DNA from: a virus
Taxonomy: Duplodnaviria > Heunggongvirae > Uroviricota > Caudoviricetes
Direction: 5' to 3' (one strand)
Length of the DNA stretch: 33,386 nucleotides
Virus record (IMG/VR): IMGVR_UViG_3300031760_000012
Location: 1 to 33,386 of that record
A model generated the notes under the pieces. The model was not told the origin of the DNA. It was given only the letters and a program-made list of their open reading frames with translations, and did no database searches. Shown one piece after another: positions 1 to 33,386 of this stretch (positions are counted from its first letter, which is position 1; each line of letters starts with the position of its first letter). The position numbers were made by a program, and so were the translations under genes.

Positions 1-1111
1 TGCTAACGATGTTTGTATGAAGATTGTTTTCTCTAATAATCTTCATTTTAAGTGCTTTAAGTTCGCTACGTTCCCATTCTATCCCTTTCCCGTGGTTCGG
101 GCCCGGAATATAACGGCTTTTATCGGTTGTGTAGTATCCTTCATGGTCTGCTACGTTTTTGTAGCCTTCCGCTGATTTTGCATGTATTTTGTTAAGTTCG
201 ATGATATTAAGCACGACTTTTTCAGTCTTATGTCTATTGAGTCGGATAAGTTCACCCGTATTAGATATTGCTCTTTCGCTTTCGCCATTGTAGGAAAGAA
301 TGTCGAATTCTTTCGCATAGACCGCATAAGATGATTTCATTTCGTTCACACGGTTATTGATTGTTTGCCGTGAGATCGAGTTTCCGTAATTCATCTTTTT
401 GCGGATGTACTCGGCTGTGACTTCTGATTTTTTGCTATTGCACGGTTCGAACCCGTCTTTATAGATTGCGTATATTCTAGCAAGTTCCGGCTTCATATGA
501 GAAAGAATGTATTCTTCTTTTTCATTTTGATAGATTCTAGTTTGAAGGTTTTCATAATCCCTATTTTCTATCATTCTGGCTTGATTATAAGCCGGGCCTG
601 TAGTGCGGTCATAAATATCAATTCCCGCTTTTTTAGCTATTGTTACGGCTTTATCTGTTTTATTGACAATAGCGTTTACTAAATCTGTCTGATTAGCTTT
701 TTCAAGTTCTGTCTGAATCGCTTTTGAGCTTTTCAGTTTAGCAATATAACGACCGTGAGTGTTATATTGGACCTGAACGACCTTGCGTCTAATGGCGATA
801 AACGCAATTTCAAACAATTCATCATATTCGAACTGTTTTGTGGATTCAGCACAAGCGAGTTCTTCACAGATAGCTAATGAGGCGATCTGCTCTAAATCGT
901 CACGACTAACATTGTCTACATAGCCCGAGGCAGTTTTAAAAGTGATAGTATCGCTTTTATCATCAATTGTGATGGTATTTGTGAAGATGTCCCAATTATT
1001 CCATTTTGAAGGGAGTTCGCTTCCTCTTTTGGATTTCATGAGGAATACTGCATTTACAGCGTGCTTGCTAGCTTTTACGATCATATCGGTGTATTCATTG
1101 TAATTAGTCAT
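1..1111 (-). CDS. Uncharacterised protein with sigma70-like region 2 and region 4 features; 3' end runs off the window (>=370 aa)
   Basis: Hand translation from ATG at 1111 (AGGAGG at 1118-1123 on minus) is open to base 1: MTNYNEYTDMIVK...SRDDLEQIASLAICEEL...ELARIYAIYKDG...VTAEYIRKKMNYGNSISRQTINNRVNEMK. Absent from the ORF track because it has no stop in the window. The sigma-like call rests only on motif resemblance. Confidence 0.6.
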   Translation of the reverse strand, partial: MTNYNEYTDMIVKASKHAVNAVFLMKSKRGSELPSKWNNWDIFTNTITIDDKSDTITFKTASGYVDNVSRDDLEQIASLAICEELACAESTKQFEYDELFEIAFIAIRRKVVQVQYNTHGRYIAKLKSSKAIQTELEKANQTDLVNAIVNKTDKAVTIAKKAGIDIYDRTTGPAYNQARMIENRDYENLQTRIYQNEKEEYILSHMKPELARIYAIYKDGFEPCNSKKSEVTAEYIRKKMNYGNSISRQTINNRVNEMKSSYAVYAKEFDILSYNGESERAISNTGELIRLNRHKTEKVVLNIIELNKIHAKSAEGYKNVADHEGYYTTDKSRYIPGPNHGKGIEWERSELKALKMKIIRENNLHTNIVS

Positions 1112-1136
1112 TTTAGTCCTCCTATAGACTGATTAG

Positions 1137-1256
1137 CCTTGAAAACAGTGCATTTTATTTAGTTTTCAAGGATCGAGTTGGATTTAGTTGGAACGCGTTC
1201 AGTTCACGCGTTCTGACTGCATCCATGAGTTGGGTTTAGTTGGTCTTAGACCAACT
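1137..1256. repeat. Cluster of inverted and direct repeats in the leftward leader
   Basis: 10-bp IR CCTTGAAAAC (1137-1146)/GTTTTCAAGG (1162-1171); 17-nt direct repeat GAGTTGG(A/G)TTTAGTTGG at 1175-1191 and 1227-1243; hairpins GAACGCGT-n7-ACGCGTTC (1191-1213) and AGTTGGTC-TTA-GACCAACT (1238-1256). Confidence 0.8.
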
Positions 1257-1386
1257 TTGTTGGCGCTAGCCTTGTGGTGCTTGCCCTGAATGGACTTTGA
1301 TTGCACCTTGCTAGATTGGAAAGTGTTAGAATGTTTTCCGAATGTCTAGCGGATGTGTTTTGTTGTCGTTGGCTTTCGTCGTCTAT

Positions 1387-1450
1387 AGAATAGAACATGT
1401 GAGATTGAAAAGTCAATAATAATTTAATAAATTTTTTTATTTTTTTTAAA
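1387..1450 (-). promoter_or_regulatory. Leftward sigmaA-type promoter with A/T-rich UP-like tract
   Basis: Minus strand TTGACT (1416-1411), 18 nt spacer, TATTCT (1392-1387); nearly pure A/T tract at 1417-1450. Confidence 0.55.
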
Positions 1451-1972
1451 AGCCGACCACTAGGATGAACATCACGAAAACATGAGTCTAGATTGTTGTT
1501 ATTGCATACTATATCATGAAAAGATGATCTGATTTTTGCATAGGTGCTGACTGCATATTATCTGTATACGAATTATTAGCATTGTCTTTTACCACTTCCC
1601 CATGAGTACCGGGGATAGTTTCCATATTTTCCATAAACTGGAAAGCAGGCATCGCTGGGCGTTGCCACATCCCACAGACTCGCAAATAGGTATTCCATAT
1701 CGACTCTCTCCCCTACTCTTCCGTACACACGCCAAAACACGCGAAAAGCCATGCTCCACCGCGGCGTGCTCCGCTGAACGCTCCGTCGTGGCACTTCCGG
1801 AAAAATTCTGAAATTTTCGATGCTCCCCGGGGGTTGTTATTCCGGTCGGACGGGGTTATACTTTCGGTACAAAAAAGGTGGCACTGGGATCCAGCGTCGC
1901 GTCGCGACCAGTACGGACCAGTCGCAGAGCCGAACCACCGAGCCGACAATATAAAGACAGGAGGAGCTTATA

Positions 1973-2707
1973 ATGAAAGAAAACAACATCATCAGAATGC
2001 CAGGGTCGCTCTCCGGGTTGATCCAGCCAGCGAGCCCAGACGCGAACCTCGTCGAGCTCGCCGCCCCGGAGCACGCTGCCGAGCCGCTGAAGGAACAGGC
2101 CGATATCGAGGCTATGATCGCGTATTACCGCCAGAAAGGACAGTGGCGTAATTACTTATTGTTCGTTTGTGGCATCAACTTCGGGTTGCGTGCGTCGGAC
2201 CTGCTCAGGTTGCGCTGGGGTGATCTCATCGACGAGATCCTGCGCTGGCGTCCCGAGATCGTCATCCTCGAGCGCAAGACCGCGACCACGCGCAAGCGTC
2301 GGCAGAATCGACATATCGCGATCAACCAAGCCGTCCGTGACGCCGCTGAGGAGTACCTCGGCTACATGGACGCCCGCGGATACGTCATCTCGCGAGACCA
2401 GTACATGTTCCGCTCCGACCGGGCGATGCGCGACGGAGACAACGTCCCGATCCACCGGAACAACCTCGAGGATCTACTAAAGAAGGCTGCACGGGAGACC
2501 GGCATCGCGGATCGCGTACATGTGAGTACTCACACCCTCCGGAAAACTTTTTGCTGGTGGCAGATTAAAAATGGAACGGATATCAAAATGCTACAGAAAA
2601 TGCTCGGACACTCTTCCGAGATGCAGACACTTACCTACGCGGGCTTCACTGCCGACATCATCCAGAACGCTTATAACGACCTGACATTCAACGACAAAAC
2701 TGCATGA
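1973..2707 (+). CDS. Tyrosine recombinase (phage integrase family), essentially catalytic domain only, 244 aa
   Basis: Catalytic residues in order: FGLRASDL (R), ERKT (K), THTLRKTF (HxxR), LGHSS (H), TLTYAG (Y); RBS AGGAGG upstream. Confidence 0.9.
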   Translation: MKENNIIRMPGSLSGLIQPASPDANLVELAAPEHAAEPLKEQADIEAMIAYYRQKGQWRNYLLFVCGINFGLRASDLLRLRWGDLIDEILRWRPEIVILERKTATTRKRRQNRHIAINQAVRDAAEEYLGYMDARGYVISRDQYMFRSDRAMRDGDNVPIHRNNLEDLLKKAARETGIADRVHVSTHTLRKTFCWWQIKNGTDIKMLQKMLGHSSEMQTLTYAGFTADIIQNAYNDLTFNDKTA

Positions 2708-2814
2708 CGAAAATTTCGCTGAGCGCTACTTGTTATTATTATCGACCTGATTTATACTTACGATATAAGGTATAGATCACGAAGTAATGATAATAAGTAG
2801 CGTTTTCGTTAGGC
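2702..2814. repeat. ~110-nt imperfect palindrome (long hairpin/cruciform) directly after the recombinase
   Basis: Arms 2724-2741 and 2785-2802 match 16/18; inner arms 2748-2757 and 2770-2779 match 9/10; outer GACGAAAA/TTTTCGTT also pair. Confidence 0.8.
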
Positions 2815-2889
2815 GCTCGCACGGATCTGAGTCTCGACCCATACCAACACAGTCTTCTCTTCTGGCGGCATTCTTTAATCCGTGCGAGC
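2815..2889. repeat. Perfect 12-bp inverted repeat enclosing 51 nt
   Basis: GCTCGCACGGAT (2815-2826) / ATCCGTGCGAGC (2878-2889). Confidence 0.8.
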
Positions 2890-3074
2890 TGCTGAGAGAC
2901 AAGCTGTAAAGAAGGTGATGCTGTTATGCAAAATTAATACATACATTTATATATAAATAAAAAACTGACAACTATAGTCTCTTTTTTCTGTTGATGAAAG
3001 GGTGTAAGAATCCGGTGTACATCGACACGTCAAAATTATTTTTGCAAGCACTACTTAACAAGAAAGGAAAAGCT

Positions 3075-4433
3075 ATGATGAAAGTATGTGACGCCATCAT
3101 GGGCGGAGGGAAAAGCCAAGGTTGTATTCAATATATGAGAGAGCATGCAGATCACAAATTCATATACATCGCACCATATATCGATGAAACGGAGAGGATC
3201 AAAAACGAGTGTCCGGATTTACACTTCGTCCTCCCAGACCACTACGAGAAGTACGATAGGCGTAAAATAAATCACATTGAGGCACTGATCGACGAAGGGC
3301 GCAATATCTCAACAACGCATGCCGCGTTCAGGTGCTTCACCCCGAAGATGCTTCAGGATGTAAAAGAGAAAGATTATACGCTTGTTATGGACGAGGTTGT
3401 CGACCTGATGGTGACATCGAAAATCTCATATTACGACATACAAGTCCTTGTTGACACAGACAAGATGAGGTTAAACGAAGATACACTGATGTACGAATAT
3501 ATAGGAGACCCAGATTATCCTGATAAGGCAGGTGTCTTCCCCGGTATCTGTAGGATCGCCAGATGTAATAATTTATATCTCTGCACAGATAAAGGCACTG
3601 AATTTAGTAGACAGGATGCTTATTATTACTTCTCTCTCCCGCTCGACTTTATAAAAGCATTCAATGAAGTGTTTGTTCTTACGTATATGTTCGAGGGGAG
3701 CGAACTCTGCGCGATGTGTAAAGCACATGGAATTGAATATGAGTATATCGGCATAGAAAAGATCGATCGCGGAACTGGCTTCATACTATCAGAGACAGGA
3801 ACATATATACCTGAGTATGTTAATAACCTCTCAGACCTTATCCACATATATGACGATAACGACGAAGAGGTTGCAACTGGGCGCGGACGTCGAAAAAAGA
3901 AATTAAACACATACTACACTTTTGAAGGAAGACTTCATGTTGAAAAAGACTTTCATCTCTCACACTCTTTTTACAACAAAAAGAAAAAGAACGAGAAACT
4001 TATAAAAGAGATAAGAAACAATCAAAGAACGTTCTTCAATAGGATGATTGAACAGCACGGCGGAACGCGTGATCTGTGTCAGTGGAGTGTGTACAAGAAC
4101 GCACTTAATGAACTCAAAAGCCCAGGAATACAAAATCAGTTTGTGAGTTTAAACAAAAGAGCTGTGAACGATTACGCCAATAGATGTTACCTTAGTTATT
4201 TATGTGACTTACATTTGCAGCCAGAGAAGATAAGGTATTATAAGCAATTTAATATTGAATATAATCAGGATTTGTATGCTGTTTCTACATTGCTGCAATG
4301 GATGTGGCGGTCGCGCATCAGAAAACAGGCAACAGATGGGTCGAATGAAATTTGGATCTATGTTCCATCGAAACGAATGAGGTCGTTACTGGAACAGTGG
4401 ATAGCAACTCCGTATTTGCGTATACCTAGTTGA
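3075..4433 (+). CDS. Superfamily 2 helicase-like / P-loop ATPase
   Basis: Walker A DAIMGGGKS at the N-terminus, Walker B LVMDEV, motif VI-like QWMWRSRIR; AAAGGA RBS supports a start at 3075 rather than 2991. Confidence 0.7.
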   Translation: MMKVCDAIMGGGKSQGCIQYMREHADHKFIYIAPYIDETERIKNECPDLHFVLPDHYEKYDRRKINHIEALIDEGRNISTTHAAFRCFTPKMLQDVKEKDYTLVMDEVVDLMVTSKISYYDIQVLVDTDKMRLNEDTLMYEYIGDPDYPDKAGVFPGICRIARCNNLYLCTDKGTEFSRQDAYYYFSLPLDFIKAFNEVFVLTYMFEGSELCAMCKAHGIEYEYIGIEKIDRGTGFILSETGTYIPEYVNNLSDLIHIYDDNDEEVATGRGRRKKKLNTYYTFEGRLHVEKDFHLSHSFYNKKKKNEKLIKEIRNNQRTFFNRMIEQHGGTRDLCQWSVYKNALNELKSPGIQNQFVSLNKRAVNDYANRCYLSYLCDLHLQPEKIRYYKQFNIEYNQDLYAVSTLLQWMWRSRIRKQATDGSNEIWIYVPSKRMRSLLEQWIATPYLRIPS

Positions 4434-4458
4434 CATTATATCACGAATACATTATATT
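4430..4458 (+). promoter_or_regulatory. sigmaA-type promoter upstream of the RNA polymerase operon
   Basis: TTGACA (4430-4435), 17 nt spacer, TATATT (4453-4458). Confidence 0.7.
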
Positions 4459-4483
4459 ATATAATGAAGAAAGGAGGGATACC

Positions 4484-4564
4484 ATGACGATGCAAATTAT
4501 CTGCGCACTATTACTCATCTTCTTTCTGGCGGCAATCGCTTCTAGGAACACACCGAAGTATTAA
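4484..4564 (+). CDS. 26-aa hydrophobic peptide MTMQIICALLLIFFLAAIASRNTPKY
   Basis: Strong RBS AAGGAGGG (4471-4478) just after the promoter; one hydrophobic helix plus a basic tail; below the ORF-track cutoff. Confidence 0.55.
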   Translation: MTMQIICALLLIFFLAAIASRNTPKY

Positions 4565-4624
4565 TTTTTTGTCTTGATCTGGCAGCACTCTAATGAATAT
4601 GCTGCTAACAATGGAGGAATCAAC

Positions 4625-4909
4625 ATGAACGAAACGATCGAATTGGAAGAAATGAACATTATTATCAAGGTGCCAACAGAGGCAGTCTCGCTGACCGTCA
4701 ACGCGAAGGTCATGTCGGACGACGGAGAGATCTACGAGGTACAGTCATCGTACTCACCTAGCCAGCTCCGCGACGCACGGCACTGCTTTCTCGACGAAGT
4801 GGAATTAGGGGACGATTTCGACGCGACATACGTCCTTACAGAAAAAGGGCTCGAGTACGCACGCATGCTCCGCGAGGGAGCGACCGCATTGGAGGATTTG
4901 TATGATTAA
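4625..4909 (+). CDS. Hypothetical acidic protein (94 aa)
   Basis: GGAGG RBS before ATG at 4625; stop overlaps the next start. Confidence 0.65.
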   Translation: MNETIELEEMNIIIKVPTEAVSLTVNAKVMSDDGEIYEVQSSYSPSQLRDARHCFLDEVELGDDFDATYVLTEKGLEYARMLREGATALEDLYD

Positions 4910-5090
4910 CTGTCACGAATGCCTCAACCGCCACGAGTGCGAACTGTTTAGCCATGTGTGTGAGTGCGAAATCGAATACTGCAGGGATTACGTCCAGTGC
5001 GACGAATACAAGGCGACATTTCGCAGAGAATGGTTCGAGTCCGCGGAGGACGCGTACGGAGAGTACGACCCTGATGGATTTAGTTGGTAA
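4902..5090 (+). CDS. Small Cys-rich hypothetical protein (62 aa)
   Basis: GGAGG RBS; CHEC-x4-C and further Cys; tightly packed between neighbouring genes. Confidence 0.6.
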   Translation: MINCHECLNRHECELFSHVCECEIEYCRDYVQCDEYKATFRREWFESAEDAYGEYDPDGFSW

Positions 5091-5104
5091 AAGGAGGCGA
5101 TATT

Positions 5105-6724
5105 TTGGGGAAGATGACTGTCCAGAATTTTGTCGTGAAGATTCACAGTGACAGACTGGCGAAAAATAAATGGAATCTGGACCTTCCGCTAAGTGAAGCG
5201 CATAAGAATGATGAAGTAGTTGCTTTAGCAAGCAGTCAGGTTCTCAGATGGATCGACGAGTTGAACGGACTGAGCGACATCGAAGACGAAGTAATAACGC
5301 TCAAAAAGCGTTTGAAATTTATCAAAAAGCAAAAGAACTCCGCCGAAAACAAGCGGAAAATCCGCAGAATCTACGAAAGACTTGATGAGCTGCAATTCAA
5401 ACCTGATTACGTAATCATAGTTATGGATAAGATGGCTCACTTCAAAAGAGCCGCGAAAGGATTCACGATCAACGGAATCAAATACGTGCGACTCCTGAGC
5501 TCTGCCGGACAAGTCAAGACCGGAAGCTCTACATATATCAGCGAGAGATTATATGAAGAGATCAATCGGAGAATCGACAACGGCAGAAACAAAGAGATCC
5601 CGCTAGTTCCGGCAAAGCTGGAATCATACCGGGCGCTGACATGCAGCAGCAGTAAGCGCGTGACCACTCCGAGGATCGCCGTTGTGCCAGATTGCGAGAC
5701 GCACTTCAAAGAAGACACGCTATTCCTATCGTACGGCGACGCAGATGAGCCGGTGTCAGAATTCGTCGAGAATGCAGAGCTCAGCCTGACTGAGAGCGAC
5801 GGATACGGACTGATCCTTCCGAGTATGGCGGAACAATGGAGTAAGGACCTTGGGTTAGATTATGTCCCTGGCGCGTTTATCATAAGATCGTCATGGGCGA
5901 AAGGGGCTGTATTCCCGTTCGACTTTATCCGGTTCGCAGATGAGGTTGCAAAAAAAAGAAAGGTCGATGATGTTTGGGGAAACGAGATCGACCTCTCTGA
6001 AGTAGATATAATTCTTACCGCCAGTATGCTCAAGCTGTATGAGTGTTACGACAGCTGTCAACACTATGTCGATTGTTGCGAAGAGAACAAGTATGATTTC
6101 GCTGTTACTAAATGGGCTGATAGCGAGTTAGACCCAGTTAGAGCGACCAATTACCAATTTCTTGCTCCGTACGATTTGTCTGACGACGACATAGACGAGC
6201 TCCTGAGCGATTCGATTAACACTATCAAGGACATTGTATCACAGAATTCTGCAACCGCAAGTCTTTTTCTTCACGGGTCAGGAGTCGCCGAAAGGAATCC
6301 GGTTGATCTCGTCAACGATTTTTCCAAAGGGCTTCTTATCGACAGCAGGCTCCACAACGATCCGTATGTAATGAATCGTATTTATAATCTCGTAAAAAAG
6401 AAGATCCGCGATTTGTCGATCGGTGTGGTCGACGTACCGGGCAACTTTTCCATTATTGGCGGTGACCCGTGGTCACTCATGCAGAACACATTCGGCATGG
6501 AGGTCACAGGGTTGCTCCCACCACACACAATCTACTCTTCCTTCTGGCGGCAGAAAGGTGTCAGCGATGTAGTCGCATTCCGCGCACCAATGTCAACAGC
6601 AGAAAACATCGTCAAGATGCATGTATCCGACAGCGATAAAGCGGCTGACTGGTACTCACATATCAATAACGTAACATTAATGTCGTCGTTTTCAGGCGAG
6701 TGTCATAGCCTGAATGGAGCCGAT
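5105..6724 (+). CDS. yonO: YonO-like single-subunit DNA-dependent RNA polymerase (RdRP-like family), exon 1
   Basis: Large ORF with TESDGYGLI, FRAPMS and ...SLNGAD; splicing to 7010 rebuilds the NGADKDGD metal-binding (DxDGD) motif; AAGGAGG RBS before TTG at 5105 (ATG at 5114 is an alternative start); SPbeta-like position upstream of HU and the packaging genes. Confidence 0.85.
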
Positions 6725-7009
6725 AAACAAACTTGTCCCCCACTCTGGCGACAGGGTGGTGCGCATCTGGTGAACTGAGAAATCTCAGGTGTACAGCATA
6801 ACTGTGCTAACGGTGAAGCACTGTTCAACAGTTAATACCGTGCCAAGGCGGACTGGTGACAGACCGCAAGGTGTAACGACTAGGATGTACCTTCTCACCG
6901 AGAAGATGAGATCCGTACTGTGTCGGTGAAACTCCGGCATGGGAAGTGCCAGACATGTCTCAGACATGATGAGATAGTCTATTCCTTATGGTGACATGAG
7001 GTAGTAAAG
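6725..7009 (+). ncRNA. Group I intron (IA-like, ORF-less, 285 nt) in the RNA polymerase catalytic motif
   Basis: 5' exon ends in U and intron ends in G; P1 GAU/GUC with U.G at the splice site; P10 exon-2 AAG/CUU; P2 with GCGA loop; R element GUAACGACUA and S element GAGAUAGUCU forming P7 GACUA (6878-6882)/UAGUC (6975-6979); P9 with GUGA loop; removal is frame-exact. Confidence 0.92.
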
Positions 7010-8140
7010 AAGGACGGCGACTTAATATTTACGACAAATCATCCTGTGTTGATGCGAAACTTTGTAAAGCGACCGGTTATTGTATGTGAACAGAGACGTG
7101 CAGAAAAGAAAATCGTAACAGAGAAGGATCTTATCCAGTCGAATATAGACGGGTATGGGGATATGATCGGCGTTATAACGAATAGAACTAGCGCCCGCAA
7201 CGTGATTAGATCTAAATTCCCAAAGGGATCTAGGGAATATGAAGAGCTCACCAGACGCACTTTCTTCGGGCAGCTCGCCCAACAGGATGCTATAGATAAG
7301 GCAAAAGGCATAATTACCAAAGATCTTCCGGCGTATTGGCACTCGAGGAAGAAAATTCTCCAGTCTGATATGAGTGAAGAAGAAAAGCAGTTTCAGCTGT
7401 CAATCGTTGCTGACAAAAAAGCGTACTTCCAGAAGTATATCTACAGTAGTCTGAAAAAGAAGTGCCGTGAGTACGACATGAACACAAAGAAGAAGGCGCT
7501 GAGATTGTTTAGGAAAGATGTCGACGAATTAAAGGCGACTCCTGAAGAAGAGCTTTCTCCTGACGAGAAGCAATTCCTGTCTGACTACGAATTGTACAAT
7601 CCAGTAGTTGACGGCACCGATACGGTCAACAGGATATGTCACCGCGTAGAAAGAGAGTTTCAATCATACGTTGTTAGGCGTAAGGCGGAAACTGAGTTCG
7701 ACTACACGATTTTGAAGTCAGATAAAAACTACAAAGGGAATCATCTGCCAGAGATCAGAGAGATCTATATGGAATACAAGATGCGTGCTGAGACGTATGC
7801 AAAGACCGCCAAGAAGAACCGTGTTGATTCTTACGACGCAAACGAACAGTTTACACTTATGCGTGACGATTTTAAGAGGCGGTGCGAAGAGGTCTGCCCT
7901 AACAGCGAAATGCTGTGCGACATCATTATCGATATTACGTACGCAAGAGAACGCAGTCGTCAGTTCGCGTGGGATGTATGCGGAGAACAGATCATTCAGA
8001 ATCTTTTGAAGAAGAACGATTATATGATCAATATGCCAGTCCGCGACGACGAGGGTGACATTACGTTCAAAGGACGCACATACAGAGTTGACCGTGTTCC
8101 ATATATTCAGGAAGAAGAGGAGATTACGTATGCAAATTAA
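7010..8140 (+). CDS. yonO: YonO-like RNA polymerase, exon 2 (spliced product about 916 aa)
   Basis: Frame opens KDGDLIFTTNHPVL upstream of the track ORF 7046..8140; contains IGVITN and QQDAIDKAKG segments. Confidence 0.85.
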   Translation, partial: KDGDLIFTTNHPVLMRNFVKRPVIVCEQRRAEKKIVTEKDLIQSNIDGYGDMIGVITNRTSARNVIRSKFPKGSREYEELTRRTFFGQLAQQDAIDKAKGIITKDLPAYWHSRKKILQSDMSEEEKQFQLSIVADKKAYFQKYIYSSLKKKCREYDMNTKKKALRLFRKDVDELKATPEEELSPDEKQFLSDYELYNPVVDGTDTVNRICHRVEREFQSYVVRRKAETEFDYTILKSDKNYKGNHLPEIREIYMEYKMRAETYAKTAKKNRVDSYDANEQFTLMRDDFKRRCEEVCPNSEMLCDIIIDITYARERSRQFAWDVCGEQIIQNLLKKNDYMINMPVRDDEGDITFKGRTYRVDRVPYIQEEEEITYAN

Positions 8141-8918
8141 CGATATTATATTAAATGAAAGAAACTACATCGAAAAGCTGATCGACGGAGGCGACCTCGG
8201 ACAAAGACCATCCAAAGCCCTTTCTTTGGCGGCAAGGCTCTTTCGTGAAGACGGTTACGATAAAGAGATGCTCCGCCCGCTTCTCGAGGAGTTGATCTTG
8301 AAACACAATCCGAACACATCATTACCTAGATGGAGCCAGACGATCGATTGGGCGATCAGGTACAGCGACAAGAAGCTGATCCAGATCGACAGCATCCCGA
8401 TCACTCAGCTCGAGATCGACATTTGCAAATCCATGGACAGCAATCCAAAGGAGCGTCTTATGTTCACCTTATTCGTCATGGCGAAATTTTATCACATGGC
8501 GAATCCGAAAAATCAGGGCTGGGTCAACATCCCTGACGGGACGCTGTTCAAACTGGCGAACGTCAGTGTCAACGCAAAACGCCAGTCGCTGATGCTGAAT
8601 GAGCTTATGCAGGACGAGTACGTCGAATTCGCGAATACAATCGACAATACATCGATCAAGGTCACATTCATGGATTTCGACTCACCCGCTGTTGTGACAG
8701 TCGACGATCTGCGGAATATCGGAAATCAGTACCGCCGCTTCTGCGGAGAGCCATACATGACATGCGAGAATTGCGGACTGACGGTACGACGTAAGACGAA
8801 TAATCAGAAGTATTGTAAAGAGTGTGCCAAAAAAATAAACATTCAAAAAGCCTCATATTCATCGCAATTACGGAGAGCTGCCTTGATTCAGGAGCATGAA
8901 AGTTCATGCGATGCGTAA
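8130..8918 (+). CDS. Hypothetical protein with C-terminal Zn ribbon, overlapping the RNAP stop
   Basis: GAGGAG RBS, ATG at 8130; CENCG...YCKEC near the C-terminus. Confidence 0.75.
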   Translation: MQINDIILNERNYIEKLIDGGDLGQRPSKALSLAARLFREDGYDKEMLRPLLEELILKHNPNTSLPRWSQTIDWAIRYSDKKLIQIDSIPITQLEIDICKSMDSNPKERLMFTLFVMAKFYHMANPKNQGWVNIPDGTLFKLANVSVNAKRQSLMLNELMQDEYVEFANTIDNTSIKVTFMDFDSPAVVTVDDLRNIGNQYRRFCGEPYMTCENCGLTVRRKTNNQKYCKECAKKINIQKASYSSQLRRAALIQEHESSCDA

Positions 8919-9030
8919 TATATAGCAGAATTTTTGTAGTGGCTAATTGATTGTGAAATGGTTTTGCGGTGAGCACAGCCATTTGTGTCATTTCTGAAGT
9001 TACAATGCTATGGGAAGTAAAGGAGTAAAG

Positions 9031-9333
9031 ATGAAAAGGGAAGCAGTGACGAAGAAAGATCTCGTCAATCGCTTGTCTGAGAAGGGCTACACGAAATATG
9101 CAGCTGGTATCATCTGGGATGATGTTGTCGAAGTGATGAGGGAAGCACTCGTCGAAGGGCACGACATCAAATTCATGGGATTTGGATCGCTCGTTATTCG
9201 TGAGATTAATGAGCGGCCCAGCATCCACCCAGGAACGAAAGAGCGAATTATCATACCGGCGCATAAAACGATTCGGTTCCTTCCGGGCGAGATATTAAAG
9301 TCTGAACTGGCTAACGGTTTCATAAGGGGTTGA
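9031..9333 (+). CDS. hup: HU/IHF-family DNA-binding protein
   Basis: TKKDLV...GHDIKFMGFGSL...RPSIHPGTKERIIIPAHKTIRFLPGEILK matches the HU signature; AAGGAG RBS before 9031. Confidence 0.9.
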   Translation: MKREAVTKKDLVNRLSEKGYTKYAAGIIWDDVVEVMREALVEGHDIKFMGFGSLVIREINERPSIHPGTKERIIIPAHKTIRFLPGEILKSELANGFIRG

Positions 9334-9337
9334 TGCG

Positions 9338-10282
9338 ATGCCGAGGAAAAGCAAAGTACCAGTCCCCGGAGCAACCAAGCCAAAGGCGACGAGACCAGAG
9401 ATTGAATTAAAAATAGAGAAGATGCCGGAAGACAAAATCAAATGTAGCATGTGTGGCAGGGTCCTTAGAACGAAGGGAAATGCCTCGAGCTACTATAAGT
9501 CTAACAGCATTATTCATAAAGGAAACGGCGGGTACATACCCGTCTGTAAGAGCTGCCTCGAAGACTTGTTTTCAGCATATAAGAACGCATTAGGGTCAAC
9601 CCAAAAGGCGATCCAGCGCATATGTATGAAATTCGACGTCTATTGGAATGAGCGCATCTACGAAAGCATTCTCGAGAAGCGCGACACAAGAGGTGGAATG
9701 TTTAAGATCGGCGAATATCTGAAGACAGTCAACTTATACCAGTATCGTGGCAGTACGTACGATACAACACTAGACGAAGAGGCGTCAAGGATACAGACGC
9801 AGATTGACCTCGTAAGAGCTGGCGAAGAGATGACAGAAGATATCGATGTCTCTCCTGAGCAGATTAGAACATGGGGTTCTGGCTTTGATCCTCTGTTCTA
9901 CCGAGAGCTCGACCAGCGCTACGATTACTGGACCGAGGATCTTGACTTCGACAAAGTCGATAAGGCGACAGAGACGCTGATCCGCCAGATATGCATACAG
10001 GAAGTCATCCTGTCTCGCGACGCAGCAGCAGGTCGTCCGATCGACAAGACAGCAAAGATGATCGACTCGCTGCTCGGCAGTTTAAATCTGAAGCCAGTCC
10101 AGAAGCCACAAAAGACAGTGGTCGAAGACGCAATGGATGAAGAAACAGAGATGACTCCGTTCGGGGTGTGGATCCGTAAGATTGAGGATGACCGCCCTAT
10201 TCCGGAGGCAGAAGAACAGTTCGCTGATGTTGACCATTTGAAGGACTACATCCAGACTTGGTTCGTTGGCGGTCTGTGCAAT
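9338..10282 (+). CDS. Putative small terminase subunit (gene directly upstream of TerL), exon 1
   Basis: N-terminal CSMC...CKSC; the frame reads ...TWFVGGLC(N/K) and joins MMHIPN... after intron removal; function inferred from position only. Confidence 0.6.
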
Positions 10283-10709
10283 TATAAAGCTTTAAATATA
10301 GTCTTATCTGACATATATAGCAAAATAGTTGCCGTTCTCAGTAATGAGTTCGTAAAAAATCACATTGAATTGCTGGAAACCCGTAAAGCTGATTTTGCCA
10401 CAGTGTAGTTATGAGATACAAACAAGCACGATGGTTACGAAAGTAGAAAAAATAAAATCAGATTGGACAAGGTTAAATCCTAAATCCTATAACAATCGGC
10501 AATCAGCAGCCAAGCCCTGATGAGGGGAAGGTTCAACGACCATCTCGAAAGAGAGTACACGGTAAGCGATTGATCGTGGAAGTGGTGTGCATCCTACACA
10601 GAGGATGAAGATATGGTCTGCACTGCATGGAAACATGTAGGAGCTGCTACCTCCTAGCAGCCGCACGGGAGTAGCGCCCCGAATATAGAACGAAAGGAGG
10701 TGTAATGAC

Positions 10710-11873
10710 ATGAAGATAATGAAGTCTTTTAAGATCAGGATTTATCCAACAAAAGAACAGGAAGAATTAATCTGGAAACATATACATACATGTAGATTTG
10801 TATGGAATTATATGTTGAATTTACAAGAAGAGCGATATGAATCTGGAAACAATTATTTATCAGCATTTGATATGACGAAACTTTTAACAATATTAAAGAA
10901 TGATGGAGAACATAGCTGGATGTATGATGTAGCGAATACTTCTATGCAGATAGTATGCAGAGATCTAGATAAAGCTTACAAAAATTTTTTTAATAAAGAA
11001 AAAAGACATCCTAGGTTTAAAAGCAAAAAGACATCAAAAGCGTCATATCCTGTTGATTCAAATAGGTTTTATTTTGCAGATAATAAACATTGCCAAATTT
11101 CAGTAGTAGGACGTGTTAAATATAAGACAGATTTTGACTTCCCTGTAGGAAGAAATGCGTGCAAGTTTCGTAATGTGCGGATTCAATATCAACCAGCACG
11201 CAACATATGGATGCTTACATTAACTATGGGTGTCGAAAAACAAGAGCCAGAGTTAACTGATATTCATATGGGGATTGATCTTGGTGTTAAAGAATTAGCA
11301 GTAGTAGCGTTTGGTGATCAAAAGATAGTATTTCATAATATTAACAAGTCACAAAAAGTCATAAGACTTGAAAATAAAATAAAACATGTGCAAAGAAGTA
11401 TATCTCGAAAATACGAGGCTTCTAAGAAACGAACTGGTAATTATGAAAAGACCAATAATATTATTAAAGAAGAGCAGAAGTTAAGAGAGTTATATCACAA
11501 ATTAGCTTGCATTAGAGAAAATTATATACATCAGGTAACAAATAGTTTAATAAAAATGAAACCAGATGTTGTTATAATGGAAGATCTAGATATTCAAAGA
11601 ATGAAAAGAAATAATTATAGAGATATGAGAAAAAGAATATCAGATGCTAAAATGTATGAATTTATAAAAAAAATGAAATACAAATGCGAGTGGAATGGAA
11701 TTCAGTTTGTGCAAGCAGAATGGTATTTTAAATCCAGCAAAACTTGTTCTAACTGCGGAGCTGTTAAGCAGGATTTAAAACGTAGTGATAGAACGTATGT
11801 TTGTCCAAAGTGTGGATTTGTAGAAGATCGTGATTATAACGCTGCTATTAATCTAATGAGATACGTAGCTTAG
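10710..11873 (+). CDS. tnpB: RNA-guided endonuclease TnpB (IS200/IS605-IS607 OrfB family), 387 aa
   Basis: N-terminal KIRIYPTKEQ HTH, RuvC triad GIDLG / MEDL / DRDYNAA all intact, Zn ribbon CSNCG...CPKCG; AGGAGGT RBS; visibly AT-richer than the flanking genes. Confidence 0.95.
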   Translation: MKIMKSFKIRIYPTKEQEELIWKHIHTCRFVWNYMLNLQEERYESGNNYLSAFDMTKLLTILKNDGEHSWMYDVANTSMQIVCRDLDKAYKNFFNKEKRHPRFKSKKTSKASYPVDSNRFYFADNKHCQISVVGRVKYKTDFDFPVGRNACKFRNVRIQYQPARNIWMLTLTMGVEKQEPELTDIHMGIDLGVKELAVVAFGDQKIVFHNINKSQKVIRLENKIKHVQRSISRKYEASKKRTGNYEKTNNIIKEEQKLRELYHKLACIRENYIHQVTNSLIKMKPDVVIMEDLDIQRMKRNNYRDMRKRISDAKMYEFIKKMKYKCEWNGIQFVQAEWYFKSSKTCSNCGAVKQDLKRSDRTYVCPKCGFVEDRDYNAAINLMRYVA

Positions 11874-12003
11874 ATAATCAGGCTACGGTCTAAAGGTGTC
11901 ATTACACCTCAAAGCTGCGGAGTACTAAATGCATAAAGCAATTATGCTTTGTTACTGCGATATAGTGCTATGATGCAGTAAGTTCTATTTGTGAACATAA
12001 TGG
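11874..12003 (+). ncRNA. Putative TnpB omegaRNA scaffold coinciding with the intron 3' end
   Basis: AAGCTGCGGAGTAC...GTGC-TATGATGCAGTAAG follows the clostridial TnpB right-end pattern as recalled (AAGCCTGTGGAGTGT...ACAC-GATGAAGCAGGAAG), with compensatory pairs CTGC/GCAG and GTAC/GTGC; internal AAAGC-n-GCTTT stem. Confidence 0.7.
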
Positions 12004-12201
12004 ATGATGCATATCCCGAACGCGTTCTCAGACAAGTTCGAGGAGGCAATGGAGAAATATACAGTCGAGAAGCCTGAATATCACGCCGACGATGACGACA
12101 TCTCTCTTGACGAGCTCTTCGAAAAAGCAGAAGAAGAAGGAAGAAAGGTGAGGTCGAATGGCGGGACATCAGGGCCGTCCGACGAAGACGAAGATTATTA
12201 A
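12004..12201 (+). CDS. Putative small terminase, exon 2 (spliced product about 380 aa)
   Basis: MMHIPNAFSDKFEEAMEKYTVEKPEY... has no RBS of its own and continues exon 1 in frame; overlaps the TerL start. Confidence 0.65.
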   Translation: MMHIPNAFSDKFEEAMEKYTVEKPEYHADDDDISLDELFEKAEEEGRKVRSNGGTSGPSDEDEDY

Positions 12202-13942
12202 GAAGCCGTCAGCGGAACATATCGACAGAATTCTGGAAGGTGTCGCGGCATGGACGTCATTCTACAGAGCGAATCCGCACAGATTCGTGAGCGACTATAT
12301 GCGGATCAACCTGCGCGAGTTCCAGAAGATTTTGCTGACAGCGTTTAACGAAAATTACAATTCAGTATACATCGCCGCCAGAGGACAAGGGAAGTCTTTT
12401 CTTCTGGCGGTCTTTTGTTGCTATAGATGCATTTTGTACCCAGGTACGAAAATCTGTATCGCAGCAGGCACACGTGATCAGGCGACAAACGTAATCGAGA
12501 AGATCATGAACGAACTTGTTCCCGGGTCAGAACTGCTCAAGAACGAAATCGACACATATTCCACAAGCAATCTCAAAGCAGCTGTTGAATGGAAGAACGG
12601 GTCGGTTATTAAGGTCGTTACAGCGAGAGACTCCGCCAGAGGAAACAGGGCGAACATCTTGCTGATCGACGAGTTCCGTATGGTCGACAAGAACACAATC
12701 GACACAGTTCTGAAGCGATTCCTGACAGCACCACGTATGCCTGGGTATATGGCGAAGCCGGAGTACCAGCACTTGGCAGAGCGAAACAAGGAGATATATT
12801 TGTCCTCCGCGTTCTTCAAGTCACACTGGTCGTACGATAAAGTGCGCGACTTCGTAAAGGCGATGTTGAGCGGACGGCGCTATTTTGCGTGTGGGTTTCC
12901 ATATCAACTCTCTCTGGCGGAAGGACTTCTGAGCCGCGGAGCTGTTGAGGACGAAATGTCCGAAGCCGGCTTCTCAGAGACGAAGTGGCAGATGGAGATG
13001 GAGACGCGTTGGTTCGGTGACGCAGATGGGACGTTTTTCGACTTCGACTCGATCGCGCAGAATCGCAAGATCAAGTACCCAATGCTGCCATCAGATATGG
13101 CGTCAAAGCTTGGCAACTCGAAGAAAGTCAAGATCCCGCCGAAGCAACCGGGCGAACTTAGAATCATCTCGTGCGACTTGGCGCTGATGACGACAGCGAA
13201 CAATAAGAACGACGCATCCGCGACGTTTGTGAATCAGTTAGTGCCGACAAAGGCGAACAAGTACATGAGTAACTTCGTGTACACAGAGTCGTCCGAAGGT
13301 CAGCACACGCAAGATCAGGCGTTGCGAATCAGGAAGCTCTACGAGGAGTACGATGCTGATTATATAATCATCGACGCAAAGGGCGTAGGTTTTGGTATCG
13401 TCGACGCGCTAGTTCGTGATATCAACGATCCGGAGACCGGAGAGACGTATCCGGGGCTTGGTTGCAAGAACAACAAAGAATGGGATAAGCGATGCCTGAA
13501 TCCACATTCGGTCAAGGCGATCTGGGTTGTAAACGCAGACCAGAAGTTCAACTCAGAGTGCGCGATCTTGCTAAGAGACGGAATGCGATCTGGAAGAATT
13601 CGTCTGCTGGAAACAGAGTACGACGGAGAGTCACGCCTGAACGAAATCAAAGGATTCAAAAGCATGGCGACAGAAGACAAGCTCGCACTAGAGCTGCCGT
13701 ACGTAAATACGACGTTATTGGTCAATGAGATGATCAACCTGCGACACGAAGAAAAGACAGGATATGTGCGGATCATTAAGGCGAAAAGCAAGCGGAAGGA
13801 TAGATATTCTTCCATATCATATAATTACTGGCTGGCGTGCCAACTGGAAGAGAAGCTCGAGAAGAAGCATGCAGCTGCTGTCAAGAGCGGCGACTCATTC
13901 ATGTTCAGGGCGCCGGTTATCAAAAAGAATAAGAGGTGGTGA
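12158..13942 (+). CDS. terL: Terminase large subunit
   Basis: Walker A AARGQGKS, Walker B LLIDE, nuclease-domain acidic motifs ISCDLA, IIDAKG and RKDRYSS. Confidence 0.92.
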   Translation: MAGHQGRPTKTKIIKKPSAEHIDRILEGVAAWTSFYRANPHRFVSDYMRINLREFQKILLTAFNENYNSVYIAARGQGKSFLLAVFCCYRCILYPGTKICIAAGTRDQATNVIEKIMNELVPGSELLKNEIDTYSTSNLKAAVEWKNGSVIKVVTARDSARGNRANILLIDEFRMVDKNTIDTVLKRFLTAPRMPGYMAKPEYQHLAERNKEIYLSSAFFKSHWSYDKVRDFVKAMLSGRRYFACGFPYQLSLAEGLLSRGAVEDEMSEAGFSETKWQMEMETRWFGDADGTFFDFDSIAQNRKIKYPMLPSDMASKLGNSKKVKIPPKQPGELRIISCDLALMTTANNKNDASATFVNQLVPTKANKYMSNFVYTESSEGQHTQDQALRIRKLYEEYDADYIIIDAKGVGFGIVDALVRDINDPETGETYPGLGCKNNKEWDKRCLNPHSVKAIWVVNADQKFNSECAILLRDGMRSGRIRLLETEYDGESRLNEIKGFKSMATEDKLALELPYVNTTLLVNEMINLRHEEKTGYVRIIKAKSKRKDRYSSISYNYWLACQLEEKLEKKHAAAVKSGDSFMFRAPVIKKNKRW

Positions 13943-13948
13943 CAACCA

Positions 13949-15454
13949 ATGGGAGAAGAAGCGAAAAGATCCCAGCCATCTGAGAAGTTCTCTTTTGGCG
14001 ATGATACCGCCAGATTACCAGAGCGGTTCAAAGAAATGAGTAAGGTGATACTCCGCGATCTCAATAACAACAGAAGGTCACCTACTTTTTACAGGTATAC
14101 AAAATCCAGGATTATGGAGTACTTAGAGAATCCGTACAGAAATCAGAAGGCGCTGCGAGATGCGTCTATTTATTTGTACGGAGTTAGTACCCACTACCGG
14201 AGAATCATAAATTATTTTGCAGGTCTTTCAGATCTGTGCTACGTTCTCGCTCCATACAAGGTCGACACGAGCACAGCGAAGCCATCCAGCATCGAGAGCA
14301 AGTACCGCAAGTGCTTAAACATTCTGACGAGTATGGACATTGAGAACCAGTTCCGCAAGGTGCTGGTCGTATGTTTCCGCGAGGATACCTTCTTTGGTTA
14401 TCTTCGTGACGATCTCGGCGACGTGATCACGCTGCAGCAGCTTCCAGCTGACTACTGCGACATATCCGTCATCGAGAATAACGTACTCAATGTAACATTC
14501 GACTTTGCGTACTTCTCGAGCAACGAAGTATTGCTGGATTTTTATCCGGCTGAGTTCCGCCAGAAGTATGATGCGTACTTAAAAGATCGCACCGGCATGA
14601 GGTGGCAGGAGTTGTCCTCCCCTAACGCATTTGCGATCAAGGCGAACAATGACATCCTTGACTATGCCATTCCTCCTCTGGCGGGAATATTCGCTGGCAT
14701 ATACGATCTGGAAGATTATAAGCAGCTCAAGATGACCAAGGAAGAGCTTGAGAACTACGCGGTTCTGGTCATGAAGCTTGGGATCAACTCTGACGGAGAC
14801 TGGCAGATGCCACTCGAACAGGCGAAGGACTTCTGGAGAAATCTCGACGGGATCCTTCCGGAAGAAATCGGCAGTGTCCTCTCCCCTATGGAGATTACCA
14901 AGATCGGCTTCGAGCGGAATCACGCGAAAGATACAAGCTCAACCGCGGATGCAGAAGAAGAAATATTCACTGCGGCGGGGGTATCGTCGTTGCTATTCAA
15001 CAACGCAAAGGCGAGCTCAAACGCGCTGCTCTTATCTATAAAGGCGGACCAGTGCATGACATATGCGATCGTTCAGCAAATTGAAGCCGTGATAAACAGA
15101 TATATACAATCTCAGTCCTATGGGCGGAATTTTAAAACTACCTTTCTCGACGTGTCTCCTTTCAACAGAAAAGAAGTTGGCGATCAGTATTTAAAAGCGG
15201 CTACATATGGCATGCCTGCCGTCACGTATTATTGTGTGTCTCAAGGCATCTCCCAAAACGATATAGATCAGATGAACTTCTTAGAACAGGACGTTCTGGA
15301 TATTGGTTCCAGATTCAGACCTTTACAGAGTTCGAATACGGTTTCCTCCTCAACAGGAGATGCCGGCAGACCGCAATCTGACATAGACGAATTATCGGAA
15401 GGCGGCGAAGTTTCCAGAGAAGGAGACGATGGAGACGATCGCAAGTTGGAATGA
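13949..15454 (+). CDS. Portal protein
   Basis: 501 aa directly after TerL, helical with an acidic tail; canonical position. Confidence 0.8.
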   Translation: MGEEAKRSQPSEKFSFGDDTARLPERFKEMSKVILRDLNNNRRSPTFYRYTKSRIMEYLENPYRNQKALRDASIYLYGVSTHYRRIINYFAGLSDLCYVLAPYKVDTSTAKPSSIESKYRKCLNILTSMDIENQFRKVLVVCFREDTFFGYLRDDLGDVITLQQLPADYCDISVIENNVLNVTFDFAYFSSNEVLLDFYPAEFRQKYDAYLKDRTGMRWQELSSPNAFAIKANNDILDYAIPPLAGIFAGIYDLEDYKQLKMTKEELENYAVLVMKLGINSDGDWQMPLEQAKDFWRNLDGILPEEIGSVLSPMEITKIGFERNHAKDTSSTADAEEEIFTAAGVSSLLFNNAKASSNALLLSIKADQCMTYAIVQQIEAVINRYIQSQSYGRNFKTTFLDVSPFNRKEVGDQYLKAATYGMPAVTYYCVSQGISQNDIDQMNFLEQDVLDIGSRFRPLQSSNTVSSSTGDAGRPQSDIDELSEGGEVSREGDDGDDRKLE

Positions 15455-15464
15455 GAGGGATCAA

Positions 15465-15659
15465 ATGAATTTTGTATATGTACAAGGTGAAACCAACAAA
15501 GATAAAATGCTTGCCCTTGGCTACGAGTTGATAAAGAGCGACTCGAAGGGCAGGATTTTTATATTCAAAAACAAAGACGAAGCTCTTAAGTTCGGTCTGA
15601 ATGACGAACTGGAACAGTCGGATATCAGTTTTATCACATCCAATGTTCTCACCTTTTAG
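15465..15659 (+). CDS. Small hypothetical protein
   Basis: GAGAGGGA RBS before ATG at 15465; ends ...SNVLTF. Confidence 0.6.
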   Translation: MNFVYVQGETNKDKMLALGYELIKSDSKGRIFIFKNKDEALKFGLNDELEQSDISFITSNVLTF

Positions 15660-15693
15660 TTAGCCTCGTCTAATCAAAGGAGGTGAAAAGGCG

Positions 15694-17154
15694 TTGGAAA
15701 GAATGAACCTTACCTACAAATCATCAATCGGATCGTTTGATAGTGTGAATAGCTCATTCGACTCTGGGGTTCTGCGCGTGTGCTACACGGGCGACAACAG
15801 AAACGGATCCAGTATCTCGAAAGAGGTTTTTGAGAAATGTATCCACACAATTTACAACTGTCCAATCGTATGCAATTACGACAGAGAGACAGACTCAATC
15901 GGAGAGCACGACATGAGCATCGTGATGAAGGATGGGTCTCCTTCTCTGATAAACGAAACAGACCCGATCGGCGTTGTTCCGGCAGGAGCGAACTGGTGGT
16001 TCGAGTATGACGAAGGTCGTGAGTACTTATGTGTCGACGTGCTTTTGTGGAAGCGCCAGGAAGCGTACGAACACATTAAAGAAAACGGCATTACGGATGA
16101 GTCGATGGAGATTTCTGTGACGGCGTACCACAAAGAGGACGGCATCATGGTGATCGACGAGTTCGAGTTTAACGCGTTCTGCCTGCTCGAGTCTGCGGAG
16201 CCATGCTACGAAGGAGCAGGTCTGATTCTGTTCAGCATCGACAAATTCAGGACAGCTTTCGACGAGATGATTGAGGATCTGAAAAATGTCAGTGCTTCTT
16301 ATTCGAAGGTTGACATAGATATACCAGACTCTCGGAAGGAGGAACAGAATTTGGAAAAGGAAAAAATTCTTGCCGAATTCGGTCTTACTGCTGAGCAACT
16401 CGGAATCGAGGATCTCGAAAGTTGCACTGAGGAAGACCTGAAGGCAAAGTGCGAAGAGTATTCCCTGACAGCAGGTCAACTTGCTGAACAGATTCGGGAT
16501 GCTCTGCGTACTGAAACTTACACAGATGAATGGGGAACGTGGTCCAGATACATCTACATTGACCATGATGTTGAGTCCAACACAGTTTACGCAGTCGACA
16601 CAGAGTCCGACTACAATCTGTACGGACTCACATATGCAATGAATGGTGACAATGTAGAGATTGACTTCTCTGCCCCAGTACGCAAAAAGATTTCTTACGT
16701 TGACTTTGACGAAGGTGAAACGCAGTCACTGTTTGCAGCTGTTGCAGACAGAGTCGCAGAACGTAGCGCAGCTGAAATTGCTGCTGCCAAAGAAGAGTTT
16801 GCACAGAAGAAAGCGGACGCAGCTGAGAAAATGAGCGAACTTAACGCAGAGCTCGACGAGCTGAAACAGTTCAAAGTTTCTACTCTGGCGGCCCAAAGAG
16901 TCGAAGAAGTGGAAGCTGTATTTGAGCAGTTCACTGATCTCGAAGGCGTCGAAGCGTTCGAGGAACTCAGAGCAGACTACGGCGATATGTCTGTAGAAGA
17001 AATCGAGGACAAGTGTTTCTCCATCCGTGGAAGAAACGTACAGGTCAAATTTGCAAAGAAGGAAAAGCCATCGGCCCGCATCCCGGCAAAGCAGCCGAAG
17101 CAGGAAGATGAACCATACGGCGGCATCTTTGAAAAATACCCGCCACATAAATAA
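15694..17154 (+). CDS. Prohead protease/scaffold fusion
   Basis: N-terminal GVLRVCYTGDNRNGS...SMEI protease-like domain followed by a long acidic coiled-coil; AAGGAGGTGA RBS; TTG start; position between portal and capsid. Confidence 0.7.
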   Translation: MERMNLTYKSSIGSFDSVNSSFDSGVLRVCYTGDNRNGSSISKEVFEKCIHTIYNCPIVCNYDRETDSIGEHDMSIVMKDGSPSLINETDPIGVVPAGANWWFEYDEGREYLCVDVLLWKRQEAYEHIKENGITDESMEISVTAYHKEDGIMVIDEFEFNAFCLLESAEPCYEGAGLILFSIDKFRTAFDEMIEDLKNVSASYSKVDIDIPDSRKEEQNLEKEKILAEFGLTAEQLGIEDLESCTEEDLKAKCEEYSLTAGQLAEQIRDALRTETYTDEWGTWSRYIYIDHDVESNTVYAVDTESDYNLYGLTYAMNGDNVEIDFSAPVRKKISYVDFDEGETQSLFAAVADRVAERSAAEIAAAKEEFAQKKADAAEKMSELNAELDELKQFKVSTLAAQRVEEVEAVFEQFTDLEGVEAFEELRADYGDMSVEEIEDKCFSIRGRNVQVKFAKKEKPSARIPAKQPKQEDEPYGGIFEKYPPHK

Positions 17155-17174
17155 ACACAAGGAGGAATTATATT

Positions 17175-17687
17175 ATGGCACATGCAGTATTTAGAAGCGA
17201 CCTCATGTCAGGCACAGATGTCGCAGCAGATCTCGTGTCTCTGAGAGTGTACAATGGCACAACTCCGATCGAAGTTGACAACTGCACAATTGTAGAGCTT
17301 GAAGGATACGAAGAAGGCGAAAGAGAAATTCGCAAAGCAAAGTTAGCTACAGCTAGCTCAGAGCTGAACGCTTGCGCAATCGTAGCTACACCAGAAGTTA
17401 TGCATGACGAACGTCTGAAGAATCTCGACGAGTTCTTCAACGAAGCTAATGCGATTTGTAGAGGTTACATTCCAAGACCGAGAAATATGTTCTCTGTAAC
17501 AAAGGAAGCATTCGTTGGCGGCACTGCTCCGACAGCTGTAGGCACAGCACTGAGCCTTGGCGCAAACGGCAAGATCGCAACTTCCGGTTCTGGTAAAGCA
17601 CTCGGGGCACTGAGAGCTATCGAGCCGACTAGCCGTTATACATACTACGTTATCGAAATTACACCAGAAGCATTCGCGACTGCTTAA
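17175..17687 (+). CDS. Head decoration / capsid-associated protein
   Basis: 170 aa, small-residue rich, between scaffold and capsid; strong RBS; high-expression codon style. Confidence 0.55.
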   Translation: MAHAVFRSDLMSGTDVAADLVSLRVYNGTTPIEVDNCTIVELEGYEEGEREIRKAKLATASSELNACAIVATPEVMHDERLKNLDEFFNEANAICRGYIPRPRNMFSVTKEAFVGGTAPTAVGTALSLGANGKIATSGSGKALGALRAIEPTSRYTYYVIEITPEAFATA

Positions 17688-17709
17688 TTATATCCGGAGG
17701 TGACGAATA

Positions 17710-18732
17710 ATGCCAGATATTAAGGACATTGCACAGGTAGCCATCGACGCATATCATGGAGTACCTAGAAAATACAGCGTTTCAGAATCTCAGGATACAC
17801 TGAGACAGGCGCTCATCGATCTGAATAACGGATCCACAAAATTAGATTATAAAGCAATCAGAGACGGCAAGTGCGCTGGTCTCTTTACTCTTCTGGAAGA
17901 AATCCTCGACGTAACTGTTGTCGAAGGTCTCCAGAGAAGTGACTTCTTCAACAACCTCGTTGATTTCAGAAATGTTGCCATGGGCGACAAGCCAATCTTC
18001 GAAGTAGAAGATTCCGACCTGTTCGTAGTAGACGAAGCTGCTGATGGTACTCAGGGTATCAGAAGACAAAGAATCGGCGGAATCTCCCAGACCAGCATTC
18101 CGACAACTCTGAAGGTTGTCAGAATCTACGAAGAGCTGAACAGAGTTCTGTCTGGTCAGATTGACTTCAATAAGATGATCGCAAAGGTATCTGAATCTTT
18201 CGAAAGAAAACTGATGAACGACATCTGGAACATCTGGGACAACGCAACTGCTGCTGACTTTGGCGGCGCAACTTACTTCCCTACTGCCGGCACATATGAT
18301 GAACAGAATCTGCTCGAACTGGTAGCACACGTTGAAGCTTCTGCTAATGGCAGGCCTGCAACTATTTTTGGTACTAAGGTTGGTATTCAGCATCTGATTC
18401 CTTCCATTAATACTCACCTGCCAGCAGATGAACTGTACAGAACTGGCTATGTAGGCAAGTTCTACGGAACTGATGTTGTTGGTATTCCGCAGCGTCATAA
18501 GGTTGGCACTACTCAGTTCCAGTTCGACGACAAGGAATTTGTCATCGTTGCTGGCGACCAGAAGCCGATCAAGTGCGTATACGAAGGTGGCACTACTATC
18601 ATCAACAGAGAGCCGACTATGAACAGAGATCTCACTTACGAGTATTTTGTAGCTTCTAAGTATGGTCTCGGTATTGTTCTCGCTGGCGGCAGTGCTGGTG
18701 TTGGTAAATACGAAGTAACATCTTGGGCATAA
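17710..18732 (+). CDS. Major capsid protein
   Basis: 340 aa, canonical position, strongly biased codon usage, GGAGGTGA RBS. Confidence 0.8.
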   Translation: MPDIKDIAQVAIDAYHGVPRKYSVSESQDTLRQALIDLNNGSTKLDYKAIRDGKCAGLFTLLEEILDVTVVEGLQRSDFFNNLVDFRNVAMGDKPIFEVEDSDLFVVDEAADGTQGIRRQRIGGISQTSIPTTLKVVRIYEELNRVLSGQIDFNKMIAKVSESFERKLMNDIWNIWDNATAADFGGATYFPTAGTYDEQNLLELVAHVEASANGRPATIFGTKVGIQHLIPSINTHLPADELYRTGYVGKFYGTDVVGIPQRHKVGTTQFQFDDKEFVIVAGDQKPIKCVYEGGTTIINREPTMNRDLTYEYFVASKYGLGIVLAGGSAGVGKYEVTSWA

Positions 18733-18742
18733 TGTATATATT

Positions 18743-18773
18743 GGGCTCAGCTGTCTGTGTGATGGCTGGGCTC
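18743..18773 (+). terminator. Hairpin after the capsid gene (weak terminator or processing site)
   Basis: 13-bp stem with several G.U pairs; poor U-tract. Confidence 0.35.
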
Positions 18774-18795
18774 ATTTGAAAGAAAGGATTTATAA

Positions 18796-19329
18796 ATGGA
18801 AAATGAAACGGTAAAAAAGACTACAACTAAGAGCAGCACAAAGAAAAAGGCAACGCCGCCAAAGAAGGAAAAGTTACGTGTGAAGATCGACCTCGATCCA
18901 AACATGTTGGTTCCTGTCAGAAACGGATTCGCCGGGAAGCTGTTTTACAGATCAAAGCGAACTGGAGAGGAATTCACATGGGAAGAATTCGGCGCAGAGC
19001 AGGATCTTGAACTTTCAGAACTGAAGAACGCGCGGAACTCATCGAAGGCATTCTTTGAGCGGAACTACTTCCTCATCGACGACCCAGAAGTAATCGAGTA
19101 TCTGAATGTTGGTCAGTACTACAAGAACGCGATTGATGTAGAAGATTTTGAAGATCTGTTTGATATGGATCCAGAAGAAATCAAAGCAAAGGTTAGTTCT
19201 CTGTCGAGTGGTCAAAAGAGCACTGTCAGATATAGAGCTAAACAACTGATCACCGACGGACGGATCGACTCACTAAAGGTTATCGATGCGCTTGAATCTG
19301 CGCTTGGTGTACAGTTGGTTGAAAGGTAA
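18796..19329 (+). CDS. Hypothetical virion-module protein
   Basis: 177 aa with AAAGGA RBS, in the structural operon. Confidence 0.7.
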   Translation: MENETVKKTTTKSSTKKKATPPKKEKLRVKIDLDPNMLVPVRNGFAGKLFYRSKRTGEEFTWEEFGAEQDLELSELKNARNSSKAFFERNYFLIDDPEVIEYLNVGQYYKNAIDVEDFEDLFDMDPEEIKAKVSSLSSGQKSTVRYRAKQLITDGRIDSLKVIDALESALGVQLVER

Positions 19330-19343
19330 GGCGGTGATACACG

Positions 19344-19790
19344 ATGGCTGTATCATACGATATCTTCACGGCTGCCTTTTTGAGCAAGATCGAGGATCGC
19401 GACCTGCTGCAGCTTTCTGAGTATGACGCGCAGGAAGAAGTCGACGGATACATGAAGCGTGCTTGTGCCCGGTTTAATAAGGTCTGCAAGTATGACCTGA
19501 CCGACCGCGATGATCGCACACGTGAATTCAACATCGACGTGCCGCCAGACGAGATAGATGATATTGTTGACATCGTCTCTGAAGGTATGGTCGTTCAGTG
19601 GTTGAAGCCGCACTTCTTCAAAGCGGAGCACTACAGAAATGTACTGAACACGCGAGATTTCACATCTTACTCTGAGGCAGAACTGTTATATAGAACAACA
19701 AACGCCTACCGGACGGCTAGGCAGCGTTTTATTTTTATGATTAGACAATACTCATACGATTACGGAGACTTAACTGACTTATGGATGTAA
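19344..19790 (+). CDS. Putative head-tail connector/adaptor
   Basis: 148 aa; position after capsid; GGTGA RBS. Confidence 0.55.
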   Translation: MAVSYDIFTAAFLSKIEDRDLLQLSEYDAQEEVDGYMKRACARFNKVCKYDLTDRDDRTREFNIDVPPDEIDDIVDIVSEGMVVQWLKPHFFKAEHYRNVLNTRDFTSYSEAELLYRTTNAYRTARQRFIFMIRQYSYDYGDLTDLWM

Positions 19791-20098
19791 TAACGGATAG
19801 AATGGTAGACAATTACTTATCCGGGCTGGTCAATAAGTTTTTCAAAATACTACCAATGAAGGAAACGGGAGAACCGAGTCTGAATGAGTATATGTCGAGT
19901 TTAAAGATCGAGCTGTCAGGGTGCAAGGATATTGTAGCCAAGCTCGATGATGATGCGATGTGGCTGACGCTCATCTCGATCCTGCAATACATGACAGAGA
20001 ACGAGTGTGATGTAAAAGTTGTCAAGCGAGAAGTTTTTAAGGCAATATCGCTCTGCAAAAAGATGCGTGCCACATACGCAGAAAAAGAAGGAGCATGA
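19781..20098 (+). CDS. Hypothetical protein
   Basis: 105 aa, overlaps the upstream stop. Confidence 0.65.
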   Translation: MDVITDRMVDNYLSGLVNKFFKILPMKETGEPSLNEYMSSLKIELSGCKDIVAKLDDDAMWLTLISILQYMTENECDVKVVKREVFKAISLCKKMRATYAEKEGA

Positions 20099-20099
20099 C

Positions 20100-20900
20100 A
20101 TGGGAGCATGGGATCGCTACCGAGCCCGTCTTAGTGTTGATGGAGCAGTTGAGCGACAACATCAACTGCGTAGGACCCAGGATGCCATTGCTCGCGGGCT
20201 CACAAAAAATTTGTCGTATCAACATGTGCTGGTGAACAACAAAGATCAGGATGTCGCGATCATCGATACGACGAGATATGATGAAAAGAAAATTTGCTCT
20301 CTCCCCGGAGAGAGTTTAGAACACGGCGGACTTGTCTCATGGGCTGACTCGCACTGGTTGATCACTGAGATCGACGCACACGACGAAGTCTATACGAGAG
20401 GCAAGATCGTAAGATGTAACTATAAACTGAAATGGATCGACCCTGAAGGAAATATTATCAGCAAATGGGTTATCGTTGTTGACGGCACGAAGTATCTGAT
20501 CGGTGAGCGATCGGAAGATATCATCACAGTTGGCGACGCGCGAATCGCTGTCACTGTCGGCAAGGACAAAGATACGAATAAGCTCGTGCGTGGCATGCGC
20601 TTCCTGATTGACGACATGGATACGACGGATGTACTCGCGTACAAAATATCGAAGCCAAATAAGCTGTTCAATGTATATGACGGCAAAGGTGTTTTCCGAT
20701 TCATCATGAACGAAGTTAACGTGACCGATAACGACAACATCGAGAAGCGTATTGCTGATTACTATAGCTGGTATCCGAAGGTAGAATTGCCGGAACCAGA
20801 CACACGTACCGGCGAGCCATTTGGCGACATCAAAGAACGAGCAGAAGAAATGGAAGAAACGAAGGAAGAGCGGATAGAAGGGACTAAAAGGTGGTTGTAG
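20100..20900 (+). CDS. Putative head-closure/neck protein
   Basis: AAGGAG RBS before ATG at 20100; beta-rich ...GKIVRCNYKLKW...; position. Confidence 0.55.
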   Translation: MGAWDRYRARLSVDGAVERQHQLRRTQDAIARGLTKNLSYQHVLVNNKDQDVAIIDTTRYDEKKICSLPGESLEHGGLVSWADSHWLITEIDAHDEVYTRGKIVRCNYKLKWIDPEGNIISKWVIVVDGTKYLIGERSEDIITVGDARIAVTVGKDKDTNKLVRGMRFLIDDMDTTDVLAYKISKPNKLFNVYDGKGVFRFIMNEVNVTDNDNIEKRIADYYSWYPKVELPEPDTRTGEPFGDIKERAEEMEETKEERIEGTKRWL

Positions 20901-21407
20901 ATGCTATTAGACGATTTGTACGATTATAAAAATCAGCTGATGAGGGACTTTTGCGAGAACGAGGAAATCGTTCGATTGGTAACAAAGAGCAGCGATGCTC
21001 CGGTCCCGAATTATGATTTACCATACAGGCAGATTTTCCCATACGAATACATTCCAGAGACAGTCGACGACGCGAAGTCGTTCATCTGTTTTGATGTGGA
21101 TGTAACGTATGTTCCGAATAAGACGATATACATACCGGCGATCTATGTGTGGGTTTTTACTCACACGAGCAATTTGCGCATGCCGGATGGAAGCGGTATT
21201 CGTATCGACCGACTAGCATCTGCTGTGGATCATGTTCTTAACGGCAGTAGAATTTATGGAATGGGAGAACTCGAGCTGAATACAGTGACGAGATTCGCCC
21301 CGATCCAGAATTACCTCGGGCACGTATTAGCATACACAGCCAGAGAATGGAATCGTACTGCGGCGAACAGGAAAGCCACACCGCGCAACCGCAAAAATCA
21401 TGACTAA
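20901..21407 (+). CDS. Putative tail terminator/completion protein
   Basis: 168 aa, abuts the previous stop; IYVWVFTH...RIDRLASAVDHVLNG; position. Confidence 0.5.
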   Translation: MLLDDLYDYKNQLMRDFCENEEIVRLVTKSSDAPVPNYDLPYRQIFPYEYIPETVDDAKSFICFDVDVTYVPNKTIYIPAIYVWVFTHTSNLRMPDGSGIRIDRLASAVDHVLNGSRIYGMGELELNTVTRFAPIQNYLGHVLAYTAREWNRTAANRKATPRNRKNHD

Positions 21408-22110
21408 TTTATTGTACTCTGATCATATCAAGGTCGACGATGAGATCACACTGACTATCCCAACTGTCGGCGAAGTGATCAAGAGCGACGGATTGTATGA
21501 TGCTATAGTTTCAACATTTACCGCTACCCCTCGTGATCTTATGGTCGAACTGGACGATCTCGGAATTGACTACAACGAGATTGAAGAGTACGACCTATTT
21601 TTGATGCTATCTCAGTCATTAAAGACTATGGACACATCTATTCTTTTTGGCGGTCTAAACTTTTCACAGTATAACATTGCTGAATCTCCTAGTGGAGAAA
21701 TTATCTTACTGAACGAGGACACTGGTAACTATATTGACAAATTTAAATACATGTATCTGTGCGATACATTATGCAAGATCAATTTCATAACCAGAAACAA
21801 TAAAAAAGCAGGCAATAACGCTGCGAAAAGTTACCTCATACAAAAGGAACGAAGGAAGAAGAAAAGGGCGAAAAGGAAAGCAAAGAAACAGGAGAATCCG
21901 ATCAACGGACTAATCATTTCTTTGGTAAACACAGCTGAATTCAAGTACGATTATTCAACAGTACTTGATCTCACTATATATCAATTCAACGCGAGCTTAC
22001 ACCAGATCATCGACAAGGTCAACTTCGACAAGCTGATGATCGGCGTATATGCGGGGACAGTCGACACGAAAGGCATGAGTCCAAAACGCTTGAGTTGGAT
22101 CAAACAATAA
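21400..22110 (+). CDS. Hypothetical tail-module protein
   Basis: 236 aa, overlaps the upstream gene. Confidence 0.65.
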   Translation: MTNLLYSDHIKVDDEITLTIPTVGEVIKSDGLYDAIVSTFTATPRDLMVELDDLGIDYNEIEEYDLFLMLSQSLKTMDTSILFGGLNFSQYNIAESPSGEIILLNEDTGNYIDKFKYMYLCDTLCKINFITRNNKKAGNNAAKSYLIQKERRKKKRAKRKAKKQENPINGLIISLVNTAEFKYDYSTVLDLTIYQFNASLHQIIDKVNFDKLMIGVYAGTVDTKGMSPKRLSWIKQ

Positions 22111-22122
22111 GGAGGAATTAAT

Positions 22123-22917
22123 ATGGCAGTTTCCACAAACGACATTATTGTAACGTCTCTGGATTCCATCACAGCCTTCGATATCACAACCAATGATTAC
22201 CTTTTCACTCTGGACGAACTTCAGTCCGCAACTGTATCTCAGTCTGAAGATACTACGGAAATCACTGGTAGACAGGGTCGGAGACTTTCAACTCTGAAGA
22301 CTAATAAGTCCATCGAGGTAACCGGAACAAACGGTCTTATCTCTGGCGGTCTGATGGAACTTCAGACTGGTTCTGAATTCGTACACAACGATTCCGCACT
22401 GGTTCTTAAAGGCGAAAGACTGACTGTTGAGTCAAATACAGCTACTACTTCTGATGTAGCTGTTGGTACAGCTGGTAACGAAATCTACAAGGTATACGTT
22501 GTAGAAGATCAGGGATTTGGTGATACTTACACTCAAGATTCTGCGACAGGTTCTAAGAAATTCACTTACGACACACAGACAAAGGCTATCACCTTCTCCA
22601 GCACTGATGGAGCGGCTCTTGAAGGCAAGACCATCCTCGTTTACTACAAGGCTGAAGTTAGCGGCGACGAACTGAAGAACGACGCTGGTAAGTACGCTAA
22701 GAAGGCGGCTCTGTACATTGATGCAACTGGTGAAGATACTTGTGCAAACGAATATCACATCCAGTTCTACATTCCAAAGGCTGACTTCGACGGTACATTC
22801 GATATCCAGATGGGTGACGATCAGGCTGTACACGAATTTACAGCAAGCTCACTGGCTGGTGCATGTGGTGCCGAAGGCGAATCTTATCTGTTCACTTACA
22901 CAGTATTCCAGGACTAA
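22123..22917 (+). CDS. Major tail (tube) protein
   Basis: 264 aa, Thr/Ser/Gly-rich beta protein, strong AAGGAGG RBS, high-expression codons, upstream of TMP. Confidence 0.7.
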   Translation: MAVSTNDIIVTSLDSITAFDITTNDYLFTLDELQSATVSQSEDTTEITGRQGRRLSTLKTNKSIEVTGTNGLISGGLMELQTGSEFVHNDSALVLKGERLTVESNTATTSDVAVGTAGNEIYKVYVVEDQGFGDTYTQDSATGSKKFTYDTQTKAITFSSTDGAALEGKTILVYYKAEVSGDELKNDAGKYAKKAALYIDATGEDTCANEYHIQFYIPKADFDGTFDIQMGDDQAVHEFTASSLAGACGAEGESYLFTYTVFQD

Positions 22918-22928
22918 TTTATTGAGGG

Positions 22929-23195
22929 GTGATACCAATGCCAAAGGCAACAAAAGAATGCAGGGTATGCGGAAAGACATATGTTGCATGTAATACCAAC
23001 CGGCATTTCGACGGCAGTTTCCATTGGCGCGAAGTGGCGTGCTCCCCTGAATGCGGACAGGAGTATCTGAGAAAAGTTACAGAATCTCGTATGGAACCAC
23101 AGACAGAACCGGAAGTCATCGAAGAAGAACCTGAGCTTATTGAAGAAGAGCCAGAGGATGAACCGAACATGATGTCGTTCTTTTACGAAGACTAA
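22929..23195 (+). CDS. Small Zn-finger protein with acidic tail
   Basis: CRVCG...C...CSPECG followed by an EEEPE-rich C-terminus. Confidence 0.7.
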   Translation: MIPMPKATKECRVCGKTYVACNTNRHFDGSFHWREVACSPECGQEYLRKVTESRMEPQTEPEVIEEEPELIEEEPEDEPNMMSFFYED

Positions 23196-23201
23196 CTCAT
23201 T

Positions 23202-23235
23202 GGGGAGGGAGGGTATACTCTCTCCCCTTTTTTTT
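23202..23235 (+). terminator. Rho-independent terminator
   Basis: GGGGAGGGAG stem with CTCTCTCCCC followed by 8 T. Confidence 0.85.
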
Positions 23236-23324
23236 AACGCAGAGCCCGGAAAGACCCGGATATAAGATGATGGTGTAGTCGCCCATCCTGCGTGACCAAC
23301 TCAGGAGAAAAGGGGTTGATTTAA

Positions 23325-23915
23325 TTGAGAATATTATCGATGGACCAAGCGCGCAAAGGAGCATGGGCTGTGTACGACTCGAAGAAAAAAGAGTTGCTTC
23401 ATTACGGAACGTACGACTTTGAGTATGAGCGCGAGCAGGTCAAAAAGAAGGACGGCTCGTACAAGACGCGACGTATTAAAAAATACGAATATGAAGAGTC
23501 GATCGTTCTTGTCGAGAAGTTACTCATGGAACTCATCAGAAAATACAGCATAAAGATGGTGTTTCTCGAGGACGTACCGATAACAAGGAACAGCATGGCG
23601 ATCAAGCCGCTGTTGCGATTGCAGGGTGCGCTCATCGCGTATTTGGCAAAGCGAAGTATTCCGCATGAGCTGATTATGCCGCGAACGTGGCAGGCAGCGT
23701 ACAAATATAAAGACAAGGAGCTTACAAAAGCTCAGAAAACATATAAAAAATATTTAAACGAGACATCACCGTATAAGAGTCTTAGACAAACCAAACGAGA
23801 TTCTCTTTTGGCGGTAAAGAAAATATTTAACATGGAACTCGACAATGATGATTTGGCGGATGCAATTCTGATAGGACATTACGCCGTAAATCACATGGAC
23901 GAAAGGAGCAAATAA
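23325..23915 (+). CDS. ruvC: RuvC-like Holliday junction resolvase
   Basis: MRILSMDQ (D), VFLED (E), NDDLADAILIG (DxxDA) RNase H-fold pattern. Confidence 0.75.
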   Translation: MRILSMDQARKGAWAVYDSKKKELLHYGTYDFEYEREQVKKKDGSYKTRRIKKYEYEESIVLVEKLLMELIRKYSIKMVFLEDVPITRNSMAIKPLLRLQGALIAYLAKRSIPHELIMPRTWQAAYKYKDKELTKAQKTYKKYLNETSPYKSLRQTKRDSLLAVKKIFNMELDNDDLADAILIGHYAVNHMDERSK

Positions 23916-23916
23916 T

Positions 23917-24519
23917 ATGGCAAAGGCAAAGGTGAAAGCAACATCAATTACAAAGTGGGAAAAGATGATCGCAGATCAGGATCAGACAGTTACACTCACT
24001 GCGAACGGAGAAGAATTCGAGATCACTGTCTCCCCTACTCTTTCATGGGAAGAAGCAGGAACAATGGTGAACTATGTAGTCGCTATTGTATTCGACGAGC
24101 AGACTGGCGAATACCACCCGGAAGTCAAAGACGCACTGATCCGTTCACAGGTTCTTGAGCGTTATGCACACTTCAATATGCCGAAGTCGTTCGACAAAAT
24201 GTACCACTTGGTATACGCAACTGACGCATACGATTTCGTCAGTCAGGTAATTAATCAGGCACAGCTGGATCAGATCAAGGCGGCGATTGACGAAGCGTTA
24301 GATTATAGACTCAACATTCTCGCTAGCGGCGTTCAGGCAGAGATTCAGAAAATCATGGATTCCTTCGATGCGTTTAATGAAAACGCAGAGAGTATGTTTT
24401 CAAAAGTGAATCCTGATGAATTGAGTTCTTTCGTAAAGAATGTTGCAGAGATGCCGGGTTCGCTGGACGAAGAGAAAGTTGTTAGTCTGGTTCATGCCGC
24501 CAATATGAAAGAGGAATGA
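23917..24519 (+). CDS. Hypothetical protein, possibly tail assembly chaperone
   Basis: 200 aa helical, AAAGGAG RBS, upstream of TMP. Confidence 0.6.
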   Translation: MAKAKVKATSITKWEKMIADQDQTVTLTANGEEFEITVSPTLSWEEAGTMVNYVVAIVFDEQTGEYHPEVKDALIRSQVLERYAHFNMPKSFDKMYHLVYATDAYDFVSQVINQAQLDQIKAAIDEALDYRLNILASGVQAEIQKIMDSFDAFNENAESMFSKVNPDELSSFVKNVAEMPGSLDEEKVVSLVHAANMKEE

Positions 24520-24520
24520 T

Positions 24521-25054
24521 ATGGCGAAATCACTCGATGCGGTAATCAGGACAGCTCTGGAAAAGAAGATCGGGGAAAAGGTGTGGAAAGTTCTAAAAGA
24601 CCACATAGAGAAAGACGTGTATGCGGCTTACAAACCAGAAGGTGAGTGGGTTTGGGGAACTAAACAAGATAGTCTTCACGATGGTTATCAAAGACGACGT
24701 GAAAAAGGTCTCCTCAATGAAGCAGACAAATATATCGATGTCGATTATAACGCAGGAACAGATGTATGGAGACTGCGAGTGTCGACAAATGCACAGCCAT
24801 CTGAATCTGTACTTAGACAGTCGTGGAAGCCATACGTTGGTGGATTTCTTAGGTTGCTCGAGGAGGGTAACCTTGGATTTTGGTCTAAGTCTTTCGATAA
24901 TTGGTATCACATGAGCAGAGTTACTCATCCGTTCCCGAGGCCAGTCATCACCAATGCGCAGGAAGAAGCTAATCAAAATAGGAATAAATACGAAGCGGAA
25001 TTGTATGCCGCGATAAACAAAGCTATATCAGGTAGAAGTCGTGGCAGTAAGTAG
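24521..25054 (+). CDS. Hypothetical protein (possible tail/neck component)
   Basis: 177 aa; ...DVYAAYKP...YQRR...; directly before TMP. Confidence 0.55.
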   Translation: MAKSLDAVIRTALEKKIGEKVWKVLKDHIEKDVYAAYKPEGEWVWGTKQDSLHDGYQRRREKGLLNEADKYIDVDYNAGTDVWRLRVSTNAQPSESVLRQSWKPYVGGFLRLLEEGNLGFWSKSFDNWYHMSRVTHPFPRPVITNAQEEANQNRNKYEAELYAAINKAISGRSRGSK

Positions 25055-25099
25055 TCATGTGGCTCTGTCACTTATTGCCAGTAAGGAAGGTGAAGGTGA

Positions 25100-27241
25100 A
25101 TGAGCGACAAGTTTGACGGTATTATACTCGATTTTAAAGTTGATAAAAAAAGTATAACCGGTATAAGAAAGCAAATAAAAGAAGGACTTGAAAATAAACC
25201 GATCGACCTATCTAGTTTTAATGTGACTACAAAAGGCATCGGGACAATCAAGAGTAGCATCAATAAGGCGCTTGCAAAAGATGCATTAAATATTAATTAT
25301 ATAAATGCTACTGTAGAAGGTGTCAGGAGACTTAAGTCTAGTATTAACGAGAAACTAAAGAAGGATCCTATTAAGATTGGTGCGATTACACCAGACAAGA
25401 TTGACCTTAAAAATGTAATCATAACCAACACAAATACACTACGGAAGCAGGTTGCCGAAGCTATTAGTGCTGGCGGTTATACTCTGAAAATTACAAAAGT
25501 TGACGCGTCTGCGGCAATCAAAGATGTACAGGCGCAACTGAGAGCGGCTCTGCAGGAAGGTGGCTTTGTTGGAAAGAAGACTCCTGTCCAGCAGACTGTT
25601 TCTGATTATAAGGCAATCGCTGAAGCTAAGCAAGCAACTGCTGTAAAACAAGCTCGGACGAAGTATCTGAAGGATATGGAGAAGGAGCTGAATCGCATAT
25701 CTGCGTCAGCAGGCAACAAAGGACTGCTCGGACGGAGTGACGCGATAGCTGCGAAGATCAAGCAGATCGGCGGGCATATCAATTACGTCACAAAGAACAT
25801 GGAAGCGTTCGACTCGATCACCAGAGATGTTGAGAAAGAGATCGGCGAACTAAACGCCATGATCGCCAAAACGAACGTCCCTGCGATCCAGAATCTTGCG
25901 AAGAGCGCTACTAATTCGAATAATCAGATCTCGTCGAAGAGCAACGCGATCACGGATACCGCGACCCTGTCGAAGCTTCAGGGGGCATGGCGCGAGATTC
26001 AGAATCAGATTAAGATCGCGACGGATGAGGTAATCACATTCGGTGAGTCACATGCGTTGAAGAACTCGATCCCTGAGCTGGAGAAGATGGTCACGAAGTA
26101 CAACGAAGTAGTCGCATTGCTCAAAGAGCTGAAAGGTTTCGGGATATCGCCACAGATGAACGACGCGTCAGCAACTCCTCTTGGATTTTTCGACGTAGAC
26201 GCGATGAAGGCTCAGGTCGACGAAGCAAAGAATGTAGCCGAGTCGATGAAAAACATCAACAAGGTTATGGGGACCGCTTCAAAGGTTGGCGGCACAAAGA
26301 GTCTTATCGACAGTGAACAGTACGCGACTATAGAAGCGCATTACGAGAAGATCATCGCGCTGGAAGAAGAGTACAAGGCAGCTGCGTCTCCAGCCGCCAG
26401 AACGAGAATTGCAGAAGCGATTAATAAAGAATGTGCTGCGCTGGAGCGAGAGGTTGTTGCTACGCAGAAACTTGTTGCAGAGCAGAACAGGCTTACCAGA
26501 AGGACAAAGACTGAAGCAGAGAATAGTGCGAAACCGGCTGATCCTGTAGCTATGCGTAATCTGGCTGGACAGATGCAGGGTTGGCTGAATGCGAACAGTC
26601 AGGCAGGTGCTGATAGTAGGACGAGCGGATATTACAAGACTGTTGAGACTGAATTCAATAGACTGAACAGCGCGATAAAGACCAACTCGGAAATAACCAA
26701 AGGCAAGCTTAAAGAGACTTCTACTGCGTTTAAGCAGGCGAGTCTGTCGGTTAAGCAGTTCGGTGTTTCTGGTCAGACGATGTTTGAGCGGTTCACGAAG
26801 GGTTTCGAGAAATTCGGCGGATGGATGTTGATCACGTCTGTGCTGATGGAAGGCATAACTGTGATTCACACCATGGTTGATAATGTCGTGAATCTGGACT
26901 CCGCAATGACTCAACTCAGAAAAGTCACCGACGAGACAAAAACGACCTATGATCAGTTCTACGATGTGGCGGTACAACGGTCAAAAGAGATCGGCGCCAC
27001 AGTGAGCGAAATGATAAATGCGACTGCTGATTTCGCAAGGCTTGGATATAGCATCTCAGATGCTGAAGGTCTGGCTGAAGTTGCAAACATTTATATGCAT
27101 GTAGGGGACAATATAAGCTCTATTGACGACGCGTCGCAGAGCATTATATCTACGCTCAAAGCGTTTTATAACACTAGTGAAGATGGCATAAATCAAGTTC
27201 AAGCTGCAACACATATAGTTGATAGCTTTAACGAAGTCGGT
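25100..27241 (+). CDS. Tape measure protein, exon 1 (714 codons)
   Basis: Long Ala/Lys-rich helical ORF ending in a TP901-like core (LDSAMTQLRKVT...ATADFARLGYS...IVDSFNEVG). Confidence 0.88.
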
Positions 27242-28870
27242 AAAAATTATTGCCGAGCCGCGTAGTAATACGCGGGCAATAAACGTAACTATATCGGTTA
27301 AAGGCGTGAGGACGTTAAGACCGAGGAAAGATGCAATGATGAATGAAAGGGAATAATATGAGAAAAGAAACAAAGGAAATGTTAGGCAAAAAATATGGAC
27401 ACTTAACAGTGGTTGGTTTTACAAAAGAAAATGGTGAAAAAGGAAGAACTCTTTGCAAATGCATCTGTGATTGCGGAAGAGAAACAACTGCAAATCCGCG
27501 TGATTTAAAAATTGGAAAGAAAAAATCTTGCGGTTGTGAAGAGTATGGAACAGCAAGACCATCTATGAGAAAAGATCTTACAGGTACAAGGATTGGCAGC
27601 TTTGTTGTCACGGAAATGATTTATGGAACTACTATAAATGGAAGAAAAGTGACAAAGTGTAAATGTAGATGCGATTGTGGAAATGAAATTGAGTATTACG
27701 CAAACAATATTACATCCGGCAAAATTCCAACATGTAAAAAGTGCGGGAAAAAGAGAATCAGAAAAAGCAGGAGAAAAGATTTGACCGGGCAGACTTTTGG
27801 TCGATTAACAGTTGTTGAAATGCTTTGGAAGGATGAGACTCGCAGTAAGACCATGTGTAGATGTATTTGTGAGTGTGGCAACGAGTATATTGTTGGTTCT
27901 GATAGACTAACATCTGGAAAGACAACATCATGTGGGTGTGAAAGAAAAGAAAAGAAAATTATAAAATTGAAGGAAGAATATATTGGGCATAAATATAATA
28001 GGCTTACAATCGATGATATCTACTATGACGAGAAAGGAGATATTACGGCCAAATGTATTTGTGATTGTGGTAATACAAAAATTACAAAACTCAGTTATGT
28101 TGTTAGAAACGAAATAAAGTCATGCGGATGTTTGTTATTAGAGCAACCTTCATTGAAAAAAGATTATTCAGGTATAAAAAGTGAATACAATGTAGAAATA
28201 TTAAGACAAGCCGAGTCGAATGGTCCATATAATAATTACTGGGTCTGTAAGTGTGGTTTGTGTGGTAACGAATTTATAGCACTCCCAGCTAATGTTATTA
28301 CAGGGAAAACGAAATCGTGCGGTTGTGTAAAAAGATCTTTTCACGAACAATACATCTACAATTTACTTTCCAACGAAAATATCAAATTTGAAACAGAGTA
28401 TCAGATTCCAGAATGCAGAAATGTAAAACCATTGCCTTTTGATTTTGCTGTGTTTGATAATCATGGCTCTCTATCATTTTTAATAGAGTATGACGGGTAC
28501 CAGCACAATAAACCAGTTGACTTTTTTGGTGGAGAAAGCGGATTTGTTATTAGAAAAAATAATGACAATATAAAAAATGATTATTGTGCAGACAATAATA
28601 TCGACCTTTTAAGAATACCATATAGCATGTCTTTAAATGACATTGAGTTAGTCATAACTAACGAATTGAACAATCATTGCATATCCGTAACGACTGCAGG
28701 ATGTACATGGCAACATGTATGTTGAAGTTACGCCCCTTCGAATAATCGAAGGGTGAATATACAGTCTGACCTACGGCAATAACCTAACTATGAAACCGTA
28801 GAGGTAGCCAGAAATGACTGCCCGCCACATATGTGGTCAGTAGGGATGAATCCCGAAAGTAACAGAATTG
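27242..28870 (+). mobile_element. Group I intron (1629 nt) with homing endonuclease ORF, in the TMP gene
   Basis: Exon ends GGU and intron ends G; P1 UCGGU/GCCGA (27252-27256) with U.G; perfect 9-bp P10 AAAAUUAUU (27243-27251)/exon-2 AAUAAUUUU; P2 with GUAA loop; P3 CGUAACU (27284-27290)/AGUUACG (28726-28732); P7 GACUG (28692-28696)/CAGUC (28762-28766); splicing yields NEVG|NNFAISS. Confidence 0.93.
27358..28725 (+). CDS. Intron-encoded putative homing endonuclease: five Cys4 repeats plus Vsr/DUF559-like (EDxHD-type) nuclease domain
   Basis: Five ~55-60 aa repeats (DLTG..FG.LTV...C.C.CG...SCGC) then EQYI...FETEY...PFDF...IEYDGYQH...NDNIK...LLRIPY; GAAAGGGA RBS before ATG at 27358; AT-rich. 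Confidence 0.8.
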   Translation: MRKETKEMLGKKYGHLTVVGFTKENGEKGRTLCKCICDCGRETTANPRDLKIGKKKSCGCEEYGTARPSMRKDLTGTRIGSFVVTEMIYGTTINGRKVTKCKCRCDCGNEIEYYANNITSGKIPTCKKCGKKRIRKSRRKDLTGQTFGRLTVVEMLWKDETRSKTMCRCICECGNEYIVGSDRLTSGKTTSCGCERKEKKIIKLKEEYIGHKYNRLTIDDIYYDEKGDITAKCICDCGNTKITKLSYVVRNEIKSCGCLLLEQPSLKKDYSGIKSEYNVEILRQAESNGPYNNYWVCKCGLCGNEFIALPANVITGKTKSCGCVKRSFHEQYIYNLLSNENIKFETEYQIPECRNVKPLPFDFAVFDNHGSLSFLIEYDGYQHNKPVDFFGGESGFVIRKNNDNIKNDYCADNNIDLLRIPYSMSLNDIELVITNELNNHCISVTTAGCTWQHVC

Positions 28871-31800
28871 AATAATTTTGCCATCTCATCAGATGGAGTC
28901 GGAGAGGCGTTAAAGAGATCGGCTTCGGCACTTGAGGCCGGAAACAATAGCATGGAGGAAAGTATAGGGTTAATAACCGCTATGAACTCCGTGCTGCAAG
29001 ACCCGGAGAAAGTAGGTACAGTACTTAAGACCGTCTCTATGTATATTAGGAGTTCAAAAGCAGAACTTCAAGAAGCCGGTGAAAGTACAGACGGTCTAGT
29101 TCAGAGTACTGCAAAGCTTCGTGAGCTGATATTAGGTTTGACCAATCAAAAGGTCGACATCATGCAGGATCCGACGACAATAAAATCAACATATCAGGTA
29201 TTTAAAGAGCTGTCAAAAGTATGGGGAGAGATGACCGACGTAAATAAAGCTTCCTTGCTGGAGGCTCTTGGCGGCAAGAGAAACGCAAACGCAACCGCTG
29301 CTCTGATCACGAACTTCAAAACAGCGGAAGAAGCCATGGAGACAGCAACCAATTCTGCTGGCTCAGCAGCCAAAGAAAATGAGCGTCAGATGGATTCCAT
29401 CGAAGGTAAAGTCAGACAGCTCAAAGCGTCGTTCGAGGCATTCTCAAATTCTGTGTTAAGTTCAGGTTTGTTTAAGTCTGTGATCTCTGGTCTTACAACA
29501 TCGATTAATTTAGTGTCAAAACTTGTTGATAGATTTGGAGCGCTCCCTACGACACTCGCTATGGCAACTGCTGCATGGAGAATTTACAACAAAGCAAAAG
29601 ACGCAGCAGAAGCGAAACCATTCGGGCAAAGAATACAGGATATAAAAACAAATACAATTGCAGGTTCTGGTCCATTCACACCAAAGCTTGATAATAAATT
29701 CTTAAAAGTTGGGCTTAGTGAAAACACACTTAAAACATTAACTGAAATCAAAAAAAGTTATATTGATCAAGGGGTTGCCACAGATAAGCTCGTTAGCAAT
29801 ATCAATCGCGCATCAAAGGCCGTTGAGAAATATAAATCCGCAGCTGCTGATGCAATGAACAATAATGATTTTGTCGGTGTAATGGCTAACACTGACGCAA
29901 TGAATGAGCAGCGTGAAAAATTACGAAATTTTTACAAAAATCTTCAGGAGAAAAATCCTGAAATGGCTGCTGAAATGCGCGGCATGTTCGAAGGCGGCAT
30001 GATGGGTAATGGCGATCAATTCGAGAAACCATTAGCTACATGGAAGAAGATTAAAAACACTATAGGCGAAGCTAGACAAAAGATGGTCGGTCTAAACGTC
30101 GCTGAAAAAGCCGCTGCCGCAACAGCTACTGCATTAAATGTGAGTTTCGCGGCAATGAAGGTTGCGGTGAAACAAATTAGCATAGCTCTTTTACAGGCTA
30201 TGGGTGCATTCGCAATCGGCATGGTAATTCAGGATGTCGTAACACTTGTAGATAAAATCGCGAACAGATACAAATACGCCGCAGAGCAGGCAGCTGATGT
30301 TGCGGATAAAACGAGAGAAATCTCAGACGCGAACAAAGAGACAAGAGAAAACGTCGATAGCGTAATTGAACGTTATGAACAGTACGGGAAACTGCAATCA
30401 GACTCTGCCACAAAGAACGCAGAAACAAGAGCTACTCTGATTGGACTTCAGCAAGAACTCAATGACGCTGTTGGCGGGCAGGCTTCTAAAATTGACCTTG
30501 TTAACGGGAAATACGACGATCAGATCAAGAAGCTTAAAGAGCTTCGTATAGAACAAAACAAAACGCAGAAAGAGTCAAACACACAAACTCAAGCTGCTGA
30601 TATAGAATTATCTAAAGCCAACTATAAAATGAATAAGTCGAAAAATTTCGACAATATATTCTTTGGCGATGATAAGTCTGCGACAAGAACGAGGGATATT
30701 CTTTCGGAGTCTGAATATGCGAAGTATTTCTCATTTGCAGGTACGATGATCACACCATTTATTGAGGGAGATGAAATCGAGTCAACGATCGATCAGCTTA
30801 ACGTACTCAATGACATCCTCAAAATGCTCGAAAAGAATGGTGTCGATGCCAGCGACTCAATTTATGCTGGTTTGGCATCTGATGCCGCAAAGCTGAATAG
30901 CGAGCTTGGAGACACAAAGAAAGACGCTCAGGAAACTCTTGATACGATTATCGAGGGTGAAATCCTAAGTAATCCGTATGACGAAGGAAGCCAGAGCCTA
31001 GTTGAGTATAGAGATAATTTAAAGAAAGTTGTCAAAGCGTCTGGTGATGTAAAGAGCGCACTCGACGCAGGTCTCTATACACAGAAAGACATCAATCAAG
31101 CAATCGACGAATTCGTCATGTCAAACTATGCCGATGCGTACAAAGAGCAGATCACACCACTGAAGGAAATCGACGAGATCACCTCTTCCCTCTTTGGCGG
31201 CAAAAAGGGTAAGAGCTTTGTCGCCGGCGGCATGATGGACAATCTGAAGGATCAGGTCGCGAAAGAGCTCAAAGGAAAAGATTTAGAAATCGCGTACTCC
31301 CTGATTCTAGACAAGAGCAAATCGTTTAAAGGAATCAAAGACCTGCGCGAAGCCGTAAATGAAGAGCTCAACTTCCGTGAGACATCTGATTACGTAGCAC
31401 AGCAACTCCGCGAAAGCTTGACCAACATCCTCAACGACGAGAACAACAAAACAGATGTAAAGAATCTGAAGAAGTTGGCTCAGACTACCGGCATCAAAGC
31501 AAGCGACGTCGAAGCACTCGCTGCCAAGAGTGAAGATCTCTCAGACATCCTCGACGAGAATGGCATTAGTGCTGAGTATCTCGCCCATGTCTTACAGAAC
31601 GAGTTTGACTTCAACCAGACCGGAGCAGGCATTGCCTCTATTACAGGCAAGGCTCTCGATCTGAACAAGTCGCTCCACGGCATGGAGGAAGCGCTCGACA
31701 GAGTCGCAGCCGCCAAAGCGAAATACGACGCAGCGATGTCGCAGGGTAACTCCGACGCGGAATTCCGCAACTCGTCCGAGGCGTTCTCGAAAGCGTTCGA

Positions 31801-33386
31801 AGCAGCCAAGATGGGTCGAACCGGTGCTGGTCAGACAGACTTCTGGGCAGGAGCCGAGTACCTCCTCGGAGAAGATCAGCTCGAGGCGATGGGCTACAAC
31901 ACAGACGCCGTCGCGAACAAGATCAAAGAGCTCGCCCCGATGCTGAAGAACGCTGAAACAGCAGGCGCAGGATTCATCCAGAAGCTGCAAAGTATGGCTG
32001 ACGAAAGTGGCAACGTCGTTATTAATGGTGAAAAGGTTGCAACTGTTCTGACAGACGACAACGGCAAAACGACGATAGATGCGCGTGCTGAGAATTTCAA
32101 GAAGATCGCAGACGCGCTCGGCATCAGCGAGGAACTGTTCACGCAGTCACTGAACGCAGCGCGCGAATGGGCGAACGTGACGACATTCAGTACAGAAGAA
32201 GTCTACAACAAGCTCCGCGACACAGGCAACGTTCTTGACAACACAGCCGGCGACTTTAAGAAGTTCACCAGCGCCGAGATCATCGACACGAAGAATCTCG
32301 ACATGTCGAAGGAAGAGCTCCGTCAGTTCAAGCAGGAGCTCAAGAGCACAGGCGGCAACTACATATTCATGGACCTGCAGTCAGGTGCCGACGCCGCGAT
32401 GGAGACGATCAAAGAGCTCGGGTTGGCGAAAGAGAAAGTATTCTCGGACGGATCCGGAACGGGCAACTACACGATCGACACAAAGGGTCTCAATTCTCTT
32501 CTGGCGGCATTAGGATATCAGGAATCCGAAGTCAGAGCAGTCTACGATCAATTTGTCAAAGAAGGCAAGCTGACACAGGACGATCTTTCAGCCGCGATGG
32601 AAGACTACGCGAAGAAGGCTGATAGCAGCACCGGCTACACAAAGAAACTCAAGGACGCGATCGAATCTCTGAAAGGTAAGAAGATCGAACTTGAGATCGA
32701 GGCGAAAGTCAACGGGTCGACGTTAGATCCGAACGATAAGTGGAACATGATGCCAGACACTGAAGCGTATGGCGACTTCCTGCAGAACCAAAAGATTAAC
32801 CCGCACGAGTGGAACGAATCGATGCAGCTTGTCGTCGACGACATCACATCCGGGTCGAAGCGAGCTCAGGATGCGATATCAGCAATGCGTGGTGCGATCG
32901 AGAGTAGCCTTGATTTTGACGGCGGAGATTATTCAGAAGAGTACGCACAGACATGGCGTGACCAGATGGACGTCGCCAGTCAGACAATGGACGCTCTCAG
33001 AAAGCAGGGTCTTAAAGATACAGACCAAGAGATGGCTGAGCAGAAAAAGATCTACAACGATGCGCTCAAAGGAATGCTGGACTACGACAAGAAGTTCTAC
33101 GATCAGCAGAGATCGATGCGCGAAGATGCTGTCTCAGCACTTCAGGAGGATCCGTTCGGCGATGCTGTTACGAATAAAGATCAGATCCTGTCCGACTATC
33201 GGGATATCTACGCAGGCGCGGCACAAATGCGCGAGGAAGCTCTGGCGAAGGGCTATCCGCCAAACTCAGAATTTGTCAGGTCGCTTGAGGCAGAAATGCG
33301 CAAGGCGATCAGCAGTATGGAGAATGCGCGCAGAGATGCGTTCAAAAACAACATAAGTCTCAAAGACTTGCAGGCTGACGTACTTT
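28871..33386 (+). CDS. Tape measure protein, exon 2; open to the window end (>=1505 codons; spliced >=2219 aa)
   Basis: Hand translation shows no stop from 28871 (NNFAISSDGVGEALKRSASAL...QDPEKVGTVLKTVSMYIR...LGGKRNAN) to 33386; missed by the ORF track. Confidence 0.9.

Follow-up and report, generated by a model that had tools for sequence, protein, structure and literature searches.

An ORF-less group I intron within the catalytic DxDGD codons of a YonO-type phage RNA polymerase gene

The polymerase gene and the borders of its intron

The window analyzed here is a 33,386-nucleotide stretch of DNA from a Caudoviricetes phage of the cattle gut (IMG/VR record IMGVR_UViG_3300031760_000012). Gene calling places two open reading frames across the region of interest. 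The first (5084..6778) reads as far as HSLNGAD and then continues through 17 intron-encoded residues to a TGA at 6776-6778, and the second (7046..8140) starts at GTG 7046. Because the frame that encodes KDGD is open only from 6995 and offers no start codon before 7046, neither called ORF holds the full Asp triad. The removal of 6725-7009 (+), a 285 nt ORF-less group I intron, restores the frame and joins the flanking exons into a 923-aa protein, in which blastp aligns D547-K-D-G-D551 with the SPbeta YonO catalytic triad, D535-N-D-G-D539. The DxDGD triad is complete only once the exons are joined. The alignment, of residues 125-608 with YonO 132-600, spans the junction (E 3e-23, identity ∼25%). 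Exon 1 has more than 1900 homologs and by tblastn matches SPbeta yonO (E 8e-13) and Clostridium phage c-st (40% identity, E 3e-120). Neither exon product has a Pfam match at E 0.01; PF05183 (RdRP) is precomputed on many of the homologs, in some of them weakly or faintly.

YonO of SPbeta works as a DNA-dependent RNA polymerase in a single chain (Forrest et al. 2017, PMC5467207). Its Asp triad is essential, the 3D>3N mutant being inactive, and it transcribes the late operon of that phage (PMC5467207), in line with the first-pass annotation. The same annotation went on to assign the whole late programme of the studied phage to this polymerase; we keep only a putative late-gene role, by analogy with SPbeta. 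The gene that overlaps the end of exon 2 (Table 1) encodes a product with a weak blastp match to YonO 786-820 (E 0.001), which is probably another polypeptide of the polymerase. Enterocloster phage PMBT24 and Bacillus phage BUCT082 share this two-gene layout.

Table 1. Positions of exons, intron, RNA helices, and the downstream gene in the window
Feature	Position	Strand	Description	Basis
Exon 1	5084..6724	+	547 codons; ends ..LNGAD (first triad Asp), final base U	ORF, tblastn, junction mapping
Group I intron	6725..7009	+	285 nt; P7.1/P7.2 as in subgroup IA	RF00028, RNAalifold, shifted controls
P1	6722..6737	+	GAU/AA (6722-6726; slash, splice site) pairs with internal guide UUGUC (6733-6737); U6724.G6735 wobble at 5' splice site	
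P2 hairpin	6741..6758	+	GNRA loop GCGA	7/7 pairs covary
P3, 5' strand	6766..6772	+	UCUGGUG, partner 6947-6953	Variants UCUGG/CCAGA, UCGGG/CCCGA, UCAGG/CCUGA, UUCGG/CCGAG
Two extra hairpins, P3 to J3/4	6775-6788, 6791-6807	+	Outside Rfam consensus	Both stems covary
P4-P5-P6-P6a domain	6810..6872	+	L5 loop 6825-6827 is the HNH ORF site in relatives	
P7, 5' strand	6878..6882	+	GACUA, partner UAGUC 6975-6979; pseudoknot with P3	
P7.1	6883-6914	+	Between P7 and P3'	Stem covaries
P7.2	6918-6942	+	Between P7 and P3'	Stem covaries
P3, 3' strand	6947-6953	+		
P8 hairpin	6954-6968	+	Followed by J8/7	
P7, 3' strand	6975-6979	+		
P9 hairpin	6984-7001	+	GNRA loop GUGA; then 3' tail to terminal G 7009	
Exon 2	7010..8140	+	376 codons and stop; opens KDGDLIFTTN.. 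(triad Asp 2 and 3)	tblastn, joined translation, blastp vs YonO
Downstream gene	8130..8918	+	262 aa, overlaps exon 2 end; counterpart of c-st CST177 ("YonO homolog, C-ter only")	

The insertion point is fixed by intron-less homologs. In PMBT24 and BUCT082, both of which are intron-less, a single codon separates the Asp residues aligned to 6722-6724 and 7013-7015, and junction mapping found the two flanks contiguous, with a gap of 0 at exactly this codon, in 80 of the 87 homologous loci that could be evaluated. Full-length homologs read NGADKDGD (n = 11) or NGMDKDGD (n = 73), and the joined product reads NGADKDGD across the codons AAG GAC GGC GAC at 7010-7021. The proposed location, after the first Asp of the GAD-KDGD sequence and before its Lys, is thereby confirmed, and the contiguity of the motif in homologs, on which that proposal had been staked, is what most of the loci display.

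Since the intron and exon 2 both begin with AA, splice sites displaced by 1-2 nt would leave the mRNA unchanged. Among these equivalent borders, 6724/6725 and 7009/7010 were chosen by the rule that the exon ends in U and the intron in G, which holds for 20 of 20 distinct introns found at two sites within the triad; U6724 precedes the 5' splice site, and G7009 is the final base of the intron. The alternative 3' splice sites G7000, G7001, and G7004 either break the frame or add residues that every intron-less homolog lacks. The span of 6716-7021 given at first pass thus holds up as a group I intron, with its borders sharpened to 6725-7009. The description of the intron as ORF-less also stands: the longest ORFs within it, of 46 aa on the + strand and 60 aa on the - strand, match nothing in Pfam.

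Fold and detection of the intron

The covariance model RF00028 matches 6731-7001 with 41.1 bits (E 6e-9 in a search of 801 nt; E 2.5e-7 over the whole window, both strands). As the gathering score of this family is 50 bits, a default Rfam scan misses the intron. Introns at the same site in relatives score 44-49 bits and the c-st intron 25.4 bits, so that the lineage lies consistently under the threshold; a joint Rfam scan of seven homologous loci at E 0.01 returned no match, and the c-st intron was visible only in a narrow search. Rfam misaligns the extra-hairpin region at 6775-6807, which may lower the score of the intron. With blastn, 6700-7030 found no match in the phage collection. A single-protein search of viral contigs gave one related locus only; an alignment-based scan of genome contigs was the productive route.

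The fold is supported by covariation. RNAalifold on 10 aligned introns gives 75 pairs with compensatory changes in 47 of them, and in a check of 15 sequences 96.2% of the pairs are canonical, as against 31-42% in shifted controls. The conserved core helices P3-P8, including the P3/P7 pseudoknot, are supported in this way. The two strands of P7 match, as GACUA/UAGUC or GAUCA/UGAUC, in all 11 introns at this site (site A, D/xDGD, where the slash marks the insertion point) in which both were scored; in L095, scored on the 3' strand only, the 5' strand is GAUCA in the 10-intron alignment. All 10 aligned introns have the U6724.G6735 wobble, whereas the adjoining pair covaries (AU/UA/GU). P1 is short in this copy, with only 3 exon base pairs (GAU with GUC) and 2 on the intron side. 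A P10 helix is plausible, in which CUU (6732-6734) could pair with the AAG of exon 2. We read the intron as a member of subgroup IA, a label taken from P7.1 and P7.2 in the fold alone; the two hairpins added between P3 and P4 are not typical of it. Taken with the RF00028 score, the covarying fold, the invariant U.G pair, and the terminal G bear out the group I assignment.

This fold also bears on whether there is an intron here at all. The two-barrel polymerases of jumbo phages can be split (PMC2919709), and the C-terminal part of YonO seems to come from the gene at 8130-8918, so one might read the locus as a polymerase naturally divided into two assembling proteins with a structured spacer between their genes. 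We find this scarcely credible, as no in-frame start precedes the KDGD codons, which would leave two of the three Asp residues untranslatable unless translation began at 6995-7010 by some novel mechanism, and the spacer is a covariation-supported group I fold with exact U/G borders.

Relatives, distribution, and the nature of the element

The closest comparison is provided by locus L106, whose exons share ∼94% nucleotide identity and whose intron core shares 95% identity with those of the studied copy. It carries the same intron with an additional 722 nt in L5, which encode a NUMOD4 (E 9.5e-16)/HNH_3 (E 1.1e-10) protein. Inserts of 722-743 nt at the equivalent of window position 6824/6825 are present in L106, L091, L097, and L087, each with a NUMOD4/HNH_3 ORF of 226-229 aa within L5, and in a bovine-gut DNA contig (run X3) the insert, at 6825, is 721 nt long. 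The polymorphism between ORF-bearing and ORF-less copies is thus directly observed and, because L106 carries the same intron plus the HNH insert, we take the studied copy to be the ORF-less allele of a homing intron.

The lack of an endonuclease ORF places the intron late in the homing cycle and, with the short P1 and a score under the Rfam gathering score, might suggest that the intron has decayed and no longer splices, which would make the polymerase gene of this phage a pseudogene. We judge this very improbable: every helix is intact, the positions invariant in the family are all retained, the core is nearly that of L106 with P2 stems that differ from it through compensatory changes, both exons are open and conserved, and the genome is complete by CheckV.

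A search of YonO homologs for introns at the same codon, as the first-pass annotation had suggested, did recover site-A introns, for example at 3 of 79 loci in an unbiased genome sample. On a tree of 99 rows, the presence or absence of the intron requires at least 11 changes of state; intron frequencies in this tree are biased because intron-bearing rows were partly picked for their truncated proteins. All rows of the 8-row clade around the studied gene have the site-A intron. Elsewhere, nearly identical exon-1 proteins occur with an intron (CB457P1, CB473P3) and without one (PMBT24, CB457P2). Related introns lie 6 nt downstream, at DxD/GD, in c-st and others, and the studied genome holds many further group I introns in unrelated genes.

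These observations allow two views of the element to be weighed. The first-pass annotation had proposed that splicing serves as an evolved physiological checkpoint, in which its efficiency, responding to Mg2+, GTP, or the state of translation, would time the polymerase and hence late transcription. The physical split of the triad does mean that enzyme output must scale with splicing, a site-A intron is kept throughout the surrounding clade, and YonO transcribes the late genes of SPbeta. Nevertheless, most homologs are intron-less, the state changes repeatedly on the tree, near-identical polymerases exist with and without the intron, a homing endonuclease sits in sister copies including the closest relative, the other introns of the genome fit general invasion rather than a dedicated switch, and the sequence gives no hint of a sensor. 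We therefore do not follow the checkpoint proposal and consider it unlikely. Because the distribution is patchy and the relatives bear endonucleases, the element is very probably a selfish homing intron in a YonO-type gene, an ORF-less allele of HNH-bearing copies and not a regulatory device. We see no new mechanism in it; it is an ordinary mobile genetic parasite.

A role in competition or immunity could be added to selfishness, with HNH copies cutting the intron-less polymerase gene of co-infecting relatives and the ORF-less intron protecting its carrier by disrupting the target. HNH-bearing and ORF-less alleles coexist in bovine-gut phages that are ∼94% identical, the polymerase motif that they target is both essential and conserved, and there is a precedent in PhiPA3 gp210, which cuts PhiKZ (PMC11620839). 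However, ordinary homing alone predicts the presence of the intron whatever its benefit, and we hold this role as a tentative possibility. A wider version, which we find doubtful, would make the whole lineage an agent of phage-phage competition at active-site codons that has colonized two registers, with HNH copies disabling intron-less relatives and ORF-less copies acting as immunity alleles. The two registers, D/xDGD and DxD/GD, could be colonized because the repeated Asp codons present both GGAU and GAU as docking sites for one and the same guide, (G)UCC, with reverse splicing as a possible route.

Proposed splicing, known systems, and significance

The proposed pathway is that of a self-splicing, guanosine-dependent intron. 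The precursor transcript would fold into the P1-P9 core, and a guanosine cofactor would attack 3' of U6724, which the guide UUGUC positions in P1. The released exon 1 would then attack 3' of the terminal G7009, and the ligated mRNA would encode the 923-aa polymerase with its Mg-binding triad intact. Unspliced RNA would yield a 564-aa product, which could not be active because it carries only the first Asp of the triad. It follows from the division of the triad between exons that an active enzyme requires splicing, in agreement with the first-pass annotation. The intron would persist because the polymerase stays functional only if the intron is spliced out, or lost, with precision, and its homing is presumably driven by the HNH enzyme. 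Within 5000-8300, contigs from RNA libraries (three runs labelled metatranscriptomic, examined with one DNA run) cover just 6310-6712 and end before the junction, and no exon joint was seen in them.

Among known systems, Pseudomonas phage PhiPA3 has a group I intron with the HNH endonuclease gp210 in a beta-subunit RNA polymerase gene (PMC11620839), and 201phi2-1 has a mobile intron at gp273/274 (PMC2919709). As in these phages, a group I intron interrupts an RNA polymerase gene beside conserved Asp codons, and HNH-type endonucleases occur in the intron family. The host gene there, however, encodes a beta-like subunit of a jumbo-phage polymerase with several subunits rather than a YonO-type enzyme, the insertion there is not in the Mg-binding DxDGD triad, the studied copy lacks the endonuclease gene, and the competition data come from PhiPA3 only. 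Classic phage group IA introns are those of T4 td, nrdB, and nrdD and of SPbeta bnrdE and bnrdF (cited in PMC8270828) and the SPO1/SP82 DNA polymerase intron with its nicking HNH enzyme I-HmuI (cited in PMC11620839). The studied intron and its relatives resemble these small introns in their location in catalytic regions of essential phage genes, P7.1/P7.2, an optional loop endonuclease ORF, and patchy distribution, and differ in the two extra P3-P4 hairpins, in the L5 position of the ORF in relatives, and in the lack of detectable DNA similarity of the studied copy to the phage collection (blastn).

The host gene is homologous to SPbeta yonO, with the Asp triad aligned residue for residue, and is likewise followed by an HU-like gene (the yonO-yonN order). 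Whereas yonO encodes 839 aa, uninterrupted and in one chain, the gene here has an intron and a separate downstream gene. The c-st gene belongs to the same family and has a 317-nt group I intron in the same triad with the same guide motif, UGUCC, inserted at DMD/GD, 6 nt downstream of the D/KDGD insertion described here. Whole-word literature searches found no paper linking YonO with group I introns.

The first-pass annotation also predicted that automated calling would report two broken proteins, and this is borne out by CST179/CST178 of c-st, annotated as "YonO homolog N-ter only" and "hypothetical protein", by CB457P1_00001-3, and by metagenome calls of ∼547 aa and ∼360 aa. The YonO-type genes of gut Clostridia phages and prophages, botulinum-toxin-converting c-st included, are often called as two to three "hypothetical" fragments, and the intron lineage escapes the default Rfam threshold. 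Once the intron is recognized, the polymerase is recovered at full length, catalytic triad included. The known active-site targets of phage homing introns now include the Mg-binding triad of a two-barrel RNA polymerase, and the natural pair of HNH-bearing and HNH-less alleles at ∼94% DNA identity, together with the two registers, offers material for studies of homing, intron loss, and phage competition.

The polymerase gene and its intron-less homologs

Exon 1 of the RNA polymerase gene (5084-6724) alone matches yonO of SPbeta, the gene of a single-chain polymerase (tblastn, E 8e-13). Joined in silico to exon 2 (7010-8140), it yields a 923-aa protein whose alignment to YonO 132-600 (E 3e-23) is unbroken across the junction, with D547-K-D-G-D551 aligned with D535-N-D-G-D539. 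Both properties of YonO on which the first-pass annotation drew, use of this motif and transcription of late genes, are shown by Forrest et al. (PMC5467207): the enzyme is inactive when the triad is changed to Asn, and it transcribes the SPbeta late operon. Neither called ORF in the window contains the complete Asp-x-Asp-Gly-Asp motif, as had been noted; the downstream frame is open from 6995, reading H E V V K K D G D L I F.., and the KDGD codons (7010-7021) lie 5′ of every start codon in it.

The order of the polymerase and HU-like genes is that of yonO-yonN in SPbeta. In blastp, the 262-aa product between them weakly resembles YonO 786-820 (E 0.001), and because its gene corresponds to CST177 of Clostridium phage c-st, which is annotated "YonO C-ter only", the polymerase of the window's clade may consist of two polypeptides, in contrast to one in SPbeta.

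Both polymerase halves are contiguous in Enterocloster phage PMBT24 and Bacillus phage BUCT082 (tblastn), where just one codon separates the residues aligned to D(6722-6724) and D(7013-7015). A protein search returned more than 1900 homologs; full-length forms have ∼885-940 aa, with the motif NGMDKDGD in 73 and NGADKDGD in 11, and many forms of ∼540-557 aa end directly after NG.D. Among 87 evaluable loci, drawn from phage records and from genomes representing species of gut Clostridia, the homolog search at this codon, a check named in the first-pass annotation, found the motif gap-free in 80. This contiguity therefore fixes the intron at 6725-7009, between the first Asp and the Lys of the motif, where it had been placed. 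The intron and exon 2 both start with AA, so that a border shift of 1-2 nt leaves the mRNA identical; among these equivalents, the group I U/G rule selects U6724 as the last base of exon 1 and G7009 as that of the intron. In intron-less BUCT082 (L007:4082-4201), the triad loop is D-F-D-Y-D, with Tyr in place of the Gly of D-x-D-G-D in the rest of the family.

In the window, an Rfam scan with default settings gave a single match, another intron at 10313-10640, and did not report the polymerase intron. When E-value thresholds were used, RF00028 matched 6731-7001 at 41.1 bits, below its gathering score of 50 (E 6e-9 in an 801-nt search, 2.5e-7 in the whole window). The proposed group I identity holds on this match, the contiguous homologs and the covarying fold, of which we regard the comparative sequence evidence as decisive.

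Features of the polymerase locus and of related introns
Feature	Position	Strand	Remarks
Upstream ORF	5084..6778	+	564 aa; ..HSLNGAD, then 17 unrelated residues and TGA
Downstream ORF	7046..8140	+	364 aa; GTG as called start
Group I intron	6725-7009	+	285 nt; borders from intron-less homologs and U/G rule
P1	6722-6726 / 6733-6737	+	invariant U.G wobble at splice site
P2	6741-6758	+	RNAalifold consensus
P3	6766-6772 / 6947-6953	+	RNAalifold consensus
Two extra hairpins	6775-6788 and 6791-6807	+	RNAalifold consensus; covariation-supported
P4	6810-6815 / 6836-6841	+	RNAalifold consensus
P5	6820-6832	+	RNAalifold consensus
P6/P6a	6842-6872	+	RNAalifold consensus
P7 pseudoknot	6878-6882 with 6975-6979	+	strand-matched variants
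P7.1	6883-6914	+	RNAalifold consensus
P7.2	6918-6942	+	RNAalifold consensus
P8	6954-6968	+	RNAalifold consensus
P9	6984-7001	+	RNAalifold consensus
262-aa gene	8130-8918		overlaps exon 2 end/stop codon; counterpart of c-st CST177
HU-like DNA-binding protein gene	9010-9333		downstream of polymerase genes; Pfam Bac_DNA_binding E 3e-20
Second window group I intron	10313-10640		RF00028 84.9 bits, above Rfam threshold
RF00028 matches outside window	G000:C1:87503-87807 and 72548-72810	-	92.7 and 21.2 bits
Related intron, c-st	L001:4187-4503		after second Asp codon; likewise L003, L004, L006, L086, L087
Further downstream introns	L089:5175-5452, L095:2605-2884, L096:3874-4139, L100:5153-5454		32-81 bits

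Fold of the intron

The consensus fold, built with RNAalifold from 10 ORF-less same-site introns of metagenome contigs, has 75 pairs, and 47 of them retain pairing through two-sided changes. P7 occurs in two versions, GACUA/UAGUC and GAUCA/UGAUC, whose strands agree in all 11 same-site introns scored on both; for a twelfth, L095, the 3′ strand alone was scored, and the 5′ strand is GAUCA in the 10-intron alignment. In a 15-sequence check, 96.2% of cells were canonical and 49/68 pairs compensatory, against 31-42% and 14-23 pairs when the 3′ partners were moved by 1-3 columns. P7.1 and P7.2 together mark subgroup IA, the usual phage type, to which the window intron would belong as read from the consensus fold. 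The hairpins at 6775-6807, between the P3 5′ strand and J3/4-P4, are absent from the Rfam consensus and probably explain the low Rfam score. It is unusual for a group I intron to have peripheral helices here, and we are aware of no standard name for these.

Sister introns, distribution and meaning

In the closest relative, L106 (exons ∼94% identical in DNA, intron core 95%), the intron is the same as in the window but has a 722-nt insert exactly at window position 6825, in loop L5, encoding a 226-aa NUMOD4/HNH_3 protein. A bovine-gut DNA contig also has an insert at this position, of 721 nt, and equivalent L5 ORFs are present in L091 and L097 at the same site and in L087 at a neighboring one; the window copy is thus the ORF-less allele of a homing intron. 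Differences from L106 in the P2 stem are compensatory, an argument for continuing selection on the fold.

The neighboring site, DxD/GD, lies 6 nt downstream and holds related introns in c-st, CB457P1, CB473P3, MT835481, L086 and L087, which share a UGUCC guide motif and a GGGUA-N5-G end with the window intron; the one in c-st accounts for the annotation of CST179 and CST178 as two genes. Since both D/xDGD and DxD/GD present (G)GAU to the same guide, movement between the two registers is plausible. Several close relatives (L089, L095, L096 and L100) have a further group I intron ∼95 codons 3′ of the triad, after ..QQNAI, where the window's gene is contiguous. Four RF00028 matches fall in the window's own 117-kb bovine-gut phage genome, whose intron load is unusually high. 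ORF 9338..10408 extends into the second window intron, and a 387-aa ORF (10710..11873) comes after it.

On the exon 1 protein tree (99 rows), the intron state changes at least 11 times; several intron-bearing rows were selected via truncated proteins, which biases the tree frequencies. In an unbiased genome sample, 3/79 loci have a triad intron. All members of the window's fully supported clade (8/8 rows) carry it. Outside this clade, intron-bearing genes are sister to genes that lack one. Among Enterocloster phages, an intron is present in CB457P1 and CB473P3 and absent from PMBT24 and CB457P2, and their exon proteins are nearly identical.

It follows from the sequence that an active polymerase needs splicing. 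The further proposal was that splicing could act as a checkpoint; nothing supports the view that it evolved as one. The intron's scattered occurrence, its sister copies with endonuclease genes and the genome's heavy intron load are all consistent with selfish homing of the ordinary kind into a conserved sequence of the active site. By analogy with PhiPA3 gp210, a role in competition or immunity is possible (PMC11620839). Introns in polymerase subunit genes of jumbo phages have already been published (PMC11620839; PMC2919709), and our literature search found no paper linking YonO to a group I intron. Annotation and homing studies, for which it offers a natural system, are the main uses of the finding.

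Follow-up and report, generated by a model that had tools for sequence, protein, structure and literature searches.

The closest described relatives of the locus reported here are IStrons of two kinds. The Group B (IS607-type) IStrons used for comparison, namely BcISt1, CbISt3/CbISt4 (C. botulinum phages c-st and D-1873) and CboIStron, are built of a 5' group I intron, tnpB and, extending to the 3' splice site, a guide-RNA scaffold, in this order (PMC4227781; 10.1101/2023.11.20.567912). [quoted passage not shown] The c-st IStron matches RAGATH-18, a family shown experimentally to be the guide RNA of IS607 TnpBs (PMC11061315). Group A IStrons, such as CdISt1/CdiIStron of Clostridioides difficile, insert after TTGAT, ATTAT or TTTAT without target duplication, end in TCAG and are associated with a Y1 TnpA or its remnant, an intact TnpA often being absent; CdISt1 is scattered over different sites of a genome in many near-identical copies. 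Among IS607-type nucleases, the TnpB of ISFba1 (PDB 8iaz) requires the TAM AGGAG and has not been described as intron-borne (PMC11061315). Classical phage group I homing introns, such as T4 td/I-TevI, are site-specific in conserved phage genes, occur as occupied and empty alleles and derive their specificity from a protein–DNA interface. TnpB-driven homing has been demonstrated experimentally for both IS605 and IS607 elements (PMC10055086; 10.1101/2023.11.20.567912), and intron homing as a possible route of spread for IStrons without TnpA is put forward in a 2026 review (PMC13565253).

The window, which is the whole 33,386-nt stretch of phage DNA that was analysed, contains a predicted transposase-less IStron in which a group I ribozyme precedes an intact tnpB and a guide-RNA scaffold, the order typical of Group B (Table 1). 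Its carrier is a 117,455-bp rumen (cattle-gut) phage genome, in which the insertion interrupts a gene of the packaging region that is followed directly by TerL (12158-13942) and portal, an arrangement comparable to the yonG-yonF-yonE order of SPbeta. The boundaries are set by two phage contigs (L027 and L028; 95–96 % identical) that carry an uninterrupted 380-aa gene: the joined flanks 10282/12004 match these empty alleles exactly (1,143 nt in both), and the junction, ...TGCAAT/ATGATGCATATTCCGAACGC, is unambiguous at the DNA level. DNA contigs of runs X3 and X6 likewise omit precisely the 1,721 bases of the element. Removal of the IStron restores a host ORF of 380 aa, and the comparison with L027 and L028 places the splice sites at the ends of the element. 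The predicted spliced product is colinear with the L006 homologue and with two uninterrupted 380-aa homologues (P0121, 99 % identical, and P0122, 98 %) that bear precomputed Pfam YonG_N/YonG_C annotations. The same phage genome also harbours a second Rfam-detected intron, located in the pol III alpha gene and followed by a 326-aa ORF.

Table 1. Coordinates of the IStron, its parts and the interrupted gene in the window
Feature	Position	Strand	Basis or remark
Exon 1 of YonG-family gene, probable small terminase, 315 codons	9338..10282	+	ORF continues into intron
GCAAT, last 5 nt of exon 1: P1 5' strand and candidate TAM	10278..10282	+	pairs with 10328-10332
IStron (predicted)	10283..12003	+	1,721 bp, without target-site duplication; ends set by L027/L028 empty alleles
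Group I ribozyme core (P1/P2 to P9)	10313..10640	+	Rfam RF00028, 84.9 bits, E 1.8e-20, full model
Internal guide sequence GUUGC, P1 3' strand, G.U at splice site	10328..10332	+	read from sequence
5' arm of tnpB-enclosing helix	10697..10710	+	spans Shine-Dalgarno and first base of AUG
tnpB, 387 aa, IS607-type RuvC nuclease, predicted RNA-guided	10710..11873	+	Pfam HTH_OrfB_IS605, OrfB_IS605, Cas12f1-like_TNB
3' tail, guide-RNA scaffold, last 130 nt	11874..12003	+	aligned with tails of 9 relatives
3' arm of tnpB-enclosing helix; alternatively in local hairpin 11894-11909	11897..11910	+	
Window-specific inner hairpin, replaces RAGATH-18 apical part	11931..11955	+	alignment
Intron terminal G (3' splice site), last base of right end	12003..12003	+	
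Predicted guide of 20 nt; in empty alleles, its target (ATGATGCATATCCCGAACGC)	12004..12023	+	follows conserved right end
Exon 2 of YonG-family gene	12004..12201	+	65 codons plus stop

The intron is of group IA type, is predicted to be self-splicing and accommodates both tnpB and the scaffold in its 3' peripheral region. Its core is complete, as the original prediction had it, since the Rfam Intron_gpI match spans the full model. The internal guide sequence stands at a fixed position before a conserved CGTTC and covaries with the 5' exon among relatives; the resulting P1 register is common to seven related elements, in which 34 of 35 pairs are formed, a fit matched in only 2 of 5,040 permutations. 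Such covariation of P1, read from sequence, argues for selection on splicing. The 5' exon of the window ends in U and would form a normal U.G pair, whereas that of Group B IStrons ends in G; in a further departure from Group B, the flank varies among the relatives of the window, with matching variation in the internal guide sequence. The U at the last exon position is shared with Group A, as are the NNRAT-type pentanucleotide preceding the element (TTGAT in CdISt1; GCAAT, ATGAT, TAGAT and others in the window clade), the lack of a target duplication and the missing TnpA. No P10 pairing with exon 2 is evident in the sequence. A contig from RNA run X19 joins 10282 to 12004 and leaves tnpB uncovered, but the same junction is given by empty-allele DNA or its transcript, and the contig is therefore not counted as evidence of splicing.

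The two arms that enclose tnpB form a perfect 14-nt inverted repeat with a duplex energy of -25 kcal/mol; in L019 and L022, compensatory changes preserve the pairing. An inverted repeat around the ORF is also known from Group B, although the repeat found here is 14 bp long and not >80 % AU. In a parallel with classical homing introns, Enterocloster phages have an intron with a related core (77 % identity) and a GIY-YIG gene as its cargo. This intron was considered as a same-site intron with other cargo and was ruled out, as it sits in the TerL gene and not in the YonG homologue.

The sole ORF of the element is tnpB, and no protein homing-endonuclease family (LAGLIDADG, GIY-YIG, HNH, His-Cys, PD-(D/E)xK or EDxHD) was found in it. 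Unlike in classical homing introns, the cargo is a predicted RNA-guided nuclease, the specificity of which would come from the flanking exon. Its best relative among solved TnpBs is ISFba1 TnpB (8iaz, E 1.5e-55; ISDra2 TnpB, 8e-40), with which it shares the length of 387 aa and the layout of the D-E-D residues and the zinc finger. The intact TnpB with all three RuvC acidic residues that had been described from the window was recovered, with D190, E291 and D373 and three Pfam domains; the triad and the two CxxC pairs (C346/C349 and C365/C368) are invariant in 12 relatives. The TAM-reading residues K80, K83 and N121 of ISFba1 correspond to T77, Q80 and S117 in the window TnpB, which counts against a homing role, while N61/N62 fall into an alignment gap and N122 is retained as N118. 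Owing to these differences, the TAM of the window TnpB cannot be predicted from that of ISFba1.

The guide-RNA scaffold was assigned by comparative alignment in place of an Rfam match. The tails of nine relatives share a consensus of 28 pairs, ten of them with compensatory changes, and score, like the c-st IStron, as RAGATH-18 (RF03064). The omegaRNA-like 3' end that had been proposed is borne out by the alignment of the last 130 nt of the window with these tails, though the window's own tail has no match to RAGATH-18 or any other omegaRNA family in Rfam, even at E<=10, because its inner hairpin has been replaced. The final 29 nt (GCAGTAAGTTCTATTTGTGAACATAATGG) are identical in the nearest relatives L011, L024 and L025 and near-identical in others. 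The replaced hairpin includes GCAATTAT (11938-11945), which is the 8-mer across the 5' splice site. Together with this replacement, an A.C mismatch in the first stem of the scaffold counts against homing. The right end is conserved through its last base, 12003, in ten relatives, and the flanks beyond it are unrelated. A BLAST of the tail against phages, which bore on a suggested likeness of the right end to that of the T4 td intron, gave matches at chance level only. The empty alleles fix the element at 10283-12003 and the next 20 nt are consequently those of exon 2, where the guide had been expected; their predicted guide role follows from the biology of IS607 TnpBs (PMC11061315; 10.1101/2023.11.20.567912), and ISFba1 likewise has its guide directly 3' of the scaffold.

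These departures of the scaffold bear on the possibility that the element is stranded and vertically inherited, with a TnpB unable to cut at this site because of a wrong TAM or an altered scaffold, and that the polymorphism of the site reflects an old gain followed by loss through recombination. Of all scaffolds compared, that of the window departs most from RAGATH-18, and its flank is unlike known TAMs; moreover, divergence from the window in run X3 is similar for the element and for its flanks, at ~2 %, which is what co-inheritance predicts. Nevertheless, every lineage examined has a full-length tnpB with none of the catalytic or zinc residues lost, the outer stems of the scaffold are still paired via compensatory changes, and the right end is the same as that of the nearest relatives. 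Decay would be the expected fate of a dead 1.2 kb nuclease gene within a late operon. Vertical persistence of an inactive element is considered quite unlikely.

The distribution of alleles in phage populations was examined from the flanks. Apart from the exact empty alleles L027 and L028, occupied and empty alleles were found together within single bovine-gut DNA runs, X3 and X6, which are independent of each other and come from other studies. The same occupied allele is present in L034, from a third independent metagenome, in which a tract of 3.9 kb is identical to the window; this tract is compatible with co-conversion or with ordinary phage mosaicism, and mosaicism alone could account for it if the element were stranded. 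In comparison with the window, the empty alleles differ on both sides of the insertion as far as the site itself, the nearest differences being at -30 and +12, so that nothing points to a recent exchange with L027 or L028. Near-identical copies of the element occur at one site only (the window, L034 and runs X1, X3 and X6), which is the outcome of the flank search that had been predicted for homing. The exact pattern of the right end had no match in viral_contigs and a single one in metagenome_contigs, which is the same allele. A protein search of viral_contigs and genome_contigs yielded no close copies and only relatives at 46–49 % identity. TnpB relatives at 55–74 % identity all lie on phage contigs, and every TnpB lineage is confined to one site, over up to ten contigs (P0050 on ten contigs, with one site throughout). 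Site fidelity of this kind sets the window clade apart from CdISt1.

The absence of a transposase, which had been noted for the element itself, extends to the whole 117,455-bp genome, where Resolvase and Y1_Tnp gave zero matches, and no TnpA was found among the called genes that neighbour relatives at ~15 loci. The published model for TnpA-less IStrons (10.1101/2023.11.20.567912; PMC4227781) is that of a non-autonomous transposon, moved by a TnpA encoded elsewhere (in the host chromosome, a plasmid or another phage) and restored by TnpB after excision. It would agree with the many different sites, some of them intergenic, at which relatives are found, and with the low GC content of tnpB (28–36 % against 44–53 % in the flanks), which shows acquisition from elsewhere; in addition, the search for TnpA covered the phage genome and the called genes next to relatives. 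The junctions speak against this model. As initially reported, the left flank (...GGTCTGTGCAAT) ends in ...TGCAAT and not in the GG that IS607 serine transposases need and that Group B IStrons follow; the two junctions do not share a core dinucleotide (AT versus GG), and seven relatives also have T as the last base of the flank. The right end does carry the GG of Group B (...AATGG in the window and ...AACGG in L010, L016 and L022, compared with ...CGG). The Group A pattern is also absent, with GCAAT before the element, AATGG instead of TCAG at its end and no Y1_Tnp, and TnpB and guide RNA are of the IS607/RAGATH-18 type. The window clade further differs from Group B in showing neither a TnpA nor its remnant. 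No TnpB protein recurred in identical form at a second site, and the intron-less relatives have no common conserved left end. Transposing IStrons keep one target motif, whereas here each site has an internal guide sequence to match. Homing fits this evidence, which is drawn from sequence, better than transposition, and movement by a TnpA supplied in trans appears unlikely.

RNA-guided intron homing, in which TnpB cuts phage copies that lack the element, is regarded as a moderately probable explanation of the IStron. It would be transcribed as part of the late packaging operon, and most transcripts would be spliced and so encode the intact YonG-family protein of 380 aa. Those left unspliced would yield TnpB upon opening of the helix over the tnpB ribosome-binding site, and TnpB would then bind the scaffold with the first ~16–20 nt of exon 2 as its guide. 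In a co-infecting related phage without the element, the TAM would lie at the end of exon 1 (about GCAAT) and the target at the beginning of exon 2, and the TnpB complex would cut ~16–22 bp inside exon 2. With the occupied allele as the repair template, the element would be copied into the break. The occupied allele is proposed to be protected because its TAM is replaced by the right end AATGG.

Several observations on the target count against homing. GCAAT is unlike every measured TAM of IS607 TnpBs (AGGAG, GAGGG and TGGG), and the 5' flanks of relatives vary (GCAAT, GAAGT, GAGAT, TAGAT, CGGCT and ATGAT), which implies that the TAM must be short or re-tuned for each site. At position 12 of the guide (12015), the window has C and both sequenced empty alleles have T, and a mismatch at this position impairs cleavage by ISFba1 TnpB (PMC11061315). 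Another guide mismatch concerns position 1, in L011 versus L013 and L021. Neither is taken as escape, as such differences are expected by chance at a background divergence of 4–9 %. Separately, the internal AGGAGG upstream of tnpB was considered as the true TAM, with an ORF-less intron as the target, and was rejected because it stands at the distance of a ribosome-binding site from the start codon, is absent at the intron-less L013 junction and would have to be read by TAM-contact residues unlike those of ISFba1.

The mismatch in the sequenced empty alleles also counts against the idea of TnpB as chiefly an inter-phage weapon, cutting the packaging-region gene of element-free competitors (marker exclusion), with copying of the element as a side effect. 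Such effects are known for phage homing endonucleases (reviewed in PMC13565253), the target gene is conserved and adjoins the terminase gene, and both alleles are present within single samples. However, the molecular steps are not distinct from those of homing and the idea lacks independent evidence at this locus; it is thought very improbable.

The proposal that TnpB takes the place of a homing endonuclease in a site-specific intron is thus sustained in part: the anatomy of the element, its single site and the empty alleles support it, and the wider clade, which occupies many sites, does not. That clade includes intergenic sites and intron-less forms, which indicates some ectopic movement, so that homing is not the sole means of movement. 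The clade might represent an IS607-derived TnpB lineage that was freed of the GG/serine-transposase rule and became a retargetable RNA-guided homing intron, in which guide, internal guide sequence and TAM preference change together and intron-less copies arise by copying anchored at the right end rather than by transposition; this reading is tentative and, taken as a whole, doubtful. Within it, the guide would change automatically, being identical to the flank, and the change of the internal guide sequence is shown here, while a change of TAM preference is suggested only by the variable loop 116-119, aligned to N121/N122 of ISFba1. In the intron-less copies, the right end is conserved and the left ends are cut at differing points.

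The kind of element is already described as an IStron and is not new, as ORF-B-only (TnpA-less) IStrons, phage IStrons and homing by TnpB have all been published (PMC4227781; 10.1101/2023.11.20.567912). The unusual feature is that an IS607-type TnpB, along with its guide RNA, is paired with a junction that ends in U and lacks GG. The value of the system is tempered by the fact that the concept has been published and that the host is uncultured. If homing is true, the IStron would be a natural phage intron with an RNA-guided nuclease in place of a protein homing endonuclease, for which occupied and empty alleles, both of the substrates, circulate in the same animals. The clade raises the questions of whether synonymous guide differences in sequenced empty alleles could be escape variants and of how splicing is balanced against guide-RNA formation, given the conserved helix that hides the start of tnpB. 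It also provides comparative material on the co-adaptation of TAM preference, ribozyme guide sequence and guide RNA to a new site.

The virus record is 117,455 bp long and rated complete, the window being its first 33 kb, and bovine gut is the source of the sequencing runs that hold the region. The genes around the element (HU-like, YonG-family, large terminase and portal) follow the yonG-yonF-yonE order of SPbeta. The exon 1 reading frame of the YonG-family gene (from 9338) continues into the intron, and a 65-codon frame begins at 12004. An exon 1 query returned the uninterrupted 380-aa proteins P0121 and P0122 (99 and 98 % identity), whose contigs, L027 and L028, carry empty alleles reading ...GGTCTGTGCAAT directly followed by ATGATGCATATTCCGAACGC across the junction. 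Their gene of 1,143 nt equals 9338-10282 joined to 12004-12201. Since the empty alleles are the joined window flanks, the element is exactly 10283-12003 (1,721 bp), without target duplication; U is the last base of the exon and G the last of the intron. More distant homologues (P0123, P0124, P0129 and contig L006) are likewise uninterrupted and colinear over the junction. Further upstream lie two adjacent large ORFs, and no intron was detected at 6716-7021 by Rfam at the gathering score.

Features of the element, its relatives and the phage genomes (window coordinates unless a contig is named)
Feature	Position	Description
Two large ORFs	5084-6778, 7046-8140	no Pfam match
Group I intron	10313-10640	Rfam, full-length, 84.9 bits, E 1.8e-20
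Internal guide sequence GUUGC	10328-10332	just 5' of conserved CGTTC
tnpB	10710-11873	387 aa; HTH_OrfB_IS605, OrfB_IS605 and Cas12f1-like_TNB domains
TnpB loop, residues 116-119	11055-11066	aligned with TAM-reading N121/N122 of ISFba1
Inverted repeat	10697-10710 with 11897-11910	14 nt, perfect
Inner scaffold hairpin	11931-11955	arms ATAAAGC/GCTTTGT
L011 element	within 122-aa gene after ERF	empty alleles L013, L021
L016 element	at end of kinase-like gene	
L022 element	within PD-(D/E)xK gene	
P0050 element	between holin and endolysin	
Further related elements	several intergenic places	
Ribozyme-less tnpB and guide-RNA units	L013 4992-6282; L019 about 8940-10280; L021; L025	intergenic
Truncated tnpB	L022 306-965	219 aa
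RAGATH-18 match	L022 1007-1067	follows truncated tnpB
Group I intron	L034 7217-7540 (-)	about 5 kb upstream of YonG gene
Enterocloster phage CB457P2 intron	L004 3946-5340	interrupts large-terminase gene
Group I intron	L002 1349-1653 (-), about genome 87.5-87.8 kb	splits DNA polymerase III alpha (PHP domain) gene
RT-2 RNA (RF03077)	L029 19785-19964, about genome 52.8 kb	104.9 bits; motif accompanying reverse transcriptase

The same occupied allele was found on L034, a JGI contig from another metagenome. Its identity with the window is 100 % throughout 8868-12734, a tract comprising the element with at least 1.4 kb on its upstream side and 0.7 kb on its downstream side. The 900 bp before the tract (7970-8867) contain 87 differences, and the contig is mosaic further upstream; either co-conversion around the element or ordinary phage recombination could account for this pattern. 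Two DNA runs on bovine gut, made in other studies, hold contigs that span both element junctions alongside others that join 10282 directly to 12004, and occupied and empty alleles therefore coexist in one sample. The joined form also occurs in an RNA-library contig, where it is indistinguishable from an empty allele. The sister phage on L034 carries a further group I intron for which Rfam detects no counterpart at the corresponding place in the window; near relatives differ in intron content.

The internal guide sequence of the ribozyme pairs in register with GCAAT, the five bases that precede the insertion. In six related introns the flanks are GAAGT (twice), GAGAT, TAGAT, CGGCT and ATGAT, and the internal guide sequences match each. 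Cognate combinations form 34 of the 35 possible base pairs, as compared with a mean of 2.95 out of 5 for non-cognate ones, and the observed total is reached by only 2 of 5,040 permutations. The internal guide sequence is fitted to its own insertion site. The 8-mer GCAATTAT over the 5' splice site (10278-10285) recurs at 11938-11945, in the window-specific scaffold hairpin, whose arms are similar to the start of the intron, TATAAAGCTTTA; the recurrence may be due to chance (rough expectation 0.1-0.3) or serve the internal guide sequence as a decoy.

TnpB retains the RuvC triad (D190, E291 and D373) and two CxxC pairs, and the GC content of its gene (28-36 %) is below that of the flanks (44-53 %). 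Among solved structures the closest is that of ISFba1 TnpB (8iaz, E 1.5e-55), a nuclease of the IS607 type whose guide RNA derives from RAGATH-18 (PMC11061315). Loop 116-119 is among the most variable stretches of a protein conserved elsewhere; its variants (DSNR, NADK, NTDR, NSDR, RSEM, RTDT, RSDA, DNTS and RYES) differ between elements with different 5' flanks.

The window tail matches no Rfam guide-RNA family, whereas the tails of relatives match RAGATH-18 immediately 3' of tnpB. Alignment with these relatives shows that the stems flanking the RAGATH-18 motif are also present in the window. The nearest relatives (L011, L024 and L025) share the terminal GCAGTAAGTTCTATTTGTGAACATAATGG base for base and the others have a near-identical copy; the flanks past it are unrelated in all. 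The consensus scaffold comprises 28 pairs, 10 with compensatory changes, from which the window departs by its replaced inner hairpin. Through the inverted repeat, the first scaffold hairpin pairs with the Shine-Dalgarno sequence and the start codon of tnpB. This helix is maintained in relatives via compensatory changes and accords with the published finding that splicing and guide-RNA formation compete (10.1101/2023.11.20.567912).

The genome contains a single tnpB and, by Pfam, no Resolvase-type or Y1 transposase; called genes adjoining related elements likewise gave no transposase-type Pfam match. The nearest TnpB proteins (55-74 % identity) are all on phage-like contigs, and wherever an identical TnpB protein recurred, on as many as 10 contigs of different sample origin, it was at the same site. 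Mobilization by a TnpA acting in trans is disfavoured, as the left flank lacks GG, the core dinucleotides of the two junctions are unlike and there is no conserved left end. In some relatives without an intron, the left ends are cut at differing points and the right end is unchanged. The ribozyme-less unit on L013 begins only 9-12 nt before the ATG, with a 3-nt TGA at both junctions. The L022 phage contig has a full IStron next to the truncated tnpB, and this genome thus holds two elements of the family, one decaying.

The anatomy proposed in the original prediction (group I core, TnpB with its RuvC triad, scaffold end, absence of tnpA and non-GG flank) holds, and the flank search it proposed gave the outcome predicted for homing, namely empty alleles and one site per lineage. 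Guide use, TAM recognition, cleavage, copying by repair and splicing would follow by analogy with experiments on other TnpBs (PMC10055086; 10.1101/2023.11.20.567912; PMC11061315). The homing reading has four weak points. The candidate TAM, GCAAT, is unlike AGGAG, GAGGG and TGGG, and the ISFba1 TAM contacts K80, K83 and N121 are replaced by T77, Q80 and S117. The variation of the 5' flank across the clade is another. Moreover, position 12 of the guide is mismatched in both sequenced empty alleles, and in ISFba1 a single mismatch within guide positions 1-13 impairs cleavage (PMC11061315).

The phage genome also carries a second group I intron, detected by Rfam, in its polymerase gene, followed by a 326-aa ORF without a Pfam match that may encode a homing endonuclease of an unmodelled kind, and an RT-2 RNA.

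IStrons, copies with ORF B only and phage copies have already been published (PMC4227781). Homing by TnpB has been described too, together with the conflict that sets the intron against the guide RNA (10.1101/2023.11.20.567912), and a 2026 review states that intron homing could spread TnpA-less IStrons (PMC13565253). The element departs from the published groups in combining TnpB and guide RNA of the IS607 type, and a right end in GG, with a canonical U.G splice site, a variable flank that lacks GG and a site-fitted internal guide sequence. A group I core 77 % identical to that of the window is found in the Enterocloster phage CB457P2 and four sister phages, in an intron that interrupts the large-terminase gene and encodes a GIY-YIG (I-TevI-like) protein; among closely related cores, the cargo is therefore a protein nuclease in some and TnpB in others.

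What the first reader, a model, noticed from the sequence alone, without database searches (positions are those of the whole stretch)
27242..28870. Tape-measure intron with a five-repeat Zn-array Vsr/EDxHD-like endonuclease
The intron boundaries are unusually clear (9-bp P10, 7-bp P3). The cargo is not a LAGLIDADG, GIY-YIG or HNH enzyme. It has five tandem Cys4 repeats fused to a Vsr-like nuclease, resembling the EDxHD class typified by I-Bth0305I but with a different, modular DNA-binding array. If each repeat reads a subsite, this is a natural repeat-array nuclease. Insertion is in the conserved NEVG|NNFA stretch of the TMP core.
Basis: partly seen in the sequence, partly recalled or inferred. 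Interest (0 to 1): 0.7.

Follow-up and report, generated by a model that had tools for sequence, protein, structure and literature searches.

The report
Mobile intron in phage tape-measure gene
A self-splicing group I intron interrupts the tail tape-measure gene of a cattle-gut phage and carries a DNA-cutting "homing" enzyme made of five small zinc-binding repeats plus a Vsr-type nuclease; it is real and cleanly delimited, but this enzyme design was already described in print in 2025, so it is a new member of a known family.

Summary
Bases 27242-28870 are a group I intron in the tape-measure gene. Removing them joins NEVG|NNFA in frame, and an uninterrupted homolog (phage Sundance) aligns across the junction without a gap. 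P1, the 9-bp P10, the 7-bp P3, P4-P9 and the terminal G are all present. P3 and P7 co-vary across related introns from viral contigs, although Rfam's group I model misses this whole intron class.

Merk, Jones and Eddy (NAR 2025) described "3-5 CapR-like domains plus an EDxHD/Vsr-like domain" as a large homing-endonuclease group, and our nuclease is 40% identical to that of AR9 gp146. Barth et al. (2023) had already proposed bead-on-string zinc-finger arrays in phage homing endonucleases.

The same tape-measure site in other phages holds introns with 3-, 4- or 5-repeat enzymes, enzyme remnants or no ORF: a textbook homing cycle. No enzyme of this family has been tested biochemically.

The parts
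25100..27241 (+). Tape-measure protein exon 1 (714 codons), ending ...FNEVG
   Evidence: ORF list. PHROG 4211 tape measure, E 3.5e-28. Aligns with the Sundance tape-measure protein up to the junction.
27242..28870 (+). Group I intron, 1629 nt, IA-like (one P7.1 hairpin between P7 and P3'); ends in G28870
   Evidence: Helices located. Covariation in related introns. In-frame, gapless exon junction.
27237..27256 (+). P1: exon UCGGU (27237-27241) pairs with the internal guide GCCGA (27252-27256), with U27241-G27252 at the splice site. The guide bases 27243-27251 (AAAAUUAUU) form the 9-bp P10 with exon 2 bases 28871-28879.
   Evidence: Read from the sequence.
27258..27275 (+). P2 hairpin (CCGCG / CGCGG)
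27284..27290 (+). P3 5' strand CGUAACU; pairs with 28726-28732
   Evidence: 7 bp. In relatives, 22 co-varying versions with 150/154 positions paired.
27294..27324 (+). P4 (27294-27298 / 27320-27324) enclosing P5 (27303-27307 / 27312-27316)
   Evidence: P5 forms a 5-bp hairpin in 42 different sequences.
27332..27338 (+). P6 5' strand UGCAAUG; pairs with 28675-28681, so the ORF lies in the P6 loop
   Evidence: ORF-less relatives have a short P6 hairpin at the same place.
27343..28725 (+). Homing endonuclease ORF, 460 aa. The likely true start is ATG 27358, behind the Shine-Dalgarno-like AAAGGGA at 27346-27352. The stop UGA (28723-28725) is the joiner between P7.1 and P3'.
   Evidence: PHROG 374/559/9084/7140. 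More than 6000 homologs.
27370..27540 (+). Zinc repeat 1 (aa 10-66)
   Evidence: own repeat HMM, E 1.3e-19
27565..27744 (+). Zinc repeat 2 (aa 75-134; second Cys pair is CKKC instead of CGC)
   Evidence: E 8.9e-19
27769..27942 (+). Zinc repeat 3 (aa 143-200)
   Evidence: E 2.4e-27
27970..28134 (+). Zinc repeat 4 (aa 210-264)
   Evidence: E 1.4e-17
28156..28326 (+). Zinc repeat 5 (aa 272-328)
   Evidence: E 3.2e-19
28333..28683 (+). Vsr-like (EDxHD-type) nuclease domain, aa 331-447; E335, D367, E382, D384, Q387, H388, D408, K411
28675..28732 (+). Intron core that overlaps the ORF's 3' end: P6' (28675-28681), J6/7, P7 5' strand GACUG (28692-28696), P7.1 hairpin (28701-28709 / 28714-28722, GCAA loop), then P3' AGUUACG (28726-28732)
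   Evidence: Homologs in sister introns share the C-terminal tail ..VTTAGCTWQHVC, which is dictated by this RNA.
28734..28766 (+). P8 hairpin (28734-28741 / 28746-28753), J8/7 UGAAUAUA (28754-28761), P7 3' strand CAGUC (28762-28766)
   Evidence: P8 forms in 47 different sequences. P7 covaries G-C / A-U.
28767..28870 (+). 3' peripheral hairpins (tentatively P9.0, P9, P9.1, P9.2) and the conserved ..GUAACAGAAUUG end
   Evidence: helix names are tentative.
28871..33385 (+). Tape-measure exon 2 (runs off the window), starting NNFAISSDGVGEALKR
   Evidence: Pfam PhageMin_Tail. PHROG 4211, E 4.6e-48. 44% identity to Sundance from the first residue.

Best explanation
This is a mobile group I intron in a phage tape-measure gene.

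Shown here:
- The 1629-nt insert has the full group I helix set: P1 with a U-G pair, P10, P2, the P3/P7 pseudoknot, P4-P6, P7.1, P8, peripheral P9 hairpins and a terminal G.
- Removing it restores an uninterrupted tape-measure frame.
- Its P6 loop encodes an intact protein of five CapR-like zinc modules followed by a Vsr-fold nuclease with all conserved active-site residues.

Inferred:
- After transcription the RNA splices itself, so the phage still makes a full-length tape-measure protein.
- The protein is translated from its own ribosome-binding site inside the intron.
- When this phage co-infects a cell with a relative that lacks the intron, the zinc-module array binds an extended, asymmetric stretch of the NEVG|NNFA coding region.
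- The Vsr-like domain, probably acting as a dimer as I-Bth0305I does, cuts at or next to the insertion point.
- Recombinational repair from the intron-bearing genome then copies the intron and flanking markers into the cut allele.

The enzyme belongs to the 'CapR-like x 3-5 plus EDxHD/Vsr-like' group of homing endonucleases described in 2025.
For: - **Junction and frame:**
- **RNA helices with coordinates:**
- **Covariation:** P3 is paired at 150/154 positions over 22 versions, against 111 +/- 4 when shuffled. The variable P7 pair switches G-C/A-U 31:22 with no mismatch. There are 40-47 different P5, P7.1 and P8 hairpins. The ORF-deleted intron aligns seamlessly with ORF-less relatives.
- **Repeats:** five units. 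hhalign against ICP1 CapR repeats gives Prob 88%, E 3.4e-6 over 53 columns, with controls at 0.007-0.5. Sister-intron enzymes with the same nuclease hit Pfam CapR and DUF4379 directly. CapR binds DNA and needs its four Cys (PMC8096241).
- **Homing cycle at the same tape-measure site:** intact 3-, 4- and 5-repeat enzymes, 60-77-aa in-frame remnants, ORF-less introns and empty sites.
- **Published description of the architecture:** PMC12350094.
Against: - Rfam RF00028 does not hit this intron, whole or in halves, nor its ORF-less relatives. The group I assignment therefore rests on my own helix mapping and covariation counts.
- No splicing, DNA binding or cleavage has been measured for this protein or any member of its group.
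- Pfam's CapR model does not hit the repeats.
- Sequence similarity to I-Bth0305I itself is weak (hhalign E 0.008; BLASTP finds nothing).
- The target shows no pseudo-palindrome like that of I-Bth0305I: 5 of 7 symmetric pairs, a value reached by 54% of shuffles.
- Zinc binding is inferred from conserved Cys only.
Confidence: 0.85

Rival explanations
1. The array is not a set of independent subsite readers. Most specificity would come from contacts around the cleavage site, as in I-Bth0305I. The zinc modules would act mainly as low-specificity DNA clamps, spacers or distance rulers, as reported for the I-TevI zinc finger (from general knowledge of that enzyme).
For: Enzymes with 3, 4 and 5 repeats sit in the same intron class at the same homologous tape-measure site (L056, L078, L111 and the window), so repeat number is not fixed by the target. 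The 3-repeat homologs align to repeats 3-5 of this protein, so repeats 1-2 look like dispensable N-terminal additions. I-Bth0305I has its highest specificity at the centre of its site.
Against: CapR, a single module of this superfamily, binds one specific promoter segment, and this needs its Cys residues. The repeats are only 28-43% identical to each other, as expected if they have diverged to read different sequences. The exon sequences of these phages differ, so different arrays may simply read different flanks.
Confidence: 0.4
2. The endonuclease no longer homes. It would be a decaying passenger, or it has been kept for another role such as helping the intron fold or regulating genes.
For: The same intron class shows many degraded or lost ORFs. 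CapR itself is a domesticated module used as a repressor. Only one near-identical copy of this element was found in IMG/VR, so there is no direct sign of recent spread.
Against: The ORF is full length. It keeps every invariant residue of the family: E335, D367, E382, G385, Q387, H388, D408 and K411. It has a ribosome-binding site.
Confidence: 0.15
3. It is not an intron. The tape-measure function would be split into two separate genes with a free-standing nuclease gene between them.
For: Rfam finds no group I intron here. A TTG at 28868 could start the downstream ORF. Free-standing members of the enzyme family exist, for example next to bnrdF in Bacillus phage LY2.
Against: The break falls inside the most conserved tape-measure motif, with a gapless in-frame join. 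The flanks fold into a co-varying group I core shared with ORF-less 250-nt elements at the same site. The TTG is part of the conserved intron end ..ACAGAAUUG.
Confidence: 0.03

Closest known systems
[quoted passage not shown] Bacillus phage AR9 gp146)
   Same: The architecture is the same: several ~60-aa CapR/DUF4379/DUF723-like modules followed by a ~100-aa Vsr-like domain. It is intron-encoded in an essential phage gene. The nuclease domain is 40% identical to AR9 gp146 (E 6e-18).
   Different: The zinc unit here is the CxCxCxCG...SCGC flavour, which no Pfam model hits. AR9 gp146 uses an H/C...CPxC flavour. The host gene is the tape-measure gene, not the virion RNA polymerase. There are five repeats, the top of the published range.
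I-Bth0305I, prototype EDxHD homing endonuclease (recA intron of Bacillus phage 0305phi8-36; PDB 3R3P)
   Different: Its DNA-binding part is two NUMOD/helix-turn-helix motifs, not zinc repeats. Its ORF sits in P5, not P6. Sequence similarity is marginal. Its target has a pseudo-palindromic centre, which was not seen here.
T5orf172 homing endonucleases of Vibrio phage ICP1 with repeated CapR/DUF723/DUF4379 zinc fingers (Netter 2021, PMC8096241; Barth 2023, PMC10448857)
   Same: They also have N-terminal tandem arrays of CapR-superfamily zinc modules, with four Pfam CapR hits per ICP1 protein. The 'beads on a string' model of target recognition has already been proposed for them.
   Different: Their nuclease is the GIY-YIG-related T5orf172 domain, not a Vsr-like one. 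Those genes are free-standing, not intron-borne.
Tape-measure introns of Thomasclavelia phage TR-TP1 (PQ571309)
   Same: They belong to the same intron class (the 3' core is 75% identical, with compensatory changes in P3, P5, P7.1 and P8). They lie in a tape-measure gene and carry the same nuclease domain.
   Different: They are inserted at two other positions of the gene. gp30 has NUMOD4 plus one CapR hit, not the five-repeat array. The genes are annotated as 'HNH endonuclease'.

Membership tests
Group I intron | P1 with a U-G pair at the 5' splice site, P10 with the 3' exon, and G as the last intron base | tested here: met
   U27241-G27252; P1 is 5 bp; P10 is 9 bp; G28870.
Group I intron | Core topology P3-P4-P5-P6-P7-P3'-P8-P7' (the P3/P7 pseudoknot), supported by covariation | tested here: met
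   P3 is paired at 150/154 positions over 22 versions, against 111 +/- 4 when shuffled. The P7 pair switches G-C/A-U 31:22 with no mismatch. P5, P7.1 and P8 form in 40-47 different sequences.
Group I intron | Match to the curated covariance model Rfam RF00028 | tested here: not met
   There is no hit for the intron, its two halves or its ORF-less relatives, even at E up to 1-10. The same model does find four other introns in this genome. I read this as a gap in the model's coverage, not as evidence against the fold.
Group I intron | Self-splicing with guanosine in vitro | not testable with these tools
   Needs transcription and splicing assays.
EDxHD / Vsr-like homing endonucleases (I-Bth0305I type) | Vsr-like PD-(D/E)xK fold of the catalytic domain | tested here: met
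EDxHD / Vsr-like homing endonucleases (I-Bth0305I type) | Conserved E, D, x, H, D active-site positions | tested here: met
   E335, D367, D384, H388 and D408 are invariant or nearly so in 55 homologs. The E, D, x and last D are placed on E170, D196, N208 and D222 by hhalign. H388/H213 is placed by reading DGYQH against NGVYWH.
EDxHD / Vsr-like homing endonucleases (I-Bth0305I type) | N-terminal NUMOD / helix-turn-helix DNA-binding region | tested here: not met
   No NUMOD or HTH family hit. Five zinc repeats are found in its place.
EDxHD / Vsr-like homing endonucleases (I-Bth0305I type) | Double-strand cleavage next to the intron insertion site of the intron-less allele | not testable with these tools
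   Biochemical assay needed.
CapR-like x n plus EDxHD/Vsr-like homing endonucleases (Merk et al. 2025) | Three to five ~60-aa domains distantly related to CapR/DUF4379/DUF723 | tested here: met
   Five ~57-60-aa units with a 64-68-aa period. hhalign to ICP1 CapR repeats gives E 3.4e-6, Prob 88%.
CapR-like x n plus EDxHD/Vsr-like homing endonucleases (Merk et al. 2025) | C-terminal ~100-aa EDxHD/Vsr-like domain homologous to those of the AR9/PBS1 intron enzymes | tested here: met
   AR9 gp146: E 6e-18, 40% identity over aa 318-456.
CapR homology domain (Pfam PF21817) | Match to the Pfam model at its curated cut-off | tested here: not met
   No hit at E up to 1 on the protein or at E up to 10 on the genome. 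The relation is seen only by profile-profile comparison.
CapR homology domain (Pfam PF21817) | Two conserved Cys pairs (CxxC ... CxC) needed for DNA binding | tested here: inconclusive
   Each repeat keeps a CxC or CxxC pair and a CxC pair 18-21 residues later. Zinc and DNA binding were not tested.
HNH endonuclease (the label PHROG and GenBank give to relatives) | HNH/His-Me catalytic motif | tested here: not met
   No HNH Pfam family hit. The catalytic domain has a Vsr-like fold. The label comes from other proteins that share only the zinc repeats.

The most novel reading that the evidence does not exclude
The CxCxCxCG...SCGC unit would be a distinct DNA-reading module in which each repeat recognises its own short block of bases. 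Arrays of 3 to 10 units would then be natural, evolvable, bead-on-string recognition arrays that could be re-ordered to retarget a Vsr-type nuclease.
Probability: 0.15. Interest if true: 0.7.

Novelty: new member of a known kind. Interest (0 to 1): 0.3.

Why it matters
- **Annotation:** gene callers split this tape-measure gene into two ORFs and label relatives of the enzyme 'HNH endonuclease'. Rfam's group I model misses this whole intron class, which I found in 104 viral contigs.
- **Biology:** the tape-measure NEVG|NNFA site shows every stage of the homing cycle, with 3-, 4- and 5-repeat enzymes at one homologous target. That makes it a convenient natural series for asking how a zinc-module array contributes to target choice.
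- **Scale:** the enzyme group has thousands of members and no biochemistry at all, so any member that cuts in vitro would be the first characterised one.
- **Limit:** none of this is a new principle.

Tried and rejected
- **Rfam RF00028.** I searched the whole window, the region alone, each half alone in truncation mode, and ORF-less relatives at the gathering and E-value thresholds. Nothing matched. I relied on hand mapping and covariation counts.
- **MAFFT alignment A3 of ORF-less relatives.** It put P3' and P8 out of register, so I did not use the count of structure pairs. I counted pairs from sequence anchors in a script. The first anchor script was faulty and was replaced.
- **Sequence searches of PDB.** The protein and its profile gave no hit.
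- **Foldseek with the whole 460-aa model.** It gave only noise plus TnsA. Only the domain model was informative.
- **Global hhalign to I-Bth0305I.** It failed. Local mode gave a full-length but weak alignment.
- **Pseudo-palindrome at the target.** Not significant.
- **Close intron-less relatives of this tape-measure gene in IMG/VR.** Only a near-identical contig turned up.
- **NCBIfam.** Nothing useful.
Full report
**Setting**

The window is the first 33 kb of a 117,455-bp IMG/VR virus record. Earlier notes of this scan call it a cattle-gut phage. Rfam finds four other group I introns in the genome, at 10313-10640 and 6731-7001 of the window and two beyond it. None is found at the place in question.

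**The split gene**

A 721-codon ORF (25100-27265) and a long ORF from 28868 to the window's end are both tape-measure protein (PHROG 4211, E 3.5e-28 and 4.6e-48; Pfam PhageMin_Tail).

- They lie in the same frame.
- Deleting 27242-28870 gives 2219 codons with no stop, reading ...IVDSFNEVG|NNFAISSDGVGEALKR.
- The uninterrupted tape-measure gene of Brevibacillus phage Sundance matches exon 1 up to its base 32306 and exon 2 from base 32307. The protein alignment crosses the junction without a gap: IVDMFNEVGNNFAVSSEGIGEALKR.

**The RNA**

Rfam does not recognise the insert, whether whole, as a region, or as two halves in truncation mode. By reading the sequence I could place a complete group I helix set (coordinates):

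| Element | Position |
|---|---|
| P1 | UCGGU 27237-27241 with GCCGA 27252-27256 (U-G at the splice site) |
| P10 | 9 bp, 27243-27251 with 28871-28879 |
| P2 | 27258-27275 |
| P3 | 7 bp, 27284-27290 with 28726-28732 |
| P4 / P5 | 27294-27324 |
| P6 | 27332-27338 with 28675-28681 |
| P7 | 28692-28696 with 28762-28766 |
| P7.1 | 9-bp hairpin with a GCAA loop, 28701-28722 |
| P8 | 28734-28753 |
| J8/7 | UGAAUAUA |
| 3' end | several 3' hairpins and the final G28870 |

The single extra hairpin between P7 and P3' is the hallmark of subgroup IA (my knowledge of the Michel-Westhof classes; the subgroup call is an inference).

**Comparative support for the fold**

A search of viral contigs for the P3-J3/4-P4...P4' signature found 104 contigs.

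- They hold three forms: ORF-less elements of about 250-270 nt, elements with 1.0-1.6 kb of coding insert in P6, and intermediate forms.
- Our intron with its ORF removed aligns seamlessly with the ORF-less ones.
- Among the distinct cores, P3 occurs in 22 different strand pairs with 150 of 154 positions paired. With partners shuffled this falls to 111 +/- 4, maximum 125.
- The one variable P7 pair is G-C in 31 cores and A-U in 22, never mismatched.
- P5, P7.1 and P8 form hairpins in 42, 40 and 47 different sequences.
- The TR-TP1 intron alone shows three double compensatory changes in P3.
- Even the ORF-less members are missed by RF00028, at the gathering threshold and at E up to 1. The model lacks this class. 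I do not take the miss as evidence against a group I fold.

**The ORF**

ORF 27343-28725 (460 aa) lies in the P6 loop. ATG 27358 is the likelier start, because AAAGGGA lies 5-6 nt upstream of it.

- The last 17 codons overlap P6', J6/7, P7 and P7.1, and the UGA stop is the joiner before P3'.
- This explains why homologs only 45% identical share the tail ..SVTTAGCTWQHVC. The tail marks them as cargo of the same intron class.
- No Pfam family passes its cut-off. DUF5889 and DUF2726 match weakly on aa 366-431.
- PHROGs call relatives 'HNH endonuclease', 'homing endonuclease' or 'intron encoded nuclease'.
- More than 6000 database proteins match at E below 1e-5.

**The nuclease domain**

An AlphaFold2 model of aa 322-460 built on 55 homologs has pLDDT 90 and pTM 0.83.

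- Foldseek gives its highest probability (0.98) to 3r3p, the I-Bth0305I catalytic domain.
- A search of 48,161 representative chains that does not depend on Foldseek gave the same order.
- The family-invariant residues are D367, E382, G385, Q387, H388, D408 and K411, and E335 is nearly invariant.
- hhalign places E335, D367, D384 and D408 on E170, D196, N208 and D222 of I-Bth0305I. DGYQH reads against NGVYWH. These are the EDxHD positions defined in PMC3239194.
- Plain sequence similarity to I-Bth0305I is negligible.

**The repeats**

Five units were found: aa 10-66, 75-134, 143-200, 210-264 and 272-328.

- Their motif is G-x-L-T-V ... C-x-C-x-C-x-C-G-N ... L-x-x-G-x-x-x-S-C-G-C.
- They are 28-43% identical to one another, so they are old duplications.
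- In the full-length model (pLDDT 89.7) each unit has three strands and a short helix. The second Cys pair sits just before a helix, as in treble-clef fingers (the treble-clef reading is an inference).
- The language-model and structure atlas placed the unit next to clusters carrying CapR, AP2, HNH, NUMOD1, LacI and integrase domains.
- I tested the CapR lead directly. Pfam's CapR model finds four tandem copies in each of several ICP1 nuclease genes.
- A profile of 494 repeats from our family aligns to the Cys-bearing ICP1 repeats over 53 columns with Prob 88% and E 3.4e-6. A reversed control gave E 0.007 and eight column-shuffled controls gave 0.04-0.5.
- Enzymes in sister introns that share our nuclease hit Pfam CapR and DUF4379 outright.
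- CapR binds a specific promoter segment, and this needs its four Cys (PMC8096241).

The repeats are therefore best read as divergent CapR-superfamily DNA-binding zinc modules. Zinc and DNA binding by this protein are inferred, not shown.

**Repeat number and targets**

| Repeats | Proteins among the 120 best homologs |
|---|---|
| 3 | 53 |
| 4 | 42 |
| 5 | 11 |
| 6-10 | 14 |

- 115 of the 120 carry the nuclease motif, and four are repeat-only proteins.
- At the homologous tape-measure site (N-E/K/I-V/L-G/S/D | N-N/E/S/T-F/Y/E-A/S), the same intron class appears in other phages in several states:
  - with 3-repeat enzymes (L056, L078) or a 4-repeat enzyme (L111);
  - with an unrelated 470-aa ORF (L066);
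  - with 60-77-aa in-frame deletion remnants of the L056-type enzyme (L013 and others);
  - with a further-shortened form (L084);
  - with no ORF (L016, L022, L047, L048, L101).
- Sundance shows the empty site.
- This is the classical cycle of invasion, decay and loss. It also shows that repeat number is not dictated by the target.
- Cultured phages carry members in a split terminase gene (S. epidermidis phage BE24), next to bnrdF (Bacillus phage LY2), and in the TR-TP1 tape-measure gene, where they are labelled 'HNH endonuclease'.

**What is already known**

- A word search of this scan's earlier notes pointed to PMC12350094. I read it. [quoted passage not shown] - I checked membership directly. 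AR9 gp146 lies in the virion RNA polymerase gene that the paper shows, and was annotated in the AR9 record as 'group I intron VSR'. It matches our nuclease domain at E 6e-18 and 40% identity. It has three zinc modules of another flavour.
- Barth et al. 2023 (PMC10448857) had already described repeated CapR/DUF723/DUF4379 zinc fingers in T5orf172 homing endonucleases as 'beads on a string' whose combined action gives target specificity.

The architecture and the repeat-array idea are therefore both in print. Particular to this case are the zinc-unit flavour that no Pfam model hits, the five-unit array, the tape-measure target and an intron class that Rfam misses.

**Mechanism and verdict**

- Shown: the intron's anatomy, the restored frame, the intact enzyme with a Vsr-like fold, and the homing-cycle pattern across phages.
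- Inferred: self-splicing, translation from the internal ribosome-binding site, binding of an extended asymmetric site by the array, cleavage near the junction (probably as a dimer, by analogy with I-Bth0305I), and spread by recombinational repair during co-infection.
- The target has no significant pseudo-palindrome, so the mode of double-strand cutting is open.

This is a clean, correct finding and a new member of a known, recently described kind. It is of moderate interest, mainly as an untested enzyme family and as an annotation gap.

Noticed in passing
L016, L019, L038, L047, L048 and about 100 further viral-contig loci: A whole class of phage group I introns (signature ACUAUAUCGGU..AAGACCGAG, a P7.1 hairpin with a GNRA loop, end ..GUAACAGNNUG) is not detected by Rfam RF00028, even in its ORF-less ~250-nt form, at E up to 1. 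A dedicated covariance model would recover many unannotated split phage genes.
   Followed up: partly
L013, L015, L021, L073, L085 (265-nt P6 insert) and L084 (154 nt): These are in-frame deletion remnants (60-77 aa) of the L056-type 3-repeat enzyme. They keep only its first ~20 and last ~40 residues, the part that overlaps the intron core. They are snapshots of endonuclease decay at the same tape-measure site.
   Followed up: partly
L002 (Thomasclavelia phage TR-TP1, PQ571309, 23364-31193): The tape-measure gene is annotated as three separate CDS with two 'HNH endonuclease' genes between them. These are two introns of this class carrying Vsr-like, not HNH, nucleases. gp30 has NUMOD4 plus one CapR hit.
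   Followed up: partly
own genome G000:C1:87267-87479 (-), next to the Rfam group I intron at 87503-87807 (-): One copy of the same zinc repeat (50% identical to aa 138-205) lies in a 327-aa frame that contains one in-frame TGA, beside another group I intron. It may be a second, perhaps broken, endonuclease with this module.
   Followed up: no
window 10313-10640 and 6731-7001: Two further group I introns lie in the same window (Rfam 84.9 bits, and 41 bits below the cut-off). Earlier notes of this scan describe them as a TnpB-carrying intron and an ORF-less intron in the phage RNA polymerase gene.
   Followed up: no
L118, L119, L123 (Vibrio phage ICP1, NC_015157): The four Pfam CapR hits in each ICP1 T5orf172 gene alternate between a Cys-bearing type (CxxC...CxC) and a type that mostly lacks these Cys, so the arrays are hetero-repeats.
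   Followed up: no
P0010, P0014, P0030, P0039 (e.g. Selenomonas ruminantium SELR_12480): These proteins have nine copies of the same zinc repeat and no nuclease domain. They may be domesticated DNA-binding arrays.
   Followed up: no
L128 (S. epidermidis phage vB_SepM_BE24, OQ355702, 21992-25446): The large terminase gene is annotated in three pieces. A member of this endonuclease family lies between the second and third piece.
   Followed up: no
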